A stretch of 64,000 bases of DNA from Flavobacterium selenitireducens (GCF_014748335.1 NZ_JAAVIY010000002.1:162840-226839); one strand, 5' to 3'. Counted from the first letter of the stretch, positions 1 through 64,000 are shown. Notes: generated from the letters alone by a model not told the origin. Numbers and translations are program-made.

Positions 1-3000
1 CCGTCCTTTCGATCGTCATTTCGCTCATCATCGTGTTCTTGGGCGTCCTGGCACTTACGCAGCTTCCGGTGACGCAATTTCCGTCGGTTTCGCCTCCAAA
101 GGTGAATGTGACCGTGGAATATCCGGGAGCGAACAACGAATTGCTCATCAAATCGGCGATCATTCCGCTTGAGCGTGCCATCAATGGCGTTCCGGGAATG
201 AAATACATGGCTTCCGATGCCGGAAACGACGGAGAAGGAACGATTCAGGTCGTCTTCAACCTCGGCACAGATCCCAACGTCGCCTCGCTGAACGTCCAGA
301 ACCGTGTCGCGTCGGTCACGAATAAGCTTCCGCCGCTTGTCATCCGCGAAGGCGTGAAAATCACACGGGAGGAATCGAACATGCTCATGTATGTCAATTT
401 GTATTCGACAGATAAGAACACCGACCAAAAGTTCCTCTACAATTTCGCCGACATCAACATTTTGCCCGAACTCAAGCGCGTCGATGGCGTAGGAGTCGCG
501 GACATTCTCGGAAACCGTGAATACGCGATGCGCATCTGGCTCAAGCCGGACAGGATGCTCGCTTACAAGATTTCATCCGAAGAAGTCATGGAAGCACTTG
601 CGTCCCAAAGTCTCGAGGCTTCTCCGGGAAAAACAGGGGAAAGTTCCGGCAAACGTTCGCAGTCATTTGAATACGTGTTGAAATATTCCGGCCGATTTAC
701 TACGAAAGAACAATACCAAAACGTGATTTTACGCGCCACGTCAAACGGGGAAATCTTGCGTTTGAAAGATGTCGCCGACGTTGAATTCGGAAGCTCGATG
801 TACGATATTTACTCGAACCTGAACGGCAAGCCTTCGGCGGCGATCGTGCTCAAGCAATCGTACGGAAGCAACGCCAGCCAGGTCATCAAAGACGTCAAGG
901 CCAAGTTGGCGGAAATCAAGGGAAATACCTTTCCGAAAGGCATGGAATACGAAATCAGTTACGACGTTTCCAAATTCCTCGACGCTTCTATCGATAAGGT
1001 GTTGCACACGTTGGTAGAAGCTTTTGTCCTCGTCGGATTGGTGGTGTTTTTATTCCTCGGCGATTGGCGCTCGACAATCATTCCGGCGCTTGCGGTTCCG
1101 GTTTCGCTCATCGGGACGTTCTTTTTTATGCAATTTTTCGGGATCACGCTTAACCTGATCACGTTGTTTGCGTTGGTGCTGGCCATCGGAGTCGTCGTCG
1201 ATGATGCGATCGTGGTCATCGAGGCCGTCCACGCCAAAATGGAAGAGGAGCATCTGACGCCACGAAAAGCCACGAAAAAAGCGATGCACGAGATCGCCGG
1301 AGCCATTATCGCCATTACCTTCCTGATGGCCGCCGTTTTTATTCCCGTGGCGTTCATGTCCGGGCCTGTCGGAATTTTTTACAGACAATTTTCGATCACG
1401 ATGGCAACGGCAATCATACTTTCGGGAATTGTCGCCTTGACGCTGACGCCCGCTTTGTGTGCGATGATTCTCAAAAACAACCACGGCCATGCGACAAAGA
1501 GATCGCCTGTCGATACTTTTCTCGACGGCTTCAACCGCCGGTTCAACATCTTGTCAGACGAGTATCAGACGTTGCTCGGCGAGATCGTCAACCGACGCGT
1601 CGTCACGTTCGGGATATTGATCCTGTTCTGCGCCGCCACCTATTTTACGAGCAAGACCGTTCCTTCCGGATTTATCCCGAACGAAGACCAGGGTATGTTT
1701 TACGCGATCATACAAACGCCTCCCGGCTCGTCTCTGGAGCGCACGAACGAGATTTCGGAACGTCTGCAAAAGATAGCCGAAACGGTCGAAGGCGTGCAAT
1801 CGGTATCGTCTTTGGCCGGATATGAAATTCTGACCGAAGGAACAGGAGCCAACGCCGGAACATGCCTGATCAACCTCAAATCCTGGGAAGAGCGCGAACA
1901 TTCGGTAACCGAAATCATCGAAGAACTCGAGGAAAAGTCAGAGGAAATAACCGGTGCCAATATCGAATATTTCCAACCTCCGGCGGTTCCCGGTTACGGT
2001 GCCGCGGGTGGTTTTGAGTTGCGCCTGCTCGACAAGACGGGAACCAACGATTACCACAAGATGGAACAAGTCAACAACGATTTTGTGGCCGAAATGAAAA
2101 AGCGTCCGGAATTGTCTTCGGTTTTCAGCTTTTACAGCGCAAGTTTCCCACAATTCATGTTGCATCTCGACAACGATCTGGCCCAGCAAAAAGGCGTTTC
2201 TCCCGAAAATGCGCTCAACACGCTTTCTACGCTTGTCGGAAGCAATTACGAGATCAGTTTCATCAAGTTCGGCCGCGCCTACAAAGTCATCGTGCAAGCC
2301 GCGCCTTCTTACCGCGCGCTTCCGGATGACATCCTGAAGTTGTACGTCAAGAACAAAAACGACGAAATGGTGCCGTTTTCTGCATTTATGCGCATGGACA
2401 AAGTCTACGGATTATCAGAGATCACGCGCCAAAACATGTACACGGCTTCTGAGATTTCAGGTTCCGCCGCACCGGGTTACAGCTCGGGTGAGGCCATTGC
2501 CACGATCAACAAATTGGCGAAAGACACCTTGCCGCGCGGGTACGGCATCGATTGGGCTGGAATTTCCAAAGACGAGGTCGCGCAAGGTAACCAGGCGGTC
2601 TACATTTTCCTGATTTGCCTCGGATTCGTCTATCTGATCCTGTCGGCTCAATACGAAAGTTTCGTCTTGCCGATGTCGGTCATTTTATCGCTTCCCGTCG
2701 GAATTTTCGGAGCGTTCCTGTGGCTTAAGATGATGGGCCTCGAAAACAACATTTACGCCCAGATCGCCATGGTCATGCTTATCGGATTGCTCGGAAAGAA
2801 CGCGGTATTGATCGTGGAGTTCGCCGTACAAAAACACCGTGAAGGCCTTTCGGTTTTCGAGGCGGCACTCGAAGGCGCAAAAGTGCGTTTCCGTCCGATC
2901 CTGATGACCTCTTTTGCCTTTATCGCCGGGTTGATCCCACTTGTTTTGGCTTCCGGGCCGGGACGCATCGGCAACCGCACGATAGGAACTGCGGCCGCTG

Positions 3001-3143
3001 GCGGCATGCTGTTCGGAACCGTGTTTGGCGTGGTGATCATTCCGGGATTGTACTACATCTTCGGAAAAATATCCGAAAAGCACCAATTCGTAAAGAACGA
3101 AGAAGAAAATCCGTTAACCGAAGCAATCGACAACAATGTTTAA
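1..3143 (+). CDS. RND efflux transporter permease (AcrB/HAE1-like), 5'-partial
   Basis: The reading frame is open from the first base of the window (VLSIVISLIIVFLGVLALTQLPV...), so the gene starts upstream. The 1036+ aa product has the long periplasmic loops, the two TM bundles (GDWRSTIIPALAVP..., MVMLIGLLGKNAVLIVEF) and the length expected of the AcrB family. The ORF-track 'start' at 33 is an internal GTG. Confidence 0.9.
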   Translation, partial: VLSIVISLIIVFLGVLALTQLPVTQFPSVSPPKVNVTVEYPGANNELLIKSAIIPLERAINGVPGMKYMASDAGNDGEGTIQVVFNLGTDPNVASLNVQNRVASVTNKLPPLVIREGVKITREESNMLMYVNLYSTDKNTDQKFLYNFADINILPELKRVDGVGVADILGNREYAMRIWLKPDRMLAYKISSEEVMEALASQSLEASPGKTGESSGKRSQSFEYVLKYSGRFTTKEQYQNVILRATSNGEILRLKDVADVEFGSSMYDIYSNLNGKPSAAIVLKQSYGSNASQVIKDVKAKLAEIKGNTFPKGMEYEISYDVSKFLDASIDKVLHTLVEAFVLVGLVVFLFLGDWRSTIIPALAVPVSLIGTFFFMQFFGITLNLITLFALVLAIGVVVDDAIVVIEAVHAKMEEEHLTPRKATKKAMHEIAGAIIAITFLMAAVFIPVAFMSGPVGIFYRQFSITMATAIILSGIVALTLTPALCAMILKNNHGHATKRSPVDTFLDGFNRRFNILSDEYQTLLGEIVNRRVVTFGILILFCAATYFTSKTVPSGFIPNEDQGMFYAIIQTPPGSSLERTNEISERLQKIAETVEGVQSVSSLAGYEILTEGTGANAGTCLINLKSWEEREHSVTEIIEELEEKSEEITGANIEYFQPPAVPGYGAAGGFELRLLDKTGTNDYHKMEQVNNDFVAEMKKRPELSSVFSFYSASFPQFMLHLDNDLAQQKGVSPENALNTLSTLVGSNYEISFIKFGRAYKVIVQAAPSYRALPDDILKLYVKNKNDEMVPFSAFMRMDKVYGLSEITRQNMYTASEISGSAAPGYSSGEAIATINKLAKDTLPRGYGIDWAGISKDEVAQGNQAVYIFLICLGFVYLILSAQYESFVLPMSVILSLPVGIFGAFLWLKMMGLENNIYAQIAMVMLIGLLGKNAVLIVEFAVQKHREGLSVFEAALEGAKVRFRPILMTSFAFIAGLIPLVLASGPGRIGNRTIGTAAAGGMLFGTVFGVVIIPGLYYIFGKISEKHQFVKNEEENPLTEAIDNNV

Positions 3144-4569
3144 AATAAAAATCACAAAATGGATCGTGCCGATGTTGGCCGCGTTGGCGATCGCAAGTTG
3201 CAAGGCGCCGGCAATCACCGCAACCGCAGATCAATTGCCAATGCCGGAAACCTTCGCCCAAAACAGCGATACCGCGAATGTTTCCAATCTCAAATGGCGC
3301 GATTTTTTCCGCGACAAGCACCTTCAGGAACTCATCGAAGTCGCCCTCCGGAATAATCAGGAGCTCAACATCACATTACAGGAAATTGAAATTTCCCAGA
3401 ACGAGATCCGGATGAAAAAAGGTGGGATTTTGCCAACTATTGCGCTAAAGGCGGGAGCCGGAATCGAAAAGGTCGGACGCTACACGAGCCAAGGCGCCGG
3501 CGATGCGACAACCGAGATCAAGCCAGGTGTGGAAACGCCAGATCCGTTGGCTGATTTTGGCGTCAAGGCCGTCGCCAATTGGGAAGTCGACATCTGGAAA
3601 AAGCTTCGGAATTCAAAAAAGGCGGCTGTAAATCGTTATCTCGCAAGTGTCGAAGGCAAGAATTTCGTGCTCACGAACCTGATTGCTGAGGTTGCCAATT
3701 CCTATTACGAACTGCTCGCGCTCGACAATCAGTTGGCAATCGTAAAGCAGAATATCGATATCCAGAAAAACGGCCTCGAAATCGTAAAGGTTCAAAAGCA
3801 GGCCGCGCGTGCCACCGAGCTTGCCGTGCAAAAGTTCAACGCCGAAGTGTTGAGTTCGCAAAGCCTTGAGTTTAAGATTTCTCAGGAAATCGTCGAGACC
3901 GAGAACAGGATCAATTTTTTGCTGGGACGTTATCCGCAGCAAATTGTTCGCGATACAAGCGATTTCGTGCATATTGCTCCAAATTTCATCGCGTTCGGAA
4001 TTCCGTCCCAACTGTTGGCTAATCGCCCCGACATCAAACAGGCCGAACTGGAATTGGCGGCGGCGAAACTCGATGTGAAAGCTGCAAGGGCGGAATTTTA
4101 TCCGTCTCTCGATATTTCGGCATCGATTGGAACCCAGGCATTCAAACCGTCGTATTTGGCGACAATGCCGGAGTCGCTGCTCTATTCGATTATTGGCGAT
4201 TTGACGGCCCCGATCGTCAACCGAAATGCGATCAAAGCCGAATTCAGAAGCGCGAATTCACGGCAAATCCAAGCCGCGATCCAGTATCAACGCACGATTT
4301 TGAACGCTTATTTTGAAGTGTCGAACCAAATGTCGAACATCGGGAACCTTCAAAAAAGTTATGAGTTGAAGTTGCAACAGGTGCAGGCATTGACCCGGTC
4401 GATCGAAGTTTCAAACGATCTGTTCCGCTCTGCGCGAGCCGATTATCTCGAAGTCTTGCTCACCCAGCGCGACGCACTCGAATCCAAACTCGAACTTGTC
4501 GAGACCAAAAAGGCGCAATTCAACGCGGTAGTGAACGTGTACCGCGATTTGGGCGGCGGCTGGCGGTAA
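3136..4569 (+). CDS. Outer-membrane efflux lipoprotein (TolC/OprM/NodT family)
   Basis: Lipoprotein signal MLAALAIASCKAP. A 477-aa product with the two-repeat outer-membrane-factor architecture. It overlaps the RND permease stop by 8 nt, which suggests translational coupling. Confidence 0.85.
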   Translation: MFKIKITKWIVPMLAALAIASCKAPAITATADQLPMPETFAQNSDTANVSNLKWRDFFRDKHLQELIEVALRNNQELNITLQEIEISQNEIRMKKGGILPTIALKAGAGIEKVGRYTSQGAGDATTEIKPGVETPDPLADFGVKAVANWEVDIWKKLRNSKKAAVNRYLASVEGKNFVLTNLIAEVANSYYELLALDNQLAIVKQNIDIQKNGLEIVKVQKQAARATELAVQKFNAEVLSSQSLEFKISQEIVETENRINFLLGRYPQQIVRDTSDFVHIAPNFIAFGIPSQLLANRPDIKQAELELAAAKLDVKAARAEFYPSLDISASIGTQAFKPSYLATMPESLLYSIIGDLTAPIVNRNAIKAEFRSANSRQIQAAIQYQRTILNAYFEVSNQMSNIGNLQKSYELKLQQVQALTRSIEVSNDLFRSARADYLEVLLTQRDALESKLELVETKKAQFNAVVNVYRDLGGGWR

Positions 4570-4624
4570 ATGTCAAGTTTTGACTGGGATTTAATAGAAC
4601 AGGTAGACAAATAAAATCAAACAA

Positions 4625-4650
4625 AAGCCGATTTAATAGTCGGCTTTTTT
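4625..4650 (+). terminator. Rho-independent terminator after the efflux operon
   Basis: Hairpin AGCCGAtttaatagTCGGCT followed by TTTTTTGTT, about 55 nt after the stop at 4569. Confidence 0.6.
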
Positions 4651-4744
4651 GTTGCAAGCGTCGCCCGCATTTGGCGAAATCGTAAATTTACGGATGTGAA
4701 GTTTTCGGATATCGGAACCGGATCGCAACTTCTAAACGAACGAC

Positions 4745-5941
4745 ATGACAAAACTCTTCATTTGCGCGTCTTTATTGATGCTGCTCTCGGCATGCGCGAA
4801 GTCCGACAAAAAAGTCGAACCGACGGACAAAATCGAATCGGGCCTTGACAACGCCATTTCCCAATATGCTTCGTTGGCCAAACGACTTCCCGAGGGACGG
4901 TTCCCAAAATCGTATCACGTAAAGAACGATTCGCTCGAGACCAGTGATTCCGGTTGGTGGTGCAGCGGATTTTACCCGGGAACGTTGTTGTTGCTCGACG
5001 AAGCCAAAGGCGCACCCAAGCTCAAAAAAGAAGCGATGCGCATTCTCAAGGATCTCGAAAAAGAGCAGTTCAACAAGACGACGCACGATCTTGGGTTTAT
5101 GATGTTTTGCAGTTTCGGCAACCTCGAACGCCTCGACCCGAATCCGGAAACCGAGAAAATCCTGATGAACAGCGCCAAATCGCTGGCCACGCGTTTCAAC
5201 GAGAAAGCCGGCTGCATCCAATCTTGGGACAGTTCGCCCTGGAACGGCGCGGCTGCAGACGAAATGCCGGTGATCATCGACAATATGATGAACCTCGAGT
5301 TGTTGTTTTGGGCCACGCGACACAGCGGCGACAGTTCGTTCTACAAAATCGCGACGCGTCATGCCGATACGACGATCAAGAACCATTTCCGTCCCGATTA
5401 CAGCTCATTTCATGTGGTGATTTATGGAAAAGAAGATGGAAAGGTCCACAAGCAAATAACCAATCAGGGCGCGGCAGACAACTCGGCTTGGGCGCGCGGA
5501 CAGGCTTGGGGATTGTACGGCTACGTCGCCGCTTACCGGGAAACCAAGGACAAAAGATATCTGGATCAGGCGGTGCACATAGCCGATTTCATCTTGAATC
5601 ATCCGAATTTCCCCAAGGACAAAGTGCCGTATTGGGATTTCAACGCTCCGGGCATTCCGAACGCGTTGCGCGATTCCTCGGCGGCGAGCATCATCGCGTC
5701 GGCTTTGTTTGAGCTTTCGACGTTTTCGGATGCCACAAATGCGAAACGCTACAAAGACAATGCAAGTGCGATTTTGGACACGTTGCTTTCGTCAGAATAT
5801 TTGGCAAAAGACGGCTCGAACGGCGGTTTTTTACTCAGGCACGGCGTCGGGAACATGCCCAACAAGACCGAGATCGACGTTCCGTTGACGTATGGCGACT
5901 ACTATCTGGTAGAGGCGATGATGCGCAGTAAAAAAAGGTAA
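4745..5941 (+). CDS. Glycoside hydrolase family 88 lipoprotein (unsaturated glucuronyl hydrolase-like)
   Basis: Lipoprotein signal MLLSACAKS. A 398-aa product with (alpha/alpha)6-type motifs typical of GH88 (WWCSGFYPG, WDSSPWNG, RGQAWGLYGY, DSSAASIIASALFEL). The length fits GH88. Confidence 0.75.
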   Translation: MTKLFICASLLMLLSACAKSDKKVEPTDKIESGLDNAISQYASLAKRLPEGRFPKSYHVKNDSLETSDSGWWCSGFYPGTLLLLDEAKGAPKLKKEAMRILKDLEKEQFNKTTHDLGFMMFCSFGNLERLDPNPETEKILMNSAKSLATRFNEKAGCIQSWDSSPWNGAAADEMPVIIDNMMNLELLFWATRHSGDSSFYKIATRHADTTIKNHFRPDYSSFHVVIYGKEDGKVHKQITNQGAADNSAWARGQAWGLYGYVAAYRETKDKRYLDQAVHIADFILNHPNFPKDKVPYWDFNAPGIPNALRDSSAASIIASALFELSTFSDATNAKRYKDNASAILDTLLSSEYLAKDGSNGGFLLRHGVGNMPNKTEIDVPLTYGDYYLVEAMMRSKKR

Positions 5942-5956
5942 TAGAAAATTTCCGAC

Positions 5957-7822
5957 ATGAAAAAGTTGTTTCTTTTACTGATCGTTTTAGGATGGAACAC
6001 GGTTTTGGCCCAGGACGAACTTATCTCAAATCCCGACGGACGCCGCAATGTTTCGCTAAACGGAACCTGGCATTACATCATCGACACTTACGAAACCGGA
6101 TTTTACGACTATCGTTTCAGGGAGCGAAAAGAATCCGATAACGGCGCGTATTGGAACGAAAATCTTCCGAAGAGCAAATCCGATCTCATCGAACATCGAT
6201 ATTCCGACAAAAGCAGCATCAAGGTGCCCGGCGACTGGAACCATCAGGATCGTCAGTTTTTGCATTACGAAGGTACGGTTTGGTACCAGCGCAAGTTCGA
6301 TCGTCCGAAAATGAATCAGGACGACGATGTTTATCTGTACTTCGCTGCGGTGAATTACGAGGCTCATGTTTACCTTAACGGAAAAAAACTCGGTTCGCAC
6401 AAAGGCGGATTTACGCCGTTCAATTTTAAAATACCGGCTAATCTGCTAAAGGAAACCGACAACTTTCTCGTCGTAAAAGTCGACAACAAGCGCCACGCCG
6501 ATGAAATCCCGACATTGAACACGGATTGGTGGAATTACGGCGGCATCACGCGTGAGGTCAAGCTCGTCATCGTTCCCAGGACATTCATTAGCCAATACAA
6601 CCTGGCGCTTTCGCAAAAGCAGGACATTTTGGGTTCGATCAAGAAAAATACGTTTTCCGTTTCCGGATTTGTGAAACTAAGTCAAGCCTCGGCGGGATCG
6701 AAAATACGCATCGAAATCCCGGAGCTTAAATTCAAAAAGGAAATCACAGCCGATTCAGACAGCACAAACATCGAATTCAACCTCAAAAACCTCAAACTTT
6801 GGCAACCCGAAAAAGCCAAGTTGTACGAAGTGAGATTCACGCTGGGAAGCGAAACGATTTCGGAAAAAATCGGTTTCAGGAAAGTGGAAGTGCAAGGCAA
6901 GAAAATCCTCGTCAACGGACGACAAATTTTTCTACGCGGCATTTCGATACACGAGGAAATCCCGCAAGAGATCAGACGCGCCCACGACATGGCCGACGCG
7001 AAGCAGTTGCTCGGTTGGGCAAAAGAATTGGGTTGTAATATGGTGCGTCTGGCGCATTATCCGCACAACGAAAACATGACGAAACTCGCCGACGAAATGG
7101 GGCTCATGGTCTGGTCTGAAATCCCGGTTTACTGGACGATCGATTTTAAAAATCCCGAGGTGCTCCAAAAAGCGCAAAAACAGCTTGACGAAATGATAGC
7201 GCGTGACCGAAATCGCGCGGCTGTCATCATTTGGTCGGTTGGGAACGAAACGCCGGTGAGTGAAAACCGGACCGCGTTCATGAGCAATTTGGTCAAACGC
7301 GCAAAAACTTCAGACGACACGCGATTGATCGCCGCGGCACTCGAAGTCGGTTACAACAAGGGCAAAAATCACGTAGACGACCCACTTGGCGCCTTTACCG
7401 ACATCGTCGCATTGAACGAATATCTCGGCTGGTATTCCGGTCTGCCCGATGCTTGCCGAACGGCCGAATGGGAAGTAGCATACGACAAACCGTTTTTTAT
7501 CTCGGAAACCGGTGCCGGCGCGCTTGCTGGCTTTCACGCCGACAAGCTCACGCGTTTCAGCGAAGAATACCAGGAATGGTTTTACGAGGAACAAATCAAG
7601 ATGTTCGAAGAGCGTTTCCCGGATAGTTTCTCGGGACTTTCGCCTTGGATTTTAGCCGATTTCCGAAGCCCGAAGCGCAATCATCCCGACTATCAGGAAT
7701 TGTGGAACCGAAAAGGGTTATATGGCGAAAAAGGCCAGAAAAAGAAAGCATTCTATGTGTTGCAGGCCTATTACAAGAAAATTAAAGATCGGGAAGACGC
7801 CGCCAATCGAAGGAAACCATGA
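5957..7822 (+). CDS. GH2 beta-glucuronidase (GUS-like)
   Basis: Signal peptide. Blocks align collinearly with E. coli beta-glucuronidase from memory: TVWYQRKF / NVWYQREV; HKGGFTPFNF / HQGGYTPFEA; WSVGNE / WSIANE (acid/base Glu); FISETGAGALAG / IITEYGVDTLAG (nucleophile Glu); EEYQ..W. The product is 621 aa. Confidence 0.88.
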   Translation: MKKLFLLLIVLGWNTVLAQDELISNPDGRRNVSLNGTWHYIIDTYETGFYDYRFRERKESDNGAYWNENLPKSKSDLIEHRYSDKSSIKVPGDWNHQDRQFLHYEGTVWYQRKFDRPKMNQDDDVYLYFAAVNYEAHVYLNGKKLGSHKGGFTPFNFKIPANLLKETDNFLVVKVDNKRHADEIPTLNTDWWNYGGITREVKLVIVPRTFISQYNLALSQKQDILGSIKKNTFSVSGFVKLSQASAGSKIRIEIPELKFKKEITADSDSTNIEFNLKNLKLWQPEKAKLYEVRFTLGSETISEKIGFRKVEVQGKKILVNGRQIFLRGISIHEEIPQEIRRAHDMADAKQLLGWAKELGCNMVRLAHYPHNENMTKLADEMGLMVWSEIPVYWTIDFKNPEVLQKAQKQLDEMIARDRNRAAVIIWSVGNETPVSENRTAFMSNLVKRAKTSDDTRLIAAALEVGYNKGKNHVDDPLGAFTDIVALNEYLGWYSGLPDACRTAEWEVAYDKPFFISETGAGALAGFHADKLTRFSEEYQEWFYEEQIKMFEERFPDSFSGLSPWILADFRSPKRNHPDYQELWNRKGLYGEKGQKKKAFYVLQAYYKKIKDREDAANRRKP

Positions 7823-8982
7823 AGCGGTTTTGGATCTTTATTCTTGCTTCGTTTGCGGGTTTTTCGCAACAGATAAAGGTTTCCGTAACGAATAACCTCG
7901 CTTTTGCACGCAAGGAAATCGTTTCGGTACCGACGTCGAAATTGACGAAAATCGTCGCATTGGGTTTTGAAACTATCCACGTAAAGCCGAAAGGAAAATC
8001 CGAAAATCTCGTCGTGCAATGGCTCGATCCAAACGCAGATGGAAAACCGGACGAATTGTTGTTCCAGGCTGAAGTTCCGGCCAATTCAAAGTCGGAATAC
8101 ATCATTTTTTCCGACAACGCTTTTATTTCAAAAACGACCTCGGAAACCAAAGCCTTTTCGCGTTTTGTGCCCGAACGCACCGACGATTACGCCTGGGAAA
8201 ACGATAAAGTCGCCTTTCGCACTTACGGTCCTGACGCCCAAAACAGGTTTGAGCAAAAACGCCCGAACGGAACGCTCTCGTCGGGCATCGACATCTGGCT
8301 CAAGCGCACCGAAAAACCGGTTGTCGACAATTGGTATTTGGGTTACCAATCGGACCCAATGTTTTATCATAAAGATCGGGGCGAAGGCTATGACCCATAT
8401 CACGTTGGGGCGAGTCGCGGAACGGGCGGAACCGGAATTTGGATAGGCGACAGCCTTGTGGTTTCCAAGAACTTCGTCGGCTGGAAAACGATCGCGGATG
8501 GCCCGTTGCGAACGACCTTCGAGTTGGTTTATGCTCCATTTTCAGACTTCGGCCTGACCGAAACCAAACGCATCTCACTCGATCTCGGCAGCAACTTCTA
8601 CAAGGCGGAAGTCACATACAAAAGCAAAAAAACGGTTCCAAATTACGCCATCGGGATTACGTTGCACAAAAATGAGGGCGAGGTTAAAATCGACACGAAA
8701 AATGGGATTTTCCGTCACTTTGAGAAGATAGACGATGCATTTGTGGGCGAAGGCGTGATCGTAAGTCCGGTAGCAATATTTGACGCGTTTGCCCATAAAT
8801 CCAAAACTCCCGATCAAAGCAATTTGATCATTCTTACGGACGCTTCCCGAAATCTCGTTTATTACGCCGGATTCGCCTGGACAAAAAGCGGGCAGATCGC
8901 AACTGTCGCCGATTGGGACGAAATGCTAGCGCGCCAGTCGAAAATCGTGGCGAATCCGCTAGTCGTAAAAATCAGCAACTGA
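7819..8982 (+). CDS. Secreted hypothetical protein, possibly a DUF4861-type protein of glycan-utilisation loci
   Basis: The N-terminal signal is followed by SQQ. A 387-aa product. The start overlaps the GH2 stop in an ATGA arrangement. The family assignment is from recollection of GH88/GH2-adjacent DUF4861 proteins and is not verified. Confidence 0.55.
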   Translation: MKRFWIFILASFAGFSQQIKVSVTNNLAFARKEIVSVPTSKLTKIVALGFETIHVKPKGKSENLVVQWLDPNADGKPDELLFQAEVPANSKSEYIIFSDNAFISKTTSETKAFSRFVPERTDDYAWENDKVAFRTYGPDAQNRFEQKRPNGTLSSGIDIWLKRTEKPVVDNWYLGYQSDPMFYHKDRGEGYDPYHVGASRGTGGTGIWIGDSLVVSKNFVGWKTIADGPLRTTFELVYAPFSDFGLTETKRISLDLGSNFYKAEVTYKSKKTVPNYAIGITLHKNEGEVKIDTKNGIFRHFEKIDDAFVGEGVIVSPVAIFDAFAHKSKTPDQSNLIILTDASRNLVYYAGFAWTKSGQIATVADWDEMLARQSKIVANPLVVKISN

Positions 8983-9825
8983 TCAATAATCTGCTTTGAT
9001 TTCGCCTGAAACGACCTGACGGGCGATGTACGTCGAGACCGGAATCAATTGCTTGTCGATTTTGACGGGATGATGCCCCGGATGGTCGAAAAACTCGTAT
9101 TTCCCGTCGTGTCTGAGATACCATACGACGGGCCTGCCTTGTATAAAAAATTCGGTGTCGGCTTTGGCATCGATCTCCCTGACGCGAAATTGCAGCGAAT
9201 CCAACGGTCGCACCGAAAGTCCTTTCGAAGTACGGCAATCGAGGGTTTCGTAAGCGTGATCGTTCCAACCCATGCATTGTTTTTCAGACGGATTGCGGGC
9301 GAACGTAAGATAGGCGATGAGCCCTACGAGTGCGACCGATAACACGCCGACCCAAACAGAATTCCTTCTTGTAAACTGACTTTTTTGGCGCGGCCTGAAT
9401 ACGACATCTTCGGGTTTGCCGCCATCCGGAATGGTTCCGGAATCCCTGTCCGAACCGATAAAGCGGCTTAAAGGCCGTTCTTTAAATTGAATGAGAACCG
9501 CAATAAAATTGAGGTTTCTCGCATCTGTCGCGCGCGATTTTCCAATCAGGAAGTTGATCACTGGGCGGAATTTTTCGAGATCGAACTTTTTGATCCCTCT
9601 TAGGACGTCTTCCGTCGAATTGAGCTTAAAGAAGGTTCGGAATACATTTTCGTCCTGAGCCGATATTCCGTTTGCGATCATTTTCAGGCAGAGGTCGCGC
9701 AATCCCGCAGGCGAAGGCGAGATGAGCAGTCCTTCGTGTAACGTGGTTTTGCTGCGATGGTATTCGGCCATGACCGCTTTCGAATAATCGTCGGATGTCT
9801 TTATCACAGTGCGCATTTTAAGCAT
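8983..9825 (-). CDS. Hypothetical single-pass membrane protein
   Basis: A 280-aa ORF with one central TM helix (VWVGVLSVALVGLIAYLTF). A second in-frame ATG lies 3 codons downstream of the first. No family was recognised. Confidence 0.55.
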   Translation of the reverse strand: MLKMRTVIKTSDDYSKAVMAEYHRSKTTLHEGLLISPSPAGLRDLCLKMIANGISAQDENVFRTFFKLNSTEDVLRGIKKFDLEKFRPVINFLIGKSRATDARNLNFIAVLIQFKERPLSRFIGSDRDSGTIPDGGKPEDVVFRPRQKSQFTRRNSVWVGVLSVALVGLIAYLTFARNPSEKQCMGWNDHAYETLDCRTSKGLSVRPLDSLQFRVREIDAKADTEFFIQGRPVVWYLRHDGKYEFFDHPGHHPVKIDKQLIPVSTYIARQVVSGEIKADY

Positions 9826-9826
9826 T

Positions 9827-9852
9827 ATCGGAACTATCGGAATTATCGGAAC
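9827..9852. repeat. Three direct repeats of TATCGGAA at 9-bp periodicity, abutting the start codon of the minus-strand gene
   Basis: Read directly: TATCGGAAc TATCGGAAt TATCGGAAc at 9827-9852. The ATG of 8983..9825 (minus strand) sits at 9823-9825. Confidence 0.6.
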
Positions 9853-10114
9853 TCCCTGCCAACGCCAGGCTTTTCGTGCATTTCCTTTGCCTCAGGATTT
9901 GTCACCGCCCCACATGCATTACGGGCAAATGTACAAAACAGATCCCAACACAGTGACGCCTTACGAACCCGGACGGTTATCCCGGGAAGTATAACGGGAC
10001 AGGTTCGTAACGGCTCACTGCACTTCCCGAAAATCGGCAAACAGCCTTATGCTCCGTAAAACCTTTTTGATGCGGTAAGGCCTTGCTCATGTTCAATTTT
10101 TAAAACCAAAAAAC

Positions 10115-10297
10115 ATGAAAAAATTTTTCATATTGGGCGCGCTGGCTGTCGTCGGCGTGTTGATGGGATCGTGCAGCGCAGATGATGAGGCCGCAAAATC
10201 CGGCAGTGCGAATGTGCAACTCGAAGGCAATACCGGAGGTCCGGGGGGCGGCAATGGAACCCTTCCGCCACCACCGCCGCCACCGCCTTATCCGTGA
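10115..10297 (+). CDS. Small lipoprotein with a C-terminal polyproline tail
   Basis: MKKFFILGALAVVGVLMGSC has a signal peptide plus lipobox. The product is 60 aa and ends GGPGGGNGTLPPPPPPPPYP, with eight consecutive Pro codons. Confidence 0.5.
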   Translation: MKKFFILGALAVVGVLMGSCSADDEAAKSGSANVQLEGNTGGPGGGNGTLPPPPPPPPYP

Positions 10298-10335
10298 TGA
10301 GGCGATCGCATACTGAATTTTAGTATTTTCGGGGA

Positions 10336-12021
10336 ATGGAAAACATGCGGTTTCATTCCCCTTTTTATTTTTTGTTGCTATTGCTGATTGCTGGCTGTGT
10401 GTCAGATAATCAAACCAAGGCTGATAAGGGCAACATCCGCGCCGGATACAAATTCCAATTAAGGGCTGACTCCCTTCTAAAAAGAGGTGACGCTGACGAG
10501 GCATTTGCAGGTTACGAGCAAGCAAAAAATTTATATAAGCGAGGCTCAGACAGCATGCGTGTCGCGTATACGTTATTAAAACAAGCGGAATTATACAATC
10601 AATTTAATGATTATCAGGAACTGCAAGCGACATCTGTTGAGGCGTTAAAATATCTTGAAACTTCGCAGGATAGTATTTATTTAGAATCTGTTTATGTCTA
10701 CCTCGGGATAAGTTTTGCGATGATGGACGATCTCGAAAGTGCGACAGAAAGTTACTACAAAGGACGCTCATACGTTAGTCAGGATTGGAAAAAAGCAACG
10801 GTAGACAACAACCTGGCCTATGCAAATATTCTAAAAGGAAATTATCGAAAAGCCAATTTGTTGCTCTCGGAAGCATTTCGCCAATATTCGCTACCCGATA
10901 CACTTGAGATTAAAACCAAGCTGCTGGACAATTTCGGATTTTCCGTATTTAAATTAGGGAATCCGGACGGACAAGCCTACGTAATGGATGCGCTGAGATT
11001 ACGTAAAGCATCGGCAGACACATCAGGTTTGATAGCCAGTTATCTTCATCTTGCAGAAATGGTGTCCGACAGAGAGGAGGCTGTTAATTTTGCGTTGGAT
11101 GCTGAGCGGCTTGCAAAATTGTACAATGCTCCAGAAGATCGCCTACAAGCGCTGCGGATTTTGGTCAATCAATCTTCGTCAGAAAATATTGAGTTATTTT
11201 CGAAAAATTTCATCCGTATATCCGACAGCCTCGAAAGCAAACGCCTGAAAACACGTACTGCATTTGCCAAGATTAAATATGACGTAAGGCGTTTAGAGGA
11301 AGAAAAAATGCTTGCAAAAATGGAAAGGATTAGGGAACGTAATGAAAAATTGCTTTTTATTAATATTTCGTTTGTATTGGCGTTTGCATCCGCTGCAATA
11401 GTATATTTCCTGGTTCGACGCTCCCGAAACATCCGAAAGAAAGCCACATACGAAGCGGAAGTGCGTATTTCCACGAAATTGCACGACGAATTGGCCAACG
11501 AAGTGCACAAAACCATCGTGTTTACCGAAACTAAAAACTTATCGGACGAAGCCAACAAAGAAACCTTGCTGCAACGGCTCGAAAACATTTACGAAGGCAC
11601 GCGCAGCATTTCCCGCGACAACAGCGAGGTTCCTGAGGGCGATTTTGGGCAGGCGTTGCGGGAGTTGTTGCAGGAATACAATTCGGACGAGTGCGCCGTC
11701 ATCGCCCAAGGCATCGCGAACGTGGACTGGGAAAAGCTCGAGCGCCGTCGACAATTGGAGTTTTACCGGATCGTACAGGAGTTGTTGGCCAATATGCGCA
11801 AACACAGCCAATGTTCGCACGCATTATTTTTGTTTGCGATAGACGGTCGCAACATTTTACTTACCTATTCTGACAACGGCTCGGGAAGCGCTAAAATAGG
11901 GCAGGCGCGAAAAAACGGGCTGCGCATTATGGAAAACCGTATTTCGGGCTTGAAGGGAAGCGCTACTTTTGAATCGATGCCCGGTAACGGATTTCGGGCA
12001 TATGTCCAATTTCCACTATAA
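10336..12021 (+). CDS. TPR-repeat sensor histidine kinase (HisKA_3 + HATPase_c)
   Basis: An N-terminal signal/lipobox-like segment is followed by about 300 aa of TPR-like helical repeats, one TM helix (LLFINISFVLAFASAAIVYFLV), a HisKA_3-type H-box (KLHDELANEVH) and a C-terminal ATPase G-box (GNGFRAY). Confidence 0.85.
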   Translation: MENMRFHSPFYFLLLLLIAGCVSDNQTKADKGNIRAGYKFQLRADSLLKRGDADEAFAGYEQAKNLYKRGSDSMRVAYTLLKQAELYNQFNDYQELQATSVEALKYLETSQDSIYLESVYVYLGISFAMMDDLESATESYYKGRSYVSQDWKKATVDNNLAYANILKGNYRKANLLLSEAFRQYSLPDTLEIKTKLLDNFGFSVFKLGNPDGQAYVMDALRLRKASADTSGLIASYLHLAEMVSDREEAVNFALDAERLAKLYNAPEDRLQALRILVNQSSSENIELFSKNFIRISDSLESKRLKTRTAFAKIKYDVRRLEEEKMLAKMERIRERNEKLLFINISFVLAFASAAIVYFLVRRSRNIRKKATYEAEVRISTKLHDELANEVHKTIVFTETKNLSDEANKETLLQRLENIYEGTRSISRDNSEVPEGDFGQALRELLQEYNSDECAVIAQGIANVDWEKLERRRQLEFYRIVQELLANMRKHSQCSHALFLFAIDGRNILLTYSDNGSGSAKIGQARKNGLRIMENRISGLKGSATFESMPGNGFRAYVQFPL

Positions 12022-12026
12022 TTGCT

Positions 12027-12698
12027 ATGGATTGTTTCAAAAAAGTTTTGGTTGCCGAAGATTTTGACGGTTTCAATGTTGCCGTGCGCGATGCGTTAGG
12101 CATGTTGCAAATCACTGATTCCGAACACGTAAGTTATTGCGACGATGCGCTTTTGCGGATAAAACGCGCGCTTTTCGACGGAACGCCTTTCGACCTCCTG
12201 ATCACCGACCTCTCTTTCGCGAGAGACCATCGGGAGGTACGAATAGAGACAGGAATGGAACTTATTGCCGCGGCAAGGGAAATCCAGCCTTCTTTGCAGG
12301 TAATCGTTTTTTCGGTAGAGAAGCGCACGCATTCTGTAAACTATTTGTTTAACGAACTGGGAATTCAAGGTTACGTGTTGAAAGGACGCGGCAACATTCC
12401 CGAAATCAAACGCGCCATCCAGGCCATTTGCGCCGGCGAACGTTATATTTCCCACGACATCGCGCACATCCTGGCCGACAAATCGCTCGACGAAATCGAA
12501 GACTACGATTTGAAGCTCATGCAATTATTGTCAGAAGGGTTGAGCCAAGCCGATATTTCCGATCAATTCCAAAAAGAAGCGTTGTCGCCAAGCAGCGTAA
12601 GCAGTGTCGAAAAACGAATCAACCGCCTCAAGTTGACGTTGCGCGCCAATAACAATGTCCAATTGATCGCCATCGCTAAGGACCTAGGATTGATATGA
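12027..12698 (+). CDS. Response regulator with C-terminal LuxR/NarL-type HTH
   Basis: Receiver domain with LLITDLS (phospho-acceptor Asp) and VLKG (Lys). The C-terminal region LKLMQLLSEGLSQADISDQF...VEKRINRLKL resembles a LuxR HTH. The acidic pocket reads ED rather than DD. Confidence 0.85.
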   Translation: MDCFKKVLVAEDFDGFNVAVRDALGMLQITDSEHVSYCDDALLRIKRALFDGTPFDLLITDLSFARDHREVRIETGMELIAAAREIQPSLQVIVFSVEKRTHSVNYLFNELGIQGYVLKGRGNIPEIKRAIQAICAGERYISHDIAHILADKSLDEIEDYDLKLMQLLSEGLSQADISDQFQKEALSPSSVSSVEKRINRLKLTLRANNNVQLIAIAKDLGLI

Positions 12699-13498
12699 GG
12701 AAATGTCTCGTCCTTCTGTTTTTGCTCGCGCATTTTTTGGGTTGGACGCAACTTCGGTTGTGCAGCTGGAACGTATGCGATCTCGGAAAGTCCAAAAACG
12801 ATGCGACAATCGAATTCATCGCGCAGACGCTAAGAAATTATGACCTTGTGGCACTACAGGAAATCGTAGCCGGGCCAGAAGGACCAAAAGCCCTTGCTCG
12901 TTTGGCCGACGCGCTCAACCGAACCGGATCGAAATGGGAATATGTCGTGAGTGCGCCAACCCAAGGCGATCGGCAAAAGCGCGAGCGATATGCTTTTTTG
13001 TGGAAGTCGTCCCGGGTGATGCTTGTCGGGACGCCGTGGCTCGATCAAAATTTCGCCGCAGAGGTCGAACGCGAACCTTTCCTGGGCACGTTTCGATATG
13101 AGAATAACGAGCTTACCATCGTCAACTTCCATGCGATAACCAAGAAACTGCAACCCGAGCGCGAAATAAAATACTTTAAATTCTTTCCCGAAAAATACAT
13201 CGGTCACAACTTGGTCTTCACCGGCGATTTTAATTGCCCGCAGACGCATTCGGTATTTAGTCCGTTGAAGAAATCGGGCTTTTCGGCGGTTTTCTCCAAT
13301 ACGAAAACGACGTTGAAGACAGCTTGTGTCGACGGAAACTGTACCGCTTCGGAATTTGACAATTTCTTCTATTTTGCGAATCGGATGAGTGTAGAGAACA
13401 AAGGAGCCGCTGCGTTCTATTCCACATTCCAATCGCTTAAGGAAGCGCGCAAGATCTCGGATCATTTGCCGATATGGGTGGAATTCCGCTTTAAATAG
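12695..13498 (+). CDS. Secreted endonuclease/exonuclease/phosphatase (EEP) family protein
   Basis: Signal peptide MRKCLVLLFLLAHFLGW. An early Asn/Glu pair (WNVCDL...LQEI) and the C-terminal SDHLPIWVEF are characteristic of the EEP/DNase I fold. Its ATGA start overlaps the response-regulator stop. Confidence 0.8.
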   Translation: MRKCLVLLFLLAHFLGWTQLRLCSWNVCDLGKSKNDATIEFIAQTLRNYDLVALQEIVAGPEGPKALARLADALNRTGSKWEYVVSAPTQGDRQKRERYAFLWKSSRVMLVGTPWLDQNFAAEVEREPFLGTFRYENNELTIVNFHAITKKLQPEREIKYFKFFPEKYIGHNLVFTGDFNCPQTHSVFSPLKKSGFSAVFSNTKTTLKTACVDGNCTASEFDNFFYFANRMSVENKGAAAFYSTFQSLKEARKISDHLPIWVEFRFK

Positions 13499-13565
13499 TT
13501 CGCGTTACGGAAAACCGTAAGATATTGATCGGCAGAGTTTTTAGGTTTGGGAAAATACTTTACCG

Positions 13566-14651
13566 ATGGACTTTAAAGATCAGATCAGATTGCTGGGAGA
13601 GCGCGTCATAAAGCTCAAAGCCCAAGTACAAACCGAGGAAGCCACCAAAAACGCCTTCATCATGCCGTTCATACGCGAGCTCGGATACGACGTCTTCAAT
13701 CCGGCCGAGGTCACACCGGAGCTCGTGGCCGACATCGGGATGAAACAGGGCGAAAAGATCGACTACGCCATTTTGAGCAACGGTGAACCGATCATCCTCA
13801 TTGAATGCAAGCACCACGCGGCTCCGTTAAACGTGAACAACGCGTCCCAATTATTTCGCTACTTTCATACGACAAAAGCGAAATTTTCGATCCTGACCAA
13901 CGGCATTGAATATAGATTTTACACAGACCTTGTCGAGCCGAACAAGATGGACGAAAAACCGTTTTTTGCATTCAACATCACAGAAATCAAGGACAATCAG
14001 ATCGAGGAGCTCAAGAAATTCCACAAGGCGTATTACGACTTCAACAATATCGTCAATACGGCAAGCGAACTCAAATATACGTTCGAGCTCAAGAAATTGC
14101 TGGACTTGGAATTCAACGAGCCTACGCCCGATTTCGTAAAGCATTTTGCCAAACAAGTTTATCCGGGTCCGATTACCGCGAAAGTCCTCGATCAATTTAC
14201 GAACCTCACGCGCAAGTCGCTTCATCAATTCATCAGCGACATGATCACCGATCGCCTGAAATCTGCACTTACCAAAGAGGACGAGGCGAATCGGGAGCAA
14301 CAGGAGTCGCTTGCCGAACCGCAAAAACCGACGGACAGCGTAGTCACGACGCAAGAAGAGCTCGAGGGTTTTATGATCGTGAAAACCATTTTAAGACAGA
14401 AAGTCGCGGCGGCGAGGATCGTGCATCGGGACGCGCAATCGTACTTCGCCATTTTGCTCGACGACAACAACCGCAAGACGTTGTGCAGACTTTACCTTAA
14501 TTCGGGGAAGAAATACCTGGCATTGCTCGATGCACAAAAAAAAGAGCTCAAGCACGAGATCCAATCTGTCGACGACATTTTCAAACATTCCGAAGCGCTG
14601 CTGGAAAGCCTTCAGGCGTATGAAAATAAGCCCGCTAATGCAGATGCGTGA
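13566..14651 (+). CDS. Stand-alone HsdR_N-like PD-(D/E)xK nuclease-fold protein
   Basis: The N-terminal approximately 110 aa match the type I restriction HsdR N-terminal fold (GEKIDYAIL...PIILIECK, i.e. D...ExK). The 250-aa C-terminal extension has no recognised motif. No HsdM or HsdS gene is nearby. Confidence 0.7.
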   Translation: MDFKDQIRLLGERVIKLKAQVQTEEATKNAFIMPFIRELGYDVFNPAEVTPELVADIGMKQGEKIDYAILSNGEPIILIECKHHAAPLNVNNASQLFRYFHTTKAKFSILTNGIEYRFYTDLVEPNKMDEKPFFAFNITEIKDNQIEELKKFHKAYYDFNNIVNTASELKYTFELKKLLDLEFNEPTPDFVKHFAKQVYPGPITAKVLDQFTNLTRKSLHQFISDMITDRLKSALTKEDEANREQQESLAEPQKPTDSVVTTQEELEGFMIVKTILRQKVAAARIVHRDAQSYFAILLDDNNRKTLCRLYLNSGKKYLALLDAQKKELKHEIQSVDDIFKHSEALLESLQAYENKPANADA

Positions 14652-14827
14652 CTGCTGTAAAATTATACTTACAGCGGGTTGTTCGTTAAGGATAAAAGGC
14701 AAACGTTCGTCGAAATCAGCGTTCAAATAAAACCTACTTCACAAGGGTTGTGTTATTTGGACATCAAAAACTTTCCGAATGGACGCCATAAAATGTCCAT
14801 TCCTTGGTCAAACTTCAAATATGATTA

Positions 14828-15172
14828 ATGAAAACAACAATACTTCCGCGGGCGGGGCTGCTTATTTTTTGGCTGTTCATCGCACTTGCCTGTAAACAAA
14901 CCGGCCCTGAAACGCCTGCTGGAATCGATGCAACAGATCGTTCATTGATCCTGCCGTTTGCCGAAACTGACACGCCATCAGAACCTGAAAAATCGGAAGC
15001 TTCAACAGCTACCGGAAAGGTTTGGGTTTGCAAAAGTTCTGGCGCCAAGAAATACCATTTTAACCGCGATTGTGGCGGCCTGAAACGGTGCACGCACACC
15101 ATAGAAGAATCTACGGTTAAACAAGCTGAGGCGGTCGGGCTGGGACAGTGCAGCTATAAAAAATGCAGATAA
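14828..15172 (+). CDS. Hypothetical lipoprotein with a Cys/His-rich C-terminal motif
   Basis: Signal and lipobox (FIALACKQ). The C-terminal segment VWVCKSSGAKKYHFNRDCGGLKRCTHTIE...GQCSYKKC has 6 Cys and 2 His, and may bind metal. Confidence 0.5.
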   Translation: MKTTILPRAGLLIFWLFIALACKQTGPETPAGIDATDRSLILPFAETDTPSEPEKSEASTATGKVWVCKSSGAKKYHFNRDCGGLKRCTHTIEESTVKQAEAVGLGQCSYKKCR

Positions 15173-15188
15173 ACACATTTAATCCAAT

Positions 15189-15563
15189 ATGAAATCAAAG
15201 TATCTGATTCCTGCCGCGGCGGCCTTTTTACTATTGTTGGCGGTGCTGACCAATCCGGGTTCCGAAACACATAAAGAATCGGTCCGGGCCGAACTGAAAG
15301 CTTATTTTAAGCAAGAAATGAGTGCGCGAGAATCGACCACCGACGAAAACGATTGGGCAAAAGCGGGAGAAGCTTTCGGAAATATTTTCGCCACGGCCCT
15401 AATCGATCGGCTCGTCGACAATGCGGTAACTTCTGAAAATTATGTTTTGTTTTCGCTGACAAAAGTAACCTGGGAAGGAAAGGAGAAAAATGTTGGCTTC
15501 GGCGCCTTCGGAAACGTTTGGCTTTCGAGCAAACTGAGGGATTTGAAAAACAAAACGGAATAG
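15189..15563 (+). CDS. Small secreted hypothetical protein
   Basis: A 124-aa ORF with a signal peptide (AAAAFLLLLAVLT). It is followed by a terminator. Confidence 0.5.
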   Translation: MKSKYLIPAAAAFLLLLAVLTNPGSETHKESVRAELKAYFKQEMSARESTTDENDWAKAGEAFGNIFATALIDRLVDNAVTSENYVLFSLTKVTWEGKEKNVGFGAFGNVWLSSKLRDLKNKTE

Positions 15564-15671
15564 GGATTCGGGACCGAAAGTCCACGAAAAAGCGTTATTT
15601 CGGCCGAAGTGACGCTTTTTTTGGTGCAGTGCAAAGAACCGCGTCGTCGTCGTGTCAATTTCTGCGAACAA

Positions 15672-15706
15672 AAAAATTTGACACAAAATCGGTGTCATTT
15701 TTTTTC
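15672..15706. terminator. Bidirectional rho-independent terminator between convergent genes
   Basis: Hairpin TGACACaaaatcgGTGTCA flanked by an A-run upstream and TTTTTTTT downstream. It sits between 15189..15563 (+) and 15731..16759 (-). Confidence 0.55.
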
Positions 15707-15730
15707 CACGTTAAAAATTGACACAAACAA

Positions 15731-16759
15731 TTAACCCTTCACATATCCCGCTTGCCCGTTTCGTTTCAACCTGACTTTGTAGTTGTCGCATTTCGAACAT
15801 TCGCGGCTCGATTGCCAGACCAAAGTCAATTCGTGCACGCCTCCGGTTCTTCCTATTCCTGAGGTGTTGATGTCATACGAATACCCAAACCGGAATTCTC
15901 CGAGATTCAATGTCGCGACAGGATTTACCGAAGTCAGCAAATGCCCCTCGTTGGTTTTGCGCTCGAGATTGACTGCCGAAAAGACGCCCATCGAAAAGCG
16001 GCCGTAATCCATGACTGCTCCCAGATCGAACCGGTTGTATTCTGATTGTCTCATATAATTTCCCATAAGCATCAACGTGCTGCCTTCGGGAAGGAAAAAA
16101 GACGGAAGGCCGCCAAGATCCCAAAAATATCCGCCGTGAACAGACAAAAACATGTTGAGAGGAACATTCCCGTTTTCGGTAAAGGAAATATCCGGACGAT
16201 TTAAATGCCGAAGCGACACACCAACCCATGAATCCTCGTTATCAGCTAAAATTCCCGCATTCATATCGAAAAAGCCAATCTTGTTGTTGCGCATTGCTCC
16301 AGGATCAACACTTGGCCCATCGATCGTGCCAGTTCCTATGTTGATTTGATCTTCGAGCAAAAGCCCACCAAAGCCGAAATCTTTTCGTCCGTAACCGGCT
16401 TCGATCCCAAACCGAATGTGCCAGTCATAACTAACATCGATACGGTAGGACGCCGCCCCATTAAGCTTGAAATAATTGTAGCCTGTAAAAACTTCGCTGT
16501 GATTTTGAGCGGTAAGACCGAGACCGAACTCATCCGTCGCCAAATTGCTTACGAACGCATATTGTGTATCGATTCGGCGGTTGTCGTTTGGCCATTGGCG
16601 TCGGTGCGCAATTCCGGCATTCCAGGTGTTTGCCGATGCCGTAAAAGCTGGGTTCAACGCTTCGGGAATGTTGTAGAACTGCGTAAAAATCGGATCCTGG
16701 GCCAAAACAGCAATCGGCGTCAGCAGTAAAAGAAAAATTATTTTTATGGATGTTGACAT
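15731..16759 (-). CDS. PorP/SprF-family T9SS outer-membrane protein
   Basis: A 342-aa product with signal peptide and beta-barrel-like composition. The N-terminal DPIFTQFYNIPEALNPAFTA... matches the PorP/SprF family as I recall it. It lies immediately downstream of, and co-directional with, the type-B-CTD adhesin, which is the canonical SprB-SprF arrangement. Confidence 0.8.
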   Translation of the reverse strand: MSTSIKIIFLLLLTPIAVLAQDPIFTQFYNIPEALNPAFTASANTWNAGIAHRRQWPNDNRRIDTQYAFVSNLATDEFGLGLTAQNHSEVFTGYNYFKLNGAASYRIDVSYDWHIRFGIEAGYGRKDFGFGGLLLEDQINIGTGTIDGPSVDPGAMRNNKIGFFDMNAGILADNEDSWVGVSLRHLNRPDISFTENGNVPLNMFLSVHGGYFWDLGGLPSFFLPEGSTLMLMGNYMRQSEYNRFDLGAVMDYGRFSMGVFSAVNLERKTNEGHLLTSVNPVATLNLGEFRFGYSYDINTSGIGRTGGVHELTLVWQSSRECSKCDNYKVRLKRNGQAGYVKG

Positions 16760-16768
16760 GCGCGTGGC

Positions 16769-19700
16769 TTACTTGATTAGTACAAAAGTTCGGGTTTCAG
16801 ATACAGTCCGGCCATAAAAGGTTCTAGCGGTAACCTTGCAGTAATAATTCCCGTTTTCGGCTCCGGCGCCTTTAATCGTGCCATCCCAACCGACCAAAAC
16901 ATTGCCCATTTCGCTAAAGATCATGGAGCCCCACGAATCGTAAATTTCGAGTCGGATCGCTTCGAGACGCTTTGAAACCGGACGGTAATTGTCGTTGAGG
17001 TTGTCGTTGTTCGGCGTAAATGCAGTGGGTATCGTCAGGAAATAGCCATCTTCGACTATTAGCGTGATGACTTTGGTATAGCGGCATCCAAACGGATACG
17101 TGACGGTCTGTACGACAACATAAGAACCTGGATTCACGTAAGTATGCGTCGGGCTGACTTCGCTTGAGAAAGTGCCATCCCCGAAATCCCAAACCACGGT
17201 TTCGTAATCGCCTGTGATCGTGCTGTTGAACGCTATTGGATCTTCTATCGAAAAAATGCCGTAGTGTTCATTCCCATAAGAATCCATGTCAAAATCGATA
17301 TAACCCAGCACCGGAATGTCAACGTTCACCGAATACTGCATCGAACAACCCAATGCGTCAGTTGCCGTCAACATTACGATTCCGTTTGTAGTGGTGTGCA
17401 TTATTTCATTGTTAACGCCTGAAACCGTCCCACTTGACCATTGCAATTGATAAGGCGGTAATCCGCCCGTGACGCTTGCCACGAAATCTTGGCTGACTTC
17501 GTGCGTTTCGCAATTAAAATCGGTTTGGGTCGTAACTGAAATTGCGATCGGGTCTGGACGCAGAACCGAGTACTGGCCGTTCGTGACACATCCTCGCGAA
17601 TCCGTGACCTCGACGGTGTAGTTGCCATTTGTAAGGTTTGTCAGGTCTTCGGACGTGCTTCCATTCGACCATGCATAGTCGTACGGTGGCGTTCCACCAG
17701 CCACCAAAAGGTCGATCGCGCCGCCGTTCGAAGAATTGCAGTCGTCCGCATTATTGATTTGGGCGGAAAGTACAAGGGGCTGAGGCTCGACAATAACAAA
17801 ACTGCGTTGTATCACGCAAGGTTTCCCATCGGTAATCGTAACGGAATACGTCCCCGCTGATAAGTTATTGCGCGTCAAACCAGCCGGGCTGCCGTCGCTC
17901 CATACCAAGGAAATCGGAGCAATTCCTCCAACGAGATTCAGTGCGATGCTGCCATCCTGTTCGCCGTGGCAACTGATTTGAGTCACAACAGGATTCACCG
18001 TAAAAATCGGAGCTTCCGGAATATTTATCAACAGCGATTTTACGCAACCCAACGCATCGGTAACAGTAATCGTATAATCGCCTGCCGCCAGATTCGTCTG
18101 GTTGAGTATCGTTGCCATATTGCTCCAAACAAAAGAGTAAGGTGCAATTCCTCCGCTCAAATTCACTGTAAGATTGGCGTCGTTCGCTCCGTAGCAGGTA
18201 ATTTCCGATGCGGTATACGTTATCAGAATTTCAGGATTTTGAGTAACCGTAGCAGTTAATGTCGTCTGACAATTATTGGCATCGGTCACCGTCAAAATAT
18301 AATCTCCGGCAATCAGATCCGCAATGTTTTGATCAACACTCGTAAATCCATTCGGGCCAGTCCATGCAAATTGATACATGTTTGGATTGGTCGCGATCTG
18401 AGTTCCACCTGCGACCGCAACGGAAAGTGCGCCCGTATTGGCTCCAAAACATTCTATGTTAGTTTGGGCTGAAACCGATGCAACCAGCGGCTGAGGTTCT
18501 GTAATCGTAAAAGTCATCATGATCGCCGGACAAGCGTTTTGATCGGACACCGTAACCTCGTAATTGCCAGGCGCCAGTCCGATAAGATTTTGGCTTGTCG
18601 AGAATGGAGCCGTGTCTTTTGTCCAATTGAACGTATAATTTGGCGTTCCTCCGATGATGGCGATAGAAATCGCACCGTCCGATAAACCGTTGCAGGTGAC
18701 GTCGGTTTCGGACGAAGTTAAGAATTCCAGTTGAGCCGGTTCGGAAATCGTGTACGTGTCCGAAAAAGGACAACCGCCTTCGTCGATGATCGTCACCGAA
18801 TATTGTCCCGGAGCAAGGTTTGAGATGTTTGCATCGGTAGCAATAAATCCATTCGGCCCAGTCCAGGAATAGAGATATGGCGAACCGGTCGGAAACGGAA
18901 TTCCACCAACGACATTTGTGGTGATCGACGCGGTATTCGCACCAAAGCACAAGTTATCGTTGACCGTTACATTCGGACTGATCGCAGGATTTACGGTTAC
19001 GACAACTTGAAAAGGCACGCCCGGACAATTTCCGGAAAGCGGCGTAACATTGTAGGTAACCGTCGCGGCGGATGTAGTAACGTTCACAAGTTGCTGGCTG
19101 ATGTTCGTCTGCGGAAGCGTTTGTGCCGAACTGCCGGTAATCGATCCGGAAGGGGAAACCGTCGGTGAGGACCAAGTAAATGTAGTTGCTAACGGAACGA
19201 TGTCGCTTCCTTCGGATGTCGGCGTGATCGTAAAATTGGCCCCGCTACAAATCGTTTCGGTTTTATTTGAAATTATCGGATTCTGGTTGATCGAAATCTG
19301 CACGGCATTCGTACTCACACTCGAGCAGTTGCCTGCCAAATCTGGAAACGTCACCGTGGCATAGTAATAAAAGTCGCCAACGATATCGTTATCCGGAACA
19401 TAGGTGGCTGATGTCGCGCCACTAATTGCGCTTCCGCCGACATTTGTCGCCGTAACATTCGAAAACCACTGATACGTCGCATTTCCTACGCCATTGATCA
19501 CCGAAAAGCCAAGAGCGGAAACCGATTGTCCGCTGCAAATTGTTTGAGATGCCGGCTGGGTTGAAATCTGCGGTGCAGGGGAAACCGTGACCGCGGCAAC
19601 TTCACTCTGTGCGTTGCAGCTCGCGCTTGTCGCTTGGCTGACGATACAATAGTAATACATTGTCCCGGTCGTGTTAGTTGGGGGAGTTATCGTCGGATTC

Positions 19701-22700
19701 GTCTCACCCGGAATAGGCGTACCTGAACCGTTTGGAGTCGGTGATTGGAACCACTGGTATGAATAGTCCGTTCCGATTCCGCCAGTAACTGCAACAGAAA
19801 GCGGCGTCGCATTCTCATTCGGACACAAGGTTTGCGACGCAGTCGGTTGAGCTGTAACAACTGGATCCGCTACAACGGTTACTTGGGCTATCTGGCTCGT
19901 CACGGGCGCACATCCGCTCGCGCTCAATTGTATCGAGACATAATAATAGTAGATTCCGGGAGTCGTAAACACCGCGGGCGTAAACGAACTTGAATTAGTT
20001 CCAATAGCCGTTCCTCCAGATGGATTCGGAGAGTTCGTCGAATACCACATATACGTCGGCGTTCCTGTTCCGCCTGTGTATGTCACTGTAAGCGGTGACG
20101 GCAATGTGCTTCCGACGCAAATCTGTTGCGAAGTCATCGGTTCAGCCGAAATCGTCGCGCCTGGCGTAACGATTATAGTCGCCACTTGGGTCGAAATCGT
20201 GGCGCAGGATCCTGTTATTCCGGAAAACGTGATTGCACAATAGTAATAAAATATTCCGTCTGCGCTGGAAGATGGTGTGTACGTTGCAGTTGTGGCGCCC
20301 GGAATTGGTGTTCCGCCGGAATTAGTGTTTGTCGTATTTTCAAACCATTGGTACGTTGCCGCTCCTTGTCCGTTTGCGGTAGTAAAGGTCAGGGCTGCTA
20401 TTGTTCCGCCAAGGCAAACCTGGCTTGAAAGCGGTTGAACCATTACGGAAGGAGAAGTGTTTACCGTCACGACGGACACCGAACTTGTCACCGAACAGCC
20501 CGAAGTCGCCTGACTCGCGACGCAGTAATAATAAACTGTACCGACATTGGTCGTTGGCGGATCGAAAGTGGGATTTGTCGCGCCGGGAATCGGGATGCCG
20601 TTTGCCGTGGAATTTGTAGGGCTTGAGTACCACTGATAGGTGAAAGTTGCGGCCGATCCGCCGGTTGCCGCGGTTGTGAGGAGTTGAGGCGTTGCGTTCT
20701 GACACAAGATTTGGGAAGCAACCGGCTGAGCGGTAAACGTCGGATCCGGAAGCACTTCAACGTGAGCGACCTGGCTGGTGGCATTTCCGCATCCGACGCC
20801 CGAAAACGTGGCAACCAAGTAGTAATAATGGTCTCCCGCAGCATTGAAATTCGACGGTGTAAACGCGGCCGAAGTCGCGCCAGGAATGGGATTTCCGCCT
20901 GAATTCGAATTTGTTCCGTTGGAGTACCATTGATAGGCAGGTGTTCCCGTCCCGCCCGAAACGGAAGCGGTCAATGCCGAAACCGTTCCTCCGACGCAAA
21001 TCGTTTGGGAGGCTATTGGCTGGGCCGAAACCTGTGGCAGCGGGTGCACCGTAATTTGTGCGACGGCGCTAGTCAATGCCGAACATCCGCCGGATCCCAA
21101 CGACGCGATTACATAATAATAAACCGTTCCCGCAGCTGTTGTTGGAGGCGTAAAAGTTGAATTTGTCTGGCCTGAAATGGGATTTCCGCCTGTGTTTGAA
21201 TTCGATATGTTAGAAAACCATTGATACGTTGGCGTGGCCGAACCTGCGTTTATCTGAAAGCCCAACGGATTGGCAGTTCCATCCTGACAAAGCGTTTGGG
21301 GCTGAGGCTGGCTTGTGATAGTTGGTGCCGGAGTGACAGTAATAACGATCGTGACGGGCGTTCCGAGACAACCCGCTGTCGATGGCGTGACGACATAGGT
21401 TAAAGTTCCGGTTCCCGTGCCCGAATACATTAAAGTTTGCGCGGGAATTATCGCGCTCGTTCCGCTCAATTGCGCACCCGTGACGCCGCTTGATTGTGTT
21501 CCAGTCCAACTGTATGTGGTGTTTGGTAAAGATGAAGCCAAATTGATCGCGGCGGTAGAGGTTCCCGAGCAAATCGTTTGGTTCAAACTGGAATTCGTGA
21601 TTGTCGGGGACGCACTAACGGAGAACGACTGTGTGGCGGTGGTTGAGCTTCCGCATTCATTGGAAACCGTTAGTGAAATTGTGTAATTTCCGGATGTCGA
21701 ATAAGAAATTGGACCCGGATTTTGTGCCGTTGACGAACTTGGTGTGCCGCCGGGAAAACTCCAGTTATAGTTCAGTGCACTGATGGCCGTGGTCGAACAT
21801 GAAGCGACTACCGCTTGGGGCGTTATGGTTCCAGAACCGCACAGATTGGAGACGGTATTGATCGACGCAGTGGGTGGTTTTTTGACGGTGACGGATTGGT
21901 CAACAAAAGTGGAACCACAGGAATTTGTTGTCGTTAATCTGATTGTGTACGTTCCAGGTTCAGTAAAATTAAAACCCGCGTTTGTCGAAGTTTGACTTGG
22001 GATGTTTACGGTAGAGGTCCCACAAAATCCTGAAGTATGAACAACAGACCATGTGTTTGTAGCGGTTCCACAAACCGACGTCAGATTCGTCGTATTCGTC
22101 GCAGAAACTGAAAGCGGCGCGCAGCCGGTATTCGTGTTAAGCGTGAATTGAGGTAATAGCGGGGCCGAAACGCAGATAGTCTTGACTTCGGTGTCGATAC
22201 CGCATTTGTTGGCGATTTTAAGGGTTAATGTGTACGTGCCAGGCAAATTAAAGATCAGACATAAATTGGCCGATCCGGGAAGCCATTCACCGGGATCGAT
22301 TGAACCAAAATCATTTCCTAGATTACTCCCGGCCGACAACGTGAAACCAGTAGAAGGAGATATATTCCAAACTCCCGCCGGACCAGAACACTGACCACCA
22401 AGAATTTGATTTCCTGCAGAAGTGTTGTTTAGGCAGACAGTATTCCCTGTGCAAGCCCCATTCGGTACATCGAAACTTGCTTGCGGCATCGCGGAAACAT
22501 AGATTGGAACAACGCCAACGGAGGATGTTGCACAAGGGTTCGAGGCAACGATGTTTGCGGAAAACGAATTTGGATAACTATTGCTTCCATCGGAACTATT
22601 TGTTCCACACGACGAGATATTAAAAGTGTGGGAGACGTTTAAAGGTGGAGGATGATTAAAAACCTGAGGGGGCGACCCATCGTTAAATGTAACTGTATAA

Positions 22701-23470
22701 ATTGTTCCTGTCGGATTATTGGCCGTCCCCGTTATTGGAAAAGTCAAAGTTTGATTTGAACAAACATCTGTATTTCCAGGATTTCCTAAGCCTACCGCTG
22801 GATTGTTGCCGATGAATACAGTATATGCGCGGCTTTTTGAACATCCATTAGTCCCGATTATTGTATAGGTTAAGGTATAAATGCCCACCGCATATGGATG
22901 GGTCAATGTTGTCCAATTCGTTCCTGTAAAATTTGGTGAATTATCGCCCCAATTGATGGTGTAAGATTGATTTGTAGCTGTCGTAGACGATGTGTTTGTA
23001 AAATTAAATGTTGTGCTTCCATTGGAACAAACTCGGAAAACTGGGAAACCGTTAAATGTTGTTCCCGCGCCAGTTCCGCCCATTGTCGGATCGGGAGAAA
23101 GTGAAACTTGATAAGAACCAGTCCCAGTGACATTTTGAGACTCGCCATCGCTGTCCTGAACACTTGTTAAAGTATAGGTCGTTGTGCCGGTCAAGCTAGT
23201 AGTCCCACTTAGTGTAAAAACTCCGGCCCCATTTGAATTTCCGGTGGTCTGAGGCGCGCCATTATTTATGGTATACGTAAAAGTATAAGGCGCGTTCCCA
23301 CCACTTCCCGTAAAGGTAATTGTCGGTCCCGGGCTATTCTGACAAAATGGACTTCCTGAACTAACAGCAATCGTTGCAGACGGGGGCAAAACGTCAGCTT
23401 CAGCAATCCATCCAAAACATAAAAAAGCGAATAGTAGAAAAATCCTCATAGGCGAAAAAATTAGATGCAA
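16769..23470 (-). CDS. SprB-like cell-surface adhesin with type-B T9SS C-terminal domain
   Basis: A 2233-aa product with a signal peptide. It contains at least 10 tandem approximately 95-aa Ig-like repeats (motifs YQWF.N..., YYYC/YYYV). It has several SprB-type repeats (C.GA..G.I......GG..PY.F.W). It ends with a gliding-motility-type C-terminal domain (FTPNNDNLNDNYRP...YDSWGSMIFS...GWDGT). Confidence 0.85.
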   Translation of the reverse strand: MHLIFSPMRIFLLFAFLCFGWIAEADVLPPSATIAVSSGSPFCQNSPGPTITFTGSGGNAPYTFTYTINNGAPQTTGNSNGAGVFTLSGTTSLTGTTTYTLTSVQDSDGESQNVTGTGSYQVSLSPDPTMGGTGAGTTFNGFPVFRVCSNGSTTFNFTNTSSTTATNQSYTINWGDNSPNFTGTNWTTLTHPYAVGIYTLTYTIIGTNGCSKSRAYTVFIGNNPAVGLGNPGNTDVCSNQTLTFPITGTANNPTGTIYTVTFNDGSPPQVFNHPPPLNVSHTFNISSCGTNSSDGSNSYPNSFSANIVASNPCATSSVGVVPIYVSAMPQASFDVPNGACTGNTVCLNNTSAGNQILGGQCSGPAGVWNISPSTGFTLSAGSNLGNDFGSIDPGEWLPGSANLCLIFNLPGTYTLTLKIANKCGIDTEVKTICVSAPLLPQFTLNTNTGCAPLSVSATNTTNLTSVCGTATNTWSVVHTSGFCGTSTVNIPSQTSTNAGFNFTEPGTYTIRLTTTNSCGSTFVDQSVTVKKPPTASINTVSNLCGSGTITPQAVVASCSTTAISALNYNWSFPGGTPSSSTAQNPGPISYSTSGNYTISLTVSNECGSSTTATQSFSVSASPTITNSSLNQTICSGTSTAAINLASSLPNTTYSWTGTQSSGVTGAQLSGTSAIIPAQTLMYSGTGTGTLTYVVTPSTAGCLGTPVTIVITVTPAPTITSQPQPQTLCQDGTANPLGFQINAGSATPTYQWFSNISNSNTGGNPISGQTNSTFTPPTTAAGTVYYYVIASLGSGGCSALTSAVAQITVHPLPQVSAQPIASQTICVGGTVSALTASVSGGTGTPAYQWYSNGTNSNSGGNPIPGATSAAFTPSNFNAAGDHYYYLVATFSGVGCGNATSQVAHVEVLPDPTFTAQPVASQILCQNATPQLLTTAATGGSAATFTYQWYSSPTNSTANGIPIPGATNPTFDPPTTNVGTVYYYCVASQATSGCSVTSSVSVVTVNTSPSVMVQPLSSQVCLGGTIAALTFTTANGQGAATYQWFENTTNTNSGGTPIPGATTATYTPSSSADGIFYYYCAITFSGITGSCATISTQVATIIVTPGATISAEPMTSQQICVGSTLPSPLTVTYTGGTGTPTYMWYSTNSPNPSGGTAIGTNSSSFTPAVFTTPGIYYYYVSIQLSASGCAPVTSQIAQVTVVADPVVTAQPTASQTLCPNENATPLSVAVTGGIGTDYSYQWFQSPTPNGSGTPIPGETNPTITPPTNTTGTMYYYCIVSQATSASCNAQSEVAAVTVSPAPQISTQPASQTICSGQSVSALGFSVINGVGNATYQWFSNVTATNVGGSAISGATSATYVPDNDIVGDFYYYATVTFPDLAGNCSSVSTNAVQISINQNPIISNKTETICSGANFTITPTSEGSDIVPLATTFTWSSPTVSPSGSITGSSAQTLPQTNISQQLVNVTTSAATVTYNVTPLSGNCPGVPFQVVVTVNPAISPNVTVNDNLCFGANTASITTNVVGGIPFPTGSPYLYSWTGPNGFIATDANISNLAPGQYSVTIIDEGGCPFSDTYTISEPAQLEFLTSSETDVTCNGLSDGAISIAIIGGTPNYTFNWTKDTAPFSTSQNLIGLAPGNYEVTVSDQNACPAIMMTFTITEPQPLVASVSAQTNIECFGANTGALSVAVAGGTQIATNPNMYQFAWTGPNGFTSVDQNIADLIAGDYILTVTDANNCQTTLTATVTQNPEILITYTASEITCYGANDANLTVNLSGGIAPYSFVWSNMATILNQTNLAAGDYTITVTDALGCVKSLLINIPEAPIFTVNPVVTQISCHGEQDGSIALNLVGGIAPISLVWSDGSPAGLTRNNLSAGTYSVTITDGKPCVIQRSFVIVEPQPLVLSAQINNADDCNSSNGGAIDLLVAGGTPPYDYAWSNGSTSEDLTNLTNGNYTVEVTDSRGCVTNGQYSVLRPDPIAISVTTQTDFNCETHEVSQDFVASVTGGLPPYQLQWSSGTVSGVNNEIMHTTTNGIVMLTATDALGCSMQYSVNVDIPVLGYIDFDMDSYGNEHYGIFSIEDPIAFNSTITGDYETVVWDFGDGTFSSEVSPTHTYVNPGSYVVVQTVTYPFGCRYTKVITLIVEDGYFLTIPTAFTPNNDNLNDNYRPVSKRLEAIRLEIYDSWGSMIFSEMGNVLVGWDGTIKGAGAENGNYYCKVTARTFYGRTVSETRTFVLIK

Positions 23471-23852
23471 ACGGTAATGACGCTTTCCGGCGGATACAAT
23501 ACGGCGTAATGCGTATTTTCCCGTCGGAAATCATTTTTGAAATCCCGGCAAAACCGAAAAATAAAACTGTAATGAAATTTGTTTGGTCGGCAAATGTAAA
23601 AATTTTCACTTCACCGCATCGGTTAAACATGTTTTCCTTGCGAAAGTAACCGCTTGCCTAAGATTTGTCTTACGGAATACCATAATCGACGCAAAAAATA
23701 AGATGGTAATGAAACCTTTTGCAGCATGATCACCATTTATCGAAAACAATGCTTGGGACAAATTACAATAAAACACAACCCATAATTTGTTCAATACCAA
23801 TTACTTTAGTTTCTCACACGCAAATCTATAGCGAACTTTCCAAAAAAAAACC

Positions 23853-24680
23853 ATGGAAGTTCCTCAGCTCGAAGCCATCCAAACCGTCCTGACAAAAATC
23901 CTCGGGGCAAATACCAGTTATTGTTATGAGAACGACAATGAGTTCAATGTGTTTGGCCTGAGCGGAATTGGGCGAGCGCAACATCGGCTGGGCATATTGA
24001 TCGTTTCGGATAACGACGCGACCTCGCTTCCTGGTCAGATTTCTCAGGAAATCGAGGCCGCGTTCGAATGCGAAATGCCCATTGCGCTGCTGTTGCACAA
24101 ACCAAAATCCTTACAAACCAAATCCCACGACCAACGCTGGTTTTTCGACCAGGTGATGCGATTCGGATATAGGATGACGCTGGACCATAAAAACCCGCCT
24201 TACCTGAACCAAACGGGATTTCCGCAACGCGATATTCCAGGCGCCCGTCAATATTGGGACAAGTGTAGCGCCCTGGCCAACCAGTATTTCGAAAGTGCGG
24301 TCTCAAGCGAAAGGCTCGACGTAGAACTGATTAAAGTAGCGATGCTTTCGACCGCCATGGAATTTGTCGCATTGGGATTGATACGGGTATTCATCGGCTA
24401 CACGCCCAATCGCCACAGTCTGAAATTTCTGTTCTCGATCACGGGTGCCTTCACCGACATACACGAAAAAATATTTGAACCACATACGGAGGTCGGCCAA
24501 AGATGCCTGAAACGACTTTACGCGTCTCCCAACATGTTGCGCCATTGGAATGAACTGAAAATGGACGAATCAGACTACGCGTTTCTGGAAAGCACTTGTG
24601 AACGGTATCTGACGGAAGCCACGCAACTTTCACTAAACGAATTACAACGACTCGAAACAATCAAACACAGCAACTCATGA
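23853..24680 (+). CDS. Hypothetical cytoplasmic protein
   Basis: A 275-aa ORF with no signal peptide. The segment GLSGIGRAQHRLGILIVSDND is weakly reminiscent of a nucleotidyltransferase GS...D.D motif, but the order is atypical. Confidence 0.55.
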   Translation: MEVPQLEAIQTVLTKILGANTSYCYENDNEFNVFGLSGIGRAQHRLGILIVSDNDATSLPGQISQEIEAAFECEMPIALLLHKPKSLQTKSHDQRWFFDQVMRFGYRMTLDHKNPPYLNQTGFPQRDIPGARQYWDKCSALANQYFESAVSSERLDVELIKVAMLSTAMEFVALGLIRVFIGYTPNRHSLKFLFSITGAFTDIHEKIFEPHTEVGQRCLKRLYASPNMLRHWNELKMDESDYAFLESTCERYLTEATQLSLNELQRLETIKHSNS

Positions 24681-25078
24681 CAACTGCAGGATTAACGCTC
24701 GCCCCGGAGTTTTTGGCACTTGCCGCCGATCATTTCCGGTTACTAACATCAGAAAACCTCAAAAAAAAGCAAGACACCGTAGAACTTCGGCTTTCAGGTT
24801 ACAGCGATGTCATGTTTTTGATAGCCGATATCGTAAAAGTTTCGCTCCTGGCTTTGAACAAAGGAGAAAACAGCGATTACCCATTCATTCCTGATCCCGC
24901 CTCGAACGTAAGTGGCGTGCTCTCGGTGATCCTCGATTTACTTCCGTATGAAGAAGCGAACCTGCTCGATAAGATCCGAGGTGCCGTTCCCGACCATGGT
25001 GGCGCACAAGAAGAAGATTGGGATTTTATATCGCAAAGCATCAGGCTTACGGCTCCTGCGAGTCTATCAAACGAATAG
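24677..25078 (+). CDS. Hypothetical protein, start overlapping the upstream gene (ATGA)
   Basis: A 133-aa ORF in a translationally coupled arrangement with 23853..24680. Confidence 0.5.
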   Translation: MTTAGLTLAPEFLALAADHFRLLTSENLKKKQDTVELRLSGYSDVMFLIADIVKVSLLALNKGENSDYPFIPDPASNVSGVLSVILDLLPYEEANLLDKIRGAVPDHGGAQEEDWDFISQSIRLTAPASLSNE

Positions 25079-25245
25079 ACCATTGGAGTGGGCGATTCAT
25101 ATATGGAAGAGGATATTGGATGAAGTCGTCGGTGCGTCGAACATTTACGTTATTGATAGACAAGTTTTTAATCATGTTCAGCAGATTGCGGAAATCCGTA
25201 AATCCATATTTTCCATATGCGTTAGATTTGTGAAAATCCTTTACA

Positions 25246-25989
25246 ATGAAAAAATTTATACTTATTGGCATTCTCGCAGTTTTTAGTTCCTGCTCTACAA
25301 ACAAATTTTATCAGATTTATAAGACAAAACCAGTGGCATCCGATTCTCAAAGCAACGTTTATGAGACTCCCGAGTGCCGGATTTCGTATGATTTTTGGGC
25401 AGAAGGAGGCGATGCGGGCTTTACGATTTACAACAAAACGTCCGAACCGTTGACCGTCAACATGGCCAAATCATTTTATATCGTAAACGGAAAGGCATAC
25501 GATTATTTCCAGGCACGCACTTTTATGACGGCAAAATCCGAAACGAAAGCGGCTTATGCAAGCACGTATCTCTATCGCCTGAACATGGCCTCGTCCGCAG
25601 CTGTTTCCAGTGGGCATTCTACTTCATACGTTGAACGACCTGAAATAATAATTCCTCCAAAAAGCGCTAAAGATTTCAGGGAATACACGATCAACCTGCT
25701 TTATTTCCCGCACTGCGACTTAGTTAAATATCCGACGAAGCGCAAGATCAAGTCGGTGAATTTTGGTTTGGAAAATTCTCCCTTCGCGTTTTCCAACAGC
25801 ATTTCGTATGTCGCGAACGGGAAACCGACAACCGTCGTACACGACTTCTACGTTCATGAAATCGTCAATTTGCCGTTGAGCGAGGAAATCAAGAACGTCA
25901 AATTGGAACGATGCGACAGAACCGTGAACGGATTGAAGCATGTAAACGAATCCAAGGACAACTTTTACATCGAATACAGCAAGAAGTAA
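25246..25989 (+). CDS. Hypothetical lipoprotein
   Basis: MKKFILIGILAVFSSCSTNK has a signal peptide plus lipobox. The product is 247 aa. Confidence 0.6.
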   Translation: MKKFILIGILAVFSSCSTNKFYQIYKTKPVASDSQSNVYETPECRISYDFWAEGGDAGFTIYNKTSEPLTVNMAKSFYIVNGKAYDYFQARTFMTAKSETKAAYASTYLYRLNMASSAAVSSGHSTSYVERPEIIIPPKSAKDFREYTINLLYFPHCDLVKYPTKRKIKSVNFGLENSPFAFSNSISYVANGKPTTVVHDFYVHEIVNLPLSEEIKNVKLERCDRTVNGLKHVNESKDNFYIEYSKK

Positions 25990-26003
25990 AGCGTGAAAAC
26001 GAA

Positions 26004-26024
26004 TGGCCGTGCGATCATCACGGC
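26004..26024. terminator. Bidirectional terminator hairpin between convergent genes
   Basis: GGCCGTGcgatcatCACGGCC followed by GTTTTCATTT. The flanking genes end at 25989 (+) and 26030 (-). Confidence 0.5.
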
Positions 26025-26029
26025 CGTTT

Positions 26030-29000
26030 TCATTTGGACTGTTGCCCCAAAATGTCCTTGATTTGGCCCAGATGTCCTGTGAATTCGGCAAATTGTTGTA
26101 ATAGCAATGCCATTTCGCTCTTATCGCCGAAACCTTTGAGCTTGTTGTTTTTGACAAATGTCTGTTTGATCGTCTCCCAGCGTTCGTTTTCGACTTCCGA
26201 TAAAGTGCCGGTCAACTCCTTATATTTCAATAAATTGGCTTCTGCCGCGCTCGTCAGCGTTTGCGTTTCGTTCTGATAATGCGAGAGCAATAGCGTTGCG
26301 ATTTCAGAATCATTCATGACCGGTTCTACCTTGGCTACGAGCTTGTTCATGTCGCGGTACGAACCCTGAAGCTTGAACGGCGGTTCTGTGCGGTAGGCAT
26401 CTTCCATGGCGGCGGAAGCGATGTAAGCAGCATTCGCCTGCAACACCACGCGTCTCACTTTGAGGATTTTTTCCAAAAGCGACAGGTAAGTTTCGACATC
26501 TTGCCTGGTGTGGTTCCCAACGAGGTCGAAGCCGTCTTTCTGACCCGTCTCAGCCATTTTTACCAACGGATACAAATCGTCCATATTTCGCGCCAGTTGT
26601 GCCAAAACAGGATTTGCGGTCATGGAATTTTCGATTAGGCTCAATTCGAAAAGGTGTGAAGTATTCCCGATCACGTCGCCGAGGTTGTAAATATCAGCAC
26701 GGTTGGCAAGCATATCTGGAATGCGGAATTTCTCGCCTGTTTCCGTATACGGATTCCCCGCCATGACGACGCAGAATTTCTTCGATTTCAAATCATACGT
26801 TTTGGCCTGACCGTTATGGACACCCTCGATTTTGCGCGTTCCGTCTGCAAGTGAGATGAATTTTTGAAGAAACTCAGGGCTGCAATGTTGGATATCGTCG
26901 AGGTAGAGCATGACGTTGTTGCCCATTTCCAAAGCAAGGTTGAGCTTCTTGAGTTCTTCACGCGCGGCCGAATTCGTAGCCGACATCGGGTCGACGGACG
27001 TGATTTCGTGTCCGATCGCCGGCCCGTTGATTTTCATGAAGACCAGTCCGAGGCGGTTGGCCAGATATTCCATCAACGTCGTTTTGCCATAACCCGGAGG
27101 CGAAACCAACAACAACATGCCCGATCGGTCAGTGCGTTTGCTATCGCCCGAACTTCCGATCTGTTTGGCGAGATTGTCCCCGAACAAAGGCAGGTAAACC
27201 TGGTCGATCAATTTATTCCTGACAAATGAGGTCAGCACTTTCGGAAGGAACTCGTGAAGGCGCAATTCGTGCTTGAGTTGCTGTGTCAATTGGTGGCGCT
27301 GCTCGCGGAATCGCTCAAAAGCCGGGACATCGGTCTCGAAATAGCGCTTGAGCAAAGCCATGAAATCGTGATAATGGAACTGGAAAACGCCGTCGGTAAT
27401 CGTCGGATGCGATCCGGCGAGGCCTGATATAATTTCTTCCGGTTCGATTCCCGAGACTTTTTCGGCCGATTCATGCCGGAACAACAGCAAGGCGACAACT
27501 TCATAGAGATAGTCAGACAAACTATCGCCGTTCGATTGCCGATTGCCGGCCTCGTCCAAATAAGACGAAACCCATTGGATCGCCAGTTGCAAGGCTGTCG
27601 TGTCATCAGCCGATTCCAGACTGCGCCTAAAACTTGCCAGCGCGCCCTTGGACTCGAGCATCTTTGTAAAATTCTCGGCAATTTCAGATGCGCGTCGGCT
27701 AACGTGGAAAGCGTCGTCGGTTTTTAGCTCTTCGAACAAATAACGCGCGATTTCCGAAACATCAACGTTGGCATTTTTCGAAATCGGGTTGCCGGCTAAA
27801 AACGAAGCCGCATTCTGTTCCAGTTCATCGACAATATATTCGAATTCCGTGCTCTGAGGAAAAACCGCCAAAACATTGCCCGACGCCTTGATTTTAGCGT
27901 TGAGCGCATTTCGCGAATCGGCATTGAGATGAAACCAGACGAATTGTGCGAACGCGCGTGTTGTTGGCGAAAAACGCAGCAGTTTCAGGTTGTTGTGTTT
28001 GTTGACCAACACCGTCAGGATTTTGAGTGCGTCCGCGTCGTGCACGCCTTTTACGTAACCTTCGGTATAATTTTTTGAAGTTTCGTCCTTGACGATGGCC
28101 TCGAGTTCTTCGTGTGTCAAGCCGTAAAGTGCGGCAGCACCTCTGTTTTCGAAGATTTTGTAGGCCAAATAGGCCGCGCGGTATATTTCGGCATTTTCCG
28201 AAATCAAATCCTGGGACCAATACTTTTGCAGATCATGAAGCGCATTCTCGGAAATTTCCTGGTAAAAATCGGTTCCCGTCAAATGATAATTCAGTTTGTT
28301 CTCTTTATAGACGATCGTCAAATCGAGCGGCTGCTTGTTGACCGCAAATTTGTGCTTGCCTAACCGGATGATGTTTTCTCCGTCTTCGTACAAATCCTGT
28401 TTGTCCCTGAGTTTGCGCATCGCATCTTCCTGGGCGGACTTGAGCTGTGTTTCTATGGCTTCGGCCTTGCCCGTGTCTTCCAACTGTTGCAATTGGGAAA
28501 CGAGATCGCGCAGTTTCGAGATCATCAAATCGGAAGCGAAATAACCGTTGATTTCCTCTGCGGAATTGAATGTCAACGCCTTTGACGCTACATTTTTGAG
28601 AATGCGTCCCGAGGCAGATTCTATGGCCACCGCTTTTTTGTTCCTGACTTCGACCAGGCTGTTTTTCCGAGCCTCGAAAGCGGCGTAAATTTCTTCCCGC
28701 TTTTCAAGAATGGAGGCCGTAAATTCTTCGTAATCTGCAAAACGGGCCTCGAGATCTTCGAGTTGTATCGAGATCTTGTTGAGCGACTCATCGGCTTTTT
28801 CAGGTGTGGTCGCGCGGTCGATCGCATTTACGATGGCTTGGTCGACCAGCTTGATTTGGGCGGCAAAATCGGCTCTTGCTTCTTGTCCGCCAAGCGATGC
28901 CACCTTGTTTTTGATGTCGGCCTTGAGCCGGTTCAGCGAGGCAAAAATAAGCGAGATCGAGTTGATGATTTGCGTCGATTTCGAAGTGTCGGCGATCTTG

Positions 29001-30886
29001 AGGTTGGATACGATGTCGATGAGCATTTCGAGGTCGGACGTAATGGTATCGACTTCTTCCTCCAGGCTTTTTGCCTGGGCCACGGTCGTGATTTTCCCAA
29101 GGTCTTTTTGTTTTTCAGAAACGCGGTCTTGGTAAGGTACGAGCGCCTTTTCGTCCATCAGGAACTGAACGCAGTGCTGGGAGATGACTTCGGTTTGGGC
29201 GACAATTTCGGCTTCGATTTCGGCAATGAACGTTTCGTCGACGTATCGGATGTCGCGCAAACTGATGACCTCTCCTCTCAAAGTGCGCAATCCTGATAAA
29301 TCCGCTACGAAAACGTCGATGTTGTCGAGAGGGGAACTCTTGATTTTGGTGAAAAGCGATTCGGCTTTTTCGCGGACCGCCTCAGTCGTTTTGGCCGCAT
29401 TGGCACGCAATTGCACGACTTTTTCGAATTCGTCGATCGCGGTATTGGCCGTGTTCCTGATTTCCGTCAACGGAAGATGCAGCTCGAACGTTTCTTTGCT
29501 CGTAATCCAGTAATAACCGTCGAGAATGTTCTGGGCGAGCCGCGTCAGGTCTGCATACAAACCGTCGTAGTCGTCGTCTTTGCTGAGCAATGTGATGATC
29601 GAATGGCAATCGGCCATTGCTTTTACGATGTCCTTGTTCCCGATTTTGTAGAGAAAGCTGTCTTTGTGCTCGGTTGGCATCACATCCCCTTTTACAAAAG
29701 GTGTCTGCCAAATCTGGACGAGATGGTTTTTGGTGTGTTCGGCCTCGGCCCTGAAATAGCACAACTCGCCGTTTTCTAGAATTGTAAATCCGTTGCAGAT
29801 GATGGGCGTCGTAACCTCGTGCGTGATCAGGTTGTATTGCATCAGCACATACTGACCGGATTTTTCCTCATAAAAAACGTAGAGGAAATCTTCTCCGTTG
29901 GGAGAAGTAATCCTTTCCTGGAACAAAAGGTTTTGCAAGCTGGTTTCGAAAATCTTATACTCGCCCGTCTGGAGGTAATAGCCGTTCGAGAAGATCAGAC
30001 CGTGTTGATCCGGCAGCAAAATCGCCGAAGTCGAGAGGCTGTCAATTTTCTTGACTTCCTGTAATTTGTGGTTGTAGATAAAAAATCGCGCCGCTTCCTG
30101 AAACGGTTTGATTTGTAATGCGATGAGGTTTCCGAGGTCGGCGAATTGGTAGTTTCCGTCGTCGAGCGTCTGGTCGGCGTGCATGACTTCTTCGTCATAA
30201 ATTCCCTTTCCCGTGCTGGTGTTGTCTTCGATTTTTATCGTCAAGGTTCCGCCGATGGTTTCCACAAAAACCTTGTCCAGTATCGAAACGTGCTGGAACT
30301 TTCCGTATCGCTGCATTTCGCGTGTGGCTTCCTGCCAGTTGAAATCGTGTTGTCGCGGATATTTGTATTCGCTGTCGCTGCGGTTATCCTGGTAAAAAAG
30401 CGTATCGTCTTTGATAAGCCACTTGAATGTCTTGATGTCGGTCAAGCGGTCGCTGAGCTGGAAGACCATGTGCAGGTAATTCCCGGTAACGAAAAATTTG
30501 CGGAACTCCGTATCGCGATAATATTTGTAGAGATTGAAGAAGTCGTCGAGGAACGTTGCATCTGCGATGAAATCCATGTTTTGCTGATGAAACTCTCCGT
30601 TTTCATACGTGTAAATGCTAAAGACGTCTTCCGTCTTGATGTCCGTTCTCAGGCCAAAATGCACATTGTAGCCAAAAATGCAGGTATTGCCCAGGCAAAC
30701 GATATCGCTGGGAATGCAATTGTTCTCGGTAATGATGCGGTTGTTGCCTATAAGTTTGGTTTCGGTACTTCCGAAAATCAGCTTTCGCGCCTCGTTCAAT
30801 TGCTGCAGCCTGCCCGCCAAATCCTGTTTTTGGGCGTCGAGCCTGCTGCGTATGATTTCATATGTACCGCCTTCGAGTGTACTCAT
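26030..30886 (-). CDS. Giant (1618 aa) protein with C-terminal AAA_5-type ATPase domain
   Basis: The C-terminal approximately 350 aa carry Walker A (LLLVSPPGYGKTTL), Walker B (VMLYLDDIQH) and downstream blocks typical of the dynein/MoxR/McrB-like AAA_5 family (CVVMAGNP, IPDMLANRADIY). The preceding approximately 1250 aa are predicted helical/coiled-coil-rich with no recognised catalytic motif. It is the last gene of the psp/flotillin operon. Confidence 0.85.
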   Translation of the reverse strand: MSTLEGGTYEIIRSRLDAQKQDLAGRLQQLNEARKLIFGSTETKLIGNNRIITENNCIPSDIVCLGNTCIFGYNVHFGLRTDIKTEDVFSIYTYENGEFHQQNMDFIADATFLDDFFNLYKYYRDTEFRKFFVTGNYLHMVFQLSDRLTDIKTFKWLIKDDTLFYQDNRSDSEYKYPRQHDFNWQEATREMQRYGKFQHVSILDKVFVETIGGTLTIKIEDNTSTGKGIYDEEVMHADQTLDDGNYQFADLGNLIALQIKPFQEAARFFIYNHKLQEVKKIDSLSTSAILLPDQHGLIFSNGYYLQTGEYKIFETSLQNLLFQERITSPNGEDFLYVFYEEKSGQYVLMQYNLITHEVTTPIICNGFTILENGELCYFRAEAEHTKNHLVQIWQTPFVKGDVMPTEHKDSFLYKIGNKDIVKAMADCHSIITLLSKDDDYDGLYADLTRLAQNILDGYYWITSKETFELHLPLTEIRNTANTAIDEFEKVVQLRANAAKTTEAVREKAESLFTKIKSSPLDNIDVFVADLSGLRTLRGEVISLRDIRYVDETFIAEIEAEIVAQTEVISQHCVQFLMDEKALVPYQDRVSEKQKDLGKITTVAQAKSLEEEVDTITSDLEMLIDIVSNLKIADTSKSTQIINSISLIFASLNRLKADIKNKVASLGGQEARADFAAQIKLVDQAIVNAIDRATTPEKADESLNKISIQLEDLEARFADYEEFTASILEKREEIYAAFEARKNSLVEVRNKKAVAIESASGRILKNVASKALTFNSAEEINGYFASDLMISKLRDLVSQLQQLEDTGKAEAIETQLKSAQEDAMRKLRDKQDLYEDGENIIRLGKHKFAVNKQPLDLTIVYKENKLNYHLTGTDFYQEISENALHDLQKYWSQDLISENAEIYRAAYLAYKIFENRGAAALYGLTHEELEAIVKDETSKNYTEGYVKGVHDADALKILTVLVNKHNNLKLLRFSPTTRAFAQFVWFHLNADSRNALNAKIKASGNVLAVFPQSTEFEYIVDELEQNAASFLAGNPISKNANVDVSEIARYLFEELKTDDAFHVSRRASEIAENFTKMLESKGALASFRRSLESADDTTALQLAIQWVSSYLDEAGNRQSNGDSLSDYLYEVVALLLFRHESAEKVSGIEPEEIISGLAGSHPTITDGVFQFHYHDFMALLKRYFETDVPAFERFREQRHQLTQQLKHELRLHEFLPKVLTSFVRNKLIDQVYLPLFGDNLAKQIGSSGDSKRTDRSGMLLLVSPPGYGKTTLMEYLANRLGLVFMKINGPAIGHEITSVDPMSATNSAAREELKKLNLALEMGNNVMLYLDDIQHCSPEFLQKFISLADGTRKIEGVHNGQAKTYDLKSKKFCVVMAGNPYTETGEKFRIPDMLANRADIYNLGDVIGNTSHLFELSLIENSMTANPVLAQLARNMDDLYPLVKMAETGQKDGFDLVGNHTRQDVETYLSLLEKILKVRRVVLQANAAYIASAAMEDAYRTEPPFKLQGSYRDMNKLVAKVEPVMNDSEIATLLLSHYQNETQTLTSAAEANLLKYKELTGTLSEVENERWETIKQTFVKNNKLKGFGDKSEMALLLQQFAEFTGHLGQIKDILGQQSK

Positions 30887-30970
30887 GTGTTCTTTTTTTG
30901 ATTTTCCCGATGTCAGGGCAAATAAGAAACCCGCGTAGAAGTTACGCGGGAAACTGTTGTTCTAAGGGTA

Positions 30971-33031
30971 TCAGCCGAGCTTCTTCCCGGACAATCCAAG
31001 GTTTTTGGCCATGTCCGTCAATTTCGAAAACAGGCTTTTCTCGCCTTCGTCATTGCTTCGGTTTTGCAGTTCGACGAGCAATCCGGCAACAGTCAGATTT
31101 TTGATGTCTTCGGATGAAATCCCGTATTTATCGGCAAAACCTTTGATCCTGTCAAGCAGGTTGCCGTCTGCTTCCGATCCTTCTCCCAAAATCGCATCCT
31201 TGATCTCGGTAATGTTTTCCGAATGGTTCACCAGTCTGTCGAAACCTTTGGCGCGCGTGATTTGCCCGACGATTTGGTCGAAGAACATCGTTTCGCCTCC
31301 CACGATATCGATCTTCGCGGCTTTCAACGCTTCCCCGATCACATTGGCCTGGGCATCGGCAATGTCCTTTTGGATGTTGATGTGGGCCAAATCGACCTGA
31401 AGTTCCTTGTTGAGACGCAACTTGAATTCCTCGTGTTCTTTCCCGACGCCATCCAGTTTTTTCATTGCTTCCGCTTTTTCCTGGATTCCGAGTGCTTCCG
31501 CGAGTGCTTTTTCCTTGATGACTTCGGCTTCCATCGCGCCCAACTGGAGTTCGGCTTCGGCTTTGGCCTTGATTCCGGCGGCTTCGGCAACGGCTTTCTT
31601 CTCGATGATCACAGATTCTACGATTCCCTGTCTCTCGCTGGCATCGGCTTTGGCATGCATCACTTGTGCTTCGGAAAGTCCTAGCGTAGCGTCTTCTTTG
31701 GCTTTTGCGTCGGCCAAAATCTTCCTGGCTTCAGCCTCTTTCTCGCTTGCCGCCATCCTTGCCGTGGCCTCGATGTTGATTTCCTCCGCTTTTTGTTTGG
31801 CAGCTTCTTTTTCTGCTTCGGCAGCTTTCAAGCGCTTGATGTAAAGCTCCTCACTTTCTTTTTCGGCGAGCGTGACGGCCACTTTTTTCTGGCGATCGGC
31901 TTCCTTGAACGCCTCGATGTCCTTCATGTTTTCCTGTTCCTGGACGACTCCTTTTTCGAGCACGACGCGATCGCGGATTACGTTCTGGATGTTTTTTCGC
32001 TCGACCTCGACGGCTTTTTCTTTTTCGATTTGCGCCAACGTCACGATGCGTTCTCTTTCGGTTTGCTCGAGTGCGCGATCTTTTTCGACTCTTTCTGTTT
32101 CTACGGCTTCGGTTCGCTGCTTGTTCTTGGATGCCACGATCACGAGCCTGTCTTTGTTCTCTTCGGCCACCATTACTTTTTCGGTAGTGTTGATGCGTGC
32201 CGTTTCAGACTTCAATCGCTCTTCCTCATTGACTTTGATGATCTCGGCTTCCTCTCGCGCCTTGATGTTGGCGATTTCGCGTTTTTGCTGTTCTTCTTTT
32301 TCGGCCAATTGTCGGTCGAGGGCCAGGATCGCTTCTTTGGCTTCTACGTCTTGTTTGCGGATGGTTTTCTCTTCGTCCCGACGGATCAGGTTGGCCTTGA
32401 TATTTTGCGCCGCGGTCAACTCCGTAATTTTTTTGATACCTTCCGAGTCGAGGATATTGTCGGCTTTGAGCTGGGAAAGCGGCGTTTGTTCCAAGTCGTC
32501 TATTGCGCAGTCGTCGAGGACATATCCGTTAAGGTCGGTTCCGATGATCGAAATGATTTCCTCGCGGAATTCGCTCCTGGCTTCGTACAATTCGACAAAA
32601 TCGAACTTCTTTCCGACGGTTTTCAACGCTTCCGAAAACTTTGCGTCAAACAGGTTTCTCAATACGTCTATTTCAGAAGCGCGTTCACAACCGATGGTTT
32701 GCGCAACGTTGATGATGTCGGCTGTCGATTTGTTGATCTTGATGAAAAACGTCACCTTGATATCTGCGCGGATGTTGTCTTTACAGATCAACCCGTTCAC
32801 GCCGGTGCGTTCTACGTCGAGTTTCTTTACGGAAATATCCATGATTTCCATTTTGTGCAATACAGGGACGACAAGCCCGGCGTTGAAGAACACTTTAGTC
32901 CCGCCGGCTCCCGTGCGCACGATGACTTTCCCTTGGATTATTTTTTTGTACATCGAAATGACCCACACCAACAGTCCGATGACGACGACAATGATGGCAA
33001 TCATAGTAATGAGTAGCGAATTTCCTAGCAT
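30971..33031 (-). CDS. Flotillin-like SPFH/band-7 protein (YqiK/FloT type)
   Basis: An N-terminal TM helix is followed by an SPFH domain (IVRTGAGGTKVFFNAGLVVPVLH...). A long EA-rich coiled coil (KAEAELQLGAMEAE...) follows. The product is 686 aa. Confidence 0.88.
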   Translation of the reverse strand: MLGNSLLITMIAIIVVVIGLLVWVISMYKKIIQGKVIVRTGAGGTKVFFNAGLVVPVLHKMEIMDISVKKLDVERTGVNGLICKDNIRADIKVTFFIKINKSTADIINVAQTIGCERASEIDVLRNLFDAKFSEALKTVGKKFDFVELYEARSEFREEIISIIGTDLNGYVLDDCAIDDLEQTPLSQLKADNILDSEGIKKITELTAAQNIKANLIRRDEEKTIRKQDVEAKEAILALDRQLAEKEEQQKREIANIKAREEAEIIKVNEEERLKSETARINTTEKVMVAEENKDRLVIVASKNKQRTEAVETERVEKDRALEQTERERIVTLAQIEKEKAVEVERKNIQNVIRDRVVLEKGVVQEQENMKDIEAFKEADRQKKVAVTLAEKESEELYIKRLKAAEAEKEAAKQKAEEINIEATARMAASEKEAEARKILADAKAKEDATLGLSEAQVMHAKADASERQGIVESVIIEKKAVAEAAGIKAKAEAELQLGAMEAEVIKEKALAEALGIQEKAEAMKKLDGVGKEHEEFKLRLNKELQVDLAHINIQKDIADAQANVIGEALKAAKIDIVGGETMFFDQIVGQITRAKGFDRLVNHSENITEIKDAILGEGSEADGNLLDRIKGFADKYGISSEDIKNLTVAGLLVELQNRSNDEGEKSLFSKLTDMAKNLGLSGKKLG

Positions 33032-33071
33032 TTGTGTTTGTTTATTTGGTGAATATTTAAAGGTTTTGGTT

Positions 33072-33725
33072 TCAGTAGTCGAACTTCTCGACGAGGTAAT
33101 ATTTCTTGTCTGCGCTTTCGCCGACGATGACGCCTTGTTCGCCCGGCTTGAGGATTTCGTCTGTATTGCTCCGGGCGTAGAGTTTCATCGGATCGCCGTT
33201 CACGACAAGTTCGATTTGCCCGGTCTTGTCCGCGGCCACAGACGAAAGCACACCACAGCGTCTTCCGAGGAAATCGATTTCCGGCTCACCTTTGTGGTTC
33301 AGCTGTTTGTAAAGGTAACCGAGCGGTTTGCTGAAAAGCTTGACGACGAAAAGACTCAGGATGAAGTTTGGAATCAGCAATAAGAAACCTAGGAGCGTAC
33401 TTTCGATTCCTGTGTAATAGGTAACGTTCACGCCTATGAGCCACATGCTGAAAAAAATGATGGTCAGGATGAACATCAGCGGCAGTTCGTCGAAATTGAA
33501 ATATTCTAGCACTTTAATGAATCCGTTGCCCTCATGCGCGTTTCCGCTTCCGGAAGGGTCGTGGTCGAAATTGCTCCCGACGTCGGCTGAATCAAAGTCG
33601 ATGCTGAACGCATCCGGATCGAGGCCGGCGATAATGACCAAGATCCAATAAAGCAGCATGGCGATGGACATTATCGTGAAAAAGGCGTTGACGGGCGAAA
33701 ACGAGATTTCTAAAAGTTCTTTCAT
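33072..33725 (-). CDS. NfeD/YqiJ-like membrane protein with C-terminal OB-fold
   Basis: A 217-aa product with two or three TM helices (IMSIAMLLYWILVIIAGL, LMFILTIIFFSMWLIGV, LLGFLLLIPNFILSLFVV). The soluble C-terminal beta-rich domain (GEPEIDFLGRRCGVLSSV...QIELVVNGD) resembles YqiJ/YuaF. It lies immediately upstream of flotillin, as in yqiJ-yqiK. Confidence 0.7.
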   Translation of the reverse strand: MKELLEISFSPVNAFFTIMSIAMLLYWILVIIAGLDPDAFSIDFDSADVGSNFDHDPSGSGNAHEGNGFIKVLEYFNFDELPLMFILTIIFFSMWLIGVNVTYYTGIESTLLGFLLLIPNFILSLFVVKLFSKPLGYLYKQLNHKGEPEIDFLGRRCGVLSSVAADKTGQIELVVNGDPMKLYARSNTDEILKPGEQGVIVGESADKKYYLVEKFDY

Positions 33726-33770
33726 AAGTTATTTTGCGCGAGCGGTGAATTAGGCGTCCTGATATTGCAA

Positions 33771-34484
33771 TCAGTCATTCTTGCCGTTTATACCGAGTTG
33801 TTCTTTGAGCTTTTCCAATTCGCTGTTTGCTTTCGATTTCTTGACGTCTACGGCTTTGTTGATTTCGGCATCTATTGATTTTGACGAATTGGCGATGTCG
33901 CCATACGCTTCGGCGAGCGCCTCTTCCTGGTTGACTTTTTCTTTCATGCGTTCCAGCAAAGCGATCGTCCCGTTTCCGTCGATCCGGGCCATCTGTTTGT
34001 TGAGGCTTTTGGTGGCATCGGCCACTTTGACGCGCGAACGCAAGATCTTGAGCTCGTTTTCCCACTTGGAGATATTTTGCTTGATCGTCTGCACGTTTCC
34101 TTCCATTTGCAGGACGTTCTGGTCGAATTTTTCCTTGTCGGAAATTGCGCGGTCCTTGAGCTGGATCGCTTCTTCTTTCTTGACCAAAGCTTCGGTTGCC
34201 AAGCGGTCGGCTTCTGCCGGTTCCATGCCTCCGTTTTGAGCTTTTTTCAACAGCAGCATCGCTTTTTCATTGTAGTCTTCGGCTTTTTCCTCATAGTCGC
34301 CGACCTCTTTTTTGGCTCGGATGCTCATCGCCTTGACCTGCGCCAGGGCTTCGAGGGCTTTGTCCAGGTCTTCTTTCATATCCCGGATGCCTTGTTCGGT
34401 CATCTTTATCGGATCTTCCATATTGTCAATTGCGTGGTGGACTTCGGCTTGCCCGATCTTGAAAAGTCGTCTCAGGAATTTCAT
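33771..34484 (-). CDS. PspA/IM30 (Vipp1/ESCRT-III-like) family protein
   Basis: The N-terminus MKFLRRLFKIGQAEVHHAIDNMEDPIKMTEQGIRDM matches the conserved start of PspA/YjfJ proteins (...EDP.K...Q.IRDM). A 237-aa, all-helical, coiled-coil product. Confidence 0.85.
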   Translation of the reverse strand: MKFLRRLFKIGQAEVHHAIDNMEDPIKMTEQGIRDMKEDLDKALEALAQVKAMSIRAKKEVGDYEEKAEDYNEKAMLLLKKAQNGGMEPAEADRLATEALVKKEEAIQLKDRAISDKEKFDQNVLQMEGNVQTIKQNISKWENELKILRSRVKVADATKSLNKQMARIDGNGTIALLERMKEKVNQEEALAEAYGDIANSSKSIDAEINKAVDVKKSKANSELEKLKEQLGINGKND

Positions 34485-34488
34485 GGTG

Positions 34489-34884
34489 TCAGTTTTTAGA
34501 AAAGTTAATAATCTGTTCGGAATACTCGCTCAGCAACAAACTAAGCGAGTTGAGCGTCGCATTGAACTCATTGAGGTCAAGGTTTTCGAGTTGAAGCGAG
34601 TCCCGAAAGATCACCTTTCTTCCCGTTTCATCAAGGACAAATGCGCCGTGTATGATATCGCGGTTCTTTTTGAGCAATTCCTTGTAGATCAAAGGGGAAT
34701 CTGATTTGATTTCGAAAAGGAACTGTTCAAAAATAACGATTGGATAGGCCACACAAATGATAAGGTTGAAGATGCCTTCCTGTTCGCTGCTCGCGATAAG
34801 AACACATTCGTTGCGGTTCTCATATTTAATCTCGAGCTCGAGGTGGGTCAGATAGCCCTTGACAACATCGAAATAGTCCTTCAT
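34489..34884 (-). CDS. Small cytoplasmic hypothetical protein, possibly YjfI/DUF2170-like PspA partner
   Basis: A 131-aa ORF sitting 4 nt upstream of the PspA-family gene. The size and position mirror E. coli yjfI-yjfJ. The family is not verified. Confidence 0.5.
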   Translation of the reverse strand: MKDYFDVVKGYLTHLELEIKYENRNECVLIASSEQEGIFNLIICVAYPIVIFEQFLFEIKSDSPLIYKELLKKNRDIIHGAFVLDETGRKVIFRDSLQLENLDLNEFNATLNSLSLLLSEYSEQIINFSKN

Positions 34885-35083
34885 AAATGGAATTTTGGTT
34901 GGTGATAAAACTCGCTTTTTTGTGCTTTACAGTCAAATTAAATTGGCAGTTTGTGATTCAATTTCAGCAATTTTCATAAAATTGCTCAAAGCGTTGGCCA
35001 AATTGCTATATTTGCTAATAACAATAGCACAAATATAAAACCTGTTTTCATATTTGCAAATATTTTTAGCAATTTTTAGTAGC

Positions 35084-35824
35084 ATGTTCGGAAAAAATAT
35101 AAAAAAGATCAGAAGCGTCCATGGTTTGAGCCAACAACAATTCGCTGAAATGTTCGACCTCAAGCGGGCCACGCTCGGCGCTTATGAAGAAGGACGCAGC
35201 AATCCGAAAATGGACACGGTAATTAAAATTGCCAATCACTTCACGCTTGATATTGAAGAACTGCTCACAAAGGAACTTACGGTAAACCGGCTGTTGCGCT
35301 TCAACGAAACCATTACGACGAGTTCGGTTAAATCCCAGGATTCGGTTTTTGAGGGAATTCCTTGCGTAACTAAAGAAAATAAAGACGCGTTCCTGGACTC
35401 GCTGATCAGCCCAACCCGGATTGCGTTGCCGATGATTTTCCTGCCGTTTACGACTCCGACGGACAAAACCGCTTTCGTGGTCGAGGATGCCACGATGTCC
35501 GCCGGTCCGCTTCCGCTGCTCCCGAAAGACACCGTCATTGGGGAAAAGGTAGAACTCAACGATCTCGGCATGGCATCGGGTAAATTGGCGGTCGTTGCCA
35601 CGAAAGGACAACTGCTGTTGCGCAAGATGACGGTCTCCGGCAATTCGGTCGCGCTTCAGGCTTCTCAACCTGGCATCGACGCGATTGAAATCCCGATGTC
35701 GTCCTTGTCTGCCGTTTGGCTGGTCAGGCATGTTTTCCACTACAATCTCCCCTCAGAAAACGAAGTAGAAAAAAGATTGGCTGCTTTGGAAGATGCTCTG
35801 GCCAATCTCGCTGGAAAACGGTAG
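35084..35824 (+). CDS. XRE-family HTH regulator with C-terminal LexA/S24-peptidase-like domain
   Basis: The N-terminal HTH is MFGKNIKKIRSVHGLSQQQFAEMFDLKRATLGAYEEGRSNP. The C-terminal beta-domain has VVEDATMSAGPL...GEKVEL...GQLLLRKMT, resembling the S24 Ser and Lys regions. The ORF-track start at 35054 is probably 10 codons too early, so the start was moved to the Met immediately preceding the HTH. Confidence 0.75.
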   Translation: MFGKNIKKIRSVHGLSQQQFAEMFDLKRATLGAYEEGRSNPKMDTVIKIANHFTLDIEELLTKELTVNRLLRFNETITTSSVKSQDSVFEGIPCVTKENKDAFLDSLISPTRIALPMIFLPFTTPTDKTAFVVEDATMSAGPLPLLPKDTVIGEKVELNDLGMASGKLAVVATKGQLLLRKMTVSGNSVALQASQPGIDAIEIPMSSLSAVWLVRHVFHYNLPSENEVEKRLAALEDALANLAGKR

Positions 35825-35844
35825 TTTCCGGCACAAATAAAAAA

Positions 35845-35867
35845 ATCCGGAGAAAGACTCCGGATTG
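35845..35867. terminator. Terminator hairpin between the regulator gene and tRNA-Arg
   Basis: ATCCGGAGaaagaCTCCGGAT preceded by an A-run, and followed on the minus strand by a T-run. Confidence 0.5.
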
Positions 35868-35872
35868 CTATG

Positions 35873-35944
35873 TAGCCCCGCCAAGAATCGAACTTGGATC
35901 AAAAGTTTAGGAAACTCCCATTCTATCCGTTGAACTACGAGGCC
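35873..35944 (-). tRNA. tRNA-Arg (anticodon CCT)
   Basis: The reverse complement folds as a 72-nt cloverleaf: GGCCUCG UA GUUC AACGGAUA GAAU G GGAGU UUCCUAA ACUUU UGAU CCAAG UUCGAUU CUUGG CGGGGCU A. The T-arm has GTTCGATTC and the anticodon loop is UU-CCU-AA. CCA is not encoded. Confidence 0.8.
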
Positions 35945-36100
35945 AAAATGTAGGCGGCAAATATACAAAACAAATTTAGTCACATAATGCGGATTTTACC
36001 CGTGTAGCGATCGAATTCGACTGTTGAGGTAAAAATTCCCGAACAAATTAAATGTTGCCTAAAAAATGGCGAAGTATCTAAATTGTTTACAATAAAAAAA

Positions 36101-36122
36101 AGCCATCCGATGTGGATGGCTT
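36101..36122 (-). terminator. Terminator hairpin downstream of tRNA-Asn
   Basis: AGCCATCCgatgtGGATGGCT preceded on the plus strand by AAAAAAAA, which gives a U-tract on the minus strand. Confidence 0.5.
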
Positions 36123-36130
36123 TCTGTTTG

Positions 36131-36204
36131 CTCCCCCTCTTGGGCTCGAACCAAGGACCCTCTGATTAACAGTCAGATGCTCTAACCAACTGAGCTAAGG
36201 AGGA
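36131..36204 (-). tRNA. tRNA-Asn (anticodon GTT)
   Basis: The reverse complement folds as a 74-nt cloverleaf: UCCUCCU UA GCUC AGUUGGUUA GAGC A UCUGA CUGUUAA UCAGA GGGUC CUUGG UUCGAGC CCAAG AGGGGGA G. All four stems are canonical. Confidence 0.9.
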
Positions 36205-36287
36205 AGATGTTATATCTTTTAAGCGGTTGCAAAGATAAAACGAAAAACGAGTCTTGCAAACAAATTTCAAGAAAAAATCAAGAAATT

Positions 36288-37634
36288 TTACTGTCGGACG
36301 ATCGCTTTGTAAATGTCGTTTCCGTTGGCGAACAATAACAATCCGATTAACAGCACAAAACCAGTCATTTGCGCATATTCCATGAATTTGTCGCTCGGTT
36401 TGCGTCTCGTGATCATTTCGTAGAGCAGGAACATGACGTGGCCTCCGTCAAGCGCAGGAATCGGCAAAAGGTTCATTACGCCAAGCATGATTGAAAGCAC
36501 GGCCGTGATATTCCAGAAGTTCTCCCAAACCCATTCGTCAGGGAAAATGTTGAAGATCGCATAAAAACCGCCGACCGATTTGATTGCGCCCGTTTCAGGA
36601 TTCGCAATCGCTTTTAACTGCGACCAATAACGAACCAATCTTTCTTTTCCTTTATTGATTCCGATTGGGATCGACTCGAAAAAGCCATATTGTTCGCGTT
36701 GGAACTTATAGTAACCAAGACGCTCGAGATTGCGCTCTTCCAACTGGGCGATGCCAACGCCCAATTTCCCTTCAGAACTCACGTGAACGGCAATCGGAGT
36801 TTCTTTCTCGTCACGGATTACCGTCGCAGGCACCGTTTTTCCGGCCAATGGCGCAAGCATGCCTTTCAACTGGTCAAAATAACGAAGTGGCTGGCCGTTT
36901 ATAGACGTAACCACGTCTCCGGACTTTAGTATTTCTTTGTTTTTCGATTTCTCGTCGATCGCGCCAACGGCAAACGGCATACGCAAAGCAACGGCTCCTC
37001 TTACATCAGACGACGTAACCTGGTCGATAAGGTTTACAGGCATCGTCAACTCTTGCTGCTGGCCGTTTCTTTCTACCGTCACGGTTTTGGAAAGGATGAC
37101 AAGCTCGTTGATTCCACCATCGAATTTGTTGACGGGACTCCCATTGATCGCGACGATCTTATCTCCGGTTTTCAATCCCGCTTTTTCCAAAACTGGATTT
37201 ACCACCCAAACGCCGTCTTTCAAATCGGAATTGTTCACGTAAAAATCGCCGTAAGCAAACGCGATCCCGATGTAGATCAAAAACGCCAGGATAAAGTTTA
37301 CCGTAACGCCTCCGAGCATGATGATCAATCGCTGCCAGGCTGGTTTTGATCGGAATTCCCAAGGCTCGGGATCTTTCGCCATTTGTTCGGTGTCCATGCT
37401 TTCGTCTATCATTCCCGAGATTTTGACGTATCCGCCAAGCGGCAACCATCCGATACCATAAACCGTTTCCCCAACTTTTTTCTTGAACAGCGAAAACTTG
37501 ACGTCAAAGAACAGATAGAATTTTTCGACACGCGTCTTAAACAACTTTGCCGGTATGAAATGCCCGAGTTCGTGCAAAATGATGAGCAGTGAAAGGCTCA
37601 GCAAAAACTGGGAAAGCTTGATTACGATATCCAT
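36288..37634 (-). CDS. rseP: RIP zinc metalloprotease RseP (site-2 protease)
   Basis: HELGHF (HExxH) lies in the first TM helix, followed by PDZ domains and an LDGG motif near the C-terminus. The likely start is MDIVIKL at 37634, which is 14 codons downstream of the ORF-track start. Confidence 0.9.
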   Translation of the reverse strand: MDIVIKLSQFLLSLSLLIILHELGHFIPAKLFKTRVEKFYLFFDVKFSLFKKKVGETVYGIGWLPLGGYVKISGMIDESMDTEQMAKDPEPWEFRSKPAWQRLIIMLGGVTVNFILAFLIYIGIAFAYGDFYVNNSDLKDGVWVVNPVLEKAGLKTGDKIVAINGSPVNKFDGGINELVILSKTVTVERNGQQQELTMPVNLIDQVTSSDVRGAVALRMPFAVGAIDEKSKNKEILKSGDVVTSINGQPLRYFDQLKGMLAPLAGKTVPATVIRDEKETPIAVHVSSEGKLGVGIAQLEERNLERLGYYKFQREQYGFFESIPIGINKGKERLVRYWSQLKAIANPETGAIKSVGGFYAIFNIFPDEWVWENFWNITAVLSIMLGVMNLLPIPALDGGHVMFLLYEMITRRKPSDKFMEYAQMTGFVLLIGLLLFANGNDIYKAIVRQ

Positions 37635-37793
37635 TGTAACTATTGAATTTGGGCAAAAATAGTGTTTTCTGAACAACAGCCTAACAGACGCTATATATTG
37701 AACTGGTAAATGTTTGTTAATAGTTCCAAGCGTTCACAGCGTGAGGTTTAAATTTACGGATGAACATCTTGTTCGCTAAAAATCAGATCAAAC

Positions 37794-38837
37794 ATGCAAC
37801 AAATCTCCACGGCCTTGCTGTCTTATGGAATGTCCGGCAAAATTTTCCACGCGCCTTTTCTCGAATTGCATCCCGGTTTTGAACTGGTCGGATGCTGGGA
37901 ACGTTCGCGCAAGCTCATCCAGGAAGATTATCCGATGGTCAAAAGTTACGCAAGCCTTGAGGAGGTGCTTTCCGATGAATCCGTGGAGCTTGTGATCGTC
38001 AACACGCCTACTGAAACCCATTTTGAATACGCCAAGGCCGCGCTGGAAGCGGGAAAGCACGTTCTCGTCGAAAAGGCATTTACTGCGACGGTGGCCGAAG
38101 CCGAAGAACTAAAAGAAATTGCAACTGAGAAAAACCGCAAGATCGCAGTGTTCCAAAACCGTCGTTACGACAGCGATTTCAAGACCGTAAAAGATATTTT
38201 CGACAAGGAAATCCTCGGCGAAACCGTAGAAGCGGAATTTCATTTTGACCGATACAACCCGAATCTAAGCCCGAAACCACATAAAGAAGTGCGCTCCGGC
38301 GGATCTGGAATCTTAAAAGATCTCGGATCACATATTATCGACCAGGCGTTGTTCTTGTTTGGGTTTCCCGAAGGTTTGTTTGCCGATGTCAGAAGCACAC
38401 GCGAAAATTCCGTTGTAGACGACTGGTTCGACATCACGCTGTTTTATCCGAAGTTCCGCGTGCGTTTGAAAGCAAGTTATTTCGTACGGGAATCGCTTCC
38501 GGCTTACGTGATCCACGGAAAAAAAGGCTCGTTCATCAAAAGCCGCGGAGATGTCCAGGAAGACGAGCTTAAAACAGGGAAAAAACCGATGGTTACCGAT
38601 TGGGGCAAAGAACCCGACTTCAAAAAAGGCGTGCTCAACACGGAAATCGAAGGAGAGGAAGTGCGCGAACACGTCCCGACGATCCCGGGCAATTACTATC
38701 ATTTCTTTGACGATCTCTACCACGCGGTCAAGAAAAACAAACCGCTTCCGGTCTCTGCCGAGGACGGAATCAAGACGATGCGCATCATCGAAGCCGCAAT
38801 CGAGAGTGCATCCGACAAAAAATACATACACTTCTAA
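37794..38837 (+). CDS. Gfo/Idh/MocA-family NAD(P)-dependent oxidoreductase
   Basis: N-terminal Rossmann region (LSYGMSGKIFHAPF) and an EKAF motif (HVLVEKAFTAT). The product is 347 aa. Confidence 0.85.
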   Translation: MQQISTALLSYGMSGKIFHAPFLELHPGFELVGCWERSRKLIQEDYPMVKSYASLEEVLSDESVELVIVNTPTETHFEYAKAALEAGKHVLVEKAFTATVAEAEELKEIATEKNRKIAVFQNRRYDSDFKTVKDIFDKEILGETVEAEFHFDRYNPNLSPKPHKEVRSGGSGILKDLGSHIIDQALFLFGFPEGLFADVRSTRENSVVDDWFDITLFYPKFRVRLKASYFVRESLPAYVIHGKKGSFIKSRGDVQEDELKTGKKPMVTDWGKEPDFKKGVLNTEIEGEEVREHVPTIPGNYYHFFDDLYHAVKKNKPLPVSAEDGIKTMRIIEAAIESASDKKYIHF

Positions 38838-38851
38838 ACCATACAGAATCA

Positions 38852-39799
38852 ATGGAAAAAAGACAACTGGGACAATCCGACCTTCACATCGCACCGATCG
38901 TTTTCGGCGGCAATGTTTTCGGATGGACTATAGATGAAAAAACGTCGTTCGAACTTCTCGATGCCTTCACCGGCGCGGGTTTTAACGCAATTGACACAGC
39001 CGACGTCTATTCGCGCTGGGCCGACGGAAACTCCGGTGGCGAATCTGAAAAGGTCATCGGGAACTGGCTCAAATCACGCAAGAATCGGGATTCGGTCGTC
39101 ATCGCCACAAAGGTCGGAAGCGACATGGGCGAAGGGAAATCGCTAAAAAAGGACTACATCTTAAAAGCCGCGGAGGCTTCACTCAAACGGCTCAACACCG
39201 ATTATATCGACCTTTATCAAACTCATTTCGACGATTTGGACACGCCGGTCGAAGAAACGCTTTCAGCCTACGATCAACTCGTAAAAGAAGGAAAGGTGCG
39301 TTGGATAGGCGCTTCCAACATGACTCCCGAACGGCTTTTGCAGTCGCTTGACGCGAGCCAGGTAAACGACTTTCCGATTTATCAGACGTTGCAGCCGCAC
39401 TACAATTTGTACGCCCGCGAACAGTACGAAAGCCAATACGAGCCACTTTGCCTCGGCCACGGTTTGGGCGTCATCACATATTTTTCGCTCGAAAGCGGAT
39501 TCCTTACCGGGAAATACCGCACGAAAGCCGATCTCGAGAAAAGTCCGAGAGGAGGCGACATGGACAAATATTTCGATACGCGCGGACTCAAGATTTTGTC
39601 CGCTCTCGATGAAGTCGCTTCGATTCACAACACAACGCCGGCCGCCGTCGCACTTGCGTGGCTGATCAAGCGACAATCGGTTACGGCACCCATCGCGAGC
39701 GCCACGAGCCTCGACCAACTCAAAAGCATAATCGCCGCCCCTAAATTGGAGCTCGTCGCCGACGAAATCGGCCAATTGAATGCAGCAAGTTTTTGGTAA
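38852..39799 (+). CDS. Aldo/keto reductase
   Basis: The N-terminal IVFGGNVFGW...DTADVY, the IATK motif and the length (315 aa) are typical of the AKR family. Confidence 0.88.
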   Translation: MEKRQLGQSDLHIAPIVFGGNVFGWTIDEKTSFELLDAFTGAGFNAIDTADVYSRWADGNSGGESEKVIGNWLKSRKNRDSVVIATKVGSDMGEGKSLKKDYILKAAEASLKRLNTDYIDLYQTHFDDLDTPVEETLSAYDQLVKEGKVRWIGASNMTPERLLQSLDASQVNDFPIYQTLQPHYNLYAREQYESQYEPLCLGHGLGVITYFSLESGFLTGKYRTKADLEKSPRGGDMDKYFDTRGLKILSALDEVASIHNTTPAAVALAWLIKRQSVTAPIASATSLDQLKSIIAAPKLELVADEIGQLNAASFW

Positions 39800-40765
39800 A
39801 TGAGAGTTTTCATCACAAGACAATTTCCGAAATCCGGTCTCGCGCTTTTTGAAAAAGCAGGGATCGAGGTAGAACAATGGACCGAAAATCGCGACCTGAC
39901 ACAGGAAGAGCTTATCGCAAAATGCAAAAATGCCGACGCTTTACTGGCCGCCGGACGCATCGAACTCAATGCAAAATTTCTTGAGACGTGCCAACATCTT
40001 AAGGTGATTTCGTTGTTTTCGGTCGGATATGACAATGTTGATATGGAAAAAGCCGATGAACTCGGAATTCCCGTTGGACACACGCCGGGCGTCTTGAGCA
40101 AAGCCACTGCCGATACCGCGTTCCTGTTGATGCAGGCGACGGCGCGAAAGGCGTTTCATCATCACAAAAGGATCGCAAAAGGCGACTGGGAATTTTTCGA
40201 TCCGCTTCAGGATTTGGGTCAGGAATTACAAGGAAAGACGCTTGGTATTTTTGGGCTTGGGAACATCGGATATGAAATGGCGAAGTCGTCCAAAGGCGCG
40301 TTCGATATGGAAATTTTATACCATAACAGAAGCGCGAATGAAAAAGCCGAATCCGAATTGGGCGCGAAAAAAGTCCCGTTTGACGAACTGCTTGAGAATA
40401 GCGACGTGATTTCGGTCCACGCCAATCTTTCAGAAGAAACCGAAGGCGTTTTCGATGCCGATGCTTTTGCCAAAATGAAACCGACCGCGATTTTCGTGAA
40501 CATTGCAAGAGGCCCGATCCACAGACAATCTGACCTGAAAAAAGCGCTCGAAAGCGGCGAGATATGGGGCGCCGGTCTCGACGTCACCGATCCCGAACCA
40601 ATGGACAAAGACGACGAACTTCTCGATTTTCCGAATGTTTGTGTCTTGCCCCACATCGGATCCTCCACGTTTGAAACGCGCAACGCCATGGCTGAACTTT
40701 CCGCACGCAACGCCATAGCCGGACTAAGAAACGAACCTTTGCCTGCCCGGGTAAAGCCTGATTGA
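39800..40765 (+). CDS. D-isomer-specific 2-hydroxyacid dehydrogenase (glyoxylate/hydroxypyruvate reductase-like)
   Basis: GxGxxG (GIFGLGNIGYEMA) and the catalytic region (ARGPIHRQSDL...LDVTDPEP...LPHIGSST). The start codon directly follows the upstream stop. Confidence 0.88.
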   Translation: MRVFITRQFPKSGLALFEKAGIEVEQWTENRDLTQEELIAKCKNADALLAAGRIELNAKFLETCQHLKVISLFSVGYDNVDMEKADELGIPVGHTPGVLSKATADTAFLLMQATARKAFHHHKRIAKGDWEFFDPLQDLGQELQGKTLGIFGLGNIGYEMAKSSKGAFDMEILYHNRSANEKAESELGAKKVPFDELLENSDVISVHANLSEETEGVFDADAFAKMKPTAIFVNIARGPIHRQSDLKKALESGEIWGAGLDVTDPEPMDKDDELLDFPNVCVLPHIGSSTFETRNAMAELSARNAIAGLRNEPLPARVKPD

Positions 40766-40798
40766 TACCACAACTGCTAAACTAAAACAACCACCACA

Positions 40799-41311
40799 AT
40801 GAAACCACACACTTTCACTTTCAACGACGACGGGAAAATCCCGAACAGTCAATTGCCGTTGCTTTACTACAAAGGCGTTTTTGCCGAAGACTTCATCGAC
40901 GCAGACGCGATCATTGCGCATTTTCGCGATTTCGGATGGAAGAATGCCTGGAAAAACGGCGTTTATGACTATCACCATTATCACAGCATCACACATGAAG
41001 TCATCGGGATTTACCAGGGAAATGCGATTTTGCAATTCGGAGGTGAACACGGGGAGCAATTGCCCGTCGAAGCAGGAGATGTCGTCGTTATTCCCGCGGG
41101 AGTCGGCCGTAAAAGAATTTCGCAATCGGACGATTTTGCGGTCGTAGGCGCCTATCCTGACGGTTGTGACTACGACATCATGAGAGGAGAACCCGGAGAG
41201 CGCCCGAAAGCCGATGAAAACATCGCGAATGTCCCGATGCCCGAAAGCGATCCGGTCTACGGAAAAGCACACGGGCTGCTCGAAGTTTGGAGCCTCGAAT
41301 TGGCGAATTGA
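40799..41311 (+). CDS. Cupin-domain protein
   Basis: A 170-aa product. The His-rich beta-barrel motif (HHYHSITHEVIGIYQG...GDVVVIPAGVG) matches the cupin metal-binding pattern. Confidence 0.7.
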   Translation: MKPHTFTFNDDGKIPNSQLPLLYYKGVFAEDFIDADAIIAHFRDFGWKNAWKNGVYDYHHYHSITHEVIGIYQGNAILQFGGEHGEQLPVEAGDVVVIPAGVGRKRISQSDDFAVVGAYPDGCDYDIMRGEPGERPKADENIANVPMPESDPVYGKAHGLLEVWSLELAN

Positions 41312-41341
41312 CCGAATAGCCACAATTTAACCGCGGACAAA

Positions 41342-42124
41342 ATGGATTTGCAATTACAAAATAAAACAGCGCTTGTCACCGGATCAACCTCCGGAATTGG
41401 CTTTGCCACGGCCAGGTCGCTACTCAGGGAAGGCGCGACTGTTTTTTTGAACGGACGCAGTCAAAAAGGTATCGACACCGCCATAGAACGCCTCAAGCAG
41501 GAAAATCCGGATGCTCGGGTGGATGGAATTGCGTGCGACTTTTCTAAAAAAGACGAAATAGACGCGCTGTTACACCGATTGCCCCAGGTAGATATCCTGG
41601 TCAATAACGTCGGGATTTTTGAGCCCGTACCGTTTGCGGACATTGAAGACGAAGACTGGTTTCGGTTTTTTGAAGTCAACGTGATGAGCGGCGTGCGCCT
41701 GTCGCGCAGGTATTTTCCGAAAATGCTGGAACAAAACTGGGGACGGATCATTTTCGTGTCGAGCGAAAGCGCACTCAACATTCCGCAGGAAATGATACAC
41801 TACGGCATGACCAAGACGGCCCAACTGGCTATTTCCAGAGGTTTGGCCCAATTGACCAAAGCGTCCGGCGTGACAGTAAACAGCGTCTTACCCGGCCCGA
41901 CGGCTTCTGAGGGCCTGACCGACTTTATCGACCTCGACGAAGACAACAGGGCAAAAAAAGAAAAGGAATTTTTCGACCATGACCGGCCTACGTCTCTATT
42001 GCGGCGCTTTGCGGAACCCGAAGAAATCGCGAGTATGATCGTGTATCTCGCAAGCCCGTTGGCATCTGCAACGAACGGCACTTCGGTGCGCGTAGACGGT
42101 GGCCTGGTCACGACCATCGCATAA
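41342..42124 (+). CDS. SDR-family short-chain dehydrogenase/reductase
   Basis: TGSTSGIGFA (TGxxxGxG), NNVG, and the S...Y..xK catalytic arrangement (SSESAL...YGMTK). Confidence 0.88.
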   Translation: MDLQLQNKTALVTGSTSGIGFATARSLLREGATVFLNGRSQKGIDTAIERLKQENPDARVDGIACDFSKKDEIDALLHRLPQVDILVNNVGIFEPVPFADIEDEDWFRFFEVNVMSGVRLSRRYFPKMLEQNWGRIIFVSSESALNIPQEMIHYGMTKTAQLAISRGLAQLTKASGVTVNSVLPGPTASEGLTDFIDLDEDNRAKKEKEFFDHDRPTSLLRRFAEPEEIASMIVYLASPLASATNGTSVRVDGGLVTTIA

Positions 42125-42167
42125 CGTCTGAAAACAAACAACAGGTCGCGAATAGCCTGAAAAAAAA

Positions 42168-42198
42168 ACCGCTGTTTTGATGCAGCGGTTTTTTTTAT
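42168..42198. terminator. Bidirectional rho-independent terminator
   Basis: AAAAAAAAACCGCTGttttgatgCAGCGGTTTTTTTT between convergent genes. Confidence 0.65.
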
Positions 42199-42206
42199 AA
42201 CGAAAT

Positions 42207-44114
42207 TTATTCCTTCACAAATTTAAAAGTTCGGTTTCCCTTATCGGAATAAACCGTGAGGAAATGAACGCCGGATTTCAAATTCGAGACGTTGACTTCG
42301 GCCGAACCCGTTTCCAGGACTTGCTGCCCGAGCGGATTCGTAACGATTACCTTTTGGAGCGTGGCGTCTAAAGGCAGGTTGACGGTCAGTTGGTCTTTCG
42401 CCGGGTTCGGATAGATGTTCGCACCCGCCAATGTCGCGAAATTCGCCACTCCCAACGAAGCGTTGCTGTCTCGGGAAATGATGTGGCGTTCGGGATCGAA
42501 TTGCACCGAAGTTACCGTAAACGGGACAGCCATATCGAACGTTTGGCCGTTGACGGTATTTTGCAACACGAGATCCATTTGCTGGCCGCCGCTTCCGAAA
42601 ACGCGAACAGGAACAGGCATTTCGAAAAAATTCACCGAAAAATGCGATTGCGTTTGATTGACCGTAAACCTGTAAATCCCATTTCCCCAATTCGCCGCTG
42701 TGATCGTATAGATCGGATATCCTTGCCGGTACACCCAATCCTGAAAAAATCCGTCGAGATCCTGGCCCGAAACTGCTTCAAGGTGCGTTTGGAGATCGTT
42801 CGTAACGGCATAATCGTATGCGAGATTGGGATCTGCCAAATAATTTCGCAGCGCCTGATAAAAGTTGGCGTCCCCGAGTTTCCAGCGCAGCATTTCAAGC
42901 ACCATTGCGCCTTTGCTGTAACTGAGTCGGCTGCTGAAAATGCGTCCGACGTTGAGCGCTTCGGCATCGGTAAGATAAACCGCTCCGCCGTTGGAAGAGG
43001 TAATGAAATCGATATTTTCCGCTTTCCAGTCGATGAATTGCGGCAGCCCGTCGAGGTGTTCCACGGTCAACCCGGACAGGTAGGTCGCGAAACCTTCGTT
43101 TAGCCAAATGTCTTTCCAGGAGCCGCATGTCACTTTGTCGCCAAACCATTGATGGCCGAGCTCGTGTGCTATGAGGTCGCGGCTGAAATTGGCCATGAAC
43201 GAAACGGTTGTGTGCTCCATCCCGCCGCCCCAACCGAATTGTGCGTGACCGTATTTTTCGTCAGAAAACGGATAAGTCTCGAATAGCTCTTCGTATAAAT
43301 CCATAATGGCCGGCGTTGCTCCATAACCGTCCTGCGCATCGGCAAAATCTTCGGGATACACGTAATTGACGATAGGAAATTCGTTTGGAGGCGAACCCGC
43401 GTTGAGTGTAAACACTTGATAATTGGTGATTGCGATTGCGATCAGATACGCCGGAATGGGATAACCGTGATGAAAATGCGTCGTCTTGCTTGCGCCCGAT
43501 GTCGTTTGCCCGACTTCCAAACCGTTGGAAACACTTACATATTGGCTCGGAGCAGTGATAAAAACGTCAATACTGTCTACTTTGTCGTTGAGATCCTGCT
43601 TGCACGGCCACCAATCGCGTGCGCCAAACGGTTCCGATAGCGTAAACATAGCCGGAACGCCATTGTGGGAGGTTGTGTTGAAGCCTTGCTCACCGAATGC
43701 CGGTTCCCCTGAGTAGATGATTTCCACGGTTGCCGATGTTCCCGCGGCTTGAACCGATGGCAATGTAATGATCAATTCCTCGTTGTTTTGGGCGAACGCC
43801 AGGTTGGTCGCGCCTTTTTTTACCGAGCTTACATTGAGTTGTTCGGTGAGGTCGAAGTGAATGGTGCTCATGTTCGACAAAGCGGTGAACGTGGTCGTGA
43901 CTTTCCCGGAGATAAAATATTCGGCAGGGTCGATCGTAAACTCCAGTTTGTGATAAGTGATGTCGTAATTCTGGGTGTTCGGGTTGACCTGTACGGACAT
44001 CAGGCTTTCGGCCGATTTCATCTCTGATTCGGCAATGCGGGCCAAACTTCCCGTGGGGCTTTGTCCGAACGCCGAAACCGCAACCAAAATCGACAATAAG
44101 TAAATCTTCGTCAT
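42207..44114 (-). CDS. M1-family zinc aminopeptidase with type-A T9SS C-terminal sorting domain
   Basis: HELGHQWFG followed 18 aa later by NEGFATY (HExxH-x18-E), and a GAMEN-like motif (GGMEHT). Signal peptide MTKIYLLSILVAVSAFGQ. The C-terminal approximately 80 aa (ANIYPNPAKDQLTVNL...GVHFLTVYS) fit the T9SS sorting domain. The start was moved to 44114, because the ORF-track start lies 60 codons upstream and lacks a signal peptide. Confidence 0.88.
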   Translation of the reverse strand: MTKIYLLSILVAVSAFGQSPTGSLARIAESEMKSAESLMSVQVNPNTQNYDITYHKLEFTIDPAEYFISGKVTTTFTALSNMSTIHFDLTEQLNVSSVKKGATNLAFAQNNEELIITLPSVQAAGTSATVEIIYSGEPAFGEQGFNTTSHNGVPAMFTLSEPFGARDWWPCKQDLNDKVDSIDVFITAPSQYVSVSNGLEVGQTTSGASKTTHFHHGYPIPAYLIAIAITNYQVFTLNAGSPPNEFPIVNYVYPEDFADAQDGYGATPAIMDLYEELFETYPFSDEKYGHAQFGWGGGMEHTTVSFMANFSRDLIAHELGHQWFGDKVTCGSWKDIWLNEGFATYLSGLTVEHLDGLPQFIDWKAENIDFITSSNGGAVYLTDAEALNVGRIFSSRLSYSKGAMVLEMLRWKLGDANFYQALRNYLADPNLAYDYAVTNDLQTHLEAVSGQDLDGFFQDWVYRQGYPIYTITAANWGNGIYRFTVNQTQSHFSVNFFEMPVPVRVFGSGGQQMDLVLQNTVNGQTFDMAVPFTVTSVQFDPERHIISRDSNASLGVANFATLAGANIYPNPAKDQLTVNLPLDATLQKVIVTNPLGQQVLETGSAEVNVSNLKSGVHFLTVYSDKGNRTFKFVKE

Positions 44115-44467
44115 AAAATTAAAAAAAGTTGAGCGAAAGTAAGTAATAAACGCGTAAACCTGTGTTAATGTGGTAATAAAGTGGTTGAGTGCCCGAACGA
44201 ATGGGTGACGATGCACGTCAGTACTTTGAACACTGGGTTTGCGTGAGGGATGGAAGCGGCATCCTTTTGGACAACCTACAGATTTTTCCAACCGTGTAGG
44301 TTCTGGACAAAAGATACAGCGGACAGCCCGACGGCGGCGCCTCTAATGCTTTTACATGGCGACATTCCCACGCCGCCGTCACGCCCAACCTAAACTTTAA
44401 TCCTTTCACTTTAAACTTCAAACGATTTAACTAAATTTGCCACTCATCGAAAAAATCAAACCACGCC

Positions 44468-45739
44468 ATGTTACAAATAGCTTACATACGCGAAAATCAG
44501 CAAAAGGTCATCGACGCGTTGGCCAAGCGCAATCTTGACGCCGCCGACTTGATCGCAGATGTCGTGTCGGTAGACGAGAACCGTCGGGCCACGCAAGCGG
44601 AATTGGACAACACGCTGTCTGAATCGAACAAGCTGTCCAAAGACATTGGCGAACTCATGAAAAATGGCGAAAAGGCGAAAGCGGCTATTTTAAAGGAGAA
44701 AACGGTAATATTGAAAGAGAAAAGTAAGGAACTTGCCGAAAAACTCGATGTTTTCGCGAGCGACCTGACGGCAAAATTATACACGATCCCTAACCTTCCG
44801 GCCGATATCGTCCCGAATGGTAGAACTGCGGATGACAACGAGACCGTTTTTCAAAGCGGGGAAATTCCTGATTTGCATGGTGAAGCACAGCCGCATTGGG
44901 AACTCGTGAAAAAATACGATATCATCGATTTCGAGCTTGGCGTCAAGATCGCCGGTGCCGGATTCCCGGTTTACAAGGGAAAAGGTGCCAAATTGCAACG
45001 CGCGCTTATTGCGTACTTCCTCGATAAAAACACAGATGCCGGTTACCAGGAAGTCCAGGTTCCGCATTTGGTGAACGAGGCGTCGGGTTATGGAACCGGA
45101 CAACTTCCGGACAAGGAAGGCCAGATGTATTATGTGGGTGCCGACGACTTATACCTGATTCCGACGGCTGAGGTTCCGGTTACGAATTTGTACCGCGATG
45201 TCATCCTTTCAGAAAGCGAATTACCGGTGCTTAACACTGGGTACACGCCTTGTTTCAGACGCGAGGCCGGATCCTATGGCGCCCACGTTCGCGGCTTGAA
45301 CCGCCTGCACCAATTCGACAAAGTTGAAATCGTGCGCATTGAGAAGCCGGAGAATTCCTATGCGGCTCTCGACGGCATGGTCGGGCACGTCAAAAATATA
45401 CTCGACGAACTGAAATTGCCGTATCGGGTTTTGCGTTTGTGCGGTGGCGATATGGGATTTGCTTCGGCTTTGACTTATGATTTCGAGGTATTTTCCACGG
45501 CCCAGGATCGATGGTTGGAAATCAGTTCGGTTTCGAATTTTGAGACGTTCCAATCCAACCGCCTCAAATTGCGCTACCGAGACAAGGAGGGCAAAAACCA
45601 TTTGGCGCACACGCTTAACGGAAGTTCACTGGCTTTGCCGCGTGTCCTTGCGGGAATTATCGAGAATTACCAGACGCCGGAGGGAATCGTGATTCCGGAA
45701 GTGTTGCGCAAGTATACGGGATTCGAGATTATCAATTAG
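44468..45739 (+). CDS. serS: Seryl-tRNA synthetase
   Basis: An N-terminal coiled-coil tRNA-binding arm is followed by class II motifs (FRREAGS..G...GLNRLHQFDKVE; GSSLALPR). The product is 423 aa. Confidence 0.95.
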   Translation: MLQIAYIRENQQKVIDALAKRNLDAADLIADVVSVDENRRATQAELDNTLSESNKLSKDIGELMKNGEKAKAAILKEKTVILKEKSKELAEKLDVFASDLTAKLYTIPNLPADIVPNGRTADDNETVFQSGEIPDLHGEAQPHWELVKKYDIIDFELGVKIAGAGFPVYKGKGAKLQRALIAYFLDKNTDAGYQEVQVPHLVNEASGYGTGQLPDKEGQMYYVGADDLYLIPTAEVPVTNLYRDVILSESELPVLNTGYTPCFRREAGSYGAHVRGLNRLHQFDKVEIVRIEKPENSYAALDGMVGHVKNILDELKLPYRVLRLCGGDMGFASALTYDFEVFSTAQDRWLEISSVSNFETFQSNRLKLRYRDKEGKNHLAHTLNGSSLALPRVLAGIIENYQTPEGIVIPEVLRKYTGFEIIN

Positions 45740-45793
45740 AGATTGGGGATTTCCTGTTTGGGTCGTTAAATCGTCAATTGGCTCACGCGCGGC

Positions 45794-45828
45794 AGACATA
45801 ACAGATTTTTAAAAAATCTGTTATGTCT
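45794..45828. repeat. Perfect 17-bp inverted repeat (AGACATAACAGATTTTT / AAAAATCTGTTATGTCT)
   Basis: Read directly, 55 nt downstream of the serS stop. It could be a long-stem terminator or a palindromic operator. Confidence 0.6.
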
Positions 45829-45985
45829 ATATAAAAATACCCAATCGACACCAATTTCAATTACAGTTTTTCTGCCTATTTTGTTAAAGGTTAATAATAT
45901 CTTTCCAACGCCTCTATCTTTGTCCGTGCCAATACGTTCCACCGCCAAAAAGCGTTATATTGGAATAGTCTAGCAAAATCCGAAA

Positions 45986-47764
45986 ATGAAACTAAAACTT
46001 GCCTTGATCGCTTTTCTGTTTTCGCTTGCTGCGATCGCCCAAAACGAGCAGCTGGCCCAGAATTATTTTGACAAAGGCGAGTTCGAAAAGGCCAAAGTGA
46101 GCTATCAGGAATTGCTAAAAAATCAGCCGTCGAACAGTATTTATTTCCAGCGATTGGTCGAGTCTTTCCAACAGCTTCAACAACTTGAGGAAGCTGAAAA
46201 GCTATTGCGCGAACGCCTGGAACGCTACAAACAAGGCGGGCTTCTCGTCGAAATCGGATACAATTACCAGCTCAAAAAGGACGATTCCAAAGCGAAAAAA
46301 TACTACGAGGAAGCGTTGGCCAAGATCAAAGTCAACGCCGGGGATGTTTACAGCGTTGCTTCTTCATTCGAGAAACGCTCGCTTCTCGATTACGCGTTGC
46401 GTGCCTATAAACTGGCGCTTGAGAAAGAGCCCAAGATGAATTTCAACTATCAGATGGCGCTGCTTTACGGACAGCAAGGCAATACCGACATGATGATCAA
46501 CACGTTCCTAGACGAAGCGTTCGCCAATCCGCATAGCACGATCGTGGTGCAGAACCAGTTGTCGCGATTCATGAACGAGGATGCGGACACGAATTTCAAC
46601 GAGACGTTGCGAAAGGCGCTTTTGGTGCGCGCCCAGAAAGATCAGGATATTTTCTGGAACCAATACCTGAGTTGGTTTTATGTCCAACAAAAAGAATACG
46701 GAAAAGCTTTCGTACAGGAAAAGGCGGTCTACAAGCGCAATCCCGAGACATTTTACAACATCGTCAACCTTGCCGAACTCGCCATACAGGAAGACGACTC
46801 TGAAACTGCCAAGGAGATTTTCGGATGGATTTTACAGAACACGTCCGAGATCGAATTGCGCGTCCAGGCCAATTTTTACCTGATGGAAATGCGCGTCCAA
46901 TCGGCGACGGAAAAGGAAAACGCCCAAATAGAGGCCGACTTCAAAAAACTTATGGACGAATTCGGGCTCAATCCGTTTACGCTTCAATTGCAGATCTTAT
47001 ACGCTCATTTCACGGCCTTCAACGCCAACAATCCGGAAGCGGCCAAAAACATGCTCAGACAGTCGCTCGAGTTACAACTCAACCGCTATCAGCAGTCGGA
47101 CGTGAAAATGGAACTTGCAGACATTTTGTTGTACGAGGAAAAGTTCAATCAGGCGTTGATTTATTATTCCCAGATCGAGGATGATCTGAAAAACGATGCC
47201 ATCGGGCACGAAGCAAGTTTGAAATCCGCGCGCACGAGCTATTTCAAAGGGGATTTTACCTGGGCACAAGCACAATTCAAGACACTGAAATCGGCGTCCA
47301 CGCAATTAATTGCCAACGACGCTCTGGAATATTTCCTGCTGATTTCGGACAATACGGTAGAGGATTCCACACAAACGGCTCTGAAGAAGTTCGCCAGGGC
47401 CGATTATCTGCTCTACCAAAATAAGTCGAAAGACGCCTTGGCCGCGTTTCAAGCCATTCTCCAAGAATTCAAAGGCAAGGAAATAGAAAGTGTGACGATG
47501 TTGCGATTGGGAAAAATGTATGAGAAAGCAGGTGATTTCAACGCCGCGCTGAATCTGTACAAAAGCATTCTTGACAATCATGCTGACGGGATTTATGTAG
47601 ACGAAGCGCTTTATTATTCGGCAGACATTTACAATTTCCATCTCAAGGAACCCGAGAGAGCCAAGCCGCTTTACGAAAAAATGATCTTTGAACATCAGGA
47701 CAGTATTCATTTTGTGGAAGCGCGAAAGAAATACCGGACGTTGAGAGGCGACACTAATCTTTAA
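45986..47764 (+). CDS. Secreted tetratricopeptide-repeat protein
   Basis: Signal peptide (LALIAFLFSLAAIAQ). A 592-aa product composed almost entirely of TPR-like helical pairs (W-LG-Y-A-F-P motifs). Confidence 0.8.
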   Translation: MKLKLALIAFLFSLAAIAQNEQLAQNYFDKGEFEKAKVSYQELLKNQPSNSIYFQRLVESFQQLQQLEEAEKLLRERLERYKQGGLLVEIGYNYQLKKDDSKAKKYYEEALAKIKVNAGDVYSVASSFEKRSLLDYALRAYKLALEKEPKMNFNYQMALLYGQQGNTDMMINTFLDEAFANPHSTIVVQNQLSRFMNEDADTNFNETLRKALLVRAQKDQDIFWNQYLSWFYVQQKEYGKAFVQEKAVYKRNPETFYNIVNLAELAIQEDDSETAKEIFGWILQNTSEIELRVQANFYLMEMRVQSATEKENAQIEADFKKLMDEFGLNPFTLQLQILYAHFTAFNANNPEAAKNMLRQSLELQLNRYQQSDVKMELADILLYEEKFNQALIYYSQIEDDLKNDAIGHEASLKSARTSYFKGDFTWAQAQFKTLKSASTQLIANDALEYFLLISDNTVEDSTQTALKKFARADYLLYQNKSKDALAAFQAILQEFKGKEIESVTMLRLGKMYEKAGDFNAALNLYKSILDNHADGIYVDEALYYSADIYNFHLKEPERAKPLYEKMIFEHQDSIHFVEARKKYRTLRGDTNL

Positions 47765-47864
47765 ATCCCAAATTCCAATCTCGTCAATCGTAAATCCGGA
47801 GTTGGCCATTGACAAACCCAACTTCCCTTAAGCTTCAAAACAACAAACCATAGATTAACCAATA

Positions 47865-48185
47865 ATGATAATATACAACGTCACCATCAATATACACGAC
47901 TCCGTCCACGACCAATGGATGGATTGGATGCAGCACAAACACATATCGGACGTGCTGGCAACAGGCAAATTCATTAACGCGCGCATGGTAAAGGTGCTCG
48001 TCGAGGAAGAAATGGGCGGCGTTACGTATTCCGTGCAGTTCACCGCCGAAAATCGCGAAATGCTCGAGCGTTATTATGCTGAAGATGCGCCACGGCTGCG
48101 AGAAGAGAGCCAGGCGTTGTTTGGCGACCGAATGCTTGCGTTCCGTACCGAGCTCGAACTGATTTCAGACCACAACATCGTTTAG
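47865..48185 (+). CDS. Small conserved protein (DUF4286-like) preceding rsmA
   Basis: A 106-aa ORF whose stop abuts the rsmA start (TAG-G-ATG). The family assignment is from memory of Bacteroidota ksgA neighbourhoods. Confidence 0.55.
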
Positions 48186-48186
48186 G

Positions 48187-48975
48187 ATGGATAAGGTAAA
48201 AGCGAAAAAACATCTTGGCCAACACTTTCTCAACGACGAGAACATCGCCAGGAAAATTGCCGATTCCCTAGTCGGAAGCGGCTATTCCGACGTGCTCGAG
48301 ATCGGGCCGGGCATGGGAGTGCTCACCAAATATCTGCTCGAGAAGGATTTCACGACCTATGTCATCGAGATCGACACGGAATCGGTGGAATATCTGAATG
48401 CGCATTATCCGAAATTACACGGGAAAATCATCTCGAAAGACTTCCTGAAATACAATATCAACGAAGTTTTTGAAGACCGACCGTTTGCGATAATCGGGAA
48501 TTTTCCGTACAACATTTCGACCCAAATCGTGTTTCGGATGTTGCATTACCGCTATCAGATTCCCGAATTTTCAGGCATGTTCCAAAAAGAAGTGGCCGAA
48601 CGCATCTGTGAAACGAAAGGCAGCAAAGCCTACGGAATATTATCGGTGCTGGTACAGGCGTTCTACGACGCGGAATATCTCTTTACCGTGAGCGAGAATG
48701 TGTTTACGCCTCCTCCAAAAGTCAAGTCCGGCGTGCTGCGTTTGACGCGAAAGGAAAATTATACGCTTCCTTGCGACGAGAAACTGTTTTTCACGGTCGT
48801 AAAAACCGCGTTCAACCAACGCCGGAAGCAACTCCGTAACAGTTTAAAAACATTCGGCTTGTCCGAAAAATTGCGCGAAAATCCTATCTTTGACCTCCGT
48901 CCGGAACAGCTGGACGTGGCGCAGTTCATTTCGGTAACACAAAATATCCAGGCCGATGGAGTTCAAAGTCAGTAA
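48187..48975 (+). CDS. rsmA: 16S rRNA (adenine1518/1519-N6)-dimethyltransferase RsmA/KsgA
   Basis: [15 protein letters not shown] (SAM motif I), NFPYNIS (motif IV), and a 262-aa length. Confidence 0.92.
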
Positions 48976-50308
48976 GGAATTAATCTCGCAGATCGAGGGG
49001 CTTATCAGAAGCAAGGACGACAGGCAACTCGAATCCCTGCTCAACGATCTGCACCCTGCTGATATTGCCGAAATTCTAGACGAACTCGACGCCAACGAGG
49101 GAACTTACATTTTCAAGATTCTCGATACCGAAAAAACGGCCGAAATACTTCTCGAGCTCGACGACAACATCCGCGAGGACATCCTCGAGCGCCTTTCCCC
49201 AAAAGAAATCGCAGAAGAACTTGACGCCCTCGACACCAACGATGCGGCCGATATTATCGCCGAACTTCCCCAAAGCAGGAAAGAAGAGGTCATACTCGAG
49301 CTTCAGGACATGGAGCACGCCAAGGATATCGTCGAGCTTTTGCGCTATGACGAGCATTCGGCGGGTGGTTTGATGCACAAAGAACTCGTAAAAGTCAACG
49401 AAAACTGGAACGTGCTGACGTGCGTTAAGGAAATGCGTATCCAGGCAGAAAACGTTTCCCGCGTGCATTCGATTTATGTCGTAGATGACGAAGATCGGCT
49501 AAAAGGGAGATTGTCACTTAAAGATTTGCTGACGACGTCCACGAAAACGGCGATCAGCGATGTCTATATCCGCAAACTCAACATGGTCAAGATCGATACG
49601 GAAGACGTTGAGGTCGCGCGTATCATGCAGAAATACGATTTGGAAGCCATTCCCGTCGTGGACGAAATGGGTCGTCTCGTCGGACGCGTCACGATCGATG
49701 ACATCGTAGACGTAATCAAGGACGAAGCCGACAAGGATTACCAACTCGCGGCGGGTATCTCACAGGACGTCGAGGCCGATGACAGCATTCTCGATTTGAC
49801 AAAGGCGCGTCTTCCATGGCTGGTTCTGGCGCTTTTGGGCGGATTTATTTCGGTCCACGTTCTCGGACTGTTCGAAGGAGCCATGAAAGAACACGGCGGT
49901 TTGTTCCTGTTCACGCCCCTGATCGCGGCGATGGCGGGCAATGTCGGCGTACAGTCGTCGGCGATTATCGTGCAAGGTCTGGCCAACGACACCATTAGCG
50001 GTTCGCTGTTCAACCGATTACTCAAAGAAGTCATGCTTTCGCTTCTCAACGGCTCGATCCTGGCCATCATACTTTTCCTGGGCAGCCACTTTTTGCTTGA
50101 CGTGGAAACCGTTGTCGGGTTTATCGTGACCATCGCATTGGTTTCGGTTATCGTCATCGCCTCCCTTATTGGAACGTTCATCCCGATTTTACTCGACAAG
50201 TTCGGGATTGACCCGGCTCTCGCCACGGGCCCGTTCATAACGACGAGCAACGATATCTGCGGGATATTGATCTACTTTTCGATCGCCAAAATGGTGATTG
50301 GGTTTTAG
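48956..50308 (+). CDS. mgtE: Magnesium transporter MgtE
   Basis: An acidic N-domain with tandem CBS domains is followed by five TM helices. [16 protein letters not shown] is the MgtE signature. It overlaps the rsmA end by 20 nt. Confidence 0.92.
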
Positions 50309-50470
50309 GCGTTTCCGGATTACTTTCGTGCTAAGCGTCAAAGGGTTTTATGTGTGACGTAACGGTTGTCTTCGCTCAAGGTTTGTGAACCGTCGAGGTT
50401 GGTAAAGTGCTTCACGCTCTGACAATTTTTAGTTAAATACCACCAAAGCGTTTGATTCTCGGCTATTTTT

Positions 50471-51139
50471 GTGCACAAGCATTTTTTTATGAGATTTTGG
50501 CTGCCGATACTATTGCTGTTTTGTTCGTTGTGCGTCTTCGCCCAGCCGGACACGGGCAAAAACAGGCTCAGCATTCCGCCGGTCACGCCTCCGGAAACAA
50601 AAGCGCCTGTAGTGACGCCGCCCAAAAAAGATCCGTATTACGTGCCGCCATCCATCAGCGGCGATCCGATCAAAAATTACAACCTCAATACCGATAAACC
50701 GATAAACTTCGGTGCCCCAAAGCCCAAATTTGAGAATCCGGGCGATGCCATAGCCGAGAGAATCAATTCAGAAGGTAGCGGCAGCAAGTCGTTTCCTGAA
50801 CTGCGCCAGAACAAGCACATGGGCGAATTTCGCGTGACGAGCACGATGATCACCGTTTCCTACCAGGATATCGGGCCTTATGTCGACGGGGAACGCATTA
50901 CCGTCTACGTCAACGAGCGCGCGGTAATGGAACTCCATATAACCGGCGCGCGCCAATCCATGGAAATACCGCTTTCCGACGGCTTCAACAAAGTTGCCCT
51001 TAAAGTAAGCAACGTGGGAACGGTTTATCCGAGCAGTATTTATTTCGAGGTAACCGACGACAAAGGACGGTTGCTCACTTCCGACTCCTGGTTTGCCGAT
51101 ATCGGAATCGTATCGGACATGGTCATCATTAAGGAGTAA
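50471..51139 (+). CDS. Secreted proline-rich hypothetical protein
   Basis: The signal peptide (MRFWLPILLLFCSLCVFAQ) starts at the second Met (50489). A Pro-rich linker (PPVTPPETKAPVVTPPKK) precedes a beta-rich C-terminal domain. Confidence 0.6.
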   Translation: MHKHFFMRFWLPILLLFCSLCVFAQPDTGKNRLSIPPVTPPETKAPVVTPPKKDPYYVPPSISGDPIKNYNLNTDKPINFGAPKPKFENPGDAIAERINSEGSGSKSFPELRQNKHMGEFRVTSTMITVSYQDIGPYVDGERITVYVNERAVMELHITGARQSMEIPLSDGFNKVALKVSNVGTVYPSSIYFEVTDDKGRLLTSDSWFADIGIVSDMVIIKE

Positions 51140-51173
51140 CCCGATATTTTGGTAACTTTGGAAAAAACGCCAA

Positions 51174-52520
51174 GTGAAGCCCAAAGTCCTCCACCTCGAC
51201 ACCAATCATCCTATTTTACTACAGCAACTCGCCGACGCCGGGTTTGAAAACCACGAAGATTATACGTCCTCAAAATCAGATATCGAAGCCAAAATGTCCG
51301 ATTACGAAGGCATTGTGATCCGGAGCCGGTTCAAAATCGATAAAGTTTTTCTCGACAGTGCGACGAATCTGAAGTTTATCGCAAGAGTAGGAGCCGGGCT
51401 TGAAAGCATCGATGGGGACTATGCCCAATCGAAAGGCGTAACACTGATTGCGGCGCCTGAGGGCAACCGGAACGCCGTTGCGGAACACTCGCTGGGCATG
51501 CTGCTCAATCTTTTCAACAAACTCAACATTGCCGACCGCGAGATCCGCGAAGGGTATTGGAAGCGCGAAAGCAACCGCGGACACGAACTCGACGGCAAAA
51601 CGGTTGGGATAATCGGATATGGAAATATGGGGAAATCGTTCGCGAAAAAACTCAGAGGTTTTGACGTTGAGGTTTTATGTTACGATATCGTTGAAGGTGT
51701 TTCCGACGCCAATGCGAAACAGGTTTCCTTGTCGGAATTGCAGCAAAAAGCCGACGTGCTGAGCTTGCATATCCCGTGGACGCCCGAAACAGACAAAATG
51801 GTAGACGCCGGTTTTATCGGTGCTTTTGCAAAATCCTTCTGGCTCATCAACACATCCCGAGGCAAAAATGTCGTAACCGAAGATTTGGTCGCGGCTTTAA
51901 AATCGGGAAAGATTTTGGGTGCCGGACTCGATGTTCTCGAATATGAGAAACTGTCCTTTGAAACACTGTTTGAAGGAGAAATGCCGGATGCTTTCCGATA
52001 TCTGTTAAAGTCAGAAAACGTCCTCCTTTCACCTCACATCGCGGGCTGGACAGTCGAAAGCAAACAGCGTTTGGCTCAGGTTATCGTCGACAAAATCAAA
52101 GTGCTGTATTTCGGGACCGATATTCCGCAGGTTGAACAAAGACGCGTAACCGGAATTGGCGGGTTTTTCTTCAAGGCCAAAAATCCCGATGCGCTGAAAG
52201 AGTGGTATCGGAATCACCTCGGAGTGCCGGCCGATCAATATGGCTGGACCTTTTGGTGGAAAGACGAACATGGAAATGATGGTTCGACGCAATGGTCGGT
52301 TTTTGGCGACGACACAAAATATTTTATACCATCCGAAAAACAGTTCATGCAAAACCTGCGCGTCGAAAATCTCGACCGCCTCATCGTTCAGCTTAAAGGC
52401 GAGGGCGTGACTTTGGTTGGCGATCCGGAAACGCATGACTACGGGAAATTTGCGTGGATCCTCGATCCGGAAGGCAACAAAATCGAGCTGTGGGAACCCG
52501 TTGACAAAGCGTTTTTGTAA
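51174..52520 (+). CDS. 2-hydroxyacid dehydrogenase (SerA-like) fused to a C-terminal VOC/glyoxalase-like domain
   Basis: Residues 1-310 carry GIIGYGNMG (GxGxxG) and R..H catalytic elements (NTSRGK...LDVLEYE...SPHIAGWT). Residues 320-448 form a beta-alpha-beta-beta-beta VOC-like module (IGGFFFKAKNPDALKEWYRNHLG...FAWILDPEGNKIELWEP). Confidence 0.8.
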   Translation: MKPKVLHLDTNHPILLQQLADAGFENHEDYTSSKSDIEAKMSDYEGIVIRSRFKIDKVFLDSATNLKFIARVGAGLESIDGDYAQSKGVTLIAAPEGNRNAVAEHSLGMLLNLFNKLNIADREIREGYWKRESNRGHELDGKTVGIIGYGNMGKSFAKKLRGFDVEVLCYDIVEGVSDANAKQVSLSELQQKADVLSLHIPWTPETDKMVDAGFIGAFAKSFWLINTSRGKNVVTEDLVAALKSGKILGAGLDVLEYEKLSFETLFEGEMPDAFRYLLKSENVLLSPHIAGWTVESKQRLAQVIVDKIKVLYFGTDIPQVEQRRVTGIGGFFFKAKNPDALKEWYRNHLGVPADQYGWTFWWKDEHGNDGSTQWSVFGDDTKYFIPSEKQFMQNLRVENLDRLIVQLKGEGVTLVGDPETHDYGKFAWILDPEGNKIELWEPVDKAFL

Positions 52521-52585
52521 TCCCTTGTTTTATTAATTGGATTTTACGTTCTTCGTTTGCCTAAACCAATAATAATCAAACGAAC

Positions 52586-52951
52586 ATGGAAGAAATCAGA
52601 GAGAACCGGGAAATTCCCGACTTCAACGTAGATCCTGTCCTGGTACTCGTCCTGGGTTTTCTAACCTGCGGATTGTACCTGATCTACTGGAACATCAAGG
52701 CGGCACAAGTGCTCAACGCCGTCGCCGGGCGCGAAGTCATTTCGCAGCCGGTGGCAATTTTTGCCGGATGCTGCACGCCCGTAAACATGTATTTTTACTA
52801 CCTGGCCGGGAAAGAAGCGTTGCCGGTTTTGTACCAAAAAACGGGTCAGCCGCAAAAAGACGAGTCGGTTTTGTTGCTCGTGCTCGGATTCTTTTTCCCA
52901 ATGATTGCCGCAATGATCGTACAAGGTGATATCAACAAGCTTTACAAATAA
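52586..52951 (+). CDS. DUF4234-like small membrane protein
   Basis: GLYLIYW motif and two TM helices. The product is 121 aa. Confidence 0.55.
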   Translation: MEEIRENREIPDFNVDPVLVLVLGFLTCGLYLIYWNIKAAQVLNAVAGREVISQPVAIFAGCCTPVNMYFYYLAGKEALPVLYQKTGQPQKDESVLLLVLGFFFPMIAAMIVQGDINKLYK

Positions 52952-53387
52952 GAAGACAAAGTACAAGATTTTAGGAATTGCCGGGGCCGTTTTGACCTTG
53001 GCAATTCCTTTTTTTATTCACCTCACGAATGCCGACGGACATCTGGAAACGGCTCAATCGCTGTGTCCGTTCAAGATGCTTACGGGTTTCCCGTGTCCCG
53101 GATGCGGAATTACGAAATCGCTCGTGTCTTTATATGACGGGAATCTTATCGAGAGTTTGCGGTACCACATTTTCGGGCTTCCAACGGCGATATTTTGCGT
53201 AGGATTGCTGATCCTTCTTCCGATAGAAATCGCTACCGGAAAAGAATATTTCAATTCAATCTTCTACAGCAGGAGATTAGGATGGGCGATGGCCGTTTCC
53301 CTAATCGCTTACCACCTGGTGCGACTCGGTTTTTTTGTTACCGATAACAGTTATTCGGATATCCTGCGCGAATCGATCTGGAGTTAG
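52926..53387 (+). CDS. DUF2752-like membrane protein
   Basis: CPFKMLTGFPCPGCGITKS is the signature Cys cluster of DUF2752 as I recall it. The product is 153 aa and overlaps the previous gene by 26 nt. Confidence 0.55.
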   Translation: MISTSFTNKKTKYKILGIAGAVLTLAIPFFIHLTNADGHLETAQSLCPFKMLTGFPCPGCGITKSLVSLYDGNLIESLRYHIFGLPTAIFCVGLLILLPIEIATGKEYFNSIFYSRRLGWAMAVSLIAYHLVRLGFFVTDNSYSDILRESIWS

Positions 53388-55195
53388 ATTTCGCCTTTCT
53401 TCTCAAGCTTCTTTTCGAGTTCGGCCTGGAACTCTTCCAAGACAGGTCTCACGGTGCTGTCTGGTAAATCGGCAATTCTGATGTACATCAAACCGTCAAC
53501 CGAATTGTTGAACAAAGGATCGACGTTGAAAGCCACGACTTTCGCGTTTTGCTTGATATATTTCTTAATGAGCACAGGCAAGCGCAAGTTCCCCGGCTCG
53601 ACTTCATCGATGATCTTGTCGAACTTGTTGAGGTCGGCTTCAGCCTCGTTAAATACGAAATCCTTGTCGGCATCCTTGAGTTTTACCTTGAATTCTTTCT
53701 TAGGAGAAATATATTGGGCCACGTAAGGGTCGTAATAGTGCGACTTCATGAATTCGATCATCAGCGATTTCGAGAAATTCGAAAACTGGTTCGAAATACT
53801 CACGCCTCCAATGAGGAATTTGTTCTCAGGATAACGCAATGTCGTGTGCACGATGCCTTTCCACAACAAGAAAAGCGGCATTGGCTTTTGTTGGTATTCC
53901 GATGTGATGAACGCGCGTCCCATTTCGATCGACTGGCTCATCATCGGGAACAATTCCGGCTCAAACCGAAAAAGTTCATGCAGGTAAAACCCGTCAATTC
54001 CGTATTTCGGATAAATTTCGTTACCCAATCCCATGCGATAGGCACCGGCGATGCGCTTGGCTTCGTCGTCCCACAAAAACATGTGGTGGTAATATTGATC
54101 GTATCTGTCGAGGTCGATCGATTCGTTCGTGCCTTCTCCGACCTCGCGGAACGTGATTTCGCGCAAGCGGCCGATCTCGTGCAGGACGTTGGGAACTTTC
54201 TCTGCTTCCGTAAAGAACACTTCGTAATTCTTGCTCCTGGTAAAACAAGCGTCGTCGGTTTGGCGCAACATTTCGATCTCTTCAAGAATCTTGTCCTGGT
54301 TGGCCGGAAGTACGATTTGTTTTGGTGGCTTGGCGTTGGCCGACAACAATTTGTTGGCATTCAAAAACGACGGATCGTTCTCAAACGCGTTCGCCAACAT
54401 ATAGGTTTTGGTTCTCAGGAATGTCGTATAATCCTCAAGTGAGGCGTATTCGTTCTGTTCCGCTACCGATATGGGTTTGCCGATGCGCACCTTGATCACG
54501 CGGTTCTTCTGCGTAAGCAATTCCGATGGCAGTTTCGCCGTGCGCAACGTGTCGCTGATTTTAGACAAAAAGTAGAACATCCAGCTGTTTTTGGCGTGGA
54601 AGTAAATCGGTACGACAGGAACCTGGGCTTTGCGGATTACTTTGAGCGCGCCTTCTTCCCACGGTCGGTCGACCATCAATTTATCGTCTTTGAACGTTGA
54701 GACTTCTCCTGCTGGGAACATGCCAAGCGGATGCCCGTCCTTCAGATGGCGGAACGTCTCTTTCAATCCCACGACGCTGGATTTGTCCTTATGCGACTCG
54801 AACGGGTTGACCGGCATGATGTACGGCTTAAGCGGCTCGATGCGATGCAACAGGAAATTGGCGATGATCTTGAAATTCGGCTCGCGGTCGAGCATGAGTT
54901 TCAACAGCAAAATGCCGTCGATCCCGCCAAGCGGATGATTGGAAATCGTGATATAAGGACCTTCTTTCGGCAGGCGTTTGAAGTCTTCTTCAGGAATCTC
55001 GAATTTGATCTGGAATTCGCCGATTATGGAGTTCAGGAAATCGACAACCGGCTCATCTTTATGGCGATTGTAGATTTTTTTCAGGGTAGAAATACGAAGC
55101 ACTTTCATCAGCACCCAGCCGGCAAAAGTCCCCAAAGCCCCGTATTTGTCAGCATTTATCGCACGAGCGATTTCTTTAGCGGTGACGAGCCCCAT
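53384..55195 (-). CDS. Bifunctional acyltransferase, OlsF-like (N-terminal PlsC-type O-acyltransferase plus C-terminal GNAT/OlsB-type N-acyltransferase)
   Basis: The N-terminal half has acyltransferase motifs (ISNHPLGGIDG; GMFPAGEVS). The C-terminal approximately 300 aa resemble the hemolysin-like N-acyltransferases of aminolipid synthesis. The 603-aa length matches the fused OlsF described for Serratia and Flavobacterium. Confidence 0.6.
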   Translation of the reverse strand: MGLVTAKEIARAINADKYGALGTFAGWVLMKVLRISTLKKIYNRHKDEPVVDFLNSIIGEFQIKFEIPEEDFKRLPKEGPYITISNHPLGGIDGILLLKLMLDREPNFKIIANFLLHRIEPLKPYIMPVNPFESHKDKSSVVGLKETFRHLKDGHPLGMFPAGEVSTFKDDKLMVDRPWEEGALKVIRKAQVPVVPIYFHAKNSWMFYFLSKISDTLRTAKLPSELLTQKNRVIKVRIGKPISVAEQNEYASLEDYTTFLRTKTYMLANAFENDPSFLNANKLLSANAKPPKQIVLPANQDKILEEIEMLRQTDDACFTRSKNYEVFFTEAEKVPNVLHEIGRLREITFREVGEGTNESIDLDRYDQYYHHMFLWDDEAKRIAGAYRMGLGNEIYPKYGIDGFYLHELFRFEPELFPMMSQSIEMGRAFITSEYQQKPMPLFLLWKGIVHTTLRYPENKFLIGGVSISNQFSNFSKSLMIEFMKSHYYDPYVAQYISPKKEFKVKLKDADKDFVFNEAEADLNKFDKIIDEVEPGNLRLPVLIKKYIKQNAKVVAFNVDPLFNNSVDGLMYIRIADLPDSTVRPVLEEFQAELEKKLEKKGEI

Positions 55196-55421
55196 TTAGT
55201 TTGGTTTATCGGGCAAAGATAGGAAAATTCAGGTAGGTTAAGTGAACGTTACTCGTGCATTTCTCGCAAAAATTCGACGCTGAAACCGGGTTTGATTGGA
55301 CAATCGGCAAAAATTATTTTGAATGATAAAGTTTGAAATTTAAACGGAGTGACCGTAAATTTGGGCATGCGCGATGACAAGGTCGGCCTCCGCATCGGAA
55401 TTCCAAATCAATTCAACGAAA

Positions 55422-56183
55422 ATGAAAATCATTTCCTACAACGTCAACGGCATCCGCGCCGCCATCAACAAAGGCTTCATCGAGTGGCTCAAAGCGGCAG
55501 ATCCAGACGTTATTTGCCTCCAGGAAACCAAAGCCATGCAGGAGCAAGTTCCGACCCATTTGATAGAAGAAGCCGGGTATCCTTACCATTATTGGTTTTC
55601 GGCCGAAAAGAAAGGCTATTCCGGAGTAGCGATCCTGTCCAAGATAAAGCCCAACCACGTCGCCTTCGGAACCGGGATTCCAAGCATGGACGCCGAAGGC
55701 CGCAACCTGCGCCTCGACTTCGACGATGTTTCCGTGATGAGTTTGTATTTGCCGTCGGGTACGAACATCGCGCGCCTCGACCACAAGTTCCAATACATGG
55801 ACGATTTCCATCACTATATCGACAATCTCAAGCGCGAATTGCCAAGCCTGATCGTCGGAGGTGATTACAACATCTGCCACACGGCCATGGACATTCACGA
55901 CCCGATCCGCAATGCCAACGTTTCCGGCTTTTTGCCGCGCGAACGCCAATGGCTCGGCATGTTTCTCGAATCCGGGTTCATCGATTCGTTCCGCCATTTC
56001 AACAAAGATCCGCACCATTACACCTGGTGGACGTACCGCGCCAACGCCCGGGCCAACAACAAGGGTTGGCGTCTCGATTACCTGCTCGTCACGTGCGAAA
56101 TGGAGCATCGCCTAAAGCGGGCGCTGATCTTGAAAGATGCCCATCATTCGGATCATTGTCCGGTGCTTGTTGAAATCGAGTGA
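55422..56183 (+). CDS. xth: Exodeoxyribonuclease III
   Basis: MKIISYNVNGIRAA...ICLQETK...GDYNICH...SDHCPV is a collinear match to Xth/ExoIII. The start was moved to the MKIISYN Met. Confidence 0.92.
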   Translation: MKIISYNVNGIRAAINKGFIEWLKAADPDVICLQETKAMQEQVPTHLIEEAGYPYHYWFSAEKKGYSGVAILSKIKPNHVAFGTGIPSMDAEGRNLRLDFDDVSVMSLYLPSGTNIARLDHKFQYMDDFHHYIDNLKRELPSLIVGGDYNICHTAMDIHDPIRNANVSGFLPRERQWLGMFLESGFIDSFRHFNKDPHHYTWWTYRANARANNKGWRLDYLLVTCEMEHRLKRALILKDAHHSDHCPVLVEIE

Positions 56184-56461
56184 ATAACTTTTTGGAATGC
56201 CTGACAAGCCGCCAACCGCACTGTTTACTTTTGTAATCAGGAGCCGATCCGGCTTTCCGTTGCCATCTTTTGTCATAAACGCCATTTTTGCGCTGTTTGC
56301 CGCGAGCTTCCGTTGGTCGCTGCCGCAATCAGCCAAAAAACAGCGTTTAGTTCCAAAAGGATGTCCACTGCAATCCGGGCTAATTCCGGGTACAATAAGA
56401 ATTCGCAGTTAATGGTTCAACGTGCCACACCACGCCAACCTTAAACTTTAAACCAAAAAAC

Positions 56462-57421
56462 ATGACCAAAAGAATTTCCGTAGCGCTTCTTATCGCGATA
56501 CTTTCAACTTCCTGCGTGTCCAAAAAACTGTACACGGAACTCGAAGACAAATACGCCAAGCTAAAAAAGGAGAACCGCACGCTTGCTGACACGAACGACA
56601 ATCTGACGAAAGAAAAGAATCAGCTCGACCTTGACTACAAAGCGCTTCAGGACGAACTCGCCAAAACCAGATCGGAACGCGACAAATTGCAGAACGACTA
56701 CACGGCGGCCTCGAATAACCTTAAAAATCTGCAGTCGTCTTATTCAGCGCTGGAGAAAAACAGCAATGATGAGCTGCAAAGCAACATGACCAAAAACCGG
56801 GAATTGTTGGCCAAACTCGAAGCAAAAGAGAAAGCGCTGGCCGCAGAACAGGCACGTCTCGACAAACTCAAGGCAGACCTTCAATCGAGCTCGCAACGCC
56901 TTGCGGAGCTTGAAAACATGATGGCGCAGAAAGACGCCGCGATGAGAAAACTGAAGGAAACCCTCTCCAAGGCGCTCAACAGCTTTGAAGGGAAAGGGTT
57001 GACCGTCGAACAAAAGAACGGAAAGGTTTACGTCTCGATGGAAAACAAGTTGCTGTTCGGTTCAGGAAGCTGGGCAGTTGGAACAGAAGGTCGCCGCGCC
57101 GTTACCGAAGTAGGAAAAGTACTCGGCGACAATCCGGACATCACCGTTCAAATCGAAGGCCATACAGATGACGTCAAGTACCAAGGTTCCGGCCAGATCG
57201 CCGACAACTGGGATTTGTCTACGAAGCGCGCAACGGCGATCGTCCAGATCTTGCTGGAGAACAAAAACATCAACGCGACCAATATTACGGCGGCCGGTCG
57301 AAGCCAATTTTCACCAATTGCGCCAAACGAAACTGCCGAAGGCAAAGCGAAGAACAGAAGGATCGAAATCATCCTGACTCCAAAACTCGACGAGATATCC
57401 AAAATGCTCAACGAGATATAA
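56462..57421 (+). CDS. OmpA-family lipoprotein with N-terminal coiled coil
   Basis: Lipobox LSTSCVSK. An approximately 150-aa heptad-rich region is followed by a C-terminal OmpA-like peptidoglycan-binding domain (EGHTDDV...LSTKRA). Confidence 0.85.
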   Translation: MTKRISVALLIAILSTSCVSKKLYTELEDKYAKLKKENRTLADTNDNLTKEKNQLDLDYKALQDELAKTRSERDKLQNDYTAASNNLKNLQSSYSALEKNSNDELQSNMTKNRELLAKLEAKEKALAAEQARLDKLKADLQSSSQRLAELENMMAQKDAAMRKLKETLSKALNSFEGKGLTVEQKNGKVYVSMENKLLFGSGSWAVGTEGRRAVTEVGKVLGDNPDITVQIEGHTDDVKYQGSGQIADNWDLSTKRATAIVQILLENKNINATNITAAGRSQFSPIAPNETAEGKAKNRRIEIILTPKLDEISKMLNEI

Positions 57422-57442
57422 CCAATAGAAATGAAAATGAAA

Positions 57443-57470
57443 AAGGTTCCCGATGAGGAACCTTTTTTTG
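57443..57470. terminator. Bidirectional rho-independent terminator
   Basis: AAAGGTTCCcgatgaGGAACCTTTTTTTG between convergent genes. Confidence 0.65.
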
Positions 57471-57472
57471 TT

Positions 57473-58855
57473 TTAGTCTACTGCAAGTTTGGTTTTGTAC
57501 GTGTTGCCTTGTCCATCCTCGAGCCAAACCATATAGACGCCGCGGGCAAGGTCTCCGGTCACGAAATGGCCGCCCATCGTATTTTCTATGGTTTGCTCTA
57601 CGACCACTTTACCGGTATTTTCATAGATCCGGAATTGAGCCGGATAGGGAATATTAGGTGCGTCGAGAAACACTTCGCCGTCGGTCGGATTCGGGAACAG
57701 TCGCAATCCATGTCGCGCAAAGTCGTCGGTTGCGAGCGATGAGTCGGTAATTTTGTAGATCGTTCCGCCGCCATTTACATAGAGTTCACCTTCAAAATCT
57801 TCTCCAAACGTCGTTACCGAACCTGCGAAACTGAGGTTGTTCGTCCAGGTAATGCTGTTGCCGCCGGGCGCAATCCATCCGAGTTCGCTGATGCAAAAAT
57901 CCGAAAAGAAATAGCGACCTTCAAAATTCGGATAATCCATTCCGCGGTAGACGTAGCCGCCCGTCACCGAACATCCGCCGGTAGCGTTTTGTACATATTG
58001 CGTCAACGGCATCGTCATCGTACCGATAGCACCACATCCCGCAGTGTTGTAAGGGACATTGCCTTCGTAACATCTCCATCCGAGATTGAGTCCGGGAGTT
58101 AGAGGCGCGGTCAGGTGATTGATTTCTTCAATGTTTTCCTGTCCGACATCGCCTATCCACAAATCGCCATTGTCGCGGTCAAACGACCATTTCCAGGGAT
58201 TTCTCAAACCAATATGGAAAATTTCGTCATTTCCGGCCACTCCAACGTAAGGATTGGTCGCGGGAATTCCGTATGGCGCGGTTCCGTCTACGTCGATGCG
58301 CAACAATTTGCCGAGATTCTGGGTGATGTTTTGGGCGTTGTTGTTTTGGTCGCCCCCACCGCCGCCGTCTCCGGTTCCGATGTAGAGATAGCCGTCAGGG
58401 CCAAACCGCAACGAGCCGCCATTGTGGTTCGCTGCTCCGGGATGTGGGATGGTAAGCAACGGTGTCCCGCTGTTTGCGTTGGCTACATCAGGGTTTCCAC
58501 TTACGGAATAACGCGAAACGACCAATGCGCCGTCTCCGGCCCTTGTGTAGAACACGTAGAAGAATCCGTTAGTGTTGTAGTTCGGGTGAAACGCCAGTCC
58601 CAAAAGACCGCGCTCATTTCCAGTAGCGATCGTCGAATTGGTAAGCGTAAGGAAGTTGGCAGGATTGATGGCACCTGTTGCCGAATTTACGATGCGTATG
58701 GCTCCACCTTGCTGGACGACGAACAATCGGGCATCACCCGCATTTTCGATTGCGACGGGAGAGTCGAATCCGGAGGCAAGGCTTTGAAGCGCGATTGTCT
58801 GTGCAAACGACGCAAAACTTGCCATTACTAACATAAAAAATAAAGGTGTTTTCAT
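57473..58855 (-). CDS. Soluble PQQ-type glucose/sorbosone dehydrogenase-like beta-propeller with type-A T9SS sorting domain
   Basis: Signal peptide. GSDH-family blocks are present (ERGLLGLAFHP, HNGGSLRFGPDGYLYIGTGDGG). The C-terminal approximately 80 aa (RLFPNPTDGEVFLD...GVYMVWL) fit the T9SS C-terminal domain. Confidence 0.85.
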   Translation of the reverse strand: MKTPLFFMLVMASFASFAQTIALQSLASGFDSPVAIENAGDARLFVVQQGGAIRIVNSATGAINPANFLTLTNSTIATGNERGLLGLAFHPNYNTNGFFYVFYTRAGDGALVVSRYSVSGNPDVANANSGTPLLTIPHPGAANHNGGSLRFGPDGYLYIGTGDGGGGGDQNNNAQNITQNLGKLLRIDVDGTAPYGIPATNPYVGVAGNDEIFHIGLRNPWKWSFDRDNGDLWIGDVGQENIEEINHLTAPLTPGLNLGWRCYEGNVPYNTAGCGAIGTMTMPLTQYVQNATGGCSVTGGYVYRGMDYPNFEGRYFFSDFCISELGWIAPGGNSITWTNNLSFAGSVTTFGEDFEGELYVNGGGTIYKITDSSLATDDFARHGLRLFPNPTDGEVFLDAPNIPYPAQFRIYENTGKVVVEQTIENTMGGHFVTGDLARGVYMVWLEDGQGNTYKTKLAVD

Positions 58856-59309
58856 GACTTGTGTTTTTAGGTTGGAACTAAGTTACTATTTCAGAACTGT
58901 TTACTGTATAAGCGTGATGATGAAACCTTACATAATTTGTTGCTTACCAAGTGATTATTCGCAAAATGTCATTTTTTTCATTATTAATTGTCGATTAAGT
59001 GACATATTTTATCGACGAAATACATTGTGTTTTGTAGGTTTTTTCGTTATAATATCCAATTATTGAAATACGATGCAAAATTTTTGTGTTCGTCGGATGC
59101 CCTTGTTTACAGGGATTCTCGGCCCTTCACAACAGCGAAAACGTTTTCGTTACGATTGTAAGAAAAACAATATGTGTTAAAAAAACTTGTGCATTTCATC
59201 GATGATTTTATACATTTGGTCGATGATTTGAAAATTTCATTTGCAAAACAAAAACCACAACAAACATTTGGACGTAAGGATTTGGGCCTTACCATTTCAA
59301 CCTCAATCT

Positions 59310-62300
59310 ATGAAAACAAACTACTCTAAGGAAAACTCTGCCGAAAAAATACTTTGGGTGCTTTTAGGAGTTATGATCTTTCTTTTCGTCTTCGCCGCCA
59401 AAGCGCAATGTCCGGGCTCACCTCCAGGAAATCCAGCGTTTTATCCTGCCGATTCATGGCGGGGCTACGTATATTCAGGGCTCGACACGAACAATCCTCC
59501 GCAAAACGCGTTTCAGGCTTCGACTTATCGCGGCTATGTAACGCAGTCTGAGCAATTCGACTGGGATCTCGTCAACGCCGCACCAACGGCTTCGACCGTC
59601 TGCGGCAGTTACCCGGATTCGTTTTCAATTCGGTATCGGATGCGGAAAAATTTCGCCTCGGGATATTATCTTGTAACGATAGGAGGTGACGACGGCGTCC
59701 GTCTAAGTATTGATGGCGGTTCAACATGGGTTATGTCCGACTGGAATTACCATAGTTACCAGACAACGACAGCCACTATTTACCTCAATGGCTCAACCGA
59801 TATGGTCTTGGAAAGCTACGACCAAGGCGGACAATATCACGTCAGCTTTTCGTACTCGCTATGCCCGAATCCGTCGACGGCACCAACTGCTATCACTGGT
59901 ACGACTGCAATCTGTGCCGGAAATTCCACCACGCTTTTCGCTACCGGCGGAAACATATCAACAAACGGTGTCTACCAATGGGGAACAGGAACGGTTGGCA
60001 ATAACGTCATCGCCGGCGCGACCGGGTCTTCGATAACTGTCAGTCCGGCTACGACTACGACTTATTGGGTCAGGAGGATAGATCCGGCTCCGTGCACGGT
60101 TACAACTACTGCTGTAAGCCAACAAGTTACAGTTACGGCTGCTTCGACGGCTCCGACGTCCATTTCTGGCAATACCACCATTTGTTTGAACAACAGTACG
60201 ACGCTCACCGCGACTGGCGGAACGCATGCCCCGGGATCGGTTTATGAATGGGGAACCGGCTCTGTCATTGGGTCGAACACGATTTCGGGAGAGTCCGGAG
60301 CTTCCATAACTGTCAGTCCGAATACGACCACGACGTATTGGGTAAGACGTATCAATGCCGGAAATTGCGGCCGAACAACTGCGGTTACAGTTAACGTTAA
60401 CGTAGTGCCACCGGCGGGCGATCAGGTTTCATACGGAAATAACGCCTGGACCGGCTACGTTTATTCTACCATCAACGGGAATAACCCGCCAACCAATGCG
60501 TTTACCTCTACGTATCGCGGCTACATTACCCAGCCGGAGCAATTCGACATGAACCTTGGTGCGGCAGCTTTGACAGGGGCAAATCTTTGCGAGGCGCAAC
60601 CCAGCAATTTTGCGATCCGGTTCAAGATGAACAAGGTCTGGATGGCCGGGTATTATACCTTTACCGTTGGTGGAGACGACGGCTATCGCTTCAGTATGGA
60701 CGGTGGCGCAACCTGGGTCTTGTCTAATTGGGCGGACCATTCGTATCAATCGTCCCAAACCGCTTCGATTTTCCTTAGCGGAAGCCGGGATTTCGTCATC
60801 GAATTTTACGAGAGAAACGGAGACACACGCGTCACATTCAGTTATGTCGCTTGCACGAATTACTCGACGGCCCCAACCTCGATTTCAGGAAGTCCCTCAT
60901 TGTGCAACACAGACGGCGGCGTCACGTTGAACGCTGTCGGAGGAAATGCGGCCAATGGAGTACAGTACGTTTGGGGAACCGGCAACGTTATCGGAAATAA
61001 CATCTTCAACAACAACGGAGGGCAAAGCATTTACGTCAACCCGAACACGACCACAACTTATTGGGTCAGGAGATACGACCCAACCTGCAACCTCTACACA
61101 GATGGCGTAACGGCTGTCGTCTATAAAGGCTCAACCGGGCCGTGGAGCATTTCAGGAGCAGGAACGGTCTGTGCCAATACCACCACCACGCTTACCGCTC
61201 AGGGCGGAACACCCGGGACAGGAAGCGTTTACCAATGGGGAACGGGCAATACGCCAGGCCAGAATGTGATCGCGGGAGCCACGGGCGCTACGGTAAACGT
61301 CAGTCCTGCTGCCACGACAACGTACTGGGTACGCCTCGTTGACCAGGGAACATGTCCTGGGACGAACGCTGTTTTCTATACCTTGAACACATATGTTGCG
61401 CCAACCGCTCCGACCTCCATTACGGGAACATCGCCAATTTGCGCGGGAGCAGGCGGAACGACTTTATACGCGCAAGGTGCGACGCTCGGCAGCAACGGCC
61501 AATATCAATGGGGAACGGGAGCAACCGTAGGCAGTAATGCAATCGGCGGCGTTACGAGCAACAATATGTATATCAACCCGACTGCGACCACTACCTATTG
61601 GGTGCGCGCTTACGATCCGGTTTGTAACCGATATACAACAGGTGTGACCTATTCCGTGACGGTCGCTACGCCTTCTACAACTCCTACGACCCTGACGGCT
61701 TCGAGCACGAACGTTTGCAGCGGTGCGAACGTCACGTTGACGGCCTCAGGCGGTACGGTCGGAACGGGATCGGTTTACAATTGGGGAACAGGATATACCG
61801 TCGGCCAGAATGTGATTTCGGGCCAAACCGGGGCTTCCATTGTCGTAAATCCGACGGTTCAAACCGTATATTGGGTCAGAAGAGTAGATCCGGCTCCGTG
61901 CAACACACAAACCCAAGGTCCGACGATCGTCATCAATGTAACGACACTATCGTCAGGCCCAACCTCGCTTTCCGCAACCTCGCCCGTGTGTTCCGCAACA
62001 CAGACAACGCTAACGGCATCGGGAGCCACGTTGGGAAGCAACGGCCAATACCAATTCGGCACGGGAAATACTCCCGGAAACAATGTCATCAGCACCCAAA
62101 ACGGGAATACCTTTAATGTCAATCCGACCATCACGACGACGTATTGGGTGCGCACCATTGACAACGGTTGCGCGACGACGTCAGCTGCAGTGTTTTTCAC
62201 CGTTACCGTCCACACGGCGTCCACAAACGTAACGAGCGTAACGGGCCTTAACACGATCTGTCTCGGCTCGAGTACCACGCTTACCGCAAACGGAGGCGCC

Positions 62301-64000
62301 TTGGGAACCACTGGAAGCTACCAATGGGGGACGGGAACTGTCGGAAACAATGTCATTACAGGCGAAACAGGTGTTTCCATAACCGTCAGCCCGACCGCGA
62401 CTACAACATACTGGGTGCGCCGCAGGGACGAATCTCCTTGTAACACCACGAGCGGTCATGCTACAAGAACTATCACAATCGTGCCTCCTGCCGCGGGTCC
62501 GACTTCGATAAACGGAGCGCCATCGGCATCTGCCTGCTCGGGATCGACATACACCTTGACAGCGGTCGGAGGTTCGGGATCGAATACGTTCCAATGGGGA
62601 ACGGGAACGGTCGGAACCAACATCATCGCAGGACAGACAGGAGCGACGATCAACGTTTCGCCGACTGTCACCACGACGTATTGGGTAAGAAGAGCGTTGA
62701 CATCGCCTTGTTCCGGATATTCATCTGAAGCGACAACGACGATAAACATAACGGCTCCGGCGGGTAACCCGACCGTATTCGGTGCGAACCAATGGAACGT
62801 TTACGGATATTCCACCGGCGACATCAACCTTGCTACAGCGGTATACGCCGGATATTATGTCTCGTCCGATCTCAACATCGATACGCAAAACGGCACGAAC
62901 AGCTGGAACAATCAAAATTCGCCTTCGAGCGCTGCCGGATGGGTCGGATGTCCGATTCCCGTGGACAACTTTACGTTTGTCTACAAAAGGCGCGGCTTTA
63001 CCTGCGGCACTTACACCTTGGCACTCGCCAATTGGGACGACCAGGTGCGCGTGTTCGTAGACGGCGACCTCGTTTTCAGTTGCGACAACTGGAGCGGAGG
63101 CGGCGGATGCAACAACGGCGTCATCACGGGAAGTTTCAACTTGAGCACGACTTCAACGATTGAAGTGCGCGTCAGGGAAAATGCAGGCGGGGCCAACCTT
63201 AAACTCGATTTCACCAAAACCGACATCGCCTCGACGGCTCCAACGGCGGTAAATGGCGGCACTACATCGTGCGGAGGCGCATCGGTAACACTTACAGCCA
63301 CTGGAGGGACAACAGGAACCAACGGCACTTTTCAATGGGGAACGGGAACTGTCGGAAGCAATATCATTACAGGCGAAACGGCTGCATCAATCACCGTTAC
63401 GCCATCGGTGACGACGACATACTGGGTTCGCCGACGTGACGCGCTTTGCGGATTGACGACCGCTCCGATTTATACTACGATAACAGTCGGAAGCCCGGCA
63501 GTTGCGGGAACATTGAATTCACCGTCGACAATTATCTGCCGCAACGCCATTCCACAGGACATTACTTTATCCGGACATACCGGAAACGTAGTCAAATGGC
63601 AATACGCAACCAATTCAGCGTTTACCGCGGGCGTGACCGACATCGGCAATACAAATGCGACGTTGACATCGGCCCAGATCGGAAACGTTCCGGCCACGAG
63701 ATATTTTCGAGCCGTCGTGCAGAACGCGGGTTGTCCTGAGGTCTACACCGCTCCGGTTGTGATCACGATTTTACCGACTGTAGTATATAACGGGACGTGG
63801 AGCGGAACGCCTACTTCCCAAACGCCGATTACGGTTTCGGCCAATCTCAATATTACATCGACGGTAAACGCGTGTGCCTGCCAGGTGACGAACAACGCGG
63901 TAATTACGGTTCAACCGAATGCCAACCTGATCGTACAGCGCGAGATCATAGTCGAGCAAGGATCTAATATAGTTGTGGAAAATTCCGGAAGCATCGTACA
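59310..64000 (+). CDS. Giant secreted adhesin-like protein, 3'-partial (more than 1560 aa): three PA14-like modules plus about 12 Cys-containing Ig-like repeats
   Basis: Translated by hand in frame 3 from ATG 59310 to the window end with no stop. The supplied ORF track omits it because it has no stop in the window. Signal peptide (ILWVLLGVMIFLFVFAAKAQ). There are three approximately 140-aa modules with the PA14 signature (Y.G...F....RF.M.....GYY....GDDG.R.S.DGG.TW) at roughly 59.40-59.81, 60.42-60.85 and 62.76-63.21 kb. An approximately 95-aa repeat (C.G...TL.A.GG..G..G.YQWGTG..G.N.I.G.TG....V.P..TTTYWVR) recurs between and after them. Confidence 0.8.
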   Translation, partial: MKTNYSKENSAEKILWVLLGVMIFLFVFAAKAQCPGSPPGNPAFYPADSWRGYVYSGLDTNNPPQNAFQASTYRGYVTQSEQFDWDLVNAAPTASTVCGSYPDSFSIRYRMRKNFASGYYLVTIGGDDGVRLSIDGGSTWVMSDWNYHSYQTTTATIYLNGSTDMVLESYDQGGQYHVSFSYSLCPNPSTAPTAITGTTAICAGNSTTLFATGGNISTNGVYQWGTGTVGNNVIAGATGSSITVSPATTTTYWVRRIDPAPCTVTTTAVSQQVTVTAASTAPTSISGNTTICLNNSTTLTATGGTHAPGSVYEWGTGSVIGSNTISGESGASITVSPNTTTTYWVRRINAGNCGRTTAVTVNVNVVPPAGDQVSYGNNAWTGYVYSTINGNNPPTNAFTSTYRGYITQPEQFDMNLGAAALTGANLCEAQPSNFAIRFKMNKVWMAGYYTFTVGGDDGYRFSMDGGATWVLSNWADHSYQSSQTASIFLSGSRDFVIEFYERNGDTRVTFSYVACTNYSTAPTSISGSPSLCNTDGGVTLNAVGGNAANGVQYVWGTGNVIGNNIFNNNGGQSIYVNPNTTTTYWVRRYDPTCNLYTDGVTAVVYKGSTGPWSISGAGTVCANTTTTLTAQGGTPGTGSVYQWGTGNTPGQNVIAGATGATVNVSPAATTTYWVRLVDQGTCPGTNAVFYTLNTYVAPTAPTSITGTSPICAGAGGTTLYAQGATLGSNGQYQWGTGATVGSNAIGGVTSNNMYINPTATTTYWVRAYDPVCNRYTTGVTYSVTVATPSTTPTTLTASSTNVCSGANVTLTASGGTVGTGSVYNWGTGYTVGQNVISGQTGASIVVNPTVQTVYWVRRVDPAPCNTQTQGPTIVINVTTLSSGPTSLSATSPVCSATQTTLTASGATLGSNGQYQFGTGNTPGNNVISTQNGNTFNVNPTITTTYWVRTIDNGCATTSAAVFFTVTVHTASTNVTSVTGLNTICLGSSTTLTANGGALGTTGSYQWGTGTVGNNVITGETGVSITVSPTATTTYWVRRRDESPCNTTSGHATRTITIVPPAAGPTSINGAPSASACSGSTYTLTAVGGSGSNTFQWGTGTVGTNIIAGQTGATINVSPTVTTTYWVRRALTSPCSGYSSEATTTINITAPAGNPTVFGANQWNVYGYSTGDINLATAVYAGYYVSSDLNIDTQNGTNSWNNQNSPSSAAGWVGCPIPVDNFTFVYKRRGFTCGTYTLALANWDDQVRVFVDGDLVFSCDNWSGGGGCNNGVITGSFNLSTTSTIEVRVRENAGGANLKLDFTKTDIASTAPTAVNGGTTSCGGASVTLTATGGTTGTNGTFQWGTGTVGSNIITGETAASITVTPSVTTTYWVRRRDALCGLTTAPIYTTITVGSPAVAGTLNSPSTIICRNAIPQDITLSGHTGNVVKWQYATNSAFTAGVTDIGNTNATLTSAQIGNVPATRYFRAVVQNAGCPEVYTAPVVITILPTVVYNGTWSGTPTSQTPITVSANLNITSTVNACACQVTNNAVITVQPNANLIVQREIIVEQGSNIVVENSGSIV

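Follow-up and report, generated by a model that had tools for sequence, protein, structure and literature searches.

A conserved flotillin and giant ATPase cassette with an accessory PspA block in Flavobacterium selenitireducens

Genes and control elements of the locus

Within a 64,000-nucleotide stretch of DNA from Flavobacterium selenitireducens (the window), five adjacent genes lie on the minus strand and a regulator is encoded divergently from them (Table 1). Our ORF list agrees exactly in position with the five co-directional genes of the initial annotation. The gaps between the genes are, from 5' to 3', 4, 45, 40, and 84 nt. These fit the spacing of 4-85 nt that had been described, but none of the genes overlap, as some had been said to do.

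Table 1. Features of the cassette and its surroundings (window coordinates)
Feature	Position	Strand	Description
3' hairpin	26005..26025	-	GGCCGTG-ATGATCG-CACGGCC; 4 nt past ATPase stop; 7 bp, 6 of them G-C
ORF, 1618 aa	26030-30886	-	giant cytoplasmic ATPase
AAA+ module	26387..27214	-	about aa 1225-1500 of the ATPase
DUF7902	28901..29149	-	aa 580-662 of the ATPase (PF25472, E = 1e-26); within the ~700-aa spacer from propeller to AAA+ module
DUF3686 region	29510..30823	-	aa 22-459 of the ATPase; N-terminal helix, then beta-propeller
Gap hairpin	30930..30950	-	CCCGCGTA-ACTTC-TACGCGGG, then TTTCTTATTT; between flotillin and ATPase genes
ORF, 686 aa	30971-33031	-	YqiK-type flotillin
ORF, 217 aa	33072-33725	-	YqiJ/NfeD-like membrane protein
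ORF, 237 aa	33771-34484	-	PspA/IM30 (ESCRT-III superfamily)
ORF, 131 aa	34489-34884	-	CesT/Tir-type chaperone-like; 4 nt upstream of pspA
Divergent control region	34885..35053	.	palindrome, repeats, two TATATTTG boxes
Divergent regulator	35054..35824	+	N-terminal Cro/C1 (XRE) HTH, S24/LexA-like C-terminal domain, C-terminal helix
tRNA-Arg(CCT)	35872-35944		hairpin at 35844-35866 directly after

The first of the five genes had been labelled hypothetical. Its product is instead a full-length match to a CesT/Tir-type chaperone family (CesT_Tir_1, PF22550; 170.2 bits against a cutoff of 27, E = 2.6e-50, profile positions 1-131 of 131). The call of PspA/IM30 for the next gene is confirmed by a full-length match to PspA_IM30 (PF04012; 127.7 bits against a cutoff of 33.9, E = 6.4e-37, residues 4-229 of 237). 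PspA begins with an amphipathic helix (MKFLRRLFKIGQAEVHHAIDNMEDP), and a scan of the 237-aa sequence found no hydrophobic or transmembrane segment. PspA is a member of the ESCRT-III superfamily.

The call of a YqiJ/NfeD-like membrane protein for the third gene is partly borne out. Its position, its size, and its three hydrophobic segments (about residues 11-40, 78-104, and 107-133, followed by a soluble, beta-rich C-terminal tail) agree with the call. Also, a chain of similarity leads from this protein to a protein from pQBR103 and then to a Deinococcus protein that matches NfeD (E = 0.0024). In Pfam, YqiJ_N reaches 19.8 bits, which is below its cutoff of 23, and the NfeD profile does not match; similarity to YqiJ from E. 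coli is marginal (E = 0.014). The ortholog in Hymenobacter is annotated as DUF1449.

The fourth gene was correctly identified as a YqiK-type flotillin. Across 446 aa that take in the SPFH domain and the stretch behind it, the protein shares 29% identity with E. coli YqiK (E = 2e-41), and Band_7 matches residues 30-178 when only the N-terminal 228 aa are used as the query (47.5 bits against a cutoff of 23.6, E = 2.9e-12). The full-length protein has no match in Pfam, perhaps because HMMER's bias filter responds to its charged composition. It comprises a hydrophobic membrane anchor (residues 1-33), the SPFH domain (30-178), a charged region rich in E, K, A, Q, and R (~200-520) whose composition indicates that it is likely helical, and a C-terminal domain (520-686). 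The C-terminal 245 aa do not align with YqiK. Pfam scans of residues 214-589 and 515-686 found no match of any kind, and thus none to a flotillin-specific domain, and a sequence search of the PDB gave no match for the flotillin.

The fifth gene encodes a protein that is 100% identical to F. selenitireducens protein P0001, and a sequence scan found no transmembrane segment in it. A beta-propeller at its N-terminus is followed by a helical spacer and then by a MoxR-type AAA+ module. In Pfam, DUF3686 matches with 586 bits, and AAA_5 and AAA both match residues 1258-1381, as had been anticipated for the C-terminus; this also bears out the statement that an AAA_5-type AAA+ module is the only enzymatic one. 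The AlphaFold2 model of the DUF3686 region has a pLDDT of 88.5 and a pTM of 0.87. Foldseek relates this model to WD40-type propellers (DCAF1, Vps18, Vps11, and IFT-A) with a probability of 1.0 but a TM score of about 0.3. Clustered at 50%, the DUF3686 family comprises 718 representatives; complete members are 1600-1930 aa long. The spacer is rich in E, K, A, Q, R, and L and poor in G and P; Ravi et al. (PMC11237479) term this region a coiled coil.

In the AAA+ module, SPPGYGKT (K1268) forms Walker A and YLDDIQH (D1330, D1331) forms Walker B, which has D-D in place of D-E. A pre-sensor-1 beta-hairpin (1352-1365) and sensor 1 (N1378) can be recognized; R1396 is a candidate arginine finger and R1499 and R1511 are candidates for sensor 2. 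In 105 sequences, GYGKT, DD, N1378, and R1396 never vary. Conservation of the AAA+ motifs is complete across phyla, and no part of the protein is better conserved than its C-terminus. Sequence searches against the PDB gave only chance-level matches to Cas1 for the N-terminal domain. For the AAA+ region, whether queried as a single sequence or as a 24-sequence profile, they matched only the Walker A neighborhood of p97, VAT, and RuvB, so a fold comparison was needed. Its closest folds were MoxR, dynein, and midasin. The AAA+ module is thus MoxR/dynein-like (AAA_5, in the helix-2-insert group), with intact nucleotide-binding motifs.

The divergent regulator has an HTH_3 domain (E = 9.6e-12 in Pfam), while Peptidase_S24 matches with only E = 0.13; the ortholog from Hymenobacter is annotated as a LexA-family regulator. 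Conservation sets in only at "MFGKN", which makes the ATG at 35084 the likely true start. We considered self-cleavage like that of LexA and rejected it, as the Ser-Lys catalytic dyad is not conserved across 53 sequences (52 orthologs and the protein from the window): the conserved Met is preceded by T, S, E, or V, and Arg mostly takes the place of the Lys.

The control region between the regulator and the chaperone gene contains the palindrome AGCAATTTT-N3-AAAATTGCT (34966-34986) and extra copies of AAATTGCT. Other Flavobacteriaceae have a AACAATATTAGCTAATA-type palindrome at the equivalent place. The two TATATTTG boxes are arranged back to back, at 35007-35014 (+) and 35030-35037 (-). The -7 promoter consensus of Bacteroidota is TAnnTTTG, and both boxes agree with it. 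These elements are putative promoters and a putative operator. A scan for sigma-70 promoters, which does not model the promoters of Bacteroidota, found 11 sites versus 10.8 expected from shuffled sequences, so its sites were disregarded.

A hairpin at 26005-26025 is likely the 3' end of the unit. The initial annotation had placed a terminator here (at 26004-26024); the hairpin exists, but its tail (ATTCGTTTTC) is poor in T, so a terminator is plausible at best. The hairpin that had been taken as the other bracket of the operon (35845-35867) is instead the terminator of the tRNA-Arg gene, which it directly follows, with its T tail on the minus strand. The cassette adjoins two tRNA genes in this window. 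This adjacency is not conserved among 25 related loci that we compared, and we dropped it as a sign of an integrated island.

The top-ranked terminator-like site of the region was overlooked in the initial annotation. It is the hairpin at 30930-30950, which lies 21 nt past the stop codon of the flotillin gene and 44 nt ahead of the start codon of the ATPase gene, and it may serve as an attenuator or as a partial terminator. Among 48 related loci, the best hairpin in this gap has a median energy of -18.2 kcal/mol; relative to shuffled sequences its median z is -5.2, compared with values near 0 for the two other gaps tested (between YqiJ and flotillin and between PspA and YqiJ). A stable hairpin is present in the gap in 79% of related loci. 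A single transcript, as had been claimed, is therefore uncertain.

A conserved core with an accessory PspA block

To describe conservation, we used 75 homologous loci with enough upstream DNA: 71 with at least 7 kb upstream and four that were newly fetched. Flavobacteriaceae are over-represented, since the set of 80 genome loci consists of the closest matches. The core of YqiJ-like protein, flotillin, and ATPase is present in 74/75 loci. Among the 71 loci with at least 7 kb upstream, flotillin adjoins the ATPase in 70 and YqiJ in 68. The HTH regulator, CesT, and PspA are all-or-none as a block, which is found in 52 loci in the same order. In these, CesT always accompanies PspA (52/52), and the regulator is always upstream and divergent (52/52). 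Conserved synteny was the test that the initial annotation had set for itself, and the arrangement is far beyond chance.

Bridging queries extended this comparison to six loci, of which those from Proteus, Halomonas, Vibrio, and Nonomuraea were new and those from Streptomyces and Deinococcus were among the 71. All six have the core without PspA. The evolutionary core is a YqiJ/NfeD-like protein with three transmembrane segments, a YqiK-type flotillin, and a cytoplasmic protein of 1600-1900 aa. In Flavobacteriaceae and some Cytophagales, this core gained a CesT-like chaperone, PspA, and a divergent XRE/S24-like regulator as one block. The megaplasmid-borne core on pQBR103 is in one co-directional cluster with a different pair, PspA and YjfI, which is an independent second association with PspA.

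We also used 72,556 plasmid records for a two-way test of co-occurrence. The ATPase was found in 13 of them. The C-terminal domain of the flotillin, which is specific to this subfamily, was found in 11 records, all within those 13; that is, among plasmid records it occurs only where the ATPase is also present. Similarly, the 13 best matches to the body of the flotillin were exactly the ATPase records, and identity then falls to about 30%. The invariant core, together with a flotillin subfamily that, among plasmid records, is found only with the ATPase, argues that the obligate partner of the ATPase is flotillin and not PspA.

Relation to described systems

The combination of these genes had been thought to be undescribed, but the cassette is already known from comparative genomics (2020-2024) in the same bacterial family. 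Ravi et al. (mSystems 2024, PMC11237479; bioRxiv 2020; section 19 and Table S3) gave the architecture for Dokdonia donghaensis ANH61663.1, including the divergent regulator with HTH and protease domains. Their class comprises a CesT/Tir-PspA dyad, a YqiJ/YuaF transmembrane protein, a protein with Band-7, coiled-coil, and flotillin regions, and a protein with propeller, coiled-coil, and AAA+ regions, all co-directional. All six genes agree in order and orientation with the locus in the window, including the divergent cHTH and protease regulator, and we found no architectural difference. A Dokdonia locus is in our locus set, with an identity of 63% for the best segment of the ATPase. Of the initial reading as a whole, a conserved, co-directional, membrane-associated cassette stands; an undescribed combination, likeness to Vps4, and an assured single transcript do not.

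Parts of the cassette resemble other systems. The pairing of NfeD with flotillin is established: in yqiJK of E. coli and yuaF-floT of B. subtilis, an NfeD/YqiJ-like gene is likewise directly upstream of a YqiK-type flotillin gene. Unlike the locus in the window, yqiJK has no adjoining gene for an ATPase, PspA, or CesT. In pspA-ydjGHI (samGHI) of B. subtilis, the gene for PspA is likewise grouped with genes for an SPFH protein and for membrane partners. However, the SPFH protein is of another subfamily, the partners are YdjG/H, and there is neither an AAA+ ATPase nor a CesT-like chaperone. There, the SPFH protein (YdjI) is required for PspA to reach the membrane (PMC8581546). A dyad of PspA and a CesT-superfamily protein is also found in yjfIJ of E. 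coli and in the polyamine-linked PspA cluster of pQBR103, where the dyad is clustered with the core; but the chaperone is YjfI/DUF2170 and not CesT_Tir_1, and genes of polyamine metabolism lie in between.

The ATPase can be compared with known AAA+ machines. A canonical MoxR protein is about 250-500 aa long and works together with a partner that has a VWA domain. In contrast to members of this family such as CbbQ, NorQ, and RavA, the AAA+ module in the window is at the end of a 1618-aa protein and has D-D in Walker B, and no protein of the operon matches a VWA family in Pfam. In HflK/C-FtsH, the known bacterial case, an SPFH cage cooperates with an AAA+ machine of the inner membrane (PMC13220708). 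FtsH is a membrane-anchored AAA protease of the classical clade that is inside the cage, whereas the ATPase in the window is soluble and MoxR-type, with a propeller and a long spacer and without a protease domain. We found no experimental paper on this ATPase in a full-text literature search, which gave none for DUF3686 and none relevant for flotillin with MoxR.

Possible functions of the cassette

As judged from sequence comparisons, the locus is a real and widely conserved cassette of Flavobacterium, apparently for membrane maintenance, with a regulator, a chaperone, PspA, an NfeD-like protein, flotillin, and a giant ATPase. We propose, with about even confidence for and against, that the ATPase is an ATP-driven remodeler of flotillin/NfeD assemblies and that in some lineages it also recruits chaperoned PspA. 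On the cytoplasmic side of the inner membrane, flotillin and YqiJ would form an SPFH cage or microdomain. The ATPase would oligomerize via its AAA+ ring so that the propellers reach the cage, and it would probably dock on the C-terminal domain of flotillin, a site deduced from co-occurrence only. Using ATP, it would then assemble, open, or take apart the cage. The CesT-like chaperone may hold PspA unpolymerized and deliver it to this platform, where PspA would stabilize damaged membrane; this would parallel the recruitment of PspA by the SPFH protein YdjI in Bacillus subtilis. Expression may be driven by the two putative back-to-back promoters under control of the regulator, and the hairpin after the flotillin gene may hold the ATPase sub-stoichiometric to the scaffold. 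Some features speak against a remodeler: MoxR ATPases normally have a VWA partner, which is absent here; Walker B has D-D rather than D-E, which may bear on the rate of hydrolysis; and the conserved hairpin is compatible with separate transcription of the ATPase.

In the initial annotation, the ATPase was likened to Vps4. If so, it would be a motor for disassembling or remodeling PspA polymers, and flotillin and NfeD would be a mere platform. PspA and the ATPase are co-directional in all 52 loci with the block and again in pQBR103, with a different subfamily of PspA, and a PspA gene and an AAA+ gene in one cluster are reminiscent of ESCRT-III and Vps4. Ravi et al. (PMC11237479) proposed ESCRT-like roles for such PspA-AAA+ associations. 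But the ATPase belongs to another clade of AAA+ proteins, has no MIT domain and no classical-clade AAA fold, and is present without PspA at the locus in many genomes. We regard a Vps4-like motor as unlikely. We think it quite unlikely that the cassette is really two units, with an operon from the regulator through CesT, PspA, YqiJ, and flotillin that stops at the hairpin and a neighboring ATPase gene that is transcribed separately. This would account for the strength and conservation of the gap hairpin and for the 0.6-2.4 kb of extra genes between flotillin and ATPase in Aquimarina and others. Against this, the scan for sigma-70-like promoters gave none in the gap (although it does not cover the promoters of Bacteroidota), and the strict two-way co-occurrence of the ATPase and the flotillin subfamily, with constant order and strand, points to functional coupling whatever the transcript structure.

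Two other explanations concern the role of the cassette as a whole or the name of the ATPase. Copies on plasmids or megaplasmids (in Hymenobacter, pQBR103, Streptomyces, and Deinococcus), flanking genes that vary between genomes, the adjoining tRNA genes, and a regulator of the XRE/CI type, which is common on mobile elements, might indicate a mobile stress or defense cassette (such as anti-phage or abortive infection) instead of housekeeping membrane maintenance. Yet across genera of Flavobacteriaceae, the cassette is located on the chromosome and is vertically conserved. In a scan of PADLOC-DB 2.0, the five operon proteins had no match and the regulator matched only generic HTH models; no homolog of the ATPase was found in 50,697 phage records (by tblastn) or in IMG/VR contigs; and Pfam shows no nuclease, toxin, or other effector domain. 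Such a mobile stress or defense cassette seems very improbable to us. We give almost no credence to the 1618-aa protein being a "DNA repair ATPase," as databases name it. This product name at NCBI, the one point in its favor, spread from the Pfam description of DUF3686 ("ATPase involved in DNA repair"). Pfam finds no DNA-binding, nuclease, or helicase domain in the protein, its gene is constantly linked to those for membrane proteins, and the literature search on DUF3686 turned up nothing.

Returning to the flotillin remodeler, a more specific version can be put forward tentatively, as possible but with the balance somewhat against it. The giant protein might be a dedicated machine for flotillin cages, with a MoxR-type ring, long helical arms, and propellers that grip the C-terminal domain of the partner flotillin (the presumed docking site). 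Its task would be to open, close, or recycle SPFH/NfeD assemblies, and PspA would be an optional client. If true, this would be the first ATP-dependent remodeler of bacterial flotillin microdomains.

To the published architecture, we add that the ATPase tracks flotillin rather than PspA; that the PspA block is all-or-none; that the motor is MoxR-like and not Vps4-like; that the partner flotillins share a private C-terminal domain; that a conserved hairpin lies between the scaffold gene and the motor gene; and that the product name "DNA repair ATPase" is unsupported. Flavobacterium is genetically tractable. The cassette ties two questions, namely how bacterial flotillin/SPFH assemblies form, open, and turn over and how PspA is recruited to damaged membrane outside of classical Psp systems, to a large and strongly conserved ATPase, and it is therefore a good experimental entry point to both.

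An operon architecture that was already described

The mechanical ORF list of the window contains five co-directional genes on the minus strand, with limits identical to those in the initial annotation, and a divergent regulator gene lies upstream (see table). The intergenic gaps are 4, 45, 40, and 84 nt; this agrees with the proposed spacing of 4-85 nt, but the overlaps that were also proposed are absent.

Features of the cassette and its surroundings (window positions)
Feature	Position	Strand	Detail
giant ATPase gene	26030-30886	-	1618 aa
flotillin gene	30971-33031	-	686 aa
YqiJ-like gene	33072-33725	-	217 aa
PspA gene	33771-34484	-	237 aa
CesT-type gene	34489-34884	-	131 aa
regulator gene	35054-35824	+	256 aa
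palindrome, 9+3+9	34966-34986		in divergent region
hairpin at 3' end of cluster	26005-26025		weak T tail
hairpin inside cluster	30930-30950	-	8-bp stem, 6 G-C pairs
hairpin with T tail after tRNA-Arg	35844-35866		T run on minus strand
tRNA-Arg(CCT)	35872-35944	-	beyond regulator gene
hairpin with T tail after tRNA-Asn	36097-36125	-	its own terminator
tRNA-Asn(GTT)	36130-36204	-	beyond regulator gene

The earlier domain calls were largely right. PspA is a full-length match to the PspA/IM30 family in Pfam (E = 6.4e-37). CesT_Tir_1 covers the whole of the 131-aa protein, which had been considered hypothetical (E = 2.6e-50). The description of the 217-aa protein as a YqiJ/NfeD-like membrane protein is consistent with its three hydrophobic segments and with the annotation of its Hymenobacter ortholog as DUF1449 (YqiJ family), but its match to YqiJ_N in Pfam is sub-threshold, and a direct comparison with E. 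coli YqiJ gives a marginal resemblance (E = 0.014).

This gene combination had been thought to be undescribed, but the cassette is of an already known kind, which refutes the claim of novelty. Ravi et al. (mSystems 2024, PMC11237479; bioRxiv 2020) described a CesT/Tir-PspA dyad that is joined by three more genes, including a YqiJ/YuaF membrane protein. Their Table S3 reports the architecture, with the divergent cHTH+protease gene, in Dokdonia donghaensis DSW-1 (Flavobacteriaceae). They also reported that abbreviated operons without PspA are the more widespread form. PspA with band-7/FloT, NfeD, and HTH regulators was also described by Popp et al. (PMC9239133). Our literature search did not find an experimental study of the giant ATPase.

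Downstream of the cassette, the stretch at 23853-25989 (plus strand) has a lowered G+C content (0.44-0.46). Two ORFs of 275 and 133 aa overlap each other there, and a third, of 247 aa, encodes a predicted lipoprotein (MKKFILIGILAVFSSC...) that matches nothing in Pfam or NCBIfam.

Regulator and hairpins

The regulator has a Cro/C1-type HTH, which is conserved across 53 regulator sequences (52 orthologs and the protein from the window), and its C-terminal half is weakly S24-like in Pfam. The Hymenobacter ortholog is annotated as LexA family. Across the 53 sequences, the position of the S24 catalytic Ser varies among T, S, E, and V, and Arg usually takes the place of the Lys. Because the Ser/Lys dyad is not conserved, LexA-like self-cleavage is unlikely; judging from the sequences, this is probably a sensor or dimerization domain. 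Sequence conservation begins with the ATG at 35084 rather than with the TTG at 35054. Besides the palindrome, the 169-bp divergent region contains additional half-sites and two opposed TATATTTG boxes, which we take to match the Bacteroidota -7 consensus. A TATTAGCTAATA-type palindrome is found at the equivalent place in other Flavobacteriaceae.

Terminator hairpins had been proposed to bracket the operon. The hairpin at the 3' end is real, with a weak T tail, but the one on the far side lies directly after tRNA-Arg(CCT), with the T run on the minus strand, so it does not bracket the operon. The adjacency of tRNA genes to the cassette was not conserved among 25 related loci.

Of all terminator-like sites in the region, the one ranked highest falls within the cluster, between the stop codon of the flotillin and the start codon of the ATPase, where the stem is followed by TTTCTTATTT. 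Of 48 loci, 79% have a stable hairpin in this gap (median -18.2 kcal/mol, median z = -5.2 versus shuffles), while the same test of the YqiJ-flotillin and PspA-YqiJ gaps showed no such signal (z near 0). We read this as a putative attenuator that would hold the ratio of ATPase to flotillin low, but it could be a true terminator, with the ATPase having its own promoter.

The giant ATPase and its flotillin

In Pfam, the 1618-aa protein matches DUF3686 (residues 22-459), DUF7902 (580-662), and AAA_5/AAA (1258-1381). No transmembrane segment was found. Its sequence is 100% identical to that of a Flavobacterium selenitireducens protein. Both a 24-sequence and a 105-sequence set have an invariant Walker A (SPPGYGKT, K1268), Walker B (YLDDIQH, with the D1330 and D1331 codons at window 26890-26895), N1378, R1396, R1499, and R1511. 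The AAA_5 call was right, and a non-AAA fold was not found. The Walker B is unusual in being Asp-Asp, not Asp-Glu, in all 105 sequences, which come from many phyla. The C-terminal 470 residues are the most conserved part (52-60% identity across phyla, versus 35-60% for the propeller region and 30-44% for the spacer). Residues 1-470 are predicted to form a helix and then a beta-propeller (pLDDT 88.5, pTM 0.87), with a generic resemblance to WD40-type propellers.

Clustered at 50%, the DUF3686 family comprises 718 representatives, and the complete proteins range in length from 1600 to 1930 aa. The homologs from outside Bacteroidota (among P0121-P0240) have 1770-1906 aa, and several contain extra ankyrin or TPR repeats. 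One homolog (P0155, 1711 aa) belongs to a set of eukaryotic proteins and could reflect contamination or gene transfer.

The 686-aa protein as a whole has no match in Pfam, even at E = 10. When residues 1-228 are scanned alone, they match Band_7 (E = 2.9e-12), and an alignment of 446 residues with E. coli YqiK shows 29% identity (E = 2e-41). It has a single N-terminal hydrophobic segment, a region rich in E/K/A/Q/R (61% of residues 200-520), and then a separate C-terminal region. Given the Band_7 N-terminus, the similarity to YqiK, and this layout, it is a YqiK-type flotillin, as initially annotated. Full-length flotillins of this subfamily from three other loci (L001 5622-7790, L003 5880-7925, and L004 5871-7829) also lack a Pfam match, while the isolated N-terminus from the window scores well over the Band_7 cutoff. 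This is probably why the flotillins of Hymenobacter and Deinococcus are annotated as "hypothetical protein."

We examined the co-occurrence of the two proteins, in both directions, across 72,556 plasmid records. Thirteen of these records encode the ATPase. The C-terminal domain of the flotillin (residues 520-686) is found in 11 records, all of which are among those 13. The body of the flotillin (residues 1-519) matches 314 records, and the top 13 (36-56% identity) are exactly the records with the ATPase; below these, the identity drops to about 30% (YqiK-like proteins from Rhizobium, Shinella, and E. coli). Therefore, the ATPase has a private flotillin subfamily. Unlike the cassette, E. coli yqiJK has no ATPase of this kind beside it.

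Conservation and proposed function

Plasmid-labelled full-length homologs of the ATPase (34-47% identity) are found in Hymenobacter, Proteus, Photobacterium, Pseudomonas, Halomonas, Vibrio, Streptomyces, Nonomuraea, and Deinococcus. Several "plasmid" records with the cassette are 1.8-11.9 Mb and are nearly unannotated in the PLSDB gene table. These long records (L086, NZ_OL790812.1; L087, NZ_CP040452.1; L088, NZ_CP050465.1; L089, NZ_LT559118.1) look like chromosomes or chromids.

In Hymenobacter, the annotated neighborhood has the same six-gene arrangement as the window. In Streptomyces and Deinococcus, the ATPase is accompanied by the flotillin and a small membrane protein, which bridging queries revealed to be YqiJ-like. 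Bridging queries also identified the same core, without PspA, at four further proteobacterial or actinobacterial loci. In pQBR103, a YjfI-PspA-polyamine cluster leads into YqiJ-like, SPFH, and ATPase genes. This cluster from the Pseudomonas fluorescens SBW25 plasmid (L002 1-13190) is co-directional throughout; besides the core, it contains YjfI-PspA, rhomboid, DUF2491, DUF350, DUF1190, and glutathionylspermidine synthase genes, and it unites two operon groups that Ravi et al. kept separate.

A genome scan, with one genome per species, provided further loci; because the best 80 matches were kept, the sample is biased to Flavobacteriaceae. Among the loci listed, 71 include 7 kb or more of upstream sequence. 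A same-strand upstream flotillin is present in 70 of these 71 and YqiJ in 68, while the regulator, CesT, and PspA occur together in 52 and never singly.

The sole locus of the 71 without an upstream flotillin is L083 (3417-15490). There, the genes next to the ATPase encode a STAND NTPase, a MalT-like TPR protein, and an alpha/beta hydrolase, and a transposase gene is also close by. Aquimarina operons (L011 3704-4018, 4918-5472, 8393-8746, and 8853-9857) have additional genes: a YbjQ_1 protein after pspA, a second short Band_7 protein before the flotillin, and, between flotillin and ATPase, a sub-threshold DUF3592-like ORF and a weakly TPR-like ORF.

The initial annotation compared the ATPase to Vps4, as a motor for PspA. 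This is less likely: the motor differs in kind from Vps4, and the ATPase core occurs without PspA in Streptomyces, in Deinococcus, and at the four further loci. The analogy should be redirected from PspA to flotillin. That the ATPase is a separately transcribed neighbor is possible for its transcription, but not for its function. A role in defense has no support from PADLOC, phage, or viral searches, and the sole basis for considering the ATPase a DNA repair protein is a product name.

We propose instead that flotillin and YqiJ assemble as an SPFH structure at the inner membrane. The soluble ATPase would form an oligomer via its MoxR-type ring, and its spacer and propeller would contact the SPFH assembly, probably at the C-terminal domain of the flotillin. 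The ATPase may then use ATP to remodel this assembly. HflK/C-FtsH is a precedent for an AAA+ machine that is paired with an SPFH cage. Where PspA is encoded, it would be held by the CesT-like chaperone and brought to the SPFH platform, much as the recruitment of PspA depends on an SPFH protein in B. subtilis (PMC8581546).
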